A DNA stretch of 64,000 bases from Microthyrium microscopicum (lineage: Eukaryota). Numbering within the stretch: the first letter of the stretch is position 1; the number at the start of each line of letters is the position of its first letter. The DNA lies in assembly GCA_010405405.1 (NCBI GenBank), contig MU004237.1, positions 1,499,345 through 1,563,344 of the forward strand, written 5' to 3'. This document shows positions 1 to 64,000 of this stretch, piece after piece. The position numbers and the translations under genes were made by a program. Below the pieces are notes generated by a model, which had not been told where the DNA came from, searched no databases, and saw nothing but the letters and a program-made list of their open reading frames with translations.

Positions 1-295
1 TTTCGCAGCTCAATACCCTAGCGCGCGGGCAACATATAGCATACAGATTCGCTTCCTTGATCAGACGACTTTGAACATGTATGAAGTGCTTTCCGAGCTC
101 AATGCTTTGCGTATCCAGCTCACACTCTTCAGTTGTAAGAGACAAACCTAGTTTAAGGATACTGGGTGTCTTTTCTTTATGAATTCATCCAAGAATATTT
201 GGCAGTACACGGCATGAATGAATGCAACCGCAGAGTCTATATCCCAGTGCTTTCGCTAGCAGTACACCTCATTCATAGTCAAATCGCCTTGTATA

Positions 296-530
296 CACCC
301 GTTTGCGAAAAATGATGAGCGTCGACACTCCCTCATGTATGTCAATGTTTACAGACTTGCACTAATTATACGCAGAATAGCCTAGGGTGAGAATCGGTTA
401 TTATTAGGCTAGCGTTCTAAATACTCCATTTCAAGGCTGTTTAAGCTCTCAATCGTTGAACTGATTGAATTTCCTAAAAAGCAATAGGAGGGGGAGTGTC
501 TGGGTGCTTATCACTTTTCGCAAACGGGTG
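296..530. mobile_element. MITE (non-autonomous Tc1/mariner-type DNA transposon), 235 bp
   Basis: Terminal inverted repeats CACCCGTTTGCGAAAAATGATGAGC (296-320) and reverse complement of 506-530 (CACCCGTTTGCGAAAAGTGATAAGC), 23/25 identical. Inner GACACTCCC is also mirrored. TA on both flanks (294-295, 531-532). No ORF inside. Confidence 0.85.
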
Positions 531-865
531 TAGGCCATTATTTACCGGACCATACAAGTAGCTTTCTATAGAGCACCCCGACAGTTCCAGTAGTATCTGG
601 TACGAGTTATTTCTTGACCTGATTATCGATCCCATTGCTTTAATCTCGTCATACAGATTCTGAAGATTGTTTGAACTCGGAAAGCTACAATTTATGGTGG
701 AGCGTGTTCTACTATCGATTTCAATGCTATTGCGAGTACTCGACCGCTTAGAATGTAGATTGGGGTGGTATACTTAGAGCAGCCGAGTCAGGGAGTGCAA
801 ATTCTAGATCTCATAAAGACTTCTTGAAAAATGGTGTATTAATCATCCTGCTTAAAAGAAAAGGT

Positions 866-1381
866 CTACTGCGCGGCCTTGATGGTATCAGCCCAGGTCT
901 TGATATAAATCCTTTGCTCCTCTTCGGTGGTCAAGTTCTGGAAGACTTGATACTCGTACCTCCCAACGCCTAACAAATAATCCTTTCCCTCAATTGTCAT
1001 ACCCACATGACTCATCTCCACATTTCCAGTGCACTCTTGCACAACATTCCTTTTGACAGCCCTCCTATTTCTGGACCACTTCGCGCCCGAAATTGACTCG
1101 ATGTCATTCGAAACACCCCAGCACTCAAAGCCCCCGCCAATTAGAGCGCCACATAGGTCACCGCCTTGCTGGGAGAAGGCTTGGATGCCGAGACCCTGTG
1201 GAATCGCACGGGTCGATCTGCCGAGCCATCTGTCGCCGAGATGGCAACAGGCGCCTGGATCGATGGCAACGCATTGGCCGAAAATGCCGTTGCAACGGTT
1301 CTCATTGTAGAGACGAATGTCGACAGCGGTAATGCTGGAAGCCAGATAGAGGACGGCCATGATAAGTTTGGAAGGCGACAT
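866..1381 (-). CDS. Small secreted cysteine-rich protein, 171 aa (effector-like)
   Basis: Intronless ORF with hydrophobic signal peptide (MSPSKLIMAVLYLASSITA), 7 Cys including a CC pair, and an internal basic RNRRAVKR stretch. Confidence 0.8.
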   Translation of the reverse strand: MSPSKLIMAVLYLASSITAVDIRLYNENRCNGIFGQCVAIDPGACCHLGDRWLGRSTRAIPQGLGIQAFSQQGGDLCGALIGGGFECWGVSNDIESISGAKWSRNRRAVKRNVVQECTGNVEMSHVGMTIEGKDYLLGVGRYEYQVFQNLTTEEEQRIYIKTWADTIKAAQ

Positions 1382-1881
1382 ATTGATTTCTGCACGACGC
1401 TGTTAGTAAGTACAGTGTGGAACTGGAGGCGTTGTATCCCACTTTGTAAGTATGTATTTTAGGCTATTGTGATCGAGAAGCTGGCTAGATCTGATGAAGT
1501 GATGGCTATCCGTAAAGCGAGACGAAGACTGATGGTTCGGAAGTCTTGACAATCGTCGTGCAGCTCTATCTTATATGCCATGCTTTGATTCTGAGATGGA
1601 TGCTGCCATTCCGTTTCTATAGTCCGTGATTCTTCAACTTATGCCCAGTAGGATTCAGAAGGATTGATTCTTCACTTGCGAAAAATTACGCTAAATATCA
1701 AAGTTATAGGATGATCATCCTGTAGGATTTGACAAAGGTCGTGCTGAATGGAAGTGAAGAAGGCCGAAATCAAGTGTTGCTAATAATACTTCTAGCCCTG
1801 GTTGAATGGAAAACTTAAATTGCAAGTGCTTGTCGTGATTTTTAGTCAAAATACAAGTCTACTTGTTACAAAGTATCTCGC

Positions 1882-2805
1882 TTACCGCAGCTTCGCAGCT
1901 TCCATCCAATTCAATAGCATGGCAAACCAGTCGTCCTTGGACGTAGGATTTTTCATTCCAAATCCATGTCCACCTCTCTCATAAATATGCATTGAAGCTG
2001 GCGTCTTGTATTTCATCAGCTTGTTGAACCACTTGATGCTGTTTCCTACTGGCACCGTAGAATCGTCCGCTGCGTGGGCCAAGAAAGTCCTAGGTGTCTC
2101 CTGTGTGATGTGTAACTCATTCGAGAACTCGTACTTTTGCTCATCAGTGGCATTTGCACCTAGTAAAAAGTCTCGCGATCCAACATGAGTGAGCCTTGGG
2201 TTTGTGAAGCTGATGACTGGATAGATGAGTGCCAAGAAGTCTGGTCGTAGAGATGTACCTTCGCTGTTGTTGATATAAGACTTGTTAAAGTGGGTGCCCG
2301 CTGTAGAAGCTAGGTGACCACCAGCTGAGAAACCCATAAGACCAATACGGTGAGGGTCGACGTTGAACTCTTTGGCGCGAGAGCGAACCAGTTTGATGGC
2401 TTGCTGGGCATCTTGAACTGGTCCAATGGATTTATCCTTCATGGTGACGTCGCTGGGTAATCGGTACTTCAGAATAAAAGCAGCGACACCTCCAGCTTGA
2501 AACTGTTGTGCTGGATTGACACCTTCGTGATCCCATGCTAAGATAGTGTAACCACCGCCGGGGCATATGATGACTGCTGATGTGGGCTTATCTGATTTTG
2601 GTAGATATGGCGTGAGTGTGGGATTTCGAACTTTACTGAGCTTTATGCCATTGGGATCTTTGGTTGCTGTTTCCTGATCTGTGCCAGGGATACTGTTGGG
2701 AATGTCATTGGAGTAAAGAGGTATGGCTTGAGCGCTGCATAAAGTGAAGAAGAGACTGATTAGCAACGTAACTACCGCAGAAGTTTGAATCAAATACATC
2801 TTCAT
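1882..2805 (-). CDS. Secreted alpha/beta-hydrolase esterase (bacterial xylan/feruloyl-esterase-like family)
   Basis: Motifs ICPGGGY (oxyanion region), GFSAGG (nucleophile GxSxG), DDSTVP and GGHGFG (Asp/His). Signal peptide after the ATG at 2805; the ORF-track start at 2835 is TTG. No introns. Confidence 0.9.
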   Translation of the reverse strand: MKMYLIQTSAVVTLLISLFFTLCSAQAIPLYSNDIPNSIPGTDQETATKDPNGIKLSKVRNPTLTPYLPKSDKPTSAVIICPGGGYTILAWDHEGVNPAQQFQAGGVAAFILKYRLPSDVTMKDKSIGPVQDAQQAIKLVRSRAKEFNVDPHRIGLMGFSAGGHLASTAGTHFNKSYINNSEGTSLRPDFLALIYPVISFTNPRLTHVGSRDFLLGANATDEQKYEFSNELHITQETPRTFLAHAADDSTVPVGNSIKWFNKLMKYKTPASMHIYERGGHGFGMKNPTSKDDWFAMLLNWMEAAKLR

Positions 2806-3280
2806 AAATTCCTGAGAAGGTGTCAGTCGGGTCAAGAAAGACTTGATACAAGCGAGCGATACTTACGTTTTTTAGGAAATTATATCAATAAAACAAATCA
2901 ACGGGTATGATTCAATGTTAATATAGGAGGGTAAGCTATCAAATTGGGTGGAATAGCAATTTTCCGGTTGAAAGGGTCCAGCTATATATGCAAGGGTCGT
3001 TGAAGAGTAGATTTCATTCGTCAACTAAAATAGTACACGCATTATTAGTACCTTTGACGTCGTTTGTGCCTTCCGTCCTAGCCGTTGTATTCTAAACATC
3101 AATCTTCAGTCAAACACGGAAAAAGGGTTGAAAAGGACTTCATTAACCCGAAAAGCTAATATCAACCAAGGTCCTCAAGTCGGGTTACAAGCCGCTCATA
3201 AATAATACAATCCCAGGTGAACCGTAACACCATGCCGAATGCAAATGCTATAGTACATTTTCCCATCTGAGACCCAAGAA

Positions 3281-5166
3281 TTACCTCTGACTAGGCGCCC
3301 TAGGAAAGCCATGTAAATTCTTTGACCATGGAGGTAGTCTCTTGTCTCGTTCGTAGAGGAACCCACAGCTATGACACAAAGATCTGGGGCCATTAGGTCC
3401 ATCTCTGACTGCCCAAACTGCAGATCCAGGAATGAAACAGTGAAAGCATCGCCATGTTCGTCGTTCGCTAAAAGATATATTAGTCGTGTTCTTCATGCAA
3501 GTTCATGGGGAAGCATACTCTTCTTGTAAACCAGTTCCTCCTCCATATCCCGCATTGTCTGGAGTATCGCGACCGCTGGGGCTCAAACTACGAAAGCGAC
3601 GTTTCTTCTTGCTGCGCTCGCCACGTCCCATGGGCTGTTCGGCTGCGTCTGGGATGGCAAAATAGTCGTTCTGTGTCATATTTGCAGTACTGCTAAAGCG
3701 TGCCGTCTCACGTCTTCGTCGACGTACTTGACGTTCACGATCTCCTTCTCGACGATCGATCTCATCCTTGGTAAGAATTTCAACCTTTGGCTCCCAGTCT
3801 TCCGCCAGCGTTTCCGGCTCATATCGCCAACCAGCTTCTACTCCTTCGGCTCCATCATTGTCGATTTCAGCTGCTGTAAGAACTCCACCATTTTCGCAGG
3901 CTTCTTTCTTCAATCCAAGAACGGCCTCGTAAATAGCATGTGCTATAGCTGGTCCCCATTCGGCTGCCAGACCAAGATCGGCACATGTCACTTTGGCGAA
4001 TGATTCAGCATATCCTGGAGGATGTAGAAGAGACCATTCGAACTTGTCGGTGTAAAGCTTATTGAGAATGTTGACATTGAGAGAGATAATACATCGATAT
4101 GCATCATCCGGGTTAAGTGTATCTTCGGAAGGAGCAGCATCAGCTTTGGCGGATATTTCAACCCCGCCCATTGGTGAATCTGCAACAGGAGTGGATTTTC
4201 CATTGGTATGTTTCGCAAGACCATTGAGATACGGAGTGGCTGGTCGGTGAATAGGTGTACCAATGAAATTGGGAGTTGATGTGCCTGGTGTATTCACGGC
4301 AGCACTCAATTGCGAGACTGCCTGAGGAATAGATGGTCGTGGTGGTTGTATTGGATTGTTGGACTGAAAGAGAGGATGTAGGGCGACTCCAGCATATTCC
4401 TCAAGCTGGGTGCGAATTTGTGTTGCGATTTGATTTATCAACATATGTTTCCTATCCGCTGGTAGATCTAATTCATCAACAAAGGTCTTGGCAAACTGTT
4501 CTGGAGTTATCAGAGCTTCATGAAGATTCCACAAGAAAACATCCTTGATGCGATATTGGGGAGTTGGATCACCAGGCCGATAAGCTGGTAGTGTTTCATC
4601 GATACCAAAGTCTTTGGCATTGTGAGGTGTAGGTAATGGAGCATCTGGTCGAAAAGGTTGAATATCAATGTCGACGCGAATGGGAATAAGAGTGACAGGT
4701 AATTCTGCTTGAACCTGGCCTTGACGACGAGTTCTAACAACGTTAGCTTTCATTTTTGAATAGAACAAGTTCAACCCCTCAAGGGAACGCACGTTATACG
4801 TCGGGGTTTGCCCATCCAATCTCGCCAGATTCCCTGCATATGAACAGGCTCAAAGGCCTCGTCTCCAAGTCGAGCAATTTGTACTGCTTGATCCAGGGTA
4901 GAATCGTCGCGGCGCAAACTTCGCAAACCAGTGGGACGACGAGGTCCATCTTCACCATCACCAAAATCGTCGTCATATCCATCCTCGGCATAGTTGATGG
5001 CAGTCGTGCCGCGTTTTGTGGTTCTTGTTGGCGCAATTGTATTTACTTGGGGTACAACGGGAGCGAGGAGTGAGTTGCCCCAATTGCGCAGTCGAGGCGC
5101 GTAGGAAGAGATGAAAGCTTGAGGTTGGCTTTGACGCGAGGCCGGCATACCTAGAACGCTGGCCAT
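3281..5166 (-). CDS. SFH1: RSC chromatin-remodelling subunit Sfh1 (SNF5 domain) with C-terminal GATA-type zinc finger; 3 exons
   Basis: SNF5-repeat motifs IPIRVDID, IKDVFLWNLHEALITPEQFA and YTDKFEWSL. Last exon has CxxC-x20-CxxC (CFHC...RDGPNGPRSLCHSCG). Introns at about 4735-4792 and 3468-3518. Confidence 0.9.
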
Positions 5167-6758
5167 GGCTATAAAAAAGCCAGTGCTTTAGGCGTACAGC
5201 TAGCAGGATGGTTAGAAGGTGAATTTATGGATGTTGAAGACGTTGGTGTCGAGAATGGACAGCTTTCTTAGTCTGCGACTGATGAAGGTTCGAACATGCA
5301 AACGCGTCGGAGCTCGGGATTGAAGGTCATCTCGGCCCGAAGACGGCAAGGTGGTACGCATCATGCCTCCCGAACTTTGGCTCAATTAGACCGAATCCTG
5401 AGCCGCCTCTTCTGTACCAGTTGTTTCTTGCTACCTACTCCTTCCATTTTCTTCGCAAGTTCACCTCGTCGCTGAAAGCGTCATTTTCAGATCCCAAATA
5501 GTACTTGCTCCCGCATTTACCTCACTGCATGCATCCACCTTCAAGGCACCGGTATCACAATGCTACGCTCCACGATGAAGGTTGTCTAAGGTAGGTGGTT
5601 GTTCACAAGTTCCCCAGACGACTTTGATCTTATTTGTAAACGAGTTGCGTTCTTTTTGGTATCTGTGACGTTTGTATTATCGCGTCCCGCCAGATCGTAT
5701 TTTATTAGGACTAAACGTTGCTACCTAGGTCACTGTAAAAATACACCAGAACTTGGAACTGCTCTAGACTCAAGCCGTTTACTGATTGCTAGAATACTGT
5801 ACCTTCAACAGCGCCATCTTTACTTGACTAACCGTCACTCTCGATGGCCTTCACATAGGCCTCTTACGATAATTTAAGTTCATGGATACAAACAATAACA
5901 TGGAATTCTTTGTGGCTCGGATATTTCATCAATCTGATTGGTTCGAAACATTCGATATTATCACCTTCGATATCCAGCAGACATAAGACTATGGAATCTA
6001 AGTACATGTATACTTATACATTGGCTTATATGATGTGGGCATCAGTAGTATATTGACATACATCTGGAACTCTCTTACTCTGGCTGATGCAGGCCAGTCG
6101 TTCCCAACTCTAATCGGGCCTTAGGCAGTCATATAGATAGAAACTAATCTAGGATCCTCCAAGATTTCGGAAGGAGACGAACCATTACCATACCAACCGT
6201 CAACACCAACTCCGAGTCTAGTGCCAAAGCTACGCTAGGGAGTCCATCATTGATCCTTCACATATCCCTATGAACCCCCATGAGGTTTTGGTTCCTGAAC
6301 TAGGGGTGGTTCATAGCGGTAGGGCAACATGGACAGCCCACCCGTGGCTCTTGAATACTATATTCACGACGACAAATTGTCTGCGCCGCTTCATCGCGTT
6401 CTTTTTGGTCAAAGCAACTGCCCTAGTGCGGATCTGGATCCTATTCTTTCCATCTTACTGGCTCATACCCCGTCTGTAAAGGTAACAATAGCTATACTCA
6501 TCCAAATAGGAAATGAGCCGCGGTGTTCAATACAAATAACTCACAGGCTTCCCTGGTTAGTCGAAATGAGACTCGTTCATACGATCAATACCTAGGTACC
6601 CACGTCACATCCTACTCATTAGATTTTTCCATCTTCATTTCCTCCTCCTCATGGGGTGCATGCCCAACGTTGCCTCTTTCGATCATCATAACATCAAATC
6701 TGTCGCTATCAAATAAACACATTCTTTATCGTTCGTTCTGTCTGGAGTTTATTCTAAG

Positions 6759-8076
6759 ATGAGGTCTGCTTTACTATGGGCCATTGCGGTTCGGGGGACC
6801 TTCTCCAATCCTCTGCCAGAGGAGCTTGCAGGTAGTGCCGATCCTCCTCCGTCTGGAATTGGAACTGGAGTTACAATTGCGATTGCACCACCAGGAGGTA
6901 AACCTACGGGATGTTATGGAAATTGGGCAGGGAAAGGCTTTGGTATCGCTGCAGTTCCCATTCCAGCGGGGCGAGGTCTCGAAACCAGTGCAGAGCCCAC
7001 GAGTTCAGGATTCTACCTTGACCCATCTGCTGCAACTGCAAGCGCCAACATTCTTATGGCATCGGATGCGGCCTCAGACACGAACCTAATTGCGACGATG
7101 GACGCACCGCAGCCAACAGCGGCCATGAAATTGATCAAGGATGGCTCTAAAGCAGTCAAAGCAGTAGCAGACGACGATACAACCGTCACACTCCGCAGTA
7201 CCAGGACACATACTCGCACTGTGACTGTCGCTTCTGCGAAATCAGCGGCCAAGCCGACTGCGACACCAATAGATATCAGCGGAAAGAAAACAATAAAGGC
7301 TGCGCAGCTCTATCAAATTGGCGATGGTCAAGTTCAGGCCCCAATGAATCCTTCACCTATCCAGCTCATTCCAGCGTCACCGAAGGCTTCTGCAACTCCC
7401 TTTGCTCCACTCAGTTCTGGTGCACCTAGGATCGTACAGATTGGAGATGGACAGATTCAAAATAATGCTCCGGTCGCCGCTACAGCAGCTGCTGGCGCAG
7501 GAAAACCGGCCAAGGCTCCTAAAGCGACCCCAGCATCTGCTCCAAAGGAAAATATTTCACAAATGGCTGGTCTATCAACACCCCAGAACGCACCCCCTGT
7601 TGCTGCACCGGCTGCGGCACCTGCTGTATCCCCAGCACCTGCTGCTGGTGGAGCAATGGCTGGAATGGACCACCACAACATGAAGAGACAATCAGACACT
7701 GGCGGACGCATGGGTGGAGTTGGCTGCAATAATAAAGATGGCAGCACGCTTAGTATGAAGCTCGTTAATGGCGTACTCACCGACAATAAGGGTAGAACCG
7801 GATATATCGCTAGCAACCGCCAATTCCAGTAAGTTCAAATCCGCTATATCTTAAGATATACTAGCTAACATGTCGACTAGATTCGATGCGCCTCCACAGG
7901 CTGGTGCGCTTCTTACTGCAGGTTGGTCCGTCTGCGATGATGGATTCTTGGCTCTTGGACAGCAAAAGATCTTCTACCAATGCCTGAGTGGTAGTTTCTG
8001 GAACTTGTATGACCAGAACATTGCGGCTCAATGTAAACCGGTCAACTTTATCTTGCTGGAGAACAAGGATTGTTAA
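6759..8076 (+). CDS. Pir/Cis3-family covalently linked cell wall protein; 2 exons
   Basis: Signal peptide, Ala/Pro/Thr-rich spacer, two Pir repeats (QIGDGQVQ, QIGDGQIQ), and C-terminal domain LTDNKGRTGYIASNRQFQFD...4 Cys. Intron 7829-7880 (GTAAGT..GCTAAC..TAG). Confidence 0.9.
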
Positions 8077-9240
8077 TCGATATGATACCAGTTCGTTCTT
8101 TTCTTTTTTTCTTTTTGCTGGTTAGCAGCATAATGCATGTTCGTATCATGTTTAGTTCAATAGTAGTTAAACACTTCACTGTACTAATACCAACAAGTAC
8201 TTCTCTCGAACGATAAGACGTGCACTTTGTTCCAGTGCGAATTATCCATTGGGGCGACCAAACATGTAGTGCAGTGAATGAGCACTGGTGAAAGGTATGA
8301 GCCCAGCGCAGATTGTGAATTGACCAGCGCTCGATTAAGCAATTACGAATCCGTTGGTTGTAAATAAACTCACTGAGCATATTCTCTACAGAGAGGTAGG
8401 CTTCTCATGGAACATACAAATTCCCCCTCCCCCCCAGTTGCTGCATTATACTGCTTTTGCCAGACTTGAGACTTGGGAACTAAACACCAGGTCGGGCTGC
8501 CCAAGAGATCTGGCCAAAATCACATCTTCCATTGAAAACTACTTAGAAGAAGCCGTGGCAGTAAAGTCGCCCAAGCTACATCAAAAGACGTCAGAGCATG
8601 GAAGATACATGTGAGCACAAAGGGTTGCTTCGCAATGATTAAGAGCGAGATGAATCTGCAAAGCTACAACTATATGACCGCGATTCCAATACCAATATCA
8701 TGGTTATGACACACGATACCGACGACGTATCGAAGATTGTGACTCTATCCTCGTCGAATTTGCGGGAGTCTACCGTGATTTACAATGAGCTGTGAAGATA
8801 TAGGGCATGTAGGAAATGAACAAGCTGTTCTTGTCTGACTCCAGAAAGCTTAAGCACAAGTCATCCAACAGACAACTCTAATCACACGATGGAAATCAGT
8901 GTAGGCTAGTTCTATCCCGCTCAGAGGTACCAGGCGGAATATCCAGATGAAGAACTCTGGACTGTAGTATTGGTCCTGAAAAATGTTTATCATGCAATAT
9001 ATAGCAAAATTACACAATTGGGCCAATATAGAAACGTGCACTGGTCCCAGCTCGCGACCACGCACCTTTCTGAACAAGCTTTATTTGTTTTATAAACTAC
9101 CAGGCGAGTAAATGAATAGAAACGTCTAAATACAGAGACGTTTTTCTCTGCAAGCCACACGCTCTTTACCTTTCTTGCCTTTAGAGGCCCTCACATTCCT
9201 TGGCCTCACACTGCGGGTTCAGTGCATCTATACATTCAAG

Positions 9241-10255
9241 ATGTACGCCAGTATCACCCTTATGCTGGCTAGCATAGTACTTGCCGGTTCTTCACCACCA
9301 ATCGGCGCCCTCGTGGTTGGTCCCAACGCCCAATACAAGACAATCCAAGCCGCCGTAGACGCAGCTGCCAATGGCAAGACCATCTTCATCGAGGCAGGAA
9401 CATACAAGGAGCAGGTCTTTGTTAACGAGACGAAACAAGGCCTGACACTTATGGGCGCAACTTCTACACCGGAAAGCTATAGCGGTAATCGAGTGACGAT
9501 CACTCAAGGGCGTTCACAAGCGGATAAGATAAACAACGATGCGACAGGCACGCTACGGGCGCATGGTGATGGGCTAAAGGTATATAACATCAACCTGGTC
9601 AACTCTAAAGGTAAGGGCAGTCAAGCGCTGGCATTGAGCGCATATGGAGACAATCAAGGATACTATGGTTGCCAGTTTAAAGGTTACCAGGACACGGTGT
9701 TGACTGAGCGCGGCCACCATGTGTTTGTGAACAGCATGATTGAGGGAGCCACGGACTTTATTTTTGGCATGCATAGTTTGGCCTGGTTTGAAAAAGTTGA
9801 CATTAAAGTGACTGATGGAGGCTGGATCACAGGTGAGTAATCTGTTCGTCGTTGGTGAGCGATGACTGACTTGAAGCCTAGCAAATGGGCGCGATTCTGC
9901 AACAAATCCATCGTTCTATGTGCTGAATCGATGTACAGTGGAGGGATCCTCGTCGAAACTTAATGGCAAGGCGTATCTAGGTCGACCGTGGAGAGAGTTT
10001 GCGCGAGTAGTTTTCCAACATTCCAAGCTTGGAGCTGTTGTCAATACAGCTGGCTGGTCTCAGTGGCAATCGACAGACCCAAAGACAGGAAATGTCACGT
10101 TTGGCGAGTTTGGGAATACTGGACCTGGAGCATCAGGATCGAGGAAATTTGGTACGAAACTAGGGGCCGCAGTGTCTATTAATGATATCATCCCAAACCA
10201 TAGAACTTGGGTTGACAGTAAATACGTCCGAGGGGATTATATAAGTAAATGGTAA
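9241..10255 (+). CDS. Secreted pectin methylesterase (CE8); 2 exons
   Basis: Motifs YKTIQAAVD, GTYKEQV, QALAL, GYQDT, GATDFIFG and YLGRPW. Signal peptide from ATG 9241. Intron about 9833-9881. Confidence 0.95.
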
Positions 10256-10643
10256 ATCTATACATACAGCAGGATGTATCCACTAGCAATAAGGCCAACT
10301 TGACATCAAGATCGAGTGGTCATATAGAGCGGATTGATAAGATCATTGATGTAGCATCAACTATAGACATGCCGCCATGGAGAGAATGGACGGAATGTAT
10401 ATGCTCGTGATGCAATTCGCATAGAGAAGAGTAATAACAAGCGTGGAAATGATAGAAGGAGTGGAGAGTTGATTACTTGATCCACTACATACAAGCAGTG
10501 TTTGACGCTTCATACATTAATGTTGGGAAATATTACCAACATTTTCAACGTCTATGGCCACAGATTCGTAATGTTGACAGGAGTATTATACAGTTCGAGA
10601 ATAGCCCGAGTCAGAGTCGCCTCATAGATGTATTGACATGGAT

Positions 10644-11115
10644 TTATTCGCTGATTTTCGCAAGCAGTCTGAGACAATTGTTAGAGGACGAATGGGTGCT
10701 GAACAAGTGGTAAGCTTACTCATGGTCCCGGAAAATGGAAAAGTCTTCCTCTGCAACTGTGATCTTTGTCCCACCAAACTATAATTCATATTAGTTATAG
10801 AGATAAGGTAGCGCAGGGAGGGAATGTACAGTAGGAATTAGAACTTTGTCGCCGGCCTTCACGCTCATGGCCAAGCGCTTGCCTTCTCTATCAAGAGCCC
10901 CGGGGCCAACAGCTAGGACTTTGGCTTCATTGAGCTCTTTGACACTGCTCTCGGGGAGGAAAATACCGCCAGTTGTTTTGGCTTCGGCCTTGATGCGCTG
11001 GACAAGTACGCGATCAAGAAGAGGGACGAGTGACTTGATTGACTTGATGGCGAGAGACTAGACAGGAGTTAGCTGCTGAAGGCGCGGGAACAGATGAGAA
11101 GCGAGTATATACCAT
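10644..11115 (-). CDS. HSP10: Mitochondrial co-chaperonin Hsp10 (Cpn10/GroES); 4 exons, missed by the ORF track
   Basis: Spliced translation M|SLAIKSIKSLVPLLDRVLVQRIKAEAKTTGGIFLPESSVKELNEAKVLAVGPG...KAGDKVLIPT|FGGTKITVAEEDFSIFRDHE|LLAKISE*. The first coding exon is only the ATG. Confidence 0.93.
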
Positions 11116-11224
11116 TGTGAAAGAGTAGACGGAGATGTAGTTAGTGTAAGTGATTATTGTAAGAGACAATGGGTTGCAAGGTGGTGTTGTTGTAGTTACT
11201 TACTCTCTGCAGTAAATAATTCCC

Positions 11225-11239
11225 AGAAAATTCTGGAAA
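11225..11239. promoter_or_regulatory. Heat-shock element (HSF binding site) in the HSP10/TilS-like divergent promoter
   Basis: aGAAaaTTCtgGAAa is a perfect 3-unit nGAAnnTTCnnGAAn array about 110 bp upstream of the HSP10 ATG. Confidence 0.75.
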
Positions 11240-11437
11240 GTCGAAAAGTCTCGGAGGTGGCCCAAGCTTACCGCAGCTCATGGCTTGGCGTTGTCAACTC
11301 CATCATCATTTTTATATCAGCGGTCGTGTTCCAAGACTCTTTACTACAATGTACTTCTCCACTGACTATTTTCAACCTGTTAACAACTCGAAGATATCAC
11401 GATGCTGCCACTGCTCAATGCCTGATCAAATATCCTT

Positions 11438-14400
11438 ATGCGAATTCCGCCACGGTTCAGCAGCCGTCACTTGTTTCCTCAATCTCAGGAGCACCTATTG
11501 TTCGCCAACAAGCCTCGCTCCACTCGAAAGCCTCGACTCCTGATTCGTCGCGGTCGACCCAGAAGACGATCAAATTGGCTCAGCCCTCAATTGATCCGTC
11601 GATATTACCCGCTTCAAGCTCAAGACCAGTTCCAGGACAAGATTACACTCGCAAAACACGCGCAACAGTCCGGCGCTTCGAGTACCTATTTGGACCCGTC
11701 TACGTCAGTCGTAAGACTTTTGACAAAGTCTCAGAACCTCATTGCATCTTTTAACAAATTAAGAAAGACCATCCAACGCATTAGAAAAGTGGTTTGGACT
11801 ATCAAATATCATGGCTCAGATTTGTCTTGGAATCGGTCTACGAAATTTAGAAGACAATTTGGAAGACAAGTCCCAAGGGGTGCTATAAATTTGTTGAGTT
11901 GCCGCCCTTCGGCTCCTTCTGGTTTGGACCCTGACCGCACCAATATCCGCAAGTCAGAACCCCCTGCATTTCCAAAGCGTGGCCTTGTTCGTGTCACACC
12001 GGAATTGCGAAAGGTTGAAGTCGTTCGATCTATACCTTCTAGAGCCGGCCTGGCCATCGATCCTTCCATTCGTTTCCCCCTCTATGAATACAGGCATGTC
12101 GTTCGAAATGGCTTTGCAGTCGCTGTCAGCGGCGGAGCTGACTCAATGGCTCTCGCATACCTCGCCCACCATCATGCTCCGCGAAGTATTCAATCTAAAA
12201 TCATTGCCTTGGTTGTAGACCATCAATTGCGCCCCGAGAGCTTTCAAGAAGCAGAACGAGTCAGCAAAAATCTAGAATTTATTGGAATTTCTAGCCATAT
12301 ACTTCGATTGCCACATCTCAAAGATGAAATCAAGCCTGACAAATCCAACCTGGAATCTCGTGCGCGAGATGCACGATTCAAAGCTCTTGGAATTGAATGC
12401 GCTCGGCGAGGTATCCGCCACCTTCTTCTAGGTCATCACAAAGATGATGGATATGAAATGGCCATTCAACGCCTCTCCTTAAGCCAGCGAGCTGAATACC
12501 AATTCAGCATGTCAACAGGTCCCACTCCTATTCCAGTCCCTAGGAGCGAAGGTTACGGCCTTGTGTCTAGTGGGAAGCCAAAAGATTTAGATTTTCTAGA
12601 CTTCGGACAACACACCGGTATTAAAGGATTTGAACAGGGCGGTGTATTTATCTTGCACCCTTTGCTTCACTTGGAGAAGTCTCAACTTGTTCAGCTTTGC
12701 CGAACCAAGTTCATACCTTGGGTGGAAGATCCTTCTAATGCAGATGCCACTCTTACCGGTCGGAATGCCATACGCTCAATTGTGGCAACCTCTGATCTGC
12801 CTCGAGCTTTACAGCGTGCTTCCATGGTTAAGATGATCACCACGATAGATGAACTGCTTCAAGTCTACAGAGCGATGGCACATGATCTTTTTGATATTTG
12901 CCAATTGAAGTTTGATCCTGGCCTTGGACTCTTGTATGCGAGACTACCCACCTGGAAAACTATTATCGACCAATGCCGTGCTAACGAGTCTCGACCGCTA
13001 AAGAACCACAGTTTCTTGGCAGCTCTTCTTCTTCGCAAGTTTGTCGATATAGTGTCTATGAATTCCACCAATTCTTTGCAGAATATCATTCCTGCTGTAG
13101 AATATGTTTATCCTCGATCATCAGGTTTTCGAATAAGGATCAGCGCGGTTCAAACAGCTGGAACACACATTACATGGCACTATATCAGAAAGACCAAGAT
13201 TGGTCAAACACTCCCTTGGCTCTCAACTGAACAAACTGCGAAAACCGTGGATCTCGACTCAGAAATCTACTTTGCTTTCAGTCGATCTGGGCTTGCATCG
13301 CGATGGTTCTCGAACCCATATACGATGAGGCTTGCCGAAGACTCCAAAGCCAGCAGTCCAGTTTCTGGCAATCACTTAATGCGCCGCATCTTACCTTCGG
13401 TCCCGAATGACAACGCTGATTCAGCAGAACTAAACTTCAATCCAGAGATCTTTGATCAAAAGTTCTGGATCTCTGTAAACTCTCAACACGAGGAGGATGA
13501 TCATGTCTGGATTCGGCCTCTTCTTCCCGAGCACCTAGATCAGATTCGTAGCTTATTGGCCAAACGTAGTGCCTACCTTCAAGGACCCTCACCGACTATA
13601 TCAGCACAGTCTGGCCCTCTGTCTAGAACGATCCGAGAGATGGATATACTAGGCTCCAAACTTGAAGACCTCACAAGATTGGCAATCCCAATCATTGAGT
13701 ACTTGCCCAAGTCCTCGATACATGATAGAAACGAGCCTCTCATTGGCCATGTACTTGCGTTTCCAACCTTGGGTGTTCGAGTAGTACGGAACTCGGATGA
13801 CATGCCGCAATGGGCGAAAAATATTGAATGGGTCTCCCGTTATAAATTTGTTGACTGGCAGTCTCATTTTGAAAGGCTACGAGAGATCATCATCCTCCCA
13901 AAGACCAACCGATCACGGTATCTTTGGAATCGGATACTATTGTCAAGACAACCGGAACTGAGGAACTTGATGATCAAAGGCTTGGCTGACCCATCCTTTG
14001 ACAAGGCATTCATACGCACACTTACGCCATCTGCAACATCTCTCCCGGAAGAAGCCACTGGAAAGCCTATTGCCATTTCCACAAAATCAAGCGCTTCGTT
14101 GGGATCAGCAGTCAAGAAATCCAGAACCCGTTCGTCAGGCATTTCAAAGCCACCCTTGAGATTGGAGCTCCCTGATGATTCCGAGCTCCTTCATGGTTTA
14201 GCGCCCTCTGGCATTTCAAAGCTCTTGGCTGTCAAATCAAGACCAGTTGAGAAAGATGCAAGGGCGGTTTCCAAAGAGCAAAGTGAATTTGGCCGACTTA
14301 TCAGGAAAACTCAATACCGTAATCTGGAGCCCACGATCCCTGGACAAGAAGAGTACTCGCAAGAACGCCGTAGGCGGTCTTTTTTGACCATCCAGAGCCC

Positions 14401-14869
14401 TGACCAAGACCTCCGTTTGCGTTATACCGTCATTTACAACCAATCCCACAGTATCGGCGAGGAGCGTTTGGTTTTCCAAACAGAAGCTGATGAGCAAAGA
14501 ATTGCAAAAGAAAACGAGTCTCAGCGAGAGCTCGAATCACTTAATGCCTCTCTTCAACAACCCAACAGCAGCACCAAAGCCAAACCATCCGTATCAGGAA
14601 GACGCCGAAATAGACAGGCCAACAAGAAACTATCGGCAAAGGATGCGTTGATGGCGCTCGAGGGGGGCAGAGAGAACGCGAGGAGTGAATCAGCCAAAGT
14701 AGTAGCGCAGAGGGTTGGAAAGGTACCCAAGACTCGCGTAGAAACAGCCGGACAAGACAAGGACCTGGACCGCGTTTTTCAAGCACTGAGCTCTACGCCA
14801 AGGAGAAAGAAGCAGCGTCCTGACGTTGAGGCGATAAGGAGGCTAAAAGAAATTAGCAGCGACAGTTGA
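11438..14869 (+). CDS. TilS-like PP-loop ATPase (tRNA(Ile)-lysidine synthase family), 1143 aa, probably mitochondrial
   Basis: Motifs AVAVSGGADSMAL, VDHQLR, ESRARDARF, LLLGHHKDD, HPLL and WVEDPSN...RNAIR. Arg-rich, acid-poor N-terminus. Confidence 0.85.
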   Translation: MRIPPRFSSRHLFPQSQEHLLFANKPRSTRKPRLLIRRGRPRRRSNWLSPQLIRRYYPLQAQDQFQDKITLAKHAQQSGASSTYLDPSTSVVRLLTKSQNLIASFNKLRKTIQRIRKVVWTIKYHGSDLSWNRSTKFRRQFGRQVPRGAINLLSCRPSAPSGLDPDRTNIRKSEPPAFPKRGLVRVTPELRKVEVVRSIPSRAGLAIDPSIRFPLYEYRHVVRNGFAVAVSGGADSMALAYLAHHHAPRSIQSKIIALVVDHQLRPESFQEAERVSKNLEFIGISSHILRLPHLKDEIKPDKSNLESRARDARFKALGIECARRGIRHLLLGHHKDDGYEMAIQRLSLSQRAEYQFSMSTGPTPIPVPRSEGYGLVSSGKPKDLDFLDFGQHTGIKGFEQGGVFILHPLLHLEKSQLVQLCRTKFIPWVEDPSNADATLTGRNAIRSIVATSDLPRALQRASMVKMITTIDELLQVYRAMAHDLFDICQLKFDPGLGLLYARLPTWKTIIDQCRANESRPLKNHSFLAALLLRKFVDIVSMNSTNSLQNIIPAVEYVYPRSSGFRIRISAVQTAGTHITWHYIRKTKIGQTLPWLSTEQTAKTVDLDSEIYFAFSRSGLASRWFSNPYTMRLAEDSKASSPVSGNHLMRRILPSVPNDNADSAELNFNPEIFDQKFWISVNSQHEEDDHVWIRPLLPEHLDQIRSLLAKRSAYLQGPSPTISAQSGPLSRTIREMDILGSKLEDLTRLAIPIIEYLPKSSIHDRNEPLIGHVLAFPTLGVRVVRNSDDMPQWAKNIEWVSRYKFVDWQSHFERLREIIILPKTNRSRYLWNRILLSRQPELRNLMIKGLADPSFDKAFIRTLTPSATSLPEEATGKPIAISTKSSASLGSAVKKSRTRSSGISKPPLRLELPDDSELLHGLAPSGISKLLAVKSRPVEKDARAVSKEQSEFGRLIRKTQYRNLEPTIPGQEEYSQERRRRSFLTIQSPDQDLRLRYTVIYNQSHSIGEERLVFQTEADEQRIAKENESQRELESLNASLQQPNSSTKAKPSVSGRRRNRQANKKLSAKDALMALEGGRENARSESAKVVAQRVGKVPKTRVETAGQDKDLDRVFQALSSTPRRKKQRPDVEAIRRLKEISSDS

Positions 14870-15139
14870 ACAAATCACAACGCTAGCATATGTAGTTTGA
14901 GCACTGCGTCATGTATTATAGAATTATAAAAGTTTTAAAGGAATTGATCTGGACAGGGTATACCCCACTGTTGCATAGTTTTTAGCATTTGGATACTACA
15001 TAGGAGATAGAAAGGAATTGTATGTACAAAGTAAGCTAAGGAATGGCTCAAAATCAAACGCCGGCCCGGACTCTTTGAGCATGATTCGTGAGTGGAGAGT
15101 ACAATTTACTGGCTAAGGTGTATGATGACATCGAGCAGC

Positions 15140-16541
15140 TTATCGCGCCGCATTGTCACAGAATTCAATGAAGCGGTATATTCCTTCAAAATCTTGATAC
15201 TCAAGAGGTTGCTGGTCTGATCGACCTGGACTTCGGCTAGCGGACGAGGAGTCGAATGCATAAGACCGCGAAGCTACGGTCTCAAATTCTTCCGAACCTG
15301 CGCTGACATAGTCAAGATCATCATATCCTAGGCCAGTATCCGAAAGAGTCGTTGGACTGGAGAAACCGTCTTCTTCGACTTGAATAGCAGGTTGGTCCGC
15401 AAAATCGTACAAGCTGGGCTCTGAGGATCCCTGGCTCGGCGCAAATGGGAACAACAGCGCGATTTCAGTGCCCACAAAGGTATCAAAGTCTGGATCTTGA
15501 CCTACGACACCTCGTTTAATTTCGAGTTCTGCGGCAATAGATTCCACCGTTTCTGGATCCACGCCTGGGAAATGGACTCGCAATCGATTTTGCTCATAGC
15601 TTATTGGCATATCGCCCAGCGACGATAGCGACTGTAAATCAGCCATCACTAGAGTAAGCTCCTTGAGAGCGCGAGAAAAGTCGACAGTCAGAATGTCCAA
15701 TAGACCCTCAGTGTGGAGAGTTTCCAAGCTGGTGCTTTGGGCTGGCTGATAACCAGCAATGGCGGACATTGTCGAGGGAGCAAGAGCCGTAATGGTTGGA
15801 TTGACATTGAAGTCGATGAATGAGCCTGGAGTGGCTCGAGGAATACCATTCATCTTCTGTTGTGCTTTCTCCTGAAGGGCCGAAACACTTTTGAAGCGCT
15901 TCTCTCCGATTCGTCGGTCCATGCCGTCATATTGTATCTTTTGACCTCCAAGCATAAAGGCTCGCATGGCCTGGCTGACATTGTTTATCACTTGAGCCGG
16001 GGCTTCAGGGGTATGCGAGAAATAGCGTTTGGCACCAACACGTCCCGCTCCAAGACCGTATCCGCCCGCTGAACGTGGGAAGGCTCCACCAGTTAGGTTC
16101 GGACGAAGGGTAGTAGCAAATGGGGCTCGGCCGGAGGACTGGCTGATAGCACGGCCCACACTTGATGATGCATAGCTAGGACCAGGAGTCACTTCAGCGG
16201 TGGTACCAAAAGCCCGAGCGAAACTGGGAAGACGAGCTTGTACAGAAAACCAGCGACGGTTTTGTTTGAGATAGGCTGCTGGGTGGATAGGTTGTCTTGC
16301 TACACGAGCGTAGGCAGGTTGTGCGGTGGGTTCTGCAATTGCAGTAGCGGGTAGTTTACCGCGTGCGTATTTTGTTGCAACTTTGTAGGCGGACCTGAAC
16401 ATACAACAATTAGAATGAGCACTGTTTTACGATAGGCCCCAAGGCTAGGCAGCAGCCTGGAGCAGTTATATGAGAGTCATACCTGAGAATCTGCAGATTC
16501 TTGGCCACCAAAAGGTGCATTCTACCCAATGCGGGCGACAT
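15140..16541 (-). CDS. Conserved fungal hypothetical protein; 2 exons
   Basis: 420-codon open frame with typical composition and a C-terminal YQDFEGIYRFIEFCD. Short first exon MSPALGRMHLLVAKNLQILR joined by an intron at about 16395-16482. Confidence 0.75.
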
Positions 16542-17054
16542 GATTGTATAGGACCCAGTCAATCTCAGACGAGAAGAGAGGAGAGGGAAAGTTGAAGTGT
16601 TTGGAGTTGCGATGATGGAGGTGGCGACTGCTATCATATCGAGCGTGCAGTCGGCTATATCGGCGTTATGTACCGAGCTTCGGAGGATTCCATGGCCGAA
16701 GTCTTGAGGAGTCTATGCCGGCTTGGCAGTATCTCGGGCCGATTAGTCATACATGTATATCGACTGACCTCGTGCACTAAAGATGACATTTCAGTGGCTG
16801 TCTTCCTCCATCCAATGTGCCCCAGCTTTGGCTTAATCATTCCTGAAAGGTTGAACATCGCTGGCGTTTGAGTTGCCTACATTGTAGTTATGTCGCGTGC
16901 GATAAATATGTGACTGCCTGCCCCTCGTCCTTAAGGGGCACTTCTCAGCTCTGCATCCTGCTTCTATGAGGCTATAACTCTATGAGGCTCTAGCTTCCCT
17001 ACTGCGAGTGAACACAATATTTATGTGTATTTTTGAGAGTCAGTATTTGAACCA

Positions 17055-18406
17055 ATGAAGCGCATCTTGAATTGGTCTCTTGCCACAGTTCTGTCTCAAA
17101 TAGTAAGCTGCGAGGATCGATAGTCATGTTCGCGTAAGTGTACTGACACTTCCGAGCCTCTTTTTCAATCCTCTATACCCGATCTTGACGATCAATCCTG
17201 GATCCAGAGATGGACAGCAGTCGGGGACTCGTATGCTTCAGGTCTTGGAACAGGTCTTAGACTGGACTATGGCTGTAGCAGATACGCGGGTGGATATCCA
17301 AATCTCATGGAAACAGACGAACGCTTCGGCTTAAATCCCAACAGAACGTTCCAGTATCTGGCGTGTTCCGGTCTCAAATCAACTGAGATATTGACCAAAC
17401 AAGTGCCACATGTTCTGGACAATCAAGATTTGATCACTATATCCGCCGGTGGCAACGATGTGGCTCTAGGCGATGTATTGGATTCATGCATTTTCCAATG
17501 GAAACATGGGAACTCCGCTAGATGCGACGCTGCCTTGGTTCGATCTCAAGAACTGATTGATACTGTCCTGGAAACAAACGTGGACCTTCTGATTGACTCC
17601 TTGGTCACCAAGTTGTCACCCAACGGAAGGATATACTACCCTGGCTATGCCCAATTCTTTGGTGATTCTGTAAGCTGTAATAATATTTCTTGGTAAACAT
17701 CCCCAAACAAGAGACTTCAGCGGTGCTGCTTTGCTTCAATCGAACTCGTTGGCTGTTTCCTTAGCTTGCATGACTACCTAGATATGCACTCAACATTCAC
17801 TGACAAGTCAGGTCTGTTTGGCCTCGTATGCCACCTTCAGATCGACAGAACCTCACCATTGAGCGACGAGTTCGTATGAATCACATGGTATCCCAAGTCA
17901 ACAAAAAGCTCAAACAATCCATCGACAAGGCCGGCGAAAATGTCATCTTTATTGATTGGGACTGGACATTTGCCCAAGCAGGTGGTCGATTCTGTGAGAA
18001 TGGAACCAGAGAACCAGCCCCACAGCGACAAGGCTTGTTATTCTTCGAGTGGAACACCATGGACGATGGTGATGATCCGAATCTTCTCATACGGCCTGGC
18101 GATCCCGTCCCTTCAGATTCATTCGAGGGCGACATCGGTAAATGGGTACTCGAAACTTTGACGAAGCACCCAGATTGGCAGTTTGGTCCTGTTGGAACGG
18201 AACCTATTGCGATATACCCAGCTGTTATGGAGCGACTGATAGACAGTCAGGGTCTGCGGGCACAACTTGGCTTTGATGATTATGTTTTCTGGTTTCTTCC
18301 TGATTCTTGGAAGCGGGTATTTCATCCTCGGGCTTTAGGTCAGCGCTTGATTGCGGATATGATTATTCATGCCATGGCAGTTGAGAAGGCTAATATGGTA
18401 TTTTAG
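17055..18406 (+). CDS. Secreted SGNH/GDSL-like hydrolase; 3 exons
   Basis: Blocks VGDSYASGLG (upstream of the ORF-track start), LACSG, ISAGGND, PGYAQFF and RVFHP. Introns about 17103-17156 and 17693-17811. Confidence 0.85.
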
Positions 18407-18519
18407 CAACAATGCAGCCCATATCATTCCATCGAGTAAAGACACTAACTACGGAAGCGCATTGTGGCCTACCCTTCCACATCAAGAAAACCAAAATCTG
18501 AAATTCATCAAAGGGACTT

Positions 18520-18577
18520 GATAATTGGCCCCTATATTCCAGATAATTGGCCCTTAGATTCCAGATATTTGGCCCCC
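18520..18577. repeat. 22-bp tandem repeat, about 2.6 copies
   Basis: GATAATTGGCCCCTATATTCCA / GATAATTGGCCCTTAGATTCCA / GATATTTGGCCCCC. Confidence 0.8.
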
Positions 18578-18904
18578 ATAGTATCCGAAGCCGAGATATT
18601 CTAAAGCTATTCCTAAATAGGAAGTCCGTGATAAAACCCATAGTGTTACAGTGGTACTGGAGCATAATTTTGATATCCAAAGATCTAATATTTTGAAAGT
18701 TAAAACACTAAAACTACGCCAATAGACTAACTCTAAAAGGGACTTTAAAGAGGTCCTTAGAACTAAACGCATACAGCATTTTTAACGTATATGTTTTAAG
18801 ATTCGCTTGTATATAAAATGAAAATGTAGACCTTTATACACGACATGCATAGACAACAGACGAAAACGGGTTTATTCTCAGTACGACTAACGTATGCAAG
18901 GCGG

Positions 18905-19050
18905 TGATGGCCGCGGGTTCACAAGCAGTGGATCTGATGGATTGAGTAATGAGTTAATTGGTAAAAGATGTTGCAGAAACTATGGTGTTTCTGTACACGA
19001 AGATGCTTAAATAACCCCTCCCTTGGTAGAGTGCTCCGTGCCTGCCATCA
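18905..19050 (-). repeat. 3' LTR of the TRIM-like element
   Basis: 146 bp, identical by eye to 19598-19743; TG...CA ends with a 7-bp inverted terminus. Confidence 0.93.
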
Positions 19051-19597
19051 ACCATCCCAAAAGCTTTCAAGATCAAGCTCGTCTTGATCTTCTTTGGTGT
19101 TGAGAGAAGGTGTTTGTCGTCCGTCAGTTCGAACACATTTGAAGTTGCATCTCGTCGTCGTCTTCGTAGTCCACTGAATTCAGGTTCTCAGGCTCACGGA
19201 ATCCACACCGTCTATTGCCCGTCTATCGTTGAATTCCCATCGTAAAAACTCATCTTCGGCTCGTTACCGCACCGCTACGGCGTGCCTCTTCATAGGTCAC
19301 CCGTCGGTTCGTCAACATCGCAAAGTATCTCGTCAAAATCGGTTGGTTGTGGGCCAAAAGCCCGTCTTCGGCCGCTCATCGTGTATGTTTTTGGTGGGGA
19401 ACCCGGTTCTCGTTGGGAAGGTTGCTTGGCAGCTGATGAGGGAATAGTAGTAGCTGCTCGTTGTTGATGATAGTTTGATGAATTGTTAATGGAATTCAAT
19501 GAGTAAGTGATCGTTCGTTGCTTTAACGACATGGCTGCTTTTGCTGATGATGAAAAGGTAATAAAGATCTTGCTTGTCCACGGTTCAGCCCCCAGAT

Positions 19598-19743
19598 TGA
19601 TGGCCGCGGGTTCACAAGCAGTGGATCTGATGGATTGAGTAATGAGTTAATTGGTAAAAGATGTTGCAGAAACTATGGTGTTTCTGTACACGAAGATGCT
19701 TAAATAACCCCTCCCTTGGTAGAGTGCTCCGTGCCTGCCATCA
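19598..19743 (-). repeat. 5' LTR of the TRIM-like element
   Basis: 146 bp, identical by eye to 18905-19050. The minus strand has a TATA-like TATTTAAG and the LTR is followed by the PBS. Confidence 0.93.
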
Positions 19744-20428
19744 GCGGCCTAGGGCAGATATGCATCCCCGTTTTCAATGTTGCTTCAAGACGACTATTTA
19801 GTGGAAGCTTCCTTGTCAGACAAGCGACATGTTTGGGTGAGTTGTTGTTAGCGAAACCCAATCATATGGCTTCTACACTCAGGGTTGTAAAGTTTCTGCC
19901 TTTTGAAAGACGACCATGTCGCTTCTTAGCTAATATTCTTCGTAAACCAGGTTGAAGATCTTGTTGGTTCTAGTCTTCAGATACCCCCGCACCAGATTGG
20001 CATTTGACGTAGTTGTTTTCCTATTGTTTGCTACTACAAGCTTCCAACAATAGTAGCGCCACTGTTGCTATATCCGCTATTCGAAATGAGACAGATAAAA
20101 TCCAAACTACAAGCTTGCTAAGTCGGAAATGGAAGAGCCGCAGAGAGCGTTTTCCTCCTTCTAGATGTAGATCCTTGAGAGTCTTTAGCGCTTTGCAACG
20201 GTCCTTATTATCTCCCCTGCTATTTTTTTGGCCCCTGACTGTTATTTGTATCTCTGTAGGATTCTATCCCCTGCATACAATCACCATATCCCTTGATCTT
20301 TCATGTGTTAGCATCGGTGCTCGTCTGTCACATAGCGGCTAGTTTCCCATTACTTTAAATGTGTATGCCCTGAAAGCTCGTTCAGTCGAACTAGTTGCTC
20401 TTGATTTCATTGTTTATTGCTCGTTCCC

Positions 20429-21203
20429 ATGAAGTCGATATTTCCTCTCCTGTTTATCTTCTTCGCCATTATCTTAGCTCAGGAGTCAGTGCTTCTAGGA
20501 CTTATCGGATTCCCTTCCTGCTCTGTTAGACTCTTTCTTCCCAATCGATTTAGCAGGTCCTGACATATTTCAATTAGATTCCGTGTGTGGAACAAGGCTT
20601 TGCAAGTTCAAATTGTACAAGCACTAGCTCTGGCAATAACTTTACGTGCATCTGTTCGACTGGCGTTACGGGCGCTGTCGATGCCTTGACAGCATGTGTG
20701 TCAAACACCATACCCTGTAGCTTAGCAGATAATACCAGTATGATGCTCATTTCTTACTATCGACTTTGATATGCGTAACCAAAAGGACAACAGCTGATAT
20801 CGTACTCATAGAAGCCAGCAACGAGCTATTAAAACTCTGCGCATCAGTTGGATATGTGTATGGTTCCGGAGGCAATAGCAGCAGTACGAACTCGTCTTCA
20901 CCACCGCCTCCTCCTTCCCACTCGACATCCTCAACGCCTAACTCTGCCAACAAACTTGTGCTGGGTATTGGCCTCGGAGTCGGACTTCCTGTTATGGCTA
21001 TCATCGGGGCATTAGCTGGCTTCTTCATTCTTCGAACTCATCAGAGGAGAAAATATCCACCAGATGGTTTTGCGTATGGGCCAGATATGATGGCTCAGCA
21101 CCTGGCGATACCCCAGGAATTAGATGCCCGGCCAAAAGTACAAGAGATGGAGTCTCGACCTGAAGAGTTGGACTCGGTGAACACTTGGAATCGTACAGAC
21201 TAA
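20429..21203 (+). CDS. CFEM-domain single-pass membrane protein; 3 exons
   Basis: Signal peptide MKSIFPLLFIFFAIILA. Spliced 8-Cys pattern PSCS|IPC...NC...TCIC...AC...PC...LC, then a Ser/Pro stalk, a TM helix (LVLGIGLGVGLPVMAIIGALAGFFIL) with basic stop-transfer, and a short cytoplasmic tail. Confidence 0.8.
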
Positions 21204-21569
21204 AAGGATAGCGTTAGAGTTGATTTTGAGAGTTGCGACGTTGAGAAGAATCAAATAACTAGACTTTTTGCTGGTTTTGTTCTGGTCCACTTGGTTTGCA
21301 TCTGCTATTAGTTTCACGAATATCAAGTAGAAGAGCGTTGCTAAGTTTGGATCTCGAAGTCACTAAGTTTTGGACACCCCTATCTGTGGAATTGGAACGG
21401 CTGAAATATTGCTGCGAGAAAACCATCCAAGTCTTAGCGGTAACTAGAAATATAGGAAAATGATGATGGCCATTATCGGAACTACCGAGATCTCTTGACC
21501 TATTTCATATGTAAGCTTTAGATCTAAGATTAAACCTATATCTATCTGTGCTGCATCAACCGTATACGT

Positions 21570-22291
21570 TTACAGTTTGCATAGAGCCGTCTGCGACATA
21601 AACACCATCCTTTCATATTGGTCCCTTCGTCTTGTTCGTAGAATATCTTCGTCATCATCGTCGGCGATGCCAGGGTATCCATTTTCCCTTTCGTCATTCT
21701 CCCGTTCTTGTCTCGCCTGTTCTTTGGGAGCATTGACTTTCCTACACAATTTGACATTAGTAAATGTTTCACTTGACCTTCTTTCGAAAGGCAGAGAACA
21801 TACCTCAATCCATCAACCACACCCCCAATAAAAGCCCTCCCTTCGGCAACTTCCATGCCGCCAACGCCATTCATCTGTTCACCACCACCCGCTTCAAGAA
21901 CATCCACTCCGTCTCTCAACTTCGCCATCCTAACTTCCCTCAAATCCCTCAGCAAACGCCTAACTAAACCGCGTCTTCAAAGTCATCCGGAGCAGCTTCC
22001 AGTAATAAATTCGCCCAGTTCCAACCAATGGTATGGTAATGCGTCTGGCGGTGCTTCTGCTGTCGATGAAGGGAGGAATGGTGCGCTGACTGTGCTTGAG
22101 CCTGGAGGTAGTCGAGGCCCAGGAGAGAATTGAGCAGAGTGCTCCGTCTCGAAGTCGTGTATTGCGGTTAGAGAAGTAGGATTCAGCCAAGGCGGCGGTG
22201 AAATATTTGCTCTTCGTTGTTTCTTTAGGAGGAGTGCTAGGCAGAGGGGAATATTGTTTCTATGCGGAGGTTGGAGGAGTGGTGTTGAGCC
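21570..22291 (-). pseudogene. PSF2: 5'-truncated, frameshifted copy of GINS subunit PSF2
   Basis: Segments [50 protein letters not shown] and [20 protein letters not shown]...[19 protein letters not shown] +1 shift near 22010 and a -1 shift near 21968 leave a TGA between them. No Psf2-like first exon upstream. Confidence 0.8.
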
Positions 22292-22410
22292 CTATATATT
22301 TCTGTCGTGTTAGCTAGTTATTTGTACATACGCAGAGCTAATTGGGCAGTAGACTGAGTACCAGGGAATTCATGCATAATGCGGAGCGCAAAACATGCTA
22401 AAGATACAAT

Positions 22411-24570
22411 TCATATTTTCTTCTTTGCATCATGTCCATAGAAGATGAATGGGTGTGTATTATGGTCTTGTTGAATATGTAAGATCTTCGTTTTGATCGC
22501 TCGCCAAATAGGCAGTTTGGCCAAAAATGCTACCAGGATTGTGATAATGGCCAATGGGATTGCTATTGCAAAGAAGTATTTGAAACTTCCCGTTTCTTGG
22601 AGCTGGGGAATATTGGGCTGTATACTGAGTAAGCCGGTTATGAAGGTGAGAGGAATGAAGATGGTGGCAAGCCAGGATAAGCGAGAGATGTTCTTGTTCT
22701 CTTTGTATTGCATGCGTGACTCGGCGATATTAATGGCGGCGGTGGCGATCATAGTCAGCCGACCGAGACGATTCTGCAATTCTTCCATCTTGGTGAGAGC
22801 TTGTGCAAAGGAGGGTTGGAGGACATGGAATGGTGGTTTGACTTTGCGGTGACTACATGCGCAGTTGCAGTTGCAAGCGTTTGGGTCGATCGGGGAGGAT
22901 GATGGCGGGAACGGGAAGCGGAAGACATGTTTGAGAGTTTCTTGGAGCATTTCAATGTAGAGGGGAACCAGACGGCGCCAGACATGAAGCTTTTTGAGAG
23001 TGCTGTCGTCTGCTTCTCCTTTTTGAAAGTCTTCGGGTAGAGCAACCTCCCACTCTAGTTGGCCGAGTCTAGTTGTCAGATACGATATCATCTGAAGCCA
23101 TTCTGCACATACAAGATGTAGAAATGCTTGAATGGGGACGATTGGCTTTGAGAGATCCTCAAGTGGACACGGACTCGGCACGTAGGCTTTCGATGTCCAG
23201 TATATAATGTCTTCGAAGAGAGAGTCATTCGGAGGTCCTGGCGAGGGCGAGCTTTGATCGTGCATACTTTGTGGTGATTCCCAGTTTCGATAACCGCGCC
23301 AAATAGGAATGCCTTCGCGGTTTGTTGGATCTACCAGAAGAATACCTGTAGGAACTCCTCCGGGGACGTCTTTGTTTGGCTGACTCATCCAGAAAGAAGC
23401 TCTTGTACGTGTTAGACCAATCAAGGCCTTTTTATCGTCGAGCATAGCTCCATTGTTCAGATCATCGTCTGGTCTTCTAAGCACATTGAAACGATTTGAC
23501 TCAACTCGGGCCTTGTCATACGATTCTTTGGACTGGAAGTAGCGGGCTCTGACCCATCGTAGTTGGAACCAATCCTGTTGTTGCATGATGATGTCCAACT
23601 TTGGCGGGTCCATAAAACGGTCTCTGACGTTATACCAGGCATAATCCACTATGTGTTCTCGAAAGAAAGAGGGATCAATGTCGTATGTAGATCCAAGCGA
23701 CTCTATCACCCGTCGTGAGAGGTCTTCAGACACGAACAGCCGGAACCTGACGATTGGTATTTGCTTCTGATTGGGTTCATGACTGGGAGGCTTGGCCATG
23801 GGAGGTTGTTCAATGGGTTGGACTGGCACCGCTTCGTTACCATTGACAACAACTTCTCGTTGAGCTCCAGCAGTAGCATCTTGTTCCGTCAGACGCTGCT
23901 CATTGCCAGGTTTATCGGATTGACCACTGCCTTTAGCTATATCGTCCAGGTTGTCCTGTAGCGCCTGGCCTGTCTTTAAAGGTATTTTTGTGATTGTTCC
24001 ATCGGAAAGAAAGTCAAGACGCATAACGTTAGTTTGGTCTGCTCTGTCCCTCCTTTCCTGCTCGGCCTGTCGAGTCCCGTATAGATATTTCCATCTCAAC
24101 GGGGTTGTACCAACTTCCATGAAGTCGGCCAAAAAGCGGAGGTGGCGCCATTTATTCGAGAGCTTTTTGATATGTTGTAGATAAGGGTATTTGGAGCTTA
24201 AGACCGTTAGTGGAAGAATCTGATGAGATCATGCAATAAGTTTATCATCGGCTTTGGATAATCATATGAAAGCTTCATAGTCGAGTCCATCTTTAATATA
24301 CTTTTGTATTAATTCCAGAGGGGTGAAAGAGACTCACTCATCAATTTGCCATTCCTGGGCAAGAGCATATGGTTCGTTTTCATACACATCGCCGATGTAG
24401 TAGGGATCTCCAGCTTCCGTTGCATGTAGAAGAACATGAGATGGGTCTTGTTGAGCAACTTGAATAATCTGTTCTTTTTGTTCATCACTCTGAGCAGAAC
24501 GATGAAGGTCTATCAATGACCTCGTAGTCCTGTGTGGCAGCGAGCCCACCCCAAGCCTTGACGACGACAT
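22411..24570 (-). CDS. CorA-like domain membrane protein (fungal-specific type); 2 exons
   Basis: RLFVSEDLS...LGSTYDIDPSFFREHI motif. C-terminal pair of TM helices (RLSWLATIFIPLTFITGLLSI...YFFAIAIPL). Intron about 24198-24338 joins MSSSRLG... in phase. Confidence 0.75.
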
Positions 24571-26244
24571 GCTAAGATGAATCCTGGTAATAGCCGAGAT
24601 GGAGCTAAGACTTTGATTTCAAGGGCATGTTAAGCGCGAATAATGCCACAATTGAGTATCAGGACGAAGATACGGAGTAGCAGAGCGAAAGTTGAAGGAA
24701 GCGGTGATAATTCAGCAAAAGCAGCTGCTATCATCTATATAGAAAGTCGGGGAGCAATCGAGGTCGAATATGCCTTGCTTACGACGATATGTAGGACGCG
24801 AAGTATAGAAAAGCGGCCTCCGGTCTAGCTCACAAACAAATAACAAGAATCGCAGCTTTTCTAGGAGTGCGGAGAAAGCAGCGCCTGCGTAATATAGCAC
24901 CACTATAAGAGCTAGCCTTGATATTATTGACTGCGCCTCCAAAAGGCGTACACACTACCCACGGTACAAAGGTTGCCAAGAGGAGACATAGGGGACTTTT
25001 ACACTAATAGGATTGCTTAGCGAAGATCCGTGTGGCGCCCTCTTCCAAGCCTCGTTTACGCCTTGGCTGTTTATTGGGTATTCAAGTCTTCTCCTTCGAA
25101 AAGAGCCTCAATTTTGTCGCATTTGGATCCAGGTGCAAGGTCATACCCATGCACATTTTGTTTGCTGGTTTGATATTGGTTGTATCAGCATGTTGGCTAT
25201 ATCCTTCAGGTATGTTGCAGGCAGCTGTTGTAACTTGTAACCATCCATTTCTCGAATGAGGTAGCACTACTACTGGGCAAAAACTTGAGCTCAAGGTCGA
25301 GATCAACAAGGGCTATGCTCAGTGCTGAGTGAGCACAACATTAAGCACAAAGTGAATAGTGCGATGTGATGTAGCATGATGCCATGAACTCTGTTGCTGC
25401 CTTACTTCTAATGTTTGAATAGCTTTGGAAAGGTTATGGATGTCTTGGATATTGTCTCCTCCTGAGTCGCATGCAACCGCGTGGCTCGATTCCTTCTAGC
25501 CGCCCACGATTTGCACAGTTATCTTTCCATGTGCATCGCACGCAGGAAAAACGTGGTCGCGTGCTGGCATGGTCGACGGCTTGACTGCTTTACCAAACTT
25601 ATGGTAAGGTCGACAAGTTATTCTCTTACCTCCCATCGTCCGAACGCATGAGAACAAAGAAGTCTGCGTCAGGAGGCACAATGCAACTAGAACGGTGACT
25701 GTATAATATTGAGCCCAATGGGCAGAATAGAATACAGAGAACTTACTCGTAAAAACATACTCATCGGCCGTCATTGTAAAAAGAACTGCCGCGAGGTTGT
25801 GGATGACTAAAATAAGCTTCCAGAATCTAGGCAACCCGATTTTATGCCACCAAAAAAGTGGCGAACTTAAATTTGCAGCGGAATTTGCAAATTAAATATG
25901 GGTTCAGACTTTCAGTCTATGTACGAGTAGTTGAAATCAAACAACTCCATACGACTCTACATCGCGCCTTCCTAACCCGGTAATTTCGCCGCATCACTGT
26001 CTATTTCCCCGAATCCATACTCTAAGCTACCGGCTTCGTTCACTGCCAACCTTAACACCGTTAACTTACCTTTTAGTACTTTGAATCCATAGGTACTGCG
26101 GCTGCCAGCCCAACTCCTCTTCTCCAAATCCTTCAACCACCAAACTAATACCAACCATCCACCCAGCTGCTCTATCAACCAGCAGCTCTCTAATAAACCT
26201 CTACAAAACACCAAATTCCTGACCTATCAATTACAATCACATCA

Positions 26245-26641
26245 ATGTCTATAACACTGACCCGCGGGTAACCTCACCCACCCCACCCCTCCCCTCCATC
26301 CCAAAACAACCAATCTTACTAACAATTCTTCCAGCGAATGTCGCGACTGCACAGCAACAACACCTTGTTTCTGCCACTGCATCACCTGCGCCGTCCAGCC
26401 TAAACCAGACATGCTAACACACTCCACCGACCACATCGGCCAATTCATCACCTCTTGGCCAGCAACTGGACCACCAATTGACGGGGCGCAGCGCCGTACT
26501 ACGTTTCCTGCGACTGTAGCAGTGGAGGACAAAGGGGTCTCTGCTGAGGTGACCCCAGTGGTGGCTAGAGGCCATGCGAGGAAAGTCAGTGTGCCGTCGC
26601 ATTTGGATTGGTTCAGGCCAAAGGACGAGATCAAAAGATAA
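26245..26641 (+). CDS. Small spliced hypothetical protein with N-terminal Cys cluster (about 109 aa)
   Basis: Intron 26268-26334 (GTAACC..TACTAAC..CAG) joins MSITLTRG in phase to ECRDCTATTPCFCHCITC and on into ORF 26411-26641. Confidence 0.5.
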
Positions 26642-27032
26642 GGGAGATGAAGGAGACGAGTCACCTAATTTCTGCTACAGAGTACTACTGATACCTAATT
26701 ATTAATGCCTCTCTCACGTTAGATTTGCAAGACGCCTGGTTAGATAGACTGGAGTGATCTAAGGAGCCGTATGGTGTGACAATTCGCGAACAAGCTCATG
26801 ACATCTGTGTTCATATATTGCCATTTTTATGAAGAATGGGTCGGCACAGGCTGTTCAATATGTATCAATACCTGAGACTCGAGACAATCGCACACTAGCA
26901 CGATCGACAGTGAAATTGACAAATATGTCATGCATTACAATTTCATAAACCATTATGTCCTGGAACTCATCCCTATATACACTTTTCCTTCCCCCTCCAC
27001 CACAACTAAACATTAACAGCAACACACCCCAC

Positions 27033-29031
27033 TCAAACTTCCTCTTTCTCCGACTTCTTAGCCGGAAAGACAGGCGCATACGCACTCTTCTCCCTGATCT
27101 TCCCACCCTTGAGCAAAAACCACACCGGCACAGGAACAAGCACCAATGCAATACACCCCAGCATCGTACACGCCCAATTGATACCCATGCCATTGAACAT
27201 GTACGTTGCGAACAGCGGAAAAATCGCGCCCACTGTCGACCTCATGAATGTATTTGCTGCGATAGCGGACGCTGCAAACATCAGGTACGAATCAACTAGG
27301 TAGTTAAGCGCTTGTAGGAAAATGGCCATGAGGCCGAATCCGCTTAAGAGGCCGGAGAGGGTGGGTACTATCCAGTGGACCTTGCCTGTGTAGCCAGACC
27401 AGCCCAGCCAGAAAAGACCGCCTGCGAATGCGATTCCGCCGGCAATGATCTCAGGGCATCGCCATTCGGGTATAGGGATGCCGCCGTTGGCAGCGAGTTT
27501 GCGGCGATAGCCCGGTTGGCGCAGTATAACAACACCACCGGCGAGTAATTGGCCTAGAATCATGCCGAAGAAGGGCAGACCGCCAACACCAGGGTTCATG
27601 TGGTATTTTACTTGGAAGACTAGGGGGTATGCGGTGAGGAAGAGGTATAGGAGGCCGTAGATGAAGGACATGTAGATGGAGAGGAGAAGAACGATAGGCT
27701 CAGTGACAAGCATGCGGAGCGGGCGGGAGAAGTTTCGCTCGACGAGCTCGCGGAGGTCGACTTCGATTTCTTCTTGTTTGGCGTGGATGCCCCAATTCTT
27801 TGTGCGACGGCGGAGCTCGTCGGCTTTTTGGATTAGGATTATGGGAGGGTATGTCTCTTTAAGAAAGAACAGGTTGAGGACGAAGGCAATGCATGACTGG
27901 AGACTGTTAGTGGGAGTAATGAGGAGAGGTGTGGTGAAAACGTACGAGAATGCCAATTATATACTCTGTCCATCGCCATCCCATGTGTGGATTTATTACA
28001 ATGAATCCTCCGATAAATGGTGCCATGAGGGGGCCGGTAAACACGGTCAAAGAGAATACTGTGATCTAGCAAATGGTTAGCCCAGACGCATACTGTGATC
28101 AGCTTCTGCAACTTACTGCAATACCACGACTGTTATTGTCAAACATATCAGAGAACACGGCCGCGACAACGGCGAGCGGAGCAGATCCAAAAAGTCCAGC
28201 AAAGAAGCGACATATCATGACAGTCTGAAGATCCTTTGCAACTGCCACCGCAAAATTGAAGCAAGCCATTGCAAAAGGCGCAATTATCAATGGTAATCGT
28301 CGACCTTTCAATTCTGATAAAGGAGCCCAGAAAATAGGACCAAATGCGAATCCTGAAGTAGTTAGTTTCGTTCAAACAGATAAGTTCATGAACATACCCA
28401 AAACGTATAAACTTGTTCCCAACGTGGTGACCTCTCTGTTGACGTGAAACACGCCCGCGATGACAGTAATAGTCGCCGAAAACAAACTACTGGCAAATGA
28501 AGCCACAAAAGTAGTATAAGCCAACATTGCCGATGTGGTCAATTTCCGCTTCAAGGTCCAATTCTGCGCATGCATGGGATCATCCACTCCGTCAAACTCG
28601 ACGACGAACTCTTCGCGATCGGGAAGTGCAGGCGGATATGGCTTTCCTGCGCCCATTTTCGGAATAGGAGCTCTACTCTGGCGACTCCTGAGCGTGGCTC
28701 CCACCGTGCTCGAGTGCTGTGTTCTTTGTGTGTGTATTCTACTCATTGCCGTCTCATTCTTCTCCAGAGGTGGTAATATATCCTTCTGTGTGGCGGCGCT
28801 TTCCAGGGCGATTGTCCCTGCATCTGGACGGAGGGAAACATTGCTGGAGGAGTAGGAAGAGCCTGATTCTATCCGTTCTATGGCTTCGCCAGTCTCTGTT
28901 CTTGATAGATGCTTCTTGTGTCTGTTTGCTGGGTAGGTGGGTTTCTCTGTCGCTGAGGGGGAGGGGCCAAATCGATTGGGAGAGGCATCGCGCTCAGCCT
29001 CGGCGAGCTCTTTGTCTACTATGTCCGCCAT
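27033..29031 (-). CDS. MFS drug:H+ antiporter, DHA1 family (Tpo1/Flr1/Mdr1-like); 4 exons
   Basis: Motifs EFDGVDDPMHAQNW..KRK, SLYVLG|FAFGPIFWAPLSELKGRR, RFFAGLFGS, ETYPP, RPLRMLVTEPI, PEWR and YLVDSY..AASAIAAN..RS. Confidence 0.93.
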
Positions 29032-29392
29032 GACAAGATCCCTTGAGTGAGGAGCTGTGTGTATTTGTTTGTCGTGATAGAGGAGGATGGGAAAGTATAG
29101 ATGAGTTATCAGTCGCGACTCTAGGTTTGGATAAATGCGGACCCGCCGTGGCGTCAATGGACAGGGTCGCGAGTTGACAGGGTAGCTTTGAGTTTGGTTA
29201 GGATGTTAAAGGCTGAACCTGGTGGGGAGCTTGGGGTCCTTGACTCGACAGGCTTTGGGATTGAATCAAAGCTTGTTGTTTGATTGCGGGTTTGACTGGT
29301 ATCGCTTTTGAGTTGGGAGGGATGTTGCGGCAGAGTATGGAAGACTGAATTGAAGGTCGAGGGAAATCAACGAGAGGCGACAGAGTTAGTAA

Positions 29393-29413
29393 TGAGAGAG
29401 AGAGAGAGAGAGA
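29393..29413. repeat. (GA)n microsatellite upstream of the MFS gene
   Basis: Run of about 10 GA units. Confidence 0.8.
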
Positions 29414-30049
29414 TAAGAATTTGTAGGCCGCGTCAAACCGAACAAAGGGAAAGGCTTGTCTTGTAAAGGTTTGGTAGAGAGTAGAAATGATGGATAATCA
29501 GCCTCAATTGGGATCCGAGTTGGACCCGAATCTACTCCTAAAAAGTTGAGAAAAAAACGGGAATGACGATGGAAACGGACCTTCCCGAACTCAAAATTAA
29601 TTTACTTCTTGACATGAATCGTTACAACTCACAACATTGTACGGTGTACCTTTACATGTCTCGACTCTCTTCTAAGTAATCATGCCTACGGTATGGCTAT
29701 CAAATATAGCACGTTTTAACACGTGGAAAGCACATGGGACGAGGTTAATTGTACAAGTCTCTAACCACAATCATACGCTGATAAACATCGATATACATCA
29801 CCGCGATCACTCTCTCGACTGTCGTCACTCAACATCAAGGCTTCCGAGGTCGAGCTCGAGTTCAACCCTGTTCCTCGCCAGTGGCTACAGTAGTACCTGA
29901 CATGGTGATTGGGTCTTGGTAATCCTGAGTAAGCACACAAGCATGACCCCTGCTGACCACATGCAAATTATCACCAATTCACCATGCATCGAAAGAGACA
30001 CATGCAGTCTCATACACTCCTTTGCATTCAATATCCCAAGAGCCCAATT

Positions 30050-33000
30050 TCAAGACCCTGCCATCTCAACCTCATCTCGGCCCCCGTTTTGAGACTCTTT
30101 CGACTCTGTTGTTGCTACCTCTACAGTCAAGGTACTCTCCAGCAATTCCCTCGCCTCTCCATGCTCCAGATTTAGAGCCAGAAAATCACGGCTTACTACC
30201 TCCTAATGTGATGAAACCGTATCATTAGTATTTGTCAACTCCTCAAGTTGGGGAAGAGATCAACATACAGCAATCTCGAGATCCATGGCTTCACTGTCTG
30301 GCAAAAATGCACAAGCAGCTACCAGATCTTCGCCTCGAGCAGACATCAGAATGAGATCCTCCGCTCGTTCCACGATGGCAGCATCAATTCCGTTTAGCGC
30401 GGCACAGCTAAGACTATATTAGCACCGAGTCTAGAAATTCGCTTGAAAGTGCCTACGTTGCGCCAAATGTGGAAACACTTCGTCCTGTTCGGAAGTTGTA
30501 TAGGTAGGTGAGTTGATCGTTGACTTCAGCTGTTGTCAGATCAACTTTGACTTCCATATGTCCAAATTGAAGACGTGGCTGGGGAGGTAGAAATCCGTGT
30601 TCAAAAATCTCGTGAAAATGTGTCGCAACCACAACCTTTGGGCAATCTTCGTCCAAGCGAAGGAGGTGTTCCAAGGCACCGCACAAGAGACCAGCACCAT
30701 CTACCAATGTCAGTGATGCTCATACGCAGTGGACATGAACATGCCTTCTGGCAGAGTTCCCTTGCCGAATTCGTCAATGATCACAAGACTTCGCGGTGTT
30801 GCCTGGCCGAGTGCCAGAGACATTTGAGCCAAATCAATACCAAAACTACTTTGAAACTATAAGAGTTAGTCGGCATCCGTGCTTTAAGTACAATACTCGC
30901 CTTGGAGACTGTTTCTTTGGTAGCCACTCGTGTCAAGATCTTGTCCGTCATGCCAATACGAGCGGAATGGGCAGGCACAAAACATCCAACATGGGACATG
31001 TATACGATGAGTGCGAGCTGCTTCATGTACACACTTTTGCCGGAGTAATTGGGTCCAGTCAAAACCAACATGGCTGAGCCTGGAGCACTCGATGAATTGG
31101 CATCTGTTGATGAGTCCCCAATATGGTGGCTCAAGGCCTTGCTTTCAGTAGTCTCAGGCTTGCCGGCATGTATGAATGCATCATTTGCAACATATGCTGG
31201 TACCGAGAGTTCCTGGAGTAAGTGTCGTCCAGCAGTGATCTCAATCACATTTTCGAGCGTTAGATGAGGGCGAACAAGATTGTGATTTCTGGCTCCAAGC
31301 GCGAGAGCAGTCAAACTTGTCATGTCAGCAAGTCATCGTACTGATCGTTTACTTAGAAGGAAAACTTCTTACCAGTCAAGCTCGCCACAAATGTCAGAAA
31401 TCTCTCCCAAGGTCTCTTCATGCTGCAGGACATCCTGAGCAAGTTGATGTACAATTTCAATCTCCTTGTCTTATCATTGTCAGTTCGCCCTCATAAATCA
31501 GTTTGCAACATACCAGTAATGGTGTACCACACGTCGCCCAATTTTTCATCCATCTCATCCATTTCAGGGCTCTTGTAACATGCGAAGCCCCTGGTTCTGT
31601 CAACTTAGGGAAACAAAATAACATAAACACTTACGAGGCAGTAAAAACATGAGACCAAGGCTTGTTGATGCCTTCAAAGTGGGCTTCGAACGCCCCAGCA
31701 AGATCCTCTCCGACTTGAAGAACATATCCGATTCGAGGATAGTAACCGACATCAAGGGGATGATCCAGCTGTTGATACACATCGGGCAAAGAAACCTCGA
31801 TATGCTTTGCAATCTCGACCAGAAAGCTGTCCAGTCCTGCATACAATCTCTTCATTTCGTCCAACTCTTCATTCATATGATCGCGTACCACGGGACGTTG
31901 CAAAATCTTGGATTCTTCAACGTCGATGACATCTTCGACCAATTGACCAACCGAGGCGAGGCATCGACCATCAAATCGCTCAAGAATCTTTCGTGCAATG
32001 GCAACGTGCTCGAGGCCATACATTTCTTGCATGATGTCTCGGATACTCAGGGCGTAGAATGAGAAACTTTTGAGTTGGGACCAGATTGGCACACCTGTTG
32101 CCATACCTTTTTGTGGACCACCAGTTGTTCCTTTGCGGAGGTTACCTAGAACTGCTCGCATGTTCTTGATGTGCTTCAAGCACCCGACGAGCTCGTCCAG
32201 GTGGGTAGAGTTGCTGGGCAAGAGGAAAGCGCTGATTGTATCGAGGCGTTCGTTGATTACATCAATGTCCCTGCTTGGTCTCATGAAATATTGTCTGAGA
32301 CTATATCGACCTTGCGAAGTACGAGCCAGATAATGGAAGAGCCCGTATATGGAAAATCCTTCTTTGAACCCTTTTGAACGGCTTGGACCTTGATTTTGCG
32401 AATTTGGATGAGACTCGGTCTCCACAATCTGCAGTGATTGTAAAGTATCCATGGTAATGAACCTACTCATTGTCAAAATTGAGAACATCTAGAGAGTTGT
32501 TGCAGCTTACATGGCTTCTTTCACTGAAAATTGCTCAACAGAATTGACGCGGAAGAGCTCACGGGCTCCAGTATCGCCTGGGAGGTATTCTCCAGCTCGT
32601 CTTCGCTGCAGGTACCCCAGTACGGCGCCTGCGCAGCCCAGCTGAATGGGTTAGTTAGTGCTCAAAATAGCACAGAACAGGAAAGTTACCGCGATATGGG
32701 AGTTCATATCAAGTGTTCCAGAGAGTCTCAGAAGGTGCTCTTGTCGTCCCAAGTCGGCGCCATCATCCAAAGGCCCATCAATGAAATCATTCGGGACGAC
32801 AAACTTGGTGTTCTCGTTTACAACTCGTGCCAATTGCAGGTTCATAAGCTTAGCTTTCCCGCCTTCCGGCTTAAACTCCTTTGATGGACGAAGGTCGACT
32901 TTGTATGGTAGACCAAATCCATCGCTCTCTTCGACCATAGTGCCTTCGAGGGCATATTGGGGATCTAGGTACGCGAGGATCTTGTCATCAATTGCTGTGG

Positions 33001-33710
33001 AGACCAGAATAGCATCTGGCTCAATATGGACTTTCACTACTGAGCGTTAGATTCTGACGCAGTTTAATGGAAAAGCAATATCCGAACTCACATTGATCAA
33101 TCACGGTCATGTCTGTCATCTTGCTGTCCTGCATGAGGAACAGTTTCTCATCGATCGCAGTATAGTAGGCGCAGCCAATTCCACCACCATTTCGAAATTC
33201 AAGCGCCATGATCACCTCGCCTCGGTTCTCTGGAGCAGAGCTCTCAAGACGGTGAATGCTGCCGTTTGTATCGGTGCCAACTTCTCCAGAATCTACTTGA
33301 GCTTCGTGGCTAATATCTTGAGTGGTCGAGGTACGTTGCTGGCCCATTCGAGCTGTACCACGACGGCCGGAGCTTGTCGTTCGAGTTTGATCGACACTGG
33401 TCGTCAGGTAAGAGTTTGTCGAGGCTTCTCTCGTGGTAGACCGGTTGCATTGCTGCGGCCTGGATACAGCTCGACTGGGAGAACGCTGTGGTTGCCTTCC
33501 ACTCTTCTGGGTGTTCTTCGGCCCTGAGGAGGTGGACTTGGTGCTACGTTTGGGAAAGTATTTCGATCTCCATGATCCTGAGCCACGATTTGACTGCGTG
33601 CTAGTATGCTTGCGACTTGCTGAAGCCAAGCTTTGACCGCTGGGATTGGATCGCGAGGCAGGAGAGGAGGCAGCTCCCTGCGATCTTCTGCTGTGGTCCG
33701 CTTGGGACAT
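30050..33710 (-). CDS. MSH5: Meiotic MutS homolog Msh5; many exons
   Basis: Walker [32 protein letters not shown] and [20 protein letters not shown] and [10 protein letters not shown] are typical of fungal Msh5. No mismatch-binding N-terminal domain seen. Confidence 0.9.
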
Positions 33711-34139
33711 GTTTATACAGAACGACACAATGAACAGCAGTATTCGTACAAAATATGGAAAAGGATGGAATGGTAAAAAGTGCGGGAGAGGATGGGTTGA
33801 AGTTGAAACAAGCGTTGGGCGTGACTTCTTGATCAGGAAGGCACGATCGCGCAAGCGCTCCTGGTTTTGGCAGACACGATTTCATGTAGTGCAGTCCATC
33901 AAAATTTCCTAGGTACTGTACTGCTGCAATGCGAAGTGATCATCTATCATTTGCCGTTCCATTCTGTATGTATAGTTCGAGCATGATCGTTAAGCCCCTT
34001 TTCCAGCCTTGCTAGGCACGAGAGTCTATATTTCTTTCACACTGTACTTAAACGTCCAGACGCTTATATGCTTGAACTGGTTGAACGATTTAATATCCCG
34101 GATAAAGTATCACTTCTACAGCTCGTTTACGAGTTGAAA

Positions 34140-35744
34140 TTATTTTGTGCTCTGCAAAGCGCTTTTCAACCTGTCTTTGATTAGCCTGGTATCTCAAATC
34201 GACCCAATCGACAGGTGCGAACCTGTTCAGTCCCTCTTGCAAAACGTGCCGTTCTTGCGTGAAGACCAATCTGAAAAAGGCCGGCTTTTCCCAGTGTTCT
34301 TCACGTGGATGAAGTCCAACGCCAGCATCGAGCAGTTTCTGGGCTAGATCAAATTCGGGATTATCAGAGGCCGACATGGAGACACTCGAGTTGCCCGAAA
34401 GATATGGCGAGAGATCGATATAAATGAAGAATCCAGCATTACTGGCACAGGATGTTAGTATCGAGGGCGTTCGAGAGACATAGCTCGAAATACGAGAAGG
34501 ATACACATTACCCGCCCTTCCAGTACTGCACACCAATCTCATCTAAGAACTTTGTCGTGTACACATATGCATCACGTATTCTTTCTCTTGAGAGTGTAAT
34601 GAAGGAAGATACAAATGCCTTATCTTCGAGGATCTTTGTTGCAATAGCGGCAGACATGCCCGACGGACCAGAGAATCGTGTATTCGACGATATCGCATCC
34701 TTTAGTGCTGCATCTTGGGTCACAATACATCCTAGTTTGAGGCCAGCTGCTCCGAAGTCCTTCTTTGGTGTAAGCCGTTTGGAGAACCAAGAGAAAGGAT
34801 GATAAATAATAGAGAAAAATTATATGGTACTTTACCTTACTCATTCCATAGAAAACATGTAGAAGGTCATCCGATATAAGATTAGTTCTATTTATTGACA
34901 GGACGGACGTAAATGACGAGTATCTGCTTGTTTTATTGTCGAATGTAGAAAGTGCATATACTTCGTCACTTATGAGATGTATCTTATGCTTTTGGGCAAA
35001 TTTCATGAGTCCGACCAGGGCATCCTTCGTATAGCATCGTCCTAGGAACCATCAATGAGAATTTTGTCCTGTTATAGATGATCTTAGAGCCCAAAAAAAG
35101 GCCACCTACCGGTTGGATTGTTAGGGTTTACAATCATAACCGCCTTAACCTTGATCCCACTCTTCAAGGCTTTCTCGAAGGCAATTTCATATCTTTCAAT
35201 GACATCTCCATTCTCTCCAAAAGGATCTACGCCATCCATATCGGCATAGACAATTTTCAAGCCAGCTACGTTTCCAAAGTCAAGTTCAAACCGTCCGTAT
35301 ATTGGACGACCAACTAGGATGCCGTCTCCGGGATCACCTATGCTGAGAGCAGTGAGATGGTGCATCGGCGTAAGTCCACTGGTCGTGATAAGATCAGAAG
35401 CCTGGACTGGACTAAATGGCTTGAAGAATGCGTTGATGTGCGACGCCATCGCCTTGGGAAATTTGGCTCCTCCATTCGTAGAGCCACGGTAGAGAAAGTC
35501 TGTGGCCTGGAATGTGATATTGTCGTTTACGTACTTGACCAGTTCATCTTGCACAAGGTTCTGGGATGTATAAGCTCAAATTTCGACTTGAAGATTAGCA
35601 TCATACATTCTCGGCGGTTGCAAAAGCTACCACTCCAGTGGGATTTTTGTCTTTGTCATAACGATTGTTTCCACCGGGTGCAAATCTCCAAGGGACATGT
35701 TGTAAAGCTGCGCTTTTTGCACCTCGCTGTGATAGTGTGCTCAT
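34140..35744 (-). CDS. PLP-dependent class I/II aminotransferase, ACC-synthase-like; multi-exon
   Basis: Motifs NPTG...ATAEN, VNPNNPTGR|CY, HLISDEVYALS, YGMSK|DFGAAGLKLG (PLP lysine), NAGFFIYIDL and FRLVF. An in-frame upstream ATG at 35840 is possible. Confidence 0.88.
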
Positions 35745-36133
35745 GTCCACCGAGTTGACAAACAATGAGGGTGCAGGTTGAAGAAGCTGGGTAGCTTCTG
35801 CGAAACCGCACAAAAGCAAAGTGACTATTTTCTTCAGCATGATCGTAACACAAATTTAGCAAACAAAATTGGGTAAGAAAAAAGAAACTGTAAATTTCGT
35901 CTCGCATTGTCATAATATATGTCGTGTACAAGTGACACTAATAGTGCCATACTATATATAACTGTTAGCAATGAGCAAGTTTGAGTGTTTAAGCATTACC
36001 TTTATATTAAGTGCCCAGCTTCCAACGCAATTCCTTTATATTAGAATGCTGGTAACTCAAAGATACATTGTACAAGATATGCGTTGTATTCTAAGAATGA
36101 CTTGACACGGTGACTGTTCGGTGCCACAAATGC

Positions 36134-37753
36134 TTACTCGACAGAACTTGGCCCCTTTGCCATGTATATTCCGCCAACTTTGCCTAGCACTGTCCCCAAA
36201 CCATGATGTACTTCAGCCTGAAACCCGCCAAACGGTATCCGCTCACCATCAATGCTGATATAACCGTCCTTCTGCCGCGGAACGATGCGATATCCAACAA
36301 TCTTTTGATACTTCACATCGGCTGAGTCGATTAGCGCACCACTGCCCGTAGCATCGGCCAACTGCATGGCTCGCCGCCGTGAAATGTCGCCATTAACGCA
36401 AATAAGATCCATCAGCCCATCAGCTGGTAGACTGGTGGGGAACACGTTGGAGTTAGCAGTCATGTATGCCATGTTGCCTGCATAGAAGTTGCCTAAGTTT
36501 GGATATGGCTTCATGAGCCATGTATCAGGCAGTGCATCGTTGATGCTGCCGAAACGAAGGGTAGGAAGATCATTCGCGGAATCATCTTCTGATAAGAGAG
36601 TGAGAGATACATCGGGAATGGTGTCTGGACGTTTAGATATCTCAGAGTGTACGTGATGGTAGGCACGTTTGATTTCGTTGGTTTCGGAGATGGCGGTGCC
36701 GATAGCCACATCGACAGGCCAAATAGTTTTTGTCATTAAGCGTTTGACGTAGCCGATTGTGAAGCGCGTGTCGCCCATCCAGCGAAGGTCTTCGGTGCCG
36801 AGATCACATTCGGCGATGATGCCGACTGCTTGACTGAGGAAGGAAAGTGTGCGTGTGTTGCCTTGGGTGACTGATACTAGATCCATGGGCATCCTTACGC
36901 CTTTTACTACGGTCAGAGCCGCGAGTGCAGGATCATCTGTGCCATTTAAATTCCAGCTCATGCCATTTCCGCTACCACACGGTAATTGACAAACAGCAAG
37001 CTTCCGTAGCGCCCGTCGCGGGTACTTTTGCTTTGCCAAACCATTGAAAACCTCATGCGGAAGCCCATCTCCCGAGCAGCATGCGACGACATCAAAGTCT
37101 TCGATATTCAGCCTTTGTGCGATTTCTTCTCCATGTTTATGATGAGTGGTATGCTCCACCTCTATCTGACAGGCAGCAGCTTTGAAAAAAGGCTCGATAT
37201 GTTTAGAGTAGATCTTTGCCGCGCGACCACGTCCTCCATGTGGATTTATGAGTACTTTTATCCGTTTACGCGGTTGTGACTTGAAAGAGGATGAGTTGTA
37301 TGCGCGGTCGATGAGTCGCTCGATAAATTCGGATGCTTCGGAAACGCTAGCGGCGGGTATGGAAATGACGAGAGTATGAAGAGTCGCAGTCTTTCGTATG
37401 CGCTGCGCGTAGGAAATAGTAAGGACGAAGTCGCGTAATTCGGCCCAGAGGATATCGTAATAAAGAATAGTATTAGGCAATTGGCCGTGTCCTTAAGATG
37501 TTGTTAGTTGTGATATCAGTCGAGGCGCATTGCCCATGATCTCACCTTTTCTCCCAAGCCCACAGCACCCAGGATCTTGAGTCTCTTCGACAATCCTCGC
37601 AGTTCCAGGCGCAGTCCCCGAATCTTGCGATAACCTCAATTCGTTTTCTCCGAGTAATAGAGCACCAGCGGCTCCTAGGTTTAATTCCAGCGGGTTATTA
37701 ATATTCTTGGGAGGGGATATCTCCTCGTCACTAGGCGGCGGAGAGGCTTCCAT
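36134..37753 (-). CDS. Sphingoid long-chain base kinase (Lcb4/Lcb5-like, DAGK catalytic domain); 2 exons
   Basis: Motifs LINPHGGRG, SGDGLPHEVFNGL, LPCGSGN, DLGTEDLRWMG and ISIDGE. Confidence 0.93.
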
Positions 37754-38434
37754 TATGGTTATTGCAAGAGCATGGTAAAGATAGATTTATGAAGGATGGG
37801 AGCCTGAAAGGAAGCGTAGCAGGCAAGAAGTAGATTCTTTGCGAGATTGGTACCGGAAGTGAGCGGTGGTTGGGACAGGGTTGGTTAAGGTTGACTTGAT
37901 TAAGCTTCCGCATTTAGCTCCATCATCGTTGCCGCCATCACGATCTTTGTCTGTCTTGTCTGTTGACCAACCAGTCAAGTTGAAATTCAAACGACAGCAA
38001 ACTTCTTTTACGGCATATTCATTGTTGATAGGCCTGGCAAGTTTGAGAGGTCGTTGTTTGTAGTCTAATGTTCGGTACTCTTTGGGTTGATTCATCGCTT
38101 GATCAGCGGATTGGAGATAGTACTAGAGTAGCATTTTTCTCTCTGAACTACAAACATTATATCACGATTAGGGACATAACATAACCAGGGCATCGGATCG
38201 ACGCATTGAACCAGGCTTTGGGAACTGCATTTACACCGACTAGGGTACTTTGGTCTTTTCAGCGAAAGCTTTGTTTAATGAGCCCGCCGTTGAACATGTT
38301 GATGCGATTTAGCGTCTCTGTTGAATTCCTGTATTCATGAGTAGATGCAGTAGACGCATGACCGAGGTAGCAATATATGACATATTAATCTCAGATCAAG
38401 CTCTACAATTAGGAACAAAAAGATTCGACCTGAT

Positions 38435-39972
38435 CTAATCAAAGCTATACCTCAACCATTCCCCAACAGCTCGCAAGCTTTCCCATCTAACGCTCTCATT
38501 AGGATCTGCCATTAACTCCATCACCCGTGTCTTCAAGCCCATTTTCTCCAGAGTTGACCGCTTCTCCGGTACCTCTTTGACGAGACAAGCCACATCATTA
38601 CATCCAATCGCCAACACTTGCTTATCATTCTCCCAAGGCTTTGATAAGATGTCTACCAGAGCACGAGGAAGCTCGCCTTTATTCTCATCCAGGATACGGC
38701 GGGCATTCTCCGCCCAAAAAACGGGATTGCGATGTGGTGGTGACCAGCGTAGATGACCGGATCGTACTTCCGCGGCGTATTCGTCAAAGGTTGTCTGACC
38801 CTTGGTATATTCCTCGAGCATCTCGATGAGTCCGTTGAGATCTTCTACCAGGTCTGGATCAGAGAGATGACGTGCTTTGAGGGTTTGTAGGAGTGATGGT
38901 AGACGTGCTAGTCCTGCTGCGGGGAGAAGAGTTGCGCGATTAGTGGTAAAGAGGTTGTAAAGAGTAGAGAGTAGCAGCCGTGTGATCTTCTCCTTGGGAG
39001 AAACGCGTAGGAGTTGAACGTAGAGAATGAGAATGTCATGTTCACTGTCTTGATTAGTGTCTGGTCGGTGGAAGGTTTATAGCGTACGTACTCTTGAAGT
39101 CCTTCACCTACAAGCTCTCCCTCGAAACTGAGTTGCCAGATAACGAGCAAGACTCGGTATAGAAGTTGAATCCCCACACCCCCTGCTATTCCGGTGTCGA
39201 AGTTCGCTCGGGTGGTACTAGCACCCTCACTCCATAAAGTGGAACCAGTATCTTTACCAGCACCAGCACCAGCTCGAAGGATGTCCATCAAAGGATCAAC
39301 TGTCTCAGTTCGTTGGTCCCAGAAGAGCTCCCTTGTCTTCTTGCTCCTTAGCAGTGACGAATAAGCTTGTACTGCAATATCCTGGTGACCGGCATCGGAG
39401 CTCTTGGAAAGCGTAGATAGATAGGAGTATAAACTCTTCAAAGCTGATTCTAGTTGCGATGTGGTCTTGGAGGAAGACGTAACAGCTTGCGATAGCAGCT
39501 TTGTGAGGACCAGAGCAGCTAATAACGGGAGCGGTTCATCAAGGTTTGTCGACGCTTTGAGAAGGGGAAGGAAGGGAGCATATGGGTCTGAGTTCTTGAG
39601 AAGTGCCGACATCAAGGCTGGGCTATCTGTCTGGCTGTTAGCTTCTGTAGTACTCGTCACGATAACAATTCAATCACCCTCTATTGAGTCGTCGAGCAAG
39701 ACCAGTAAATAAACAACCATATCCTGTCGCTTGGCCGCACTTTTGAAGATACCCTCGCCATCGCCCCCTCCAAGAAAGAGACTGACATAACCATCCGTCT
39801 CACCATCCAAAGCTTGCTTTCTCTGCTCCTTCCGGACCTTGTCAATGGCTTTGATCTTCTTGTGGTCGGTATCGGTGATAGTTTTTGCTCGAACGGCGCC
39901 TTCCCATGGTATAGGTCGAGATCGGATATTGTTTTGCAGAGACACGACGTAGCTAGGAGGATCGAGAGACAT
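38435..39972 (-). CDS. VMA13: V-type ATPase V1 subunit H; 3 exons
   Basis: NNIRSRPIPWEGAVRA, IQLLY..LLVIWQLSFE, TTFDEYAAEVRSGHLRWSPPH and KTRVMELM..VRWESL. Confidence 0.93.
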
Positions 39973-40284
39973 GTTGACCAGCTTGAGGCAGATATCCGAG
40001 CGCAAAGAGAGGAATCAGGCCGGGAGAGCTTGACCTGGAGAACTGGAGCTGTTGGGGAGCTTGCCTATCGTCACGTTTGATTGGTGGTTGGAGAGTGGGG
40101 AGATATTCGGATAAGGAGGCTCATTTTAACAGCTGCACGATGGCGGGGTTAGCCTAAAGTGCATTCACACACGTGATATCATTTTTGAATGTCAAAAACA
40201 TGAGTTTGCCTCAAAGTTCAAAATACAACCGTTTATCGAACTTGCTGGGAAACATTTCAAGAGCTTGGGAGTCGGGTCGCCATC

Positions 40285-43233
40285 ATGACCAGCCTAAAGC
40301 GCACTCAGCCAACTGGCTCGGATTCCACCAACCTCTCCAGCAAAGTCTATGTTCGAACAACACGAGCTGGAAAAGTCCAGAAGATCGTCCGAGAAGTTTA
40401 CCTACGACAGGATATTCCTTGTTCTTCAGCACTGTGTTCGGAATGTTCAAAGATTTCAACGACTTACGCCCGCGGGCGAGCTCAGCCTCCAGTACTCGCA
40501 GCCAAGCCTCTGACCTCCGAAACTTTTTCAACGGGACATTATTTGGTGCCAGATACCAATGCAGTTCTGACTGGAATGGATCTATTCGAGCTTGAATCGG
40601 CATTCAAGGATGTCATCATTCTTCAAACAGTACTCGAGGAAGTCAAGAATCGTTCACTGCCGCTTTATCATAGACTCGTAGCGTTAACAAAGAACGAGGA
40701 TAAGCGCTGCTATGTCTTTTTCAACGAATTTCGAATGGAAACGTATGTTGTACGGCAAACAGGCGAAAGTATCAATGATCGTAACGATCGCGCTGTGAGA
40801 CGTGCTGTACAGTGGTACAAGGAACATCTCGAGTTGTCCGTTAAGAAAAAGGCATGTCCTGCCATTGTCATGATCAGCAATGACAACGATTGTCGGAAAA
40901 AGGCAATTGCCGAGGGTCTGGTTGGACTTTCATTATCGAAATATGTCTCTGGTTTGGAGGATGCAGATACATTGCTGGACATGGTCAATGAGGGTCGAGA
41001 GCGGGAAGATGCAAAGACTACTCAGGAGAACTTCTATCCTGAGTACTATTCGCTTTCCAAAATGACAACTGGAGTAAAAGCTGGGACTATGCATCAAGGA
41101 ACATTCGGTGTCTCGCCATTCAACTACTTGGAAGGCACAGTTCGTGTGCCAGCCTTTGAAAGACCATTGATTATTCTTGGTCGCGAAAACAGCAATCGAG
41201 CCGTTTCAGGAGATGTGGCTGTGGTTGAGGTGCTACCCAAAGAGCAATGGAAAACACCATCATCCAAGATCGTTGAAGAAGAGACCCTTACAAAGAACGA
41301 TAATCCTGAAGCCGAGGATGGAGAAACAGTGATCTCCAACAAAGAGCGAAAAGCACTCCAAGAAGACGTAAAGAAAGCACATGGCACAACAACAGAAGGC
41401 AAGCCTCAACCAACAGCACGGATTGTTGGTATCATCAAACGCAATTGGCGACAATATGTTGGTCATGTCGATAAAGACTCTGTGCGAACGTCAGATAAAC
41501 TCAGCCGAGCAGCACAAACTGTATTCGTGATACCGATGGACAAGAGAATACCCAAGATTCGCGTTCGAACTCGACAAGCTGGAGAACTACTTGGAAAACG
41601 AGTTCTCATCACAATAGATTCTTGGGATCGGGATTCAAGATATCCTGTGGGTCATTTCGTTCGGTCGCTAGGAGAATTGGAATCCAAAGGCGCGGAAACA
41701 GAAGCACTACTACTTGAATATGACGTTCAATACCGACCATTTGCAAAGTCTGTACTGGATTGTCTACCCGAAGAAGGCCATGACTGGAAAGTTCCAGCGG
41801 ATACGAGTGATCCAGGTTGGCGAGATCGGAGAGACCTACGTGATCTTCTAGTCTGTAGTATTGATCCTCCTGGATGCGTCGATATCGATGATGCCCTCCA
41901 TGCTACTCAATTACCCAATGGCAACTTTGCTGTTGGCGTCCATATCGCCGATGTTTCAAACTTTGTCAAGCCTGACACAGCCATGGACCGTGAGGCTTCG
42001 ATGCGCGGAACTACCGTCTACCTCGTCGACAAGCGAATAGATATGCTTCCCATGCTGCTTGGTACTGACCTCTGCTCACTAAAGCCATTTGTCGAACGTT
42101 ACGCCTTTTCAGTTCTTTGGGAACTCACCCCAGAAGCCGATATAGTCAGCGTCGACTTTAATAAATCTGTGATCCGGAGCCGCTACGCCTTCAGCTACGA
42201 ACAAGCACAACTGCGGATTGATGATGCTTCACAAACCGACGACCTCACCCAAGGCATGCGAATCCTCCTACAACTTTCACGGACTTTACGTGCCAAACGA
42301 ATGGCCGCAGGTGCTCTAAACTTGGCCTCGCCAGAAGTGCGAATCGAGACTGAATCAGAAACCTCTGACCCCATCGACGTGAAAACCAAGCAAGCGTTAG
42401 CCACCAATTCGCTTGTCGAAGAATTCATGTTACTCGCCAATATCTCCGTCGCCCGCAGAGTCCAAACCGCTTTCCCACAAACAGCTCTCCTCCGTCGCCA
42501 CGCCGCCCCTCCCGCCGCCAACTTCGCAACACTAACTCATCAGCTGCGCGTCAAGCGCGGGCTGACTCTCGACGTGAGCTCCTCTAAAGCACTTGCTGAT
42601 AGCCTAGACACATGCGTGTCATCAGACAGCCCATTCTTCAACACCCTGATCCGCATCCTAGCAACCCGCTGCATGACTGCTGCCGAATACTTCGCCGCAG
42701 GTACACTCGCGCCCGCTCAGTACCGGCATTACGGCCTCGCGTCTGAAATATACACCCATTTCACATCACCTATTCGACGATACGCCGATTTAGCCGTGCA
42801 CAGACAGCTAGCCGCCGCCATAGACTATGCACCCCTCGCACCAAGTCTTCAAAGCCGCAGCAGGCTAGAGGGTGTGTGCCGCAATATCAACGTTCGCCAT
42901 CGCAATGCGCAATTTGCCGGCCGAGCAAGTGTGGAGTACTACGTAGGGCAGGCATTGAAAGGTCGAGATTTGATCGAAGAGGGACATGTGATGCGAGTAT
43001 TCGAGAATGGCGTCGTGGTGTTTGTGCCGCGCTTTGGAATAGAGGGTCTTATACGTCTACGAGATATGGGGACACCTGAGCCGGTTGGCGAATTTGACGG
43101 CGAGGAGTATGTGTTGAATGTGACGGGCAGTAGGGAGGTACGTCTTGAATTGTTTGATGAAGTTAAGGTGCGGATTACGGATGAGGTTGAGGAGAGTACG
43201 GGAAAGAGAAAGGTCAAGTTAGGATTGGCATAA
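40285..43233 (+). CDS. DIS3: Exosome catalytic subunit Rrp44/Dis3
   Basis: CR3 motif REVYLRQDIPC, PIN domain (PDTN, QTVLEEV, NDRNDRA), RNB active site SIDPPGCVDIDDALH, HYGLA..YTHFTSPIRRYAD and C-terminal S1. Confidence 0.97.
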   Translation: MTSLKRTQPTGSDSTNLSSKVYVRTTRAGKVQKIVREVYLRQDIPCSSALCSECSKISTTYARGRAQPPVLAAKPLTSETFSTGHYLVPDTNAVLTGMDLFELESAFKDVIILQTVLEEVKNRSLPLYHRLVALTKNEDKRCYVFFNEFRMETYVVRQTGESINDRNDRAVRRAVQWYKEHLELSVKKKACPAIVMISNDNDCRKKAIAEGLVGLSLSKYVSGLEDADTLLDMVNEGREREDAKTTQENFYPEYYSLSKMTTGVKAGTMHQGTFGVSPFNYLEGTVRVPAFERPLIILGRENSNRAVSGDVAVVEVLPKEQWKTPSSKIVEEETLTKNDNPEAEDGETVISNKERKALQEDVKKAHGTTTEGKPQPTARIVGIIKRNWRQYVGHVDKDSVRTSDKLSRAAQTVFVIPMDKRIPKIRVRTRQAGELLGKRVLITIDSWDRDSRYPVGHFVRSLGELESKGAETEALLLEYDVQYRPFAKSVLDCLPEEGHDWKVPADTSDPGWRDRRDLRDLLVCSIDPPGCVDIDDALHATQLPNGNFAVGVHIADVSNFVKPDTAMDREASMRGTTVYLVDKRIDMLPMLLGTDLCSLKPFVERYAFSVLWELTPEADIVSVDFNKSVIRSRYAFSYEQAQLRIDDASQTDDLTQGMRILLQLSRTLRAKRMAAGALNLASPEVRIETESETSDPIDVKTKQALATNSLVEEFMLLANISVARRVQTAFPQTALLRRHAAPPAANFATLTHQLRVKRGLTLDVSSSKALADSLDTCVSSDSPFFNTLIRILATRCMTAAEYFAAGTLAPAQYRHYGLASEIYTHFTSPIRRYADLAVHRQLAAAIDYAPLAPSLQSRSRLEGVCRNINVRHRNAQFAGRASVEYYVGQALKGRDLIEEGHVMRVFENGVVVFVPRFGIEGLIRLRDMGTPEPVGEFDGEEYVLNVTGSREVRLELFDEVKVRITDEVEESTGKRKVKLGLA

Positions 43234-43899
43234 AGATAGATGCGCTGTATGATTAGGATGTATGTTAAATGCTACAAGATCATGTCTGCTTAAGTAGTTG
43301 GCCTCTTGCACTACCAGCTCGTCTTACTGCGTATATGGCCTCGAGTGTCGCACGCACTAGTATGCTACAAGGCTTGATCTGGTGTTGGCGTTAACATATC
43401 AGGCTGTAGAAACTCGAGACCTTGGGTACAAGTGTAACTCACCTCTACTTCTCCCCGCATACTATTTGCAATACGACAGTTCTAACTGTGCAACATCTTC
43501 TATTCTTTCCGGGTATCGTTCATGCGAGTGGCATCATTATGTGAAGTCTGTAGATCTACCTCTTTTAATCAGTTTTTACAAGGCGACAGCGACGCTACAG
43601 GTTCATACAGCATTGGACCTCAAAACAAGAGCGTCTAAAATACTTGTTCGCTCTGTCGCCTAGCTGTCAAAGCTCTCTATCAAATGTAGAGCTACCAGGT
43701 CATCCGGACTGGGAGAAGTTCGGGAGGATCGCAAGTCCATGGGCGATTGCTTCATAAACCTTCTTCATGATGAGCAGAGTGGTGGCCGACTTTTGCTAGT
43801 GTATATGACGACACGGAATGGCCACATTATGGGAAAGCGACGATCAGATAAATACACAAGCCACTTTTGGTGGTGAGGATGATGCTTTTGCGGGATCAT

Positions 43900-45560
43900 C
43901 TCCGATTCAAGCAGGACAGATCAATTGCTTGATGTCATGCGAGTGAGGTCATGGCTGGACGACTGAATAAGATTTCATTTGGGATGTGTCCCTGCAATAC
44001 TTGCGAAGCGCAAAAGTCTGGACTTTTTCCTCCGTTGCTTATGGATGTAAGAATCCGGGAAGTGATTGTGCCGGAAAACGAACCTGTGAAGTACATTGCT
44101 CTGTCCTATGTTTGGGGAACAACTCCAATGTCCAAGACATTGAAGGCAAGTATCCAAGCACATAAGGCTTTTGGTGCTAACACAGCGGGGAGTCTCTCAG
44201 CAGTCATCGGGGATGCGATGGCCGTTGTAGCGGAAATGGGGAGACTTACCTTTGGGTCGACCCCTTATGCATCGTTCTAGACGGAGACAACATCCAAGAA
44301 ATTTAGACGAAATGGACCAAATCTACCAACTGGCACTCTTCACAACCGTCTCCCTTGACGGCGATTCTGCCGACTGTCCTCTTCCCGGAGTCCCACCAGC
44401 CTCGAAACTTCCAATCCAAAAGGAGAAGAAATCTCAGGAATCAGTTTTATTCCCGCTCTCCCAATGCTTTAACACGTCACCGAATGCGCTACTCATAGCA
44501 CACGAGGATGGACGTTTCAAGAAAACCTACCATCAAACAGTGTCTTTAAATTACACAAAACCAAGCCTATTTCCAATGCAAGAAGACCGTTCTATGTGAG
44601 GGCCGAATCGGGGACTGTGGAGATCACGTAGATATCTTCAATTCTTTGTTGGGCGTAGCAGAAGATACCATTAGAAAAATCGCATACAGATCCTATCGGA
44701 ATGTGGTTGAAGCTTATACACAGCGCCGCTTCACTTATGCCACCGATATACGCAAAGCTTTTACTGGATTTGCTTCCGCTTGCATTTCAAAAGCGTCTTC
44801 TCCGACCATGAGCCCAGAGCTTAGGAGTTTCACGGCAAATTTACCGAAATCCTCACTCATGACGGCGGTGCTGTGAACTCCAAAGGCTAAATGTACAAGG
44901 AGAGCTTATAGTGGATTGAATCAGTTTCCTTTTTGGTCGTGGGCTGGCTGGGAGGGAGCAGTTGTTTACAACTCTTTCCTTGCTGATGATAGTAAAATTC
45001 GTTGCCGTATGTATAATGTTACGTTAGTGCAAGATTCAGAACGTAATAGCATCGACAGGGCTTGAAGAAGACTCGGCGCCTCAGCATGAAGGGATATGTT
45101 CAGCGACTCTGTTGAAATGGGTGAATGTGGTGCCCTCATCTCTACGCGAGCAAACCCATATCAAGAACAACTCTGAACCCCATTAGGCTGATCTTTTGGG
45201 CATTCAGTGTAGAAGTCGGAAGCTTTGCCATGAGCCCATAACAAAGTCACCGGATATATCTCAGAATCGCGTTATCATACAAAACTCATAAGGTGGAGCT
45301 ATAGAACTATTACTAGGAGATGTTGAACACGTTGGCTTCGGCCAAGCGAAAGACAGAGTGACATGCATCGGAGTAATGTGCCAAGAGGTGGATTATTGGC
45401 CTTACTACCTCACAAAAGACTTCTCTAATGGAGAGGATTGATTCCTGGTGCGGTGAAGATTCAGGATCTTTCGGCTGTCTGTTTATCATTATGCTCATTG
45501 AAGAACATGGTGATTGATGGGAGCGATTATCTATTGGGTTCTTCCATCCTAAGGCGCCAA
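43900..45560 (+). pseudogene. Degenerate HET-domain (heterokaryon incompatibility-type) gene
   Basis: HET motifs spread over different frames with stops: YIALSYVWG, YLWVDPLCIV, MDQIYQLA..T, STRGWTFQE, VEAYTQR.FT..DIRKAFTG and FPFWSWAGW. Boundaries approximate. Confidence 0.85.
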
Positions 45561-45744
45561 GTACTGTTGATTGGAGGTTAGAGTATACCGGTATGGCATT
45601 GGCGTAGAAGAGATCGAAGCAAGATTAGGGTGACCAAGTGATCTCATTGTCTACGCTATACTCAAGAATATCCATACAGCCTCTATTTCGCCTTGCAATA
45701 GGCTATCATATACAGTGTTCATCTCCATTTGACTTTACATGGAC

Positions 45745-47207
45745 CTAATCAAAAGCTCTCAGATTCAGTGGTACTGTACTTACACGTCCGGCTCGATACT
45801 TTTTCGGCACACCACTAAACTCTCTCGGCTTAGGAAACACACTTTCGTCTGTAAATCGCCATCGTGAGTCTTGAACAGTCACCGGCGCTTTCGGTTGCTC
45901 TGGTGAAATATATGAAGAGTTTGTCCTCGTTGTCGACATGGTCATACTGCTCGACCTGTTTCCATTAGAGTGTGTAGAACCCGGTCGCGAGGCAGCTGAC
46001 TGATTGAAATCGAGCATAGACCGTATGGGTAGCGGCTGTGCAGACTGGCTGGGCATTGGCCGTGGTGCGGATGCTGGAGGTGGTGGGGGAGCTGCTGGTG
46101 TTGATGGAGGAGGAGGGGCTGAATTTGGCGGAGGAGGCGGTGGTGGTGGTGCAGCAGATAATGGACGGGGTGGTGGAATTGATGGAGCGGGTGGAAGACG
46201 GCTGGGTGTGCTGTAGTTGTATGGATCGTAATCATCGTCTCGATCTCGATTTGGTGATGCTGATGGAGGTGGTGGAGGTGCGGCTGCGGGTTGACTTCGA
46301 TTAAAGGCGTTTCGAGCGGCCATTTCGGCTAGTGAAGCACTTGGTGAGCCATTTGTTGCGGGCAAAGCAGGAGCTCTGCCTGGGGGTTTAGGTGCTGAGA
46401 GAGGTAGATGTGATGATGATCCGGAAAAGTTGCCTGATGGTTTGCGAGATGAAGGTGGTGGTAGTGGAGGCTTCTTTCCTATCGGCGGTTTCGGCTTTCC
46501 TCCTAACGTGGCCGAAGATGATGAAGGCCGTAGTTGGTTCTTTAGCATAGATATCGATGGGACGACAGGCGCCGATGGTGCGGTCCCTGGCGGCGGTGGA
46601 GGCGGTGCACCTCCAGGTACTCTTGGAGCACTAGGTAGAGAGGACACAGCTCCCATAGGAGGTCTTGGGGCCTTTCTCGACGACTCGGGATCCGACATAT
46701 ATGCAGACTGGTTATTGGCACCTGTGTCGATTCCTCCGCCAGTTTTCCGAAGCTTAGGCATCCCTCCAGCTAGTAATCCAGCCAGCTGTGGTGGTGCCCC
46801 CATACTTGCGCCCGAGTCTCCGCCATCGCTATTACTTCGCGCTCTGGAACTGGCTGTGGGAGGAGGAGGAGCTAAGCCACCAGGTGCAGAGGGCGGCGGA
46901 CGCATTCCAGGTACAGGCGGCGCGCCAACAACGGGAGCGACAGGACCAGAGGAGACATTGCCGACTATTGGGGCGGATCGATCGTTAACCTGAGCGACTT
47001 TCTTTAGACGAGTGCCTTGTTCAATGCTGCTAAGCAAAGCGCCCTAGGTAATTATCAGTATGGGTTATACAGAACAGATAGATTCCAATATACTCGTCCT
47101 TTCCCTGGCGGTGGCCCTGATCCAGCTGGAGGTGGTGGAGGCGCTGGAGGCCCACGACCAGCGCCAGGAGGTGGAGGTGGAGGCGGCGGCGGAGGTGGTG
47201 GAGGCAT
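45745..47207 (-). CDS. VRP1: Verprolin/WIP homolog (WH2 domain, proline-rich); 2 exons
   Basis: N-terminal polyproline, WH2 GR|GALLSSIEQGTRLKKVAQVNDRSAP, GGMPKLRK, and C-terminal DSRWRF...PKPREF..KKYRAGRVSTVPL. Confidence 0.9.
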
Positions 47208-47535
47208 AACTATAAGATTTTGAGAGTTGTAGAAGATGCGCAAGGAGTTGTTGGTGTGCGGAAGGGGGGGGAAAGTGTAGGTATTAGGCTTCAAGAAATG
47301 GAAGTTGCCAAGTTGGTGATGAAGTTGACGACGAATGGTGGCTTGGAGCTTCGATACCTGGGCAGACTATGCTTATAGTGCCGGCACCATTTGGTAGCAG
47401 TCTGGTGACAATATCACTCGCATTGTAGACGCGGGCACATCCCTATTGAGCGTGTCTCAACCTCCCTGTCACTATATGATATCCCAACCGCTATCATAGA
47501 GTAATGACTTTACAATAGCCTCAATTCACACCACA

Positions 47536-48828
47536 ATGAAGACGTCGCAATATGTGTGTCGCGTCTGTCGGACAATTAGGAGCCCAATCAGGACTTCGAT
47601 ATTCTCTCGAGCCCCCGTTTTTACAACATCGCCAGCACGCCGGAAATTTTCTACAACACCTGCGTTACCTCTGGCAGCTGTCGCAATTCCAATTCCGCAA
47701 AAGTCCAAGAAAGCCACGCAAACCAAGGGCTTCTGGGGCAACGATTGGACAGTCTTTTCAGCAGACAATGCGGCTTTGGTTAAAAAGGCCCAGGTGCTAG
47801 GCGATGCCATCCTACAAGACCCAACCGCCCCATCAGAGGAGGAAGTGCTCAAGACCCTCGAGTTCATAAAATACGCCGCTTTGCAGTTAAACACACCTCA
47901 ACAAGCAGTTCAATTACCTAAAGAATTTCAGGAAGACAGCGACGACTCACAAATTTCCAAGAAAGATGTCACCTCCAATCCCAATGTCATGGCCGATATG
48001 CTCACCAATCTCCGCAAAAACACCAAAGCACCCGCCTCAACGACCGTGTCCCTCTCAATCGCAACCAAACTCCTATCTACACTCGCCTACAAAATCATAA
48101 TACACCCCCCTGTTTTCCTCTCCGCCAAAATCCTCGAATCCTACGTCGCCATTCAAACCACCCTCCTCGAACTCTCCACCCTCCCCGAAGTATTCGATCT
48201 CTACGCCCACAAACCCACCCCCGAACCAAATTCCTCACCCATCAAGTATATCGATCCAAACCCCAATAAAATCCAACAAGCTATTCCCGAAGCTCTCGCT
48301 GAACGAGCCCTCGATGTCGCGATCCGAAACCGCGAACTCACACTAAGTCTGGACATTATAAGCGCAACATACAGCACGAAAGCCTTTCGACGAAACAAAT
48401 TTTTCCGCAAAGCACTCCCGCTCATCGGAGGCCTGACTCTCACGCCCTTTGTAGCGCTCTCTGCAGCGCAGAGCTGGGCGAAGACCAGCATGACGGCCGA
48501 TCCACGCGAATTGGCATTCTACGGCTTTTTAGGTATAATCACGTATATCGGGACATTGAGTGGGCTGGGATATATTGCGCTCGCCACATATAATGACCAG
48601 ATGCGGCGCGTTACCTGGATACCGGGTATGCCGCTTCGAATACGCTGGATGCGAGAAGAGGAGCGAGCTGCGGCGGACAAGGTGGTGGTGGCATGGGGAT
48701 TCAAGGAGGAAGCGCGGAGAGGAGAAGAAGAAGGGGAGGAGTGGGAATTGCTCAAGGAGTGGTGTGGGCAGCGGGGGATGCTTATTGACGCCTCGGAGCT
48801 AATGGATGATGCTAGTTTTGAGGATTGA
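47536..48828 (+). CDS. Conserved fungal hypothetical membrane protein, probably mitochondrial
   Basis: 430-aa ORF with a basic, hydroxylated presequence-like N-terminus, two hydrophobic segments, and RVTWIPGMPLRIRWMREEER. Confidence 0.75.
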   Translation: MKTSQYVCRVCRTIRSPIRTSIFSRAPVFTTSPARRKFSTTPALPLAAVAIPIPQKSKKATQTKGFWGNDWTVFSADNAALVKKAQVLGDAILQDPTAPSEEEVLKTLEFIKYAALQLNTPQQAVQLPKEFQEDSDDSQISKKDVTSNPNVMADMLTNLRKNTKAPASTTVSLSIATKLLSTLAYKIIIHPPVFLSAKILESYVAIQTTLLELSTLPEVFDLYAHKPTPEPNSSPIKYIDPNPNKIQQAIPEALAERALDVAIRNRELTLSLDIISATYSTKAFRRNKFFRKALPLIGGLTLTPFVALSAAQSWAKTSMTADPRELAFYGFLGIITYIGTLSGLGYIALATYNDQMRRVTWIPGMPLRIRWMREEERAAADKVVVAWGFKEEARRGEEEGEEWELLKEWCGQRGMLIDASELMDDASFED

Positions 48829-49204
48829 TGTAGAATTGTATCATAATACATGTGCTGATTACCAGCTTGTCTTATATACATGTGTAATACCAGACAGAGC
48901 AGGCCATGCTTATGAATATCGCTTCAGAGCGAAAGACACAATGACTGGCGTGTCCTATATGGTTTCTCTGGCTCCTATCTGCCACACTTTGCTAGAGGGT
49001 GCTTCGAAACCCATGGAATGCACAAGGCGCTCGACTCTGTGTCGAGTGCGCTATCTCCCATCTGCCACGGTCTGCTAAGAGGTCTCATAATCCCATCGAA
49101 TGCACTAAATCCTCGGCCTCGGATCGAATGCGCTGGGAAATAACAGTATCGTTCCGATTTGCAAGTACGATGGGAGACATCGCACTTCAAGGAAGCCTGC
49201 CATT

Positions 49205-50185
49205 TTATTTTGTTTCGTCTGCTGCCCTGAAATCCTGCTTGGTTCGAGTGATTTTGACCCCTGGACCAGAACAGATATTTGATATCGCAGGCTTTGATAT
49301 CTTCACGATGACCGTACTTGTAGAAAACTTCATATTATAGAAGATGATCCACTCCGCAATTCGATTTGCAAGCCGTTCAACGGTCTGAAACTTCGACTGT
49401 TCAATCATCTGACCTTTTCTCAGTAAATTAAACCCATAAGTTAAGCAATCACTTACCTGCATAACGCCCATGATCTGAAGCGGAGGCAAGCCTTTCCCCA
49501 AATCACCACCAACAATGCGAATAGTAACCTTCACCGGCTGTTTCTGCACCCGCTCCTTCTCTCTCACGCCAACAATGCAGTAAACAAGCATGTCTTTGAA
49601 GGTAAGTTCGGTCGTCTCCGCCTGCTGGTCACGACCCTTGTCTGTTTCCATCGACCAGTACCTGCTATTAACAATTGCTTCTCCGCCCGTTAGCGCTACC
49701 TCTTTCGGCAGGCGTAGTTTGATCGAGGCCCATACGGTGTGGCATCTTATAGAGTCGAGATGATTGCCGATTACCACGGCGATGGCGCCTGCTGCTTCGG
49801 TAGCGCATGTTATGGGTGGGCAAGCTAGTTCCTTAAGTCGAGCAGGAGAGAGGGAGGCGGAGAGATTGTTGAGGAGTTTAAGAAGTTTGCTGTAGTCAAG
49901 GCAATCTTCGATATCGTCGGATGTACCAGCTTTTCGTGAGTCAAAGCCTATTTTGAGAGAGAGGATTCCTGGCTGGGGTGTTTGGCCGTACCATTCGTGG
50001 GGATTTGAGATTGGGATGGCAACGTTCACATCTTCTATGAAAACATAGTCTTTGATTGCGTCTAGTTGTACTGGATTTTTCCTCATGATTGGTGTAGTTG
50101 TTGTTGATAGTGGTATTGAATCAAGTTTTTTGCTGGCCTCTTCCGACCGTTTGAGTGTTAGCGAGCTTGCTTTCTCCGTTTCCAT
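49205..50185 (-). CDS. Tandem dihydroneopterin aldolase (FolB-like) domain protein
   Basis: Motifs KAGTSDDIEDCLDYSKL, CIVGVREKERVQKQPV, EQSKFQTVERLA and VKISKP. Probable in-frame intron 49409-49456. Confidence 0.8.
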   Translation of the reverse strand: METEKASSLTLKRSEEASKKLDSIPLSTTTTPIMRKNPVQLDAIKDYVFIEDVNVAIPISNPHEWYGQTPQPGILSLKIGFDSRKAGTSDDIEDCLDYSKLLKLLNNLSASLSPARLKELACPPITCATEAAGAIAVVIGNHLDSIRCHTVWASIKLRLPKEVALTGGEAIVNSRYWSMETDKGRDQQAETTELTFKDMLVYCIVGVREKERVQKQPVKVTIRIVGGDLGKGLPPLQIMGVMQVSDCLTYGFNLLRKGQMIEQSKFQTVERLANRIAEWIIFYNMKFSTSTVIVKISKPAISNICSGPGVKITRTKQDFRAADETK

Positions 50186-50752
50186 TCCTGACTTAATGTG
50201 TTTCGTTTGATTTCGAATTTCTTTATGTTTAGTAGTATGAGTAATATCCCGGCGACGGACAAGATTTCTAGGTGGAGTGCTCCTAAGCTTCGCCTATGAA
50301 CGCTTCACGCTAACTTTTATACTGCTTTTGAACCGCATACATGATGTGTGTAAATAGGATTCTGGTCGTTCATGAGGATATCATCTATTGACTAAGATAA
50401 AAATTCAGCATTACCAGTATCGACTATCGAAGTTGAGATAATGTAGAAATGTAAATATAATAAGAAAAAGCAATTAAAGGGCGGCGACTATCATGTGAAT
50501 GCGTGCGACCAACGCGCCTGCCTCGCCCTAAATCGCGACTTCCTCCGAAAAAGCAACCCCGCACGCGTTCTTGCCTATTTCGTATTTCGTGCCATCCTCA
50601 ATGCAACTCAAACTCCATACCACAACATATTTCACTTCCCTTGCTGCATAGGTTACCTTCTTGCTTCAGCATCAAGCACAAACCCTCAACATGAACAATT
50701 CGCATCTCCAACCTTTTCGCATCTCCAACAAACACAACCAACTCCCAGCACC

Positions 50753-52987
50753 ATGGCTTCCTCGCGCTCTCGACAAGAACAAAAAGCAGACTTCTATGAT
50801 GATCTAAGCCAACTCAATGCCACCGACAGCGAGACTGATGATCCTGGCGATTTGGACCTCGAAATTTTCGTCAAAAAGGCACAGCCCAAGGCTTCCAAGG
50901 GCCGGACCCGATTAGCACAGCATGGATCTACGGTAGTCTCGAGTTCGCAAGGCAGCAGTCGGCCAATTAGTCGCACAACATCAACTATAAAGGAGTCAGA
51001 ACCTCTTCGTCGTTCCATGACAGATCAGTCTTTACATGCTAGCACGAAACGAAAGCGGCCACCGACTTTGCAATCCTCGGTCTCTGCTCCAACTGTTGTT
51101 GACTTGACAATGGTAGCGTCTCCTGCCAAACGGGGACGAGGACGACCTCGTAAGGATCCAAAAGACGTCAAGCCCAAGGAACGACCGGCGAAGAAAGCGA
51201 AGATTGTACCAACTCCACCACCTATACCAGAAGACCGGCAAGTCTTCCAAGGCCTCAAGTTTTTCGTCGTTCCAAACGATATCGTGAAAGAGAGTCGCAA
51301 AGCTAGGGTGCAAATCATCGCGCGTTATGGCGGAACCCGGGTAACTCAATGGGATCCCAGCCAGATCGATTTCATCCTGCTGGAAGATGATCTGCGTTAC
51401 CACCACTTGACGCAGTGGCTCGAGACGAACTCCATGCAGGCCATTGATATGATTCCAAGCTCCTTTCCAGGTGTTGGCACTATTCCAAGTGTGGACATCG
51501 TAAACATTAGATTCATTGATGACTCCATCCAGTGGAACCAACTTGTCGATGCTAAGTTATATGGCTATAGAGCGAGTGGAACCCCTGGCTTGCCATTCAG
51601 GGCCTCTAGAACAATTTCACGAACCTCACCTCCTTCTTCTTCATTGCCCCTGAAAGATAAGAAAACGACACTCCGTAACTACCGTACACCGTCTGTATCG
51701 CCTGAGCCGTCACCAGCCAAACCAGGTCTAGTTTCAAAAGAACCACGTTTCGGGGAGGCATCGAACTCAACAGAAGAGGATCGGAGTATAGGAACTTCTG
51801 GAGCGATGAGTGAAGATCTCTTAGCCGCCATCAAGGAAGCCAAAGATTTCGGAGCTTTACCCGACGATTCTGATGACGAGTCTCAGAAGTCTAGCTCGCA
51901 GGATCCAGTCTCCGCGTTCAGCAAGAAACGCGACTGGCAGGAAGCCTTTGCCTGTATGCAAGGCAGCAGCAACTCTTCGAAGGACAGCGATAATCCCAAC
52001 ATTGAAACGATCAAGATTCTGGATAACATGAGTCGTTACTACGATCGGATGCACGATAATTGGCGCACACTGGCCTATCGCAAAGCCATTGCCACCCTTC
52101 GTAGACAGAATGTCAAGGTCGTTACTAAGGAGCAAGCCAAAGCTTTGCCCAACATTGGCTCTCGTATAGCGGAAAAGATCGAGGAGATTGCTTTGACATC
52201 TCGTCTTCAGCGCCTTAACAATGCGCTACAAGACCCGAGAGATCAAGTCCTTCAACTCTTCACGGGAATATACGGCGTAGGGTTGAAACAGGCCTCGCTA
52301 TGGGTTGAAGCTGGCCACCGAACTCTGGAAGATCTCAAGAACAGCCCAGTGATCAAGCTTACGGCAAATCAAACTATTGGCATTGAACATTACGATGATC
52401 TGGCCCAACGCATTCCTCGCGATGAGGTTGCGGAACATGGTGAAGTCGTTCGCAATGCGCTCCAGAAGATTGACCCGTCTTTCCAAGCTATCATTGGCGG
52501 ATCATATCGCCGTGGTGCTGCCAATTCAGGTGACATTGACATGATCATCACCAAATCAGATAGTAGTGCGCATAGCATTCGTACTGTAGTCCTGGATGTC
52601 TTGGTGCCGACGCTTATGAAGAAAGGTTTCCTGAAGTTTGCTTTGGCAGCCTCCAAGTCTGGTGAGCAAGGCGACAAGTGGCATGGTCTTTCATGTCTAC
52701 TAGGTTCCACTGTTTGGCGCCGAATCGATCTTCTCATTGTGCCTTCCGAGGAGATTGGAGCAGCTTTGCTTTACTTCACTGGCAATGACATCTTCAACCG
52801 TTCCATCCGACTGTTGGCCAGCAAGAAGGGCCTGCGCTTGAACCAACGTGGTCTGTACAAGAATGTCATAAGAGGCGTAAATCGAGCGAAATTGACGGAT
52901 GGAGAACTCGTCGAAGGGAAGGACGAAAAGGAGATCTTTAGGATCCTTGGTGTTCCATGGCGAGCACCAGAGGACCGAAACTGTTAG
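50753..52987 (+). CDS. POL4: X-family DNA polymerase (Pol lambda/Pol4) with BRCT domain
   Basis: BRCT-like VFQGLKFFV...FIDDSI, lyase domain WRTLAYRKAI..LPNIG, GSYRRG..SGDIDMII, RRIDLL, LLYFTG...FNRS and E.EIF.ILG.PWR.PEDR. First ATG at 50753. Confidence 0.93.
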   Translation: MASSRSRQEQKADFYDDLSQLNATDSETDDPGDLDLEIFVKKAQPKASKGRTRLAQHGSTVVSSSQGSSRPISRTTSTIKESEPLRRSMTDQSLHASTKRKRPPTLQSSVSAPTVVDLTMVASPAKRGRGRPRKDPKDVKPKERPAKKAKIVPTPPPIPEDRQVFQGLKFFVVPNDIVKESRKARVQIIARYGGTRVTQWDPSQIDFILLEDDLRYHHLTQWLETNSMQAIDMIPSSFPGVGTIPSVDIVNIRFIDDSIQWNQLVDAKLYGYRASGTPGLPFRASRTISRTSPPSSSLPLKDKKTTLRNYRTPSVSPEPSPAKPGLVSKEPRFGEASNSTEEDRSIGTSGAMSEDLLAAIKEAKDFGALPDDSDDESQKSSSQDPVSAFSKKRDWQEAFACMQGSSNSSKDSDNPNIETIKILDNMSRYYDRMHDNWRTLAYRKAIATLRRQNVKVVTKEQAKALPNIGSRIAEKIEEIALTSRLQRLNNALQDPRDQVLQLFTGIYGVGLKQASLWVEAGHRTLEDLKNSPVIKLTANQTIGIEHYDDLAQRIPRDEVAEHGEVVRNALQKIDPSFQAIIGGSYRRGAANSGDIDMIITKSDSSAHSIRTVVLDVLVPTLMKKGFLKFALAASKSGEQGDKWHGLSCLLGSTVWRRIDLLIVPSEEIGAALLYFTGNDIFNRSIRLLASKKGLRLNQRGLYKNVIRGVNRAKLTDGELVEGKDEKEIFRILGVPWRAPEDRNC

Positions 52988-53314
52988 ATGAGACGCATTG
53001 CTTGAGAGATGCATCGAGGGATGGTATATGATGTTACGACGGACAATAATCACGAGCTATAGGATTAATGACAGGACGAAAGCAGTTTATACCCAGGAGC
53101 CAACACGGATAGCCTCTATGTAGGCTATGAATTACGATCCACCTACTCTTCACATGGTATCTTCACGAGGTTCTCCTGTTTGACCATCCAAACGGAGCTG
53201 ATATTTCGTAGTACAGTGTCTGTTATCGAGCAAGACTGTCCTTATCCTTCATACAACGCTACCGTTCATTTGATTACAGAATATGACTCCCTAGTCATAC
53301 ATTGCCTAAATCCC

Positions 53315-54748
53315 CTAGCTCCACCCATTAACGACCAACAAGCTCTGAATCGTCTCCATAGCACTCATCTGCTGTCCAACTCCCCAGGTTCCATCCCACC
53401 CACTCTGGTAATACTTGATGCCGCAAGTAACGCCATCTGTTCCTCCAGAGCAACTCTGCGCTGCCGCACCAGCACTAGATCTCAATAACTCACTAACCCT
53501 TTCCCGATGATCAGGCAACAAATCCGCCCCCTTGACCATCCATCTCGCCAAAAATCCCTTGAATGCCAACTGATCCGTGTTGCACGTCCCATACGGCTCA
53601 CAAGCAGCCTCATAGATCACTGATCCCCCATCTACTCCCGGTCTGAAGAAAACTTCCGCAGACCGGAAAAGGCCATCAGCCCTCTCCTTCCACATATCAT
53701 CGTTCGTCAATGCCGCCATCGCACTGGCACCATACAAATACACCCCAACATTGTAACTCCACTGCGGACCCCTAACACTGCTACAGGCCGTAGACGCATC
53801 GGTGCCATCGAACACGTTATACGCACTATCAATCAACCCAACTTTCACACTCCAGTCCCAAATTGCGTTTGCCCATTGCAGGTATCTCTCTGATTCAGCA
53901 CCTGAAGTAATTCGAGCTAGACGGGCAGCGAGTGCGAAGGTACCGCCGTTGGAGATGGCGTTCTTGTAGAAATACCCCCCAGGATTGGAATTGTCAGGGT
54001 AAATTTGCCAGCGCATACCGCCGTTACATGTCGATGTGTCCCAGCGAGATACTTGGTTCGCAAAGAGGGCGCGCGTGAGGGTTAGCCAGTCATGCGCTGG
54101 AGCCGGGGCGTTGGGGAGGTTTGATTCTATGGCGGAGAGGAGGGCGAAACCCCAGAAGGCTTGATCGTCATTGCCTTCGTCAAAGTTGTGTGCGGGGACT
54201 ATGTAGTCGTTGTTGGGGCCGACTTGGGAGATTAGGCCGTTGATTGTTGCGGTTAGGTAGCTTATGTCGCCGGTGTAGGCATGGTAGTCGACCTGATGTG
54301 TGTTAGTCTGATAAGTTGGCGTTGAACGGAAGGTGCTTATACCATTGCTCCCCACATTGCGCCAGATTCCCACCTGTGTTGTGTGTTAGTCTGGTTGATA
54401 GATGTGATGTGTCACTGACCAATAGTAGGGCGGATATGGCTGAAAAATGTTTAGTAGGTATCCATGGAGCTTGAGCGGTAATTAGACTTACCAAAAGTCC
54501 TTTTAGATCGACGGGTGTGTCAGAAGCATTGTTTGAATAGTACTTCATCATACCGAATGCTGTCGTAGCAGCAGCATTGCGCACAGAGGCTGAAGGCACG
54601 TCAGCTTCCACTCCAATGCTTCTTGCGCCCTTACTGAAAATCACTCACCCGAATCTTGTTGATTTATCGAAATGCCACGACAAACGGAGATCATGCTGGC
54701 GCAAATCGCAAGTAGTCGTGCTGCAAAGGAGCCAGTATTGAATCTCAT
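53315..54748 (-). CDS. GH76 alpha-1,6-mannanase (Dfg5/Dcw1 family); about 5 exons
   Basis: Signal peptide; motifs PYYW, GNDDQAFW (catalytic DD), CNGGMRWQ, YKNAISNG, WSYNVG, FKGFLARW and GVGQQMSA. Confidence 0.92.
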
Positions 54749-55559
54749 GTTGAAAAATGTAGCTCGGGACATTGGAGAAATAAGACGGTGCACAAACAAA
54801 GGATAGCTTCAAGCCAAGCACTAAAGAAATAGAACAAGAGAAGGGTGGTGATGAGCACAAGAAAGTGAGAGAAGTGAGGAATGCTCTGAAGTTACGACGA
54901 TTATGGTGTCACAACAAGTCAATGGGAACACTCCTATTGACGTGGGCACCCGAGTAACTGGCGACCCTGGGCGCCGATGACACAACTTACTTGTCCTACG
55001 GACCTAAGCTATTTGACTTTTTCTGCCGCTTAAACTTGCTTGCCCTTTTACCGTGATGTGTGTGTAGAGTTGGGAAGGGCTAAAAGGTAAATAGATTCTT
55101 TTGAACTGCATTCTCATTGGTCAGTGACTCTAACGCACCACATGCAGTCAGGTCAACTCTTTCGTTTTTCTGCCAAGTTTTTGACTACTATTCCATTGGC
55201 ATTCTACGGGCCGCTCAAAGCAAACATCTGGTACAGATTCTGGGTGTCTGTTTATATTTGACAAGTTGCTGGACAGAAAGAGTGCGACCTCCTTGACGGA
55301 CTAGCTTGGTTACCATTAGGCTGACCGTAAGGCTGACAAGAGGAGAAATTGGACCCCAAGCTAAGGGACATAGGAGTGTACATAAAACGGAAACAACATA
55401 GCAAAACTATACCTTGAGTGAGCGGCTGGGCGTTTACGCTCCAACATTGCTAGCTCTGAGATCCAACTTGAGACTGGGTAGTGTTTTCATGTTACAATTC
55501 ACTCATCTAACACTGGTGTCCAGCATCGGCGTCTAATGGTTGCTCGCTTCAAACAAAAC

Positions 55560-56100
55560 TTTGCGATGTCTCCTGTCTAGAGCCACCAGTGGTCAGAAAA
55601 TAGGGAGATCATGTCAATCTGCTGACCAGGGAGAAACGTGGTCTCCCAACTAACTGACGGGTCTATTTGTCTCGAAGTCATACGGTCTTGGAGCACAAGC
55701 TCCCATTGCCTGATCTCTCAAAGCCTTTTTGGCCCGCAAATCTGTTCTCCATCACTGCAAAGAAGGATCCCCAGGAAGGTATGAAACGTAAGTGCACTGG
55801 AGCTATCCTCCCGATCAGATCTTCGAGTATAAATGGATCTTCGTCTAGAGACCGCATAGATAGTCGCTGTACCATGATCCGGATAGCGATAAGCTCCCTG
55901 AAGGTATTTAGTTGTCCTTGTATGAGACCATAGATGACGCACTTCAGGTCTCTTACAAGCTGCTGGGCCCATTCTGCACGTTGACTTGCGGCCGTGAAAA
56001 TGCCGTGACGCTGTGGGAAGTCGGCCGTAAGGCAGACTGCAAGTACCAAGCAATGGCTTGCGTAACAATGGCTCTCATTGTCCTCCTATCGAGGCTATTA
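55560..56100 (-). pseudogene. Fragment of a fungal ubiquitin-like-domain protein, frameshifted
   Basis: PFILEDLIGRIAPVHLRFIPSWGSFFAVMENRF, then after a shift near 55715 IRQWELVLQD...SWETTFLPGQQIDM. The motif is recalled from fungal accessory proteins, not searched. Confidence 0.55.
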
Positions 56101-56351
56101 GACAGCTCGAGCAGGTTCATACGTCAACACATCAGATTTCTAGCCAAGATCTAGAGTATTCAGAATAGCAACGTTGACAATCGGACCATCAAAGACTGGC
56201 TACTGGCTACTGTCTAGTATGACGCGGAAGGTGTCACATCGTTACGCATTCAAACATATACCTTTGTACTTCATCCCCTATGTCCTCTTATCAATAAAGG
56301 TACTCCCGTACTCGCCTAAATCTGATCTACCGCAACTCCTCAAAACACATC

Positions 56352-56966
56352 TCATCCCAGCAACGCATCCCTCTCTCCTGCCCTTCCCGCCTCCAACTCC
56401 TCTCTACTCCGCCTAACCTTCCGCCAAACCAGATAAACATACATCTGCACACCCGCATAAGCCTCCAAACTAACAAACGGCCATCCAACCGTCCCATACC
56501 ACCAGATATGCCTTGGAAAGGGGATGGTCAAATCCGCTGGGAATGGAAGTCCCCAATTTTGTCTCGGCACGGGTACGCGAGCCAGCCATAGAAGACCTGC
56601 GATGCTGAATATTACTGCTTGGAGGACTGCGGTTTGTCAGCTTTCTCTTTACTCTCTCTATCTCTTCGAGTGTGATATCTTACCAAGTCCAATCGTCGAA
56701 AGCGCCCCAGCATCTCCCAGCGCACGTGTTGTAGATGTTTGCTGGACTGCGGCGTATAAGAGCATCATTTGCATGAACGGAGTTGCCAGGGCGTAGAGGG
56801 GGAATGGTAGGGGAAACAAGGCAGTTAGACAAAGTAGGTGGGCAAATAGTGTGATGCCTAGGGTCATGATGAGGAAGGTTATTAGGAAGAGCGTCACGTC
56901 GGAGCGTGGTGTCGGGGGACGGGGGATGCAGAGGAGTATGCTGGTTTCGTCAGTGAAATTTTGCAT
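56352..56966 (-). CDS. Small multi-pass membrane protein (PQ-loop-like C-terminal half); 2 exons
   Basis: About 4 hydrophobic segments. Intron about 56628-56684 joins GALSTIGL|VLQAVIFSIAG. Ends in an acidic dileucine-like ERDALLG. Confidence 0.6.
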
Positions 56967-58247
56967 GGGAATAAGAGTTTGGAGAGGAGGAGGAAGTATC
57001 TGGCATGAACGCGTAAAGTATGCTATATGGATTTGAGGCAGTACGGTGTTTTAGAACTTACAGGCCCGATATACCGAGAAACGCGACGAGAAGGTGAACG
57101 AAGTCAATGTATGGTGTTGGTGAGAGAAGGATTATGCCTTGATTTCGGTGAAGGAGCCCAATGGAAAATAGCGTAAGGTGGTGAGTTGCCGGTATGGCCA
57201 GGTAGTATAGCCAATCGCTGTCAATGGGAGGTTGATTTATACTTTATGGGCAGACTTACATAGTTCAATGATATGCCATAACGATCTTCCCGTGAAATGA
57301 GCTTTTGATATTGTGGGATGAATGACAACGCTAGCAGAACCGCAACGATTCTATGATATGTAAGCAGTTCTCGTACATCCGTAATGAGGAATCAATGGCT
57401 GACGTTGCGGTTATGGTACTAATATCTTTGTCCATGGTGGTGCTAGTTTGCGTCTAGTTTATCCAAGTTTCGAGGCTTCCTGATCATTCGGTGTCAGTAA
57501 TGACCCTTTAACTGAGCTGGGTTCGAATTGTATTGAATAATGAAGCTGTGACTATCAAGGGTTTCTTACATTCATTGGCTCTCAAGCATCATGAACACTA
57601 TGGCCAATGTATGGTAGAAAAGCATGTGCATATAGAGTAGGCAGCCGCACAACTGTGCCGCACGATCTTCGAAGGATCAATACCCTATCAAGATGTTGCA
57701 CGAACCTGGAAATTCGTACCAAGCAGTTTCAATAGCTTGCGAACGGGGAAATTCAATCCCAGGACTCACTGTTTAATTGCTTTGCCAACGAGATAGGCTC
57801 CCCCTTCCCTGTTCTGCTGTCAACAAATATAGAAGAGCATTTGGAAGAATCTACAACGCAAGAATTGGGGTTGCCAGGCGAATTCAGAAATGATTCGGCG
57901 AGCATTCAACCATTGAAGACTAGATACTACCATGTGAAATCTCATTAGACACATATTACAAAACGCCTTTATTGTCCCATATCCATTTGTCTTTCGCATC
58001 TAGCACTAAGTAAACACATTAAACCCCTATATCGTTGTACAGACCTGGCACCACCTTAAACCTCAGTCCCTGTACAATTTTGCGCCTCCTTTTGATCAAG
58101 CCGCACCCAATAAAAAATATCCCAGCGTCTAACTTTCTTCACTGCAAACCAAAACTCGCTCATGTGAAAGGTGTGCAGTGATTCTATGCCCAGGTCGATA
58201 TGTTCCGTACTCAAGATGAAAGAGCACACAGTTCACTCCGAACGGCG

Positions 58248-59470
58248 CTAGCGGAGGCCAATAACGCTCTGCGTAAAGTTAGCAGGCTAATACCTTATAG
58301 AAGTGGATGAAAGATACCATTTCTAGCGTCCAGACTCTGCGGATCCAGACTTTCAGTTTGCCTTCAACGCCTTCCACGTTCTCCAGCTCAACACCTTCCC
58401 ACCAGCACCTGCGGGCCGGTTTTCGCCAGAACAGCAGGAGCTTTTGGGCCATGCTCACAGCAGGATTGTTAGCATTATTGGCGTCGGGTGCGCCGCGAAT
58501 GTCGGTGCGTAGGCGAGCGAGTGCGATACTACAGATAACAGCTTTATTTGGCTCGCTGGCACGATGACCCCAACGATCTTCTCGGTTGAATCCACTGCTG
58601 ATGGTCAGTTAGATATTTTGAGCGATGGACTAGACATACCCAGCTGTAAGCATTTCAATAAGATGTTGCTCCGTCGTGCCCGGTTCTTCGCTCTTTCGAA
58701 GGCCGGAAAAGATGCCATCTTGTCTCAGTAGTGCTCGACCGGCAGCGCGCTTGACCTCGAGCATTTCCTGTGGTTCGATATCGCGCTTTGGTGGAATGGC
58801 GTAAAAGTCCAGATCCTCTCGAAGGACGATGATACCTGCTCGATCTTGAAGCATGTCTCTTGCAGAGCCAGCCATGGGCTCAATTGGTACCGCCTCTGGA
58901 GCATGTTCACCATTTTCACTAGGTGGTGCAGATCCTGATGCTGGGATAGTGGCAGCTACATGACGAAAGAATTCGAGCATGTATTGTAAGGAATCGGGAT
59001 CATACTGGGAAAAATAACACATGTCAGATATATATAAAGTGGTGTTGGAAAGTACAGTTTGAATATGCCGAATGGCGCGAACAGAAGAGGAACGAGCTTG
59101 AGTAACAGTGGAGAGGGTACTAACGTCTACTGGGTATACATCGCCATCATATGTGCTCATATGGCCTTCAGGTAGAAGGCCATTGGGGAATAATGATAAT
59201 AGGACGAATTCAGGTAGTGTAAGGAGTTCATCACGAGAAAGTGTAAACTTTGTTCCTCTGTATTAGGTTAGTAAGGATACATTACTATATCCCAAGGGTT
59301 TTACCGAAGATCGAGGGTGATATTTTCATCTGAACCGCCTACTATAATTAGCAACTTTTCAGACATGGTTTTAAGGATCGCATACCTGCAAGAGTCGATA
59401 TGGGCGCGCCTACACCAGCACTTTGTGAAACTTGAGTAATGATACTCGCTGGACCACCTGCTGAGGCCAT
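58248..59470 (-). CDS. WHI2: Whi2 stress/nutrient response regulator (BTB/POZ-like); multi-exon, AUG-initiated form
   Basis: MASAGGPASIITQV, ENITLDLR|GTKFTLSRDELLTLPEFVL..LFPNG, IIVLREDLDFYAIP, EQHLIEML, QKLLLFWRKPARRCWW and KVWIRRVWTLEM|SVIGLR*. Confidence 0.88.
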
Positions 59471-61234
59471 AATGTATGATAAGCCTTTTATTGGACTATC
59501 GCCTTCTGTATACGGAGGTGGTGGTTCTCCGTCGTCGAGATCTTTGCTAGGATCCTTGTTGTCGCGAGGAAGTGCAGCCTTGGTATCTGCAACAGTTGAA
59601 GCGCTTGCGGCAGCGGCGGCGGCGGCAGCAGCAGCAGCTGAAGAAGAAGACTGAGGACCAGAAGTAGCGGCAGTAAAGTCGGGGAGAGGTTCGGGCTCTT
59701 CGTCTACTTCGTCTTCGTAGGTCGGGAAAACGGGAAGTGTATGAGTTGACGAGGCCTTGCTTCGAGAGGCAGCGATAAAAGCAGACTCTGGAGTAGAAAA
59801 GAGTGAAGAGAACGAGGGTGGGGCGAGTTCGATCTCAATGTGATCAGGATCTGGCGAAGCTGGTGTGATTGGGAGAGAGGGGGTTGGAGGAGTAGGAGGT
59901 GCGGTATCACCGCGACTTGAAGCTCGTGAGCCCGACAATTTGGTGGTTTAGGATCGCGTCTAAGAAATAATATTGGCGATGAGGCCGTTTGGGAGCGGTG
60001 AAAGCGAAGGGTTGCAAAATGGAGGGCGATTGACGCTTAGACTTGGTGGAGTTCTAGGACCGCATTGAGGGGAGCAGACTCGAGAGGGTATTGAGGGCAA
60101 GATGTATGAAGGGAGAAGAGTTGAGACAGAAGATTGAAGGACCAGAAGTGCTAGAGGAGAGAAAAGGAGGAGTAGAGGGCCAAAATGCAGGTATGGAGGG
60201 TATGGTTGGAGATGTTTGGTTGGGGCGGTCTGTGATGCAGTAGTGGTTGGAGTTGCAGACTCAGTGGAGAGGTCACTCAGTGCCAAGTACTCCATAGGTG
60301 CCGGGGTGGTGGACTGTGGTTTACATCAGGATCCAGTGGCAGGGGGCAGCCGACCATCTGGGCAAGACCAACAGACAACAGAGTCCATTGCACCTGCCAC
60401 CCTGGTCGCCTCGCGCCTGCTTCTTCTAATTGTGGGCTGGGCCGCACCTTCTTCAACCAGTCGGGGCTCTCTGCTGCTCCTTCCACCGCTGTAAAGTGCT
60501 GAATTATCAGACAAGCGACCAATGGCGGTGCAGATCCCAGCGCCTAGATCTAGAGCCGCTTCCATTTTTAGCTTAGCCGCTTCAACATCAAAGTCCATCT
60601 CGTTGATACCCACAACCAATTTCCATACCTTTTCGCAAAAGTCCAGCATTAATCCTTCAGCTTAGAAATGGTCCTCTTTATATTCTTGGGCATGAAAACC
60701 GGTTTCAGTACCTTCAGATCTTCAGTCAGAAACATATCAGATTGAAGGAAGTATGCTGAGCAGGACTAAGACACATTCTGACACAAAATCAGCAATCTAG
60801 ATCAATTGATGGCCTCTGCTGGACAAGGTGTAAGAAATGAAGTTGTCTCCGTTATACACACTTTGCTTGGATCTTAGCACTTCTTTGATAAGAGATCGGA
60901 AGCTTATAGATCTAAATTGCATTCACGATTTCACAAGCTTTCAAGTCTGCCAAATTCGAAGACCTGAGACATTATGGAATGTGTCAATCATACGTACTAT
61001 TTGAATCTGTGAATTGTTCATGCTCCTTGTAAAGAGATTTCAATCAGCCATCAATTGTACAAATAATATTTGGCTCAGCCTAATTGCTTACTTTCGGTAT
61101 AAACTTCAACCAGCAGGGGCAAATTCGCGGGGCTCAAAATACATCTCAACACCAAAATTCCCCATCACCATATCCCCCACGCCACCATTACTCTGCCTTC
61201 CTTCATTCCTTGGTTCCACACCCTCCAAGCAATC

Positions 61235-63539
61235 ATGGAGTCCCAAATAAAGGCTAAATTCCCAACCGTCGACCCTCTCATCTCTGAATACTCCGCCGGC
61301 TACCTGTCCCACGCCGCCCAAGCAGCCTCAGACGAACCAGACTCCGCACCCCTCGACGAAGCTCTCGACTCCATATCCGCCCTTCTCCTCTCAGCCAGCG
61401 GCGATTCATCACCCAGCAATGAGACGAAAGTGCGCACCCTGGTGCAAAGTCTCGTCGATACATTAAATGCCGCCAACAATGCCAACGGGAACGGTGTGAA
61501 TGGCGAGAGAAGTCACCATGGAGCACGCAAACTCGACCAGACAATCCATGTTGCTAGTCAGCGAAATATGAGCTCCACCATGGGTTTGCTGGGCGCATCC
61601 GTGGATCTGGAAAGTGCAGCGGGCAGGAAGGTGGAGAGTCAAGTCGATCGGAAGAAATTGGAGAAGGCGGAGCGAAAGATTAGGGCGAAGCAGGATAGGA
61701 AGGTTATGAAGAACGTGGAGTATGAGGCTAGTAGGTTGTTGAACCAGCCGAATGAGACTCAAAGTTATGAAGAATTTTATATGGCTGTCAATCCGCTGCA
61801 GTTGGGTTCAGATGGCCAGAAGAGCAAAGACATCAAGGTTGATACCTTTGATGTGTCAATTGGTGGGAAGCGTATTTTGTCAGATACGAGTTTGACGTTG
61901 GCGTATGGACGACGGTATGGTTTGGTGGGTCAGAACGGTATTGGTAAATCTACGTTGTTGAGGGCGTTGAGTCGCAGAGAGATTGCTATTCCTACGCATA
62001 TCTCAATTCTGCATGTGGAGCAAGAGGTATGGGATCATGATCACTTTGATGGTATGAAACTGATTTCTTCAGATTATGGGCGACGATACTCCGGCTATAC
62101 AGGCTGTGCTTGATGCAGATGTCTGGCTAAAGCATCTACTCCGCGAACAAGAGAAGATCACCCAGGAGTTGAATGCGCTTGAGAAGCAGCGAGCGACTCT
62201 CGCTGATACTTCTGGTGATGCTGTCCGGCTCGATCAACAGAGAGAAGGTCTCGATACTACACTCAGCGATATTCAAGGAAAGCTTGCCGAAATGGACTCG
62301 GACAAGGCCGAATCAAGAGCAGCTAGCATATTGTTTGGTTTAGGTTTCTCGCAAGAAACTCAGCAGAACCCTACCAAGAGCTTCTCTGGTGGTTGGCGTA
62401 TGAGATTGGCCCTTGCTAGAGCGCTATTCTGTGAGCCAGATCTACTACTGCTCGATGAACCTTCCAACAATCTCGATTTGCCTAGTGTAGGCTGGCTAGG
62501 AAACTATCTCCAAACATACCCAAACACCTTACTCGTAGTTTCTCACGACCGAGCTTTCTTGAACGAAGTGGCCACCGACATCATCCACCAACACTCAGAA
62601 CGTCTCGACTACTACAAAGGAGCAAACTTCGACTCTTTCTATGCCACTCGAGAAGAGCGCCGCAAAGTCGCCAAACGCGAATACGAGAAACAAATGGGCG
62701 AGCGAGCCCATCTCCAAGCCTTCATCGACAAATTCCGCTACAACGCCGCCAAATCCTCCGAAGCTCAATCCCGCATCAAAAAGCTAGAAAAGATGCCCGT
62801 CCTCCAAGCCCCAGAAGCCGAGTACAGTGTCAAATTCCGTTTCCCTGAAGTCGAAAAACTATCACCACCTATCATCCAAATGAGCAATGTAACATTCGGC
62901 TACACCAAAGATAAACTCCTCCTCAACCACGTCGATTTAGACGTTCAACTCGACTCCCGTATCGGCATCGTCGGTCCCAACGGTGCAGGTAAAACCACCG
63001 CTCTTAAACTCCTCATCCAGCAACTCTCACCCTCCTCTGGCCTGATATCACAGCACTCCCGTCTAAGAGTCGGCTACTTCACACAGCACCACATCGACGG
63101 TCTCGACCTAAACATGTCCGCCGTATCCTTCATGGCCCAAAGGTTCCCCGGCAAAACAGACGAAGAATATCGCCGCCATCTCGGCGCTTTCGGCATCACC
63201 GGTATGACTGGCCTTCAAAAGATGGAACTCCTATCCGGTGGTCAAAAGTCTCGTGTAGCATTCGCCTGTCTGTCAAGTACGAATCCCCATATTCTAGTGC
63301 TAGACGAACCGTCTAATCATTTGGATATCGAGGCACTGGATGCGCTAAGTGAGGCACTTAATCTGTTTGAGGGAGGCGTGTTGATGGTTAGTCACGATGT
63401 TACTGTGCTGCAGAAAGTGTGTACTAGTTTGTGGGTTTGTGATAATGGGACGATTGAGCATTTTGATGGAACGGTCAATGATTATAAGAAGAGGATTTTG
63501 GCGCAGGCCGGGGATAGTGGTGTTGTGCAGAAACATTAG
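61235..63539 (+). CDS. GCN20: ABC-F family translational regulator Gcn20; 2 exons
   Basis: Two ABC domains without TM segments (GQNGIGKST / FSGGWRMR / LLLLDEP; GPNGAGKTT / LSGGQKSR / LDEPSNHLD). N-terminal ESQVDRKKLEKAE. Intron 62027-62072. Confidence 0.95.
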
Positions 63540-64000
63540 ACACGAAGATAGCATTGAACATGATGTCTGGCACGACAATTCTTTGATTTTAAAGGCTCTA
63601 GTTCTTGGATGTAGAGTGACTTGAACGCTTGTGGGGTTGAAGAATATGAGGGAAACAGAGCAGCCACTCTTGAAGAGTTGTTATGGTAGTCATTGTATTC
63701 AATGGGAATATATTCGTCCACACAGTTCTCTTACTTTGATACCAGAGAGGCTCTCAAGGCTGTGGATTTTGGCAAAAACATAAAAGAAGTGCCAAAAAAA
63801 AGCAAAAACCGGCCTCGGATACTCTCAACTTACTTCTCAGTCATTATCTGTCCAAAAACTCAAGATAGAAAATCTAAAATCTCCCAATTGAGCATGTGAC
63901 CTTTCGATGTGGTGGTCATCCAAAAGAGGAAATTCACGATAATTAATTCAACAAAAAATACAACCTTAGCTCCGACGAGCTAAGATTGTAATAAAAGCGT

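Follow-up and report, generated by a model that had tools for sequence, protein, structure and literature searches.

We suggest that the 839-bp feature described here belongs to the non-autonomous TRIM-type LTR retrotransposons, lies on the minus strand, is primed by tRNA-Pro and is mobilised in trans; we regard this reading as very probable. The element is located within a stretch of 64,000 nucleotides, in the following called the window.

Results

Architecture of the element

The element is bounded by a pair of direct repeats of 146 nt each with 100% identity, and this pair is the sole repeat of at least 40 nt within the 64-kb window. The repeats start with TGATGGC and end with GCCATCA; they thus possess the TG..CA ends of LTRs and a terminal inverted repeat of 7 nt. 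Directly outside of the LTRs the motif GCGG is found on both sides. As the bases adjoining GCGG outward differ on each side, the target duplication has a length of exactly 4 bp, a length read at one locus, where identity of a 4-bp flank arises by chance in 1 of 256 cases or might be atypical for the family. The interior between the LTRs comprises 547 nt (Table 1). Altogether the layout given in the initial annotation, namely identical 146-bp LTRs with TGATGGC/GCCATCA ends, a GCGG duplication and a 547-bp interior, is borne out. To this description we add that a spacer of 3 nt parts the LTR from the primer-binding site and that the polypurine tract is weak.

Table 1. Coordinates of the element and of its target site in the window
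Feature	Position	Strand	Evidence
Target-site duplication, left copy GCGG	18901..18904	.	Identical to 19744-19747
3' LTR (element orientation), 146 bp, TG..CA	18905..19050	-	100% identical to 19598-19743; 7-nt terminal inverted repeat
TATA-like TATTTAA, 3' LTR copy	19007..19013	-	Read from sequence
Weak polypurine-tract candidate GGGATGGT, directly upstream of 3' LTR	19051..19058	-	Read from sequence; 6/8 purines; assignment putative
Internal region, 547 bp, without recognisable coding capacity	19051..19597	-	Protein, Pfam and RNA scans
Longest interior ORF, 80 aa, probably not a gene	19290..19532	-	ORF list; no protein or Pfam match
Primer-binding site TGGGGGCTGAACCG, complementary to tRNA-Pro 3' end + CCA	19581..19594	-	14 contiguous matches to tRNA-Pro genes
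Spacer ATC, 3 nt, between 5' LTR and primer-binding site	19595..19597	-	Read from sequence
5' LTR (element orientation), 146 bp	19598..19743	-	Identical to 18905-19050
TATA-like TATTTAA, LTR positions 38-44 of 5' LTR	19700..19706	-	Read from sequence; promoter role putative
Target-site duplication, right copy GCGG	19744..19747	.	Identical to 18901-18904

Coding and RNA content of the interior

The longest ORF of the interior that starts with ATG codes for 80 aa on the minus strand, and its translation has no match at E ≤ 0.001 among 1,835,955,588 protein representatives. When seven stop-to-stop frame pieces of the interior were scanned with Pfam, none of the seven gave a match above threshold, the sole match being DUF726 with E = 0.05. 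By these ORF, protein and Pfam searches no gag, protease, RT, RNase H or integrase was recognised in the interior, and the earlier claim of an interior devoid of RT, RNase H and integrase is upheld by the protein and by the Pfam searches alike. In the window as a whole, 24 of the 26 ORFs of at least 200 aa are without an RT or integrase domain and the other two overlap longer ORFs; those ORFs of this size which match a family are all ordinary cellular genes.

The predicted RNA fold of the interior is no better than the folds of shuffled sequences (z 0.31). Rfam yielded no match at gathering score in the whole window, and a more permissive RNA-family scan of positions 18300–20000 gave only sR14 within the interior, with E = 0.038 and below its threshold. 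No tRNA gene was found by ARAGORN in the 64-kb window. An element of the Cassandra/Helenus/Ajax (TRIMp3) type could be ruled out, as neither ARAGORN nor Rfam nor the permissive scan revealed anything tRNA- or 5S-like within the LTRs. A scan for bacterial promoters and terminators was set aside, since it is not applicable to a fungal host.

An interior of this kind could also be left behind when an autonomous LTR retrotransposon suffers an internal deletion, and in this case the feature would be a one-off dead copy and not a member of a family that is copied in trans. Simple deletion derivatives, however, usually retain some remnant of gag or pol, and none was seen in any frame of the interior. 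The further evidence that bears on this alternative comes from the related copies.

Related copies and age

Parts of a 2251-base stretch, which comprises the element and its flanks, occur in seven runs, and the contigs of four of these runs (X3, X5, X6, and X7) were compared. Distinct contigs were counted as versions, whereas contig depth was rejected as a measure of copy number. A total of 105 contigs map to the 2251-base stretch in run X3, which derives from the probable source sample. Among eight listed pieces of this run, four distinct contigs overlap the positions 19261–19337; one of them is identical to the window, and the other three differ from it by 29–33 letters and 5–8 gaps over 199–273 nt and are ∼80–86% alike. 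As judged from these contigs, the interior belongs to a small multi-copy family whose copies have diverged, with at least three versions in X3 besides the identical one.

The diverged X3 contigs have a length of 261–404 nt and appear to be colinear with the interior on either side of skipped parts. This colinearity weakly suggests that the relatives are likewise short elements, and together with the short length of the contigs it argues, as a weak inference, against a deletion derivative. On the other hand, the joints in X3 skip 135 and 139 nt and related contigs leave the interior of the window at 19049, 19139, and 19425, so that longer relatives are possible; in addition, the other versions show only the limited similarity given above. 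These observations would suit a single deleted copy, an explanation which we nevertheless consider unlikely.

The preferred reading, a family of short elements copied in trans, does not include the very young age and the recent mobilisation that had been proposed initially. This part of the initial annotation could not be maintained, as its sole basis is the count of 0 differences in 146 LTR positions, which is a poor means of dating, and as the relatives are diverged. The absence of differences in 146 bp is compatible, at 95% confidence, with a divergence of up to ∼2%. With the rates that are usually assumed we estimate that a divergence of ∼2% corresponds to some one to ten million years.

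A RIP signature is absent from the element copy: its indices (TpA/ApT 0.61; (CpA+TpG)/(ApC+GpT) 1.20) are close to those of the window (0.71 and 1.28). Over the entire stretch the X3 contigs have C>T or G>A at 55 of 111 changed places versus 18 places with A>G or T>C, while in the 13 interior rows shown the ratio of C>T/G>A to A>G/T>C is 6 versus 5. RIP is not claimed for the element family, as the excess of C>T/G>A derives mostly from a separate repeat upstream of the element, which is described below.

Strand and primer-binding site

In minus-strand orientation the 5' LTR is the right-hand repeat, which is followed by ATC and then by the sequence TGGGGGCTGAACCG. In agreement with the initial annotation, the plus strand reads CGGTTCAGCCCCCA at this place (19581–19594).

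The tRNAs for comparison with this site were taken from metagenome contigs, which are distinct from the genome that carries the element. A search pattern consisting of a generic tRNA T-loop joined to the complement of the primer site was found at 110 loci in these contigs. In three of the 110 loci, which represent two distinct genes, a tRNA gene overlaps the match; the remaining 107 lie in unrelated sequence and match by chance. The first gene (L100) is a 72-nt tRNA-Pro(TGG) gene beside a tRNA-Trp. The second one contains an intron and is found in identical form at two loci (L031, 301–402, and L053, 220–321). It is labelled Ala(cgc) by ARAGORN with the intron at position 34, and the Rfam alignment lets the anticodon loop begin with U-U-C and assigns the rest to an insert. 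From this alignment and from the usual position of introns it follows that the anticodon reads CGG, that is, Pro, and the designation Ala(cgc) seems to be an erroneous label given by the tRNA finder.

Both tRNA-Pro genes end with ..CGGTTCAGCCC. The sequence TGGGGGCTGAACCG pairs without mismatch with CCA and with the 11 encoded bases that precede it in tRNA-Pro, which gives 14 contiguous matches with both genes. At position 62 of the tRNA a mismatch is present in both genes and C61 matches again; contiguous pairing thus comprises 14 of 18 possible nucleotides. A match over the full 18 nt of the primer was not obtained, as among the 110 pattern loci there is no real tRNA with an A at position 62. 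The tRNA-Pro-type primer site proposed in the initial annotation is nonetheless corroborated by the exact 14-nt complementarity to two tRNA-Pro genes plus CCA from metagenome contigs, and the minus-strand orientation of the element by the position of this site 3 nt from the right-hand LTR. A search of viral contigs for the 18-nt tRNA-Pro primer site gave six matches, all of them in large contigs, which we took as chance; aragorn found no tRNA at the match, and no LTR-type context was seen within the ∼100 nt around it.

With up to two mismatches allowed, the 14-mer is found once in the window, and at least one match of this quality also turned up in 25 of 100 shuffled versions of the window. 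As the 14-mer is not rare in shuffled sequence, its weight comes from the exact match 3 nt from the end of the LTR. Taken by itself, this frequency in 64 kb would also suit a plus-strand element with unconventional priming, either by self-priming or by an internal tRNA fragment, for which the tRNA-Pro-like 14-mer would be a coincidence. Such a reading could further appeal to the weakness of the polypurine tract of the minus strand, where the candidate GGGATGGT (19058–19051) contains only 6 purines in 8 positions, and to some fungal Copia lineages which lack a classical primer site, according to the available part of the source (PMC5445492). The plus strand, however, offers neither of the usual priming signals: the left LTR is followed by ACCATCCC.., which does not start with TGG, and the right LTR is preceded by ..CAGCCCCCAGAT, which is pyrimidine-rich and hence no polypurine tract. 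Since moreover the 14 nucleotides match two tRNA-Pro genes exactly and at the position expected for a primer site on the minus strand, a plus-strand element is highly improbable.

Junctions and sequencing runs

On either side of the element, X3 contigs that come from the flank continue without differences for 30 letters within the LTR. A bridge was defined as a contig that reaches 31 letters into the LTR, and a reach of 30 letters is what is expected for 31-mer contigs at the edge of a repeat. By this 31-letter rule none of the listed contigs bridges the flank–LTR junction, and none of the pieces extends over the entire stretch. In X5 the left flank runs 15 letters into the LTR; X6 and X7 contain only low-depth pieces, none of which reaches a junction. 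An artefact of the assembly, or a tandem duplication at the locus that merely resembles LTRs, would agree with the missing bridges and with the lack of a spanning contig, but it can practically be dismissed, as TG..CA ends, 7-nt inverted repeats, a 4-bp duplication, and a tRNA-complementary site are jointly unlike misassembly or slippage and as contigs of X3 and X5, two runs with different labels, are identical from the left flank into the LTR and an X3 contig leads from the LTR into the right flank.

No contig of X3, X5, X6, or X7 joins the flanks across the element as an empty site would, a result which is uninformative on polymorphism. An empty allele would read ..AAGGCGGCCTAGG.. with a single GCGG and would mark a recent insertion.

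In X5, which is an RNA library only by guess, the interior from 19066 to 19601 is present as one identical contig, whose strand and ends are not given by the contigs. The same run has no contig on 19720–19947, and its flanking depths vary from 19 to 1282, as opposed to an even depth in X3. This pattern would be compatible with an RNA library in which a gap to the right of the element is untranscribed. The runs X6 and X7, which carry the label of a different organism (C), contain short pieces at a depth of ∼2–3.5 that are identical to the interior (19072–19458) and to the two flanks (18465–18808 and 19898–20108); it seems that the same or a near-identical fungus is present in this sample at trace level.

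Host and neighbourhood

The host was judged from the Dis3/Rrp44 ORF (40204–43233), which is uninterrupted and comprises 1009 codons. Its best named matches are 75% identical and belong without exception to Dothideomycetes from several orders; one further protein is 99% identical. By this marker the window is from a Dothideomycete-like ascomycete, in line with the fungal host assumed in the initial annotation, and the source lineage seems to be without a close named relative in the protein collection searched.

The element sits in an intergenic gap of ∼1.6 kb between a GDSL-lipase-like gene, which ends near 18406, and unassigned plus-strand ORFs that begin at ∼20013. A second dispersed repeat, which is unrelated to the element, is located ∼200 bp upstream of it (18450–18720). 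Many variant X3 contigs pile up on this repeat, with C>T or G>A making up the majority of the differences listed. Three tandem units of 22 bp (GATAATTGGCCCCTATATTCCA and variants) are found at 18520–18585, and a 10-bp direct repeat, AAAGGGACTT, occurs at 18510–18519 and 18736–18745. The region 18450–18720 has no Rfam match, and its 105-aa ORF has no Pfam match; possible identities are a short non-autonomous element and a solo LTR that belongs to a different family. On the other side, a neighbouring X5 contig begins at 19950, ∼200 bp from the element. From this contig start and from the adjoining dispersed repeat it appears that insertions of mobile elements may be tolerated in this gap.

Discussion

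The structural features of the element give a hint how its life cycle might be realized. RNA polymerase II would start downstream of the TATA-like motif TATTTAA in the 5' LTR, and the transcript would end in the 3' LTR. The RNA would then be packaged by the Gag protein of an autonomous LTR element which is encoded elsewhere in the genome. Synthesis of the minus-strand DNA is likely to be primed by tRNA-Pro at the primer-binding site, and the short purine-rich sequence GGGATGG beside the 3' LTR could serve as primer for the plus strand. Finally, the integrase of the partner would join the TG..CA ends to a target cut with a 4-bp stagger, which would leave GCGG on both sides.

By analogy with what has been published on other TRIMs (PMC10886601), the use of a tRNA 3' end as primer and the 4-bp duplication, as seen at this one locus, hint that the autonomous partner may be of the Ty3/Gypsy type rather than of the Copia type. 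One could go further and suppose that the element represents a TRIM family without mutations that is mobile at present, in a scarcely sampled lineage of the Dothideomycetes, with a partner that makes 4-bp duplications and is primed by the 3' end of tRNA-Pro. We regard this extension as rather doubtful. If it were true, a mobile family with a 4-bp duplication and a tRNA-Pro 3'-end primer would indicate an undescribed autonomous Ty3/Gypsy-like lineage in the host.

For annotation purposes the element can serve as a textbook case of a miniature LTR element with a clean structure; it should be masked as a repeat and not be treated as intergenic sequence. Should further copies likewise have the 4-bp duplication and a primer at the tRNA-Pro 3' end, these two traits would be a lead to the autonomous partner and would add to the small number of characterised fungal TRIMs. 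The current understanding of LTR elements is left unchanged by the element.

The 3' end of tRNA-Pro is conserved, and MLV also primes from tRNA-Pro. The initial annotation had spoken of an MLV-type combination. What stands of this description is the shared tRNA-Pro primer together with the 4-bp duplication; a kinship with retroviruses does not stand, as the interior is without coding capacity and the protein and Pfam searches gave no gag, pol, or env homology to retroviruses. We attribute the likeness of the primer site to that of MLV to the conservation of the tRNA-Pro 3' end.

Classical plant TRIMs are somewhat smaller than the 839-bp element. In the following, published elements are compared on the basis of the available parts of the cited texts. 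TRIMs are defined as elements of less than 1000 bp which do not encode mobilisation proteins, which have two LTRs and whose interior is bordered by a primer-binding site and a polypurine tract (PMC10886601). With 839 bp, LTRs of 146 bp, no mobilisation protein, a primer site, and a weak polypurine tract, the element is a TRIM by this definition.

The initial annotation had considered a possibly undescribed fungal family and had viewed TRIMs as being best described in plants and animals. The novelty implied in this was overstated, since the available texts show that TRIMs have been annotated in Dothideomycetes and have been described in rust fungi and Agaricomycetes. Nine TRIMs are annotated in Cochliobolus heterostrophus, seven of them related to Copia and two to Gypsy (PMC4112212), and the curated library of Zymoseptoria tritici contains one TRIM family (PMC10652580, PMC12612061). 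By their description, which is the level at which they were compared, these Dothideomycete elements stem from the same fungal class as ours and are of a like kind, being non-autonomous with TG..CA LTRs (PMC4112212, PMC10652580, PMC12612061). The Copia elements of C. heterostrophus have target sites of 5 bp, or 6 bp in one family, as opposed to the 4 bp found here (PMC4112212). Small non-autonomous LTR elements are also known outside plants from animal hosts, namely the TRIM of Echinococcus (PMC4558846) and the TRIMs of bivalves (PMC6934838). Two further reports, as far as their available text goes, touch the subject in passing: PMC3562529 mentions TRIMs only as background, and the mentions of tRNA-Pro in PMC3132168 concern tRNA fragments and not primers. 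In the literature on fungal LTR elements the expression "4-bp target site duplication" gave no match, which, for one narrow phrase, is no proof of absence.

The closest basis for comparison of the priming mode is given by the Helenus TRIMs, of which 113 families are described in Pucciniales (rust fungi) and which also occur in some Agaricomycetes (PMC10886601). The fungal Helenus elements resemble our element in being short LTR elements that have both a primer-binding site and a polypurine tract and are presumably mobilised in trans. On the contrary, they generate 5-bp duplications and mostly use anticodon-loop primers in a Copia-like manner, whereas our element has a 4-bp duplication and a primer site for the 3' end of tRNA-Pro (PMC10886601). 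Animal Helenus elements, according to the same source, have 4-bp duplications and use tRNA 3' ends with a Gypsy-like primer site (PMC10886601). We therefore view the element as a new member of the TRIMs which is mildly unusual, as its 3'-end tRNA-Pro primer and its 4-bp duplication differ from the accessible reports on fungal TRIMs with 5-bp duplications and mostly anticodon-loop primers.

What the first reader, a model, noticed from the sequence alone, without database searches (positions are those of the whole stretch)
59470..59960. WHI2 has a 156-codon AUG-free in-frame extension starting at a TTG in strong initiation context
Seen: the frame upstream of the first in-frame ATG (59470) is open to 59938 with no Met. 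It begins just after a stop as TAA-ACC-ACC-AAA-TTG-TCG, a C/A-rich context with A at -3 resembling strong fungal start sites. It encodes protein-like sequence with an acidic tract, poly-Ala and EPPPPY. Known: PPxY motifs bind WW domains of Rsp5/Nedd4 ligases, and conserved non-AUG N-terminal extensions occur in filamentous fungi (for example Neurospora cpc-1). Inference: leaky UUG initiation yields a long Whi2 isoform carrying a ubiquitin-ligase docking motif plus a short AUG isoform without it, a translational switch on a nutrient-stress regulator.
Basis: partly seen in the sequence, partly recalled or inferred. Interest (0 to 1): 0.8.

Follow-up and report, generated by a model that had tools for sequence, protein, structure and literature searches.

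The report
WHI2 starts at a conserved UUG
This fungal stress-regulator gene (WHI2) most likely begins translation at a weak UUG codon that related fungi have kept in place, giving a long protein with a ubiquitin-ligase docking motif as well as the shorter AUG-started protein that databases annotate.

Summary
On the minus strand the WHI2 frame is open from a TAA (59950-59948) through TTG 59938 to the first ATG at 59470, which is 156 codons with no ATG in any frame.

A spliced transcript contig has five GT-AG introns removed. It runs unbroken from 59385 to 60195, so no upstream exon supplies an AUG.

I compared 71 related fungal loci with bounded frames.
- 65 of them (61 distinct sequences, 16 clusters at 60% identity) carry TTG, GTG or CTG at the aligned position, and never ATG. 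A or G sits at -3 in all 61.
- Their extensions hold 4 ATGs in 27,135 nt, against 114 expected.
- In-frame CTG, GTG and ACG are depleted 2-5 fold.
- The third codon position varies most.
- The PPxY motif is present in all 81 sequences.
- A short uORF lies about 120 nt upstream in 37 of 59 loci.

Public gene models either start at the internal Met or fuse WHI2 to a neighbouring gene.

Best reading: UUG initiation plus leaky scanning gives a 460-aa and a 304-aa isoform. Regulated switching and Rsp5 binding are untested. This is a new member of a known kind. The scan's earlier notes held nothing on WHI2.

The parts
59939..60195 (-). 5' leader of the WHI2 mRNA, at least 257 nt and pyrimidine-rich
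   Evidence: The spliced contig of run X1 reaches 60195 with no joint. In related loci ATG density falls from about -240 inward, which fits a transcription start near there.
60054..60065 (-). Three-codon uORF (ATG CGG TCC TAG), out of frame, 127 nt upstream of the TTG. It is the only ATG in the leader.
   Evidence: An ATG lies at -145..-95 in 37 of 59 related loci, and 25 of those 37 uORFs are 6 codons or shorter. The uORF aligns at nucleotide level with L002, L008 and L040.
59948..59962 (-). Two in-frame stop codons (TAG 59962-59960 and TAA 59950-59948) that close the frame just upstream of the TTG
   Evidence: Both lie inside the unspliced part of the transcript contig, so any ATG further upstream cannot feed this frame.
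59936..59938 (-). Proposed initiation codon TTG, in the context ACC ACC AAA TTG TCG (C at -4, A at -3)
   Evidence: It is the first near-cognate codon after the stop. The aligned codon is TTG, GTG or CTG in 61 of 61 distinct placed relatives. Class A context: C at -4 in 43/49, A at -3 in 42/49, C at -2 in 42/49, and T-G at codon positions 2-3 in 49/49.
59471..59935 (-). AUG-free N-terminal extension (155 codons after the TTG). Low-complexity Ser/Pro/Ala-rich sequence with conserved short blocks.
   Evidence: Translation. Protein-level conservation. Codon-position pattern. ATG depletion.
59801..59821 (-). Conserved Pro-Pro-x-Phe-Ser-Ser-Leu block inside the extension
   Evidence: Columns P43, P44, F46, S48 and L49 are invariant in alignment A1.
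59555..59584 (-). Conserved Thr-Lys-Ala-Ala-Leu-Pro-x-Asp-x-Lys block inside the extension
   Evidence: Columns K123, A124, A125, L126, D129 and K131 are invariant in A1.
59510..59527 (-). PY motif (Glu-Pro-Pro-Pro-Pro-Tyr; PPxY), 14 residues upstream of the internal Met and present only in the long isoform
   Evidence: Columns E141 to Y146 are invariant in A1. The pattern was found in all 81 sequences examined, 80 loci plus the window.
59468..59470 (-). First AUG (A at -3, G at +4). It starts the 304-aa short isoform and the public gene model.
   Evidence: P0261 (310 aa) starts here and matches the short isoform for its first 298 residues. The Met is invariant in A1. In 61 relatives -3 is G in 50, A in 3 and C in 8, and +4 is G in 59.
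58248..59467 (-). Rest of the coding region. Exons are 59385-59467, 59305-59337, 59125-59257, 58640-59004, 58318-58594 and 58248-58268 (stop TAG at 58250-58248).
   Evidence: Exon joints come from the spliced contig. The translation has no stop, giving 460 aa for the long form and 304 aa for the short form.
59005..59124 (-). Intron 3, 120 nt, in frame and free of stops. It is removed in the transcript contig.
   Evidence: In 36 of 51 related loci the frame stays open for at least 72 codons upstream of the next exon, which means through this intron.

Best explanation
The WHI2 mRNA of this fungus has no AUG in front of a conserved 156-codon N-terminal region.

Proposed mechanism, in order:
1. 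Scanning 40S subunits first meet a three-codon uORF at -127.
2. They then meet a UUG in a good fungal context (C at -4, A at -3). A minority initiate there and make a 460-aa (about 49 kDa) Whi2 whose extra, probably disordered, N-terminus carries a PPxY motif and two other conserved short blocks.
3. The majority scan on through 468 nt that selection keeps free of AUG in all frames and poor in near-cognate codons.
4. These initiate at the first AUG (59470, A at -3, G at +4) and make the 304-aa (about 33 kDa) protein that databases annotate.

Shown here: the transcript is colinear; the extension is conserved as protein; the start position is held as TTG, GTG or CTG and never as ATG; and start codons are depleted in the stretch between the two starts.

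Inferred: that both proteins accumulate; that the PPxY motif recruits an Rsp5/Nedd4-type ligase to the long form only; and that the ratio of the two forms responds to start-codon stringency or ternary-complex supply.
For: Transcript. A spliced contig with five GT..AG introns removed runs from 59385 to 60195 without a joint and includes both in-frame stops. The leader has one out-of-frame ATG.

Conserved start.
- Of 71 bounded homologous frames (70 metagenome loci plus the window), 65 were placed by MAFFT. The 61 distinct sequences have TTG in 45, GTG in 13, CTG in 3 and ATG in 0, with A at -3 in 52 and G in 9.
- They form 16 clusters at 60% identity, each with only near-cognate codons there. 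The window's extension is at most 44% identical to any locus.
- Inside the extensions TTG makes up only 8.6% and CTG 5.3% of Leu codons.
- In-frame stops lie 2-9 codons upstream of the start in 11 sequences.

Coding signature. Pairwise differences at codon positions 1/2/3 are 0.397/0.33/0.643 over 122 columns. In 68 of 71 frames the first Met is the conserved internal one.

Signs of leaky scanning.
- The extensions hold 4 ATGs in any frame in 27,135 nt, against 113.8 +/- 8.6 in codon-order shuffles (minimum 87 of 1000).
- A downstream exon of the same genes shows 135 out-of-frame ATGs against 117.3 +/- 8.4 expected (51 loci).
- In-frame near-cognate codons, extension versus control exon: CTG 6.3% vs 33.2%, GTG 11.2% vs 26.0%, ACG 10.0% vs 25.9%.
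- Other G-ending codons are not depleted: CCG 29.1% vs 22.0%, GCG 22.2% vs 18.8%, TCG 23.7% vs 25.0%.

Short form in a relative. Passages of PMC4184795 and PMC6987382 describe N. crassa WHI-2 as annotated at 297/298 aa. An internally HA-tagged copy with about 1500 bp of 5' sequence complemented the mutant and ran 'very close' to 32.2 kDa.

Annotation. P0261, which is identical to this gene, and at least 9 other NCBI models start at the internal Met. 63 of 105 hits are 900 aa or longer, and almost all of these carry ABC-transporter Pfam domains (a few carry other or no domains), which I read as fusions to a neighbouring gene.
Against: - There is no direct evidence of translation here: no ribosome footprints, no peptides and no mapped 5' end. 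Contigs cannot show rare splice forms or alternative transcription starts.
- Run X1 is labelled only 'RNA?'.
- The published N. crassa blot, as described in text (I could not see the figure), reports a size near the short form and mentions no larger band. I also could not check whether N. crassa has the extension.
- I allowed the start to sit at either of two alignment columns (class A or class B, nine alignment columns apart, about 4-5 residues). This adds some freedom to the 61-of-61 count.
- Six of 71 frames were not placed automatically. By eye, L027 and L029 have GTG and L077 has CTG, each with A at -3. L060 has TTC, with an ACG two codons upstream. L009 and L054 stay unresolved.
- The loci are phylogenetically related, so the counts are not independent events.
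- +4 is T in 44 of 49 class A sequences, which is not the optimal G.
- GGG and CGG are also somewhat lower in the extension (9.3% vs 16.5% and 10.0% vs 16.5%), so part of the codon shift may be compositional.
- The strong context of the internal AUG is confounded with the conserved Val-Met-Ala residues.
Confidence: 0.75

Rival explanations
1. Only the UUG-initiated long protein is functional. The internal AUG is simply a conserved Met residue, and whatever starts there is harmless by-product. Start codons are kept out of the extension only to avoid out-of-frame peptides and mRNA decay triggered by ribosomes that miss the weak start.
For: The conserved block runs straight across the internal Met, from the PPxY motif through the Met into the next conserved stretch. 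The context of the AUG is dictated by the conserved neighbouring residues. The extension is conserved in all 81 sequences.
Against: If only the long form mattered, a one-base change from TTG to ATG would raise its yield. Yet ATG occurs at this position in 0 of 61 distinct relatives across 16 clusters, which argues that the start is kept weak on purpose. In N. crassa the tagged protein is described at the short-form size and the construct complements the mutant (PMC4184795, passages).
Confidence: 0.13
2. The two forms come from two transcripts rather than from leaky scanning. A second promoter or transcription start downstream of the TTG gives an mRNA whose first AUG is 59470, and the long mRNA makes only the long form.
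For: Contigs cannot show alternative 5' ends (the output says so). Alternative transcription starts are a common source of truncated isoforms in fungi (my own knowledge).
Against: A separate short transcript would remove the need to keep the long transcript free of ATG in all frames and poor in near-cognate codons, yet both depletions are strong. Ribosomes that bypass a UUG will in any case reach the AUG on the long mRNA.
Confidence: 0.07
3. An AUG is supplied after all, either by a minor splice form that joins an upstream AUG exon into the extension, or by read-through from the same-frame upstream ORF (60325-59960).
For: The upstream ORF is in the same frame and has an ATG near 60295. Contigs drop rare variants.
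Against: The dominant contig is unspliced across 59385-60195 and ends before that ATG. Two stops (TAG and TAA) separate the frames. In 11 relatives in-frame stops sit 2-9 codons before the conserved start, and distances to the upstream stop range from 2 to 114 codons, so nothing upstream is conserved as coding. Gene predictors that must find an ATG produce mutually inconsistent models.
Confidence: 0.03
4. The extension is not translated at all. It is a conserved 5' UTR element, and only the 304-aa protein exists.
For: Public annotation, including the model identical to this gene, starts at the internal AUG. N. crassa work uses a 297-aa protein (PMC6987382, passage).
Against: The frame stays open for 125-215 codons in all 61 distinct relatives despite heavy divergence and many indels. 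The third codon position varies about twice as much as the second. Residue blocks are invariant at protein level. No stable RNA structure was found downstream of the start.
Confidence: 0.02

Closest known systems
Neurospora crassa cpc-1 (GCN4 homologue): conserved non-AUG-initiated N-terminal extension in Pezizomycotina (PMC5487733, passages read)
   Same: It has an AUG-less in-frame extension of more than 100 codons under purifying selection, conserved near-cognate codons with A at -3, short uORFs in the leader, and a stress or nutrient regulator as its product. Automated annotations are inconsistent there too.
   Different: cpc-1 has two uORFs, with the long inhibitory one overlapping the extension, and several candidate near-cognate starts (CUG, AUU, ACG). 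WHI2 has one short uORF, a single sharply defined start (mostly UUG) and a stretch free of start codons down to the AUG. For cpc-1, initiation was shown in vitro and supported in vivo. For WHI2 nothing has been tested.
Human KCTD11, translated from an upstream AUU that adds 39 residues (passage in the review PMC6566181, which also presents Whi2 as sharing a BTB domain with KCTD proteins)
   Same: It is a BTB/KCTD-type protein whose annotated AUG form is N-terminally truncated and whose longer form starts at a non-AUG codon.
   Different: In KCTD11 the extension completes the BTB domain. Here the BTB-containing part lies wholly downstream, and the extension is a separate low-complexity region with short motifs. 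There is no evidence of common descent of the two extensions.
Dual isoforms from one mRNA by a weak upstream start plus leaky scanning. Examples: fungal 6-phosphogluconate dehydrogenase with a peroxisomal signal (PMC7214817, abstract only), the yeast cryptic mitochondrial isoforms (PMC6582344, abstract only) and PTEN AUU proteoforms (PMC4892431, listing only).
   Same: A near-cognate start upstream of the annotated AUG adds an N-terminal segment that carries a functional signal absent from the AUG form.
   Different: In those cases the added segment is mostly an organelle-targeting signal. Here it is a 156-residue region with a PPxY motif. The near-total removal of ATG (about 28-fold below expectation) over about 470 nt across many lineages is a cleaner signature than I saw described in those abstracts.
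PY-motif (PPxY) partners of Nedd4/Rsp5 WW domains (PMC2171029 and PMC2171676, abstracts only)
   Same: A strictly conserved Pro-Pro-x-Tyr in a proline-rich, apparently unstructured segment.
   Different: Binding is untested. My searches found no paper that links Whi2 to a PPxY motif.

Membership tests
Conserved non-AUG-initiated N-terminal extension with a downstream AUG isoform | The frame is open upstream of the first AUG, has no in-frame AUG, and lies inside the mature mRNA | tested here: met
   Searches give the frame, stop, TTG and ATG. One search shows the spliced contig colinear from 59385 to 60195. One search shows a 257-nt leader with one out-of-frame ATG.
Conserved non-AUG-initiated N-terminal extension with a downstream AUG isoform | The extension is under purifying selection as protein | tested here: met
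   A1 has invariant blocks. Pairwise codon-position differences are 0.397/0.33/0.643. The frame is open for 125-215 codons in 61 distinct relatives.
Conserved non-AUG-initiated N-terminal extension with a downstream AUG isoform | A near-cognate codon in favourable context is conserved at the 5' edge of the conserved coding sequence | tested here: met
   TTG in 45, GTG in 13, CTG in 3 and ATG in 0 of 61 distinct sequences. At -3, A in 52 and G in 9. The position matrix is and the 16 clusters. Two alternative alignment columns were allowed.
Conserved non-AUG-initiated N-terminal extension with a downstream AUG isoform | No AUG in any frame between the weak start and the AUG, the prerequisite for leaky scanning | tested here: met
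   Window: 0 observed against 3.25 expected. Relatives: 4 against 113.8 +/- 8.6. The control exon shows no depletion.
Conserved non-AUG-initiated N-terminal extension with a downstream AUG isoform | Direct demonstration of initiation at the near-cognate codon (footprints, N-terminal peptides, mutagenesis) | not testable with these tools
   No raw RNA or ribosome-profiling run was on offer. One search listed one run, held as contigs.
Whi2 / BTB (KCTD-like) stress-response regulators | Sequence homology to proteins named Whi2 | tested here: inconclusive
   Sources name close homologues 'WHI2-like protein P4H10.16c' (P0095, P0285) and 'General stress response protein' (P0078, P0261). No Pfam family matched at E <= 0.01 and no PDB sequence at E <= 1. 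No yeast Whi2 sequence was compared here.
Whi2 / BTB (KCTD-like) stress-response regulators | BTB/POZ fold in the C-terminal part | tested here: inconclusive
   The AlphaFold2 model of P0057 on a 24-sequence alignment was poor, with mean pLDDT 41.9 and pTM 0.25. No fold search was run on it.
PY-motif ligands of Rsp5/Nedd4 WW domains | A conserved PPxY motif | tested here: met
   It is invariant in A1, and the pattern was found in 81 of 81 sequences.
PY-motif ligands of Rsp5/Nedd4 WW domains | The motif lies in an accessible, unstructured segment | tested here: inconclusive
   Residues 1-165 of the model have no secondary structure, but confidence is low throughout.
PY-motif ligands of Rsp5/Nedd4 WW domains | Physical binding to a WW domain of the fungus's own HECT ligase | not testable with these tools
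   No genome is held for this window, so no WW-domain protein of this organism could be fetched.
GCN4/cpc-1-type uORF control by delayed reinitiation | A very short reinitiation-permissive uORF upstream of the regulated start | tested here: met
   The window has a 3-codon uORF at -127. An ATG lies at -145..-95 in 37 of 59 loci, and uORF lengths are 2-6 codons in 25 of those 37.
GCN4/cpc-1-type uORF control by delayed reinitiation | A second, inhibitory uORF that captures reinitiating ribosomes | tested here: not met
   The window's leader holds only one ATG. If the scheme applies here, the UUG start itself would have to play that part.

The most novel reading that the evidence does not exclude
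The WHI2 mRNA of filamentous ascomycetes works as a built-in sensor of translation status. After the three-codon uORF, reinitiating 40S subunits have about 110 nt to reload initiator tRNA before the UUG, and then about 470 nt free of start codons before the AUG. When ternary complex is scarce or start-codon stringency rises (amino-acid starvation, Gcn2/CPC-3, the eIF1/eIF5 balance), more subunits skip the UUG. Output then shifts from the PPxY-bearing long Whi2 to the short Whi2 that lacks the motif. The long form would be handled by an Rsp5/HulA-type ligase. This would link the starvation response directly to a regulator of TORC1. The conserved neighbourhood with a GCN20-like ABC-F gene would then be more than chance.
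Probability: 0.2. Interest if true: 0.85.

Novelty: new member of a known kind. Interest (0 to 1): 0.68.

Why it matters
Whi2 is studied as a stress, TORC1 and cell-fusion regulator in Neurospora, Magnaporthe and other fungi, using gene models that start at the internal AUG (297 aa in N. crassa). If the conserved start is the upstream UUG, those models omit a third of the protein, including its most conserved short motifs. Tagging, complementation and interaction experiments may then have missed an isoform.

The case also exposes a systematic annotation failure. In public databases the gene is either truncated or fused to a neighbouring gene, most often an upstream ABC-F gene, in dozens of genomes. 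The false 'ABC-F' name has spread to metagenome ORFs.

It also gives a clean natural example for studying why a weak start codon is held in place. ATG never replaces it in 61 distinct relatives, and the sequence between the two starts is kept almost free of start codons.

Tried and rejected
1. RNA runs. No RNA holder is listed on record. The single run offered (X1) is labelled 'RNA?' and is held as contigs only. It therefore says nothing about transcript 5' ends, expression levels or rare splice forms.

2. Proteins that begin with Met at the aligned start position (P0053, P0004, P0006, P0137). I first read these as AUG/UUG interchange and then rejected that. Logan-derived proteins carry M where near-identical DNA loci have TTG or GTG (P0014 vs L022/L045, P0058 vs L003, P0100 vs L014). 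The M is an ORF-caller convention.

3. Structure-assisted initiation. I found no stable hairpin downstream of the start. In the window z = -0.69. Over 61 relatives the mean z was 0.14, and none fell below -2.

4. AlphaFold2 of a full-length relative gave a poor model. Nothing was built on it and no fold search was run.

5. Pfam and PDB sequence search returned nothing.

6. A WW-domain partner could not be tested. No genome is held for the window, so no complex prediction was made.

7. Cluster look-up for taxon names gave no organism names. It only showed the spread of the 'ABC-F' label.

I replaced it with an alignment-column approach.

The supplements of PMC5487733 may list further genes with non-AUG extensions, and I could not see them. 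Figure 3 of PMC4184795 (the WHI-2 blot) is not held.

10. Read-through from the same-frame upstream ORF was considered and rejected (see rivals).

11. The scan's earlier notes held nothing on WHI2.

12. Prior reports. Searches for 'whi2' with 'non-AUG' gave 1 unrelated paper. 'whi2/PPxY/Rsp5' listed no paper with both whi2 and PPxY among the 12 shown of 191. 'NCU10518' gave 5 papers, none about translation starts by title. On these searches the feature is not in print in the library searched.
Full report
**What is in the window**

The gene lies on the minus strand. Reading that strand, an in-frame TAA (59950-59948) is followed by ACC ACC AAA TTG TCG. The frame then stays open to the donor of the first intron, and the first in-frame ATG is at 59470. 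From the TTG (59938) to that ATG there are 156 codons and no Met.

There is no ATG in any frame across these 468 nt. And a same-frame ORF further upstream (60325-59960) is cut off by two stops, TAG and TAA.

For the window alone, codon-order shuffles give 3.25 ATGs on average, and only 1.6% give none. Mononucleotide shuffles with neither an ATG nor an in-frame stop were 0 of 5000.

**Transcript evidence**

One public run holds the stretch. It is labelled 'RNA?' and is kept as contigs. Laid on 57500-61600, it gives one contig of 1895 nt at depth 1661. This contig lacks five segments with CT..AC ends on the plus strand, which are GT..AG introns on the gene's strand. It runs without any joint from 59385 to 60195.

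The contig therefore comes from spliced RNA. The extension, the TTG, both upstream stops and 257 nt of leader lie on one exon. Joined as the contig dictates, the message has:
- one ATG in its leader, at -127, opening a three-codon out-of-frame uORF;
- a 460-aa (49.2 kDa) frame from the TTG;
- a 304-aa (33.4 kDa) frame from the ATG.

Contigs cannot exclude rare splice forms or internal transcription starts.

**Protein-level conservation**

A word-indexed search with exon 1 found 105 longer proteins. An exhaustive HMMER search found 176 representatives at E <= 0.001. An alignment of 17 of them shows invariant blocks well upstream of the internal Met. These are a Pro-Pro-x-Phe-Ser-Ser-Leu block, a Thr-Lys-Ala-Ala-Leu-Pro block and the PPxY motif. 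The internal Met itself is also invariant.

Public gene models disagree about the N-terminus.
- 63 of the 105 hits are 900 aa or longer. Almost all carry ABC-transporter Pfam domains, which I read as fusions to an upstream ABC-F gene. A few carry an amidase, a peptidase M49 or another domain, or none.
- Others use assorted far-upstream ATGs.
- At least ten NCBI models start exactly at the internal Met. One of them is P0261. Its source names it as a Microthyrium microscopicum protein, and it matches this window's short form over its first 298 residues.

**DNA of relatives**

One scan of metagenome contigs returned 80 loci. With the window that makes 81 sequences, and all 81 contain the PPxY pattern followed by the internal Met. 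Ten run off a contig end, which leaves 71 bounded frames. In 68 of those 71 the first Met of the whole open frame is the conserved internal one. The other three (L056, L057, L067) have a single Met 101 codons upstream of the start motif.

MAFFT aligned a short conserved block at the N-terminal edge. I read the codon at the column aligned to the window's TTG (class A). Where that column held no near-cognate Leu or Val codon, I read a second conserved column nine alignment columns downstream (class B). That choice is mine, and it adds some freedom to the count.

Of the 71 frames, 65 were placed, giving 61 distinct sequences. Results for those 61:
- Start codon: TTG 45, GTG 13, CTG 3, ATG 0.
- Position -3: A 52, G 9.

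In class A (49 sequences):
- -4 is C in 43, -3 is A in 42 and -2 is C in 42.
- Codon positions 2 and 3 are T and G in all 49.
- +4 is T in 44 and +5 is C in 48.

The 61 sequences fall into 16 clusters at 60% identity, and every cluster has only near-cognate codons at the start. The window is a singleton, at most 44% identical to any locus. Inside the same extensions TTG and CTG are rare Leu codons, at 8.6% and 5.3%.

In-frame stops sit 2-9 codons upstream of the start in 11 sequences, while in others the distance is up to 114 codons. So nothing upstream is conserved as coding.

Of the six frames not placed automatically:
- three have GTG or CTG with A at -3 by eye;
- one has TTC, with an ACG two codons upstream;
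- two are unresolved.

**A correction to my own reading**

I first took relatives that begin with Met at the aligned position as evidence that some species carry ATG there. That does not hold. Transcript-derived proteins from one source begin with M where near-identical DNA loci show TTG or GTG. The M is a convention of the ORF caller.

Those proteins still show one thing. Spliced messages from other species carry the extension in frame with the downstream exons.

**Signatures of scanning**

The extensions of the 61 relatives hold 4 ATGs in any frame in 27,135 nt. Shuffling codon order gives 113.8 +/- 8.6, and never fewer than 87 in 1000 trials. A downstream exon of the same genes (51 loci, 18,135 nt) shows 135 out-of-frame ATGs against 117.3 +/- 8.4 expected, plus 245 in-frame ones.

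In-frame near-cognate codons are also depleted in the extension relative to that exon.

| Codon | Extension | Control exon |
|---|---|---|
| CTG (of CTN) | 6.3% | 33.2% |
| GTG (of GTN) | 11.2% | 26.0% |
| ACG (of ACN) | 10.0% | 25.9% |
| TTG (of Leu) | 8.6% | 22.4% |
| CCG | 29.1% | 22.0% |
| GCG | 22.2% | 18.8% |
| TCG | 23.7% | 25.0% |
| GGG | 9.3% | 16.5% |
| CGG | 10.0% | 16.5% |

G-ending codons that cannot start translation (CCG, GCG, TCG) are not depleted. GGG and CGG are moderately lower, so composition may contribute a little.

Codon-position differences of 0.397/0.33/0.643 show selection on the protein. Together these patterns are what one expects of coding sequence that most 40S subunits traverse while still scanning.

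**Leader architecture**

Across relatives, ATG density changes with distance from the start:
- 0.3-0.55 per 20 nt beyond -240;
- 0.05-0.14 between -240 and -141;
- a peak of 0.24-0.34 at -140 to -101;
- zero from -20 onward.

An ATG lies at -145..-95 in 37 of 59 loci. Of those 37 uORFs, 15 are exactly three codons and 25 are six codons or fewer. The window's uORF aligns at nucleotide level with those of L002, L008 and L040. No stable structure follows the start codon.

**Literature**

Passages of PMC5487733 describe the closest precedent, the conserved near-cognate-initiated extension of cpc-1 in Pezizomycotina. WHI2 is not mentioned in its main text.

Passages of PMC6987382 and PMC4184795 give N. 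crassa WHI-2 as 297/298 aa and 32.2 kDa. An internally HA-tagged copy, under its own promoter with about 1500 bp of 5' sequence, complemented the deletion and ran 'very close' to the predicted size. This supports the reality of the short form in a relative and argues against the long form being dominant there. However, I could not see the blot, and I could not check whether N. crassa has the extension.

A review passage (PMC6566181) notes that human KCTD11, of the BTB family to which it relates Whi2, starts at an upstream AUU.

My searches found no report of a non-AUG start or a PPxY motif in Whi2.

**Conclusion**

The most likely mechanism is initiation at a deliberately weak UUG, followed by leaky scanning to the first AUG, giving a PPxY-bearing long Whi2 and the annotated short Whi2.

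Direct proof of translation, the role of the PPxY motif and any regulated switching remain to be shown. The kind of mechanism is known. This instance, its depth of conservation, the cleanness of its signatures and its consequences for annotation appear to be new.

Noticed in passing
window 59005-59124 (minus strand), and loci: Intron 3 of WHI2 (120 nt) is in frame and free of stops. It is spliced out in the transcript contig. In 36 of 51 related loci the frame stays open through the equivalent intron, and one locus (L037) lacks the intron. Several public models translate it. This could be a retained-intron ('exitron') coding isoform. Alternatively, conserved branch-point and acceptor signals may just happen to read as peptide.
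   Followed up: partly
window 61212-62113 (plus strand) versus WHI2 at 57994-60195: A GCN20-like ABC-F gene sits head-to-head with WHI2 here, about 1 kb apart. In many other Dothideomycetes the two are in tandem, and gene predictors fuse them: 63 of 105 hits are 900 aa or longer, almost all with ABC-transporter domains. The neighbourhood is conserved although the orientation differs.
   Followed up: partly
proteins P0107, P0108, P0110, P0262 and others: Metagenome ORFs that contain only WHI2 sequence are named 'ATP-binding cassette subfamily F protein 3' by their source. The label seems to have spread from the chimeric ABC-F/WHI2 gene models.
   Followed up: no
window 59960-60325 (minus strand): A 121-codon stop-to-stop frame lies in the same frame as WHI2 and has an ATG near 60295. 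It is pyrimidine-rich, not conserved in relatives, and mostly outside the transcript contig. It is probably a chance frame in promoter and leader sequence.
   Followed up: partly
window 57569-57707 and 60636-60830: Run X1 has low-depth contigs (depth 5-8) outside the WHI2 message, one downstream of the gene and one in the intergenic region. These could be weak transcription or DNA carry-over.
   Followed up: no
loci L012, L013, L018, L043, L046, L059, L060: One lineage has an ACG with A at -3 and G at +4 two codons before the conserved TTG. In L060 the TTG has become TTC while the ACG remains. This suggests that the start can hop between adjacent near-cognate codons.
   Followed up: partly
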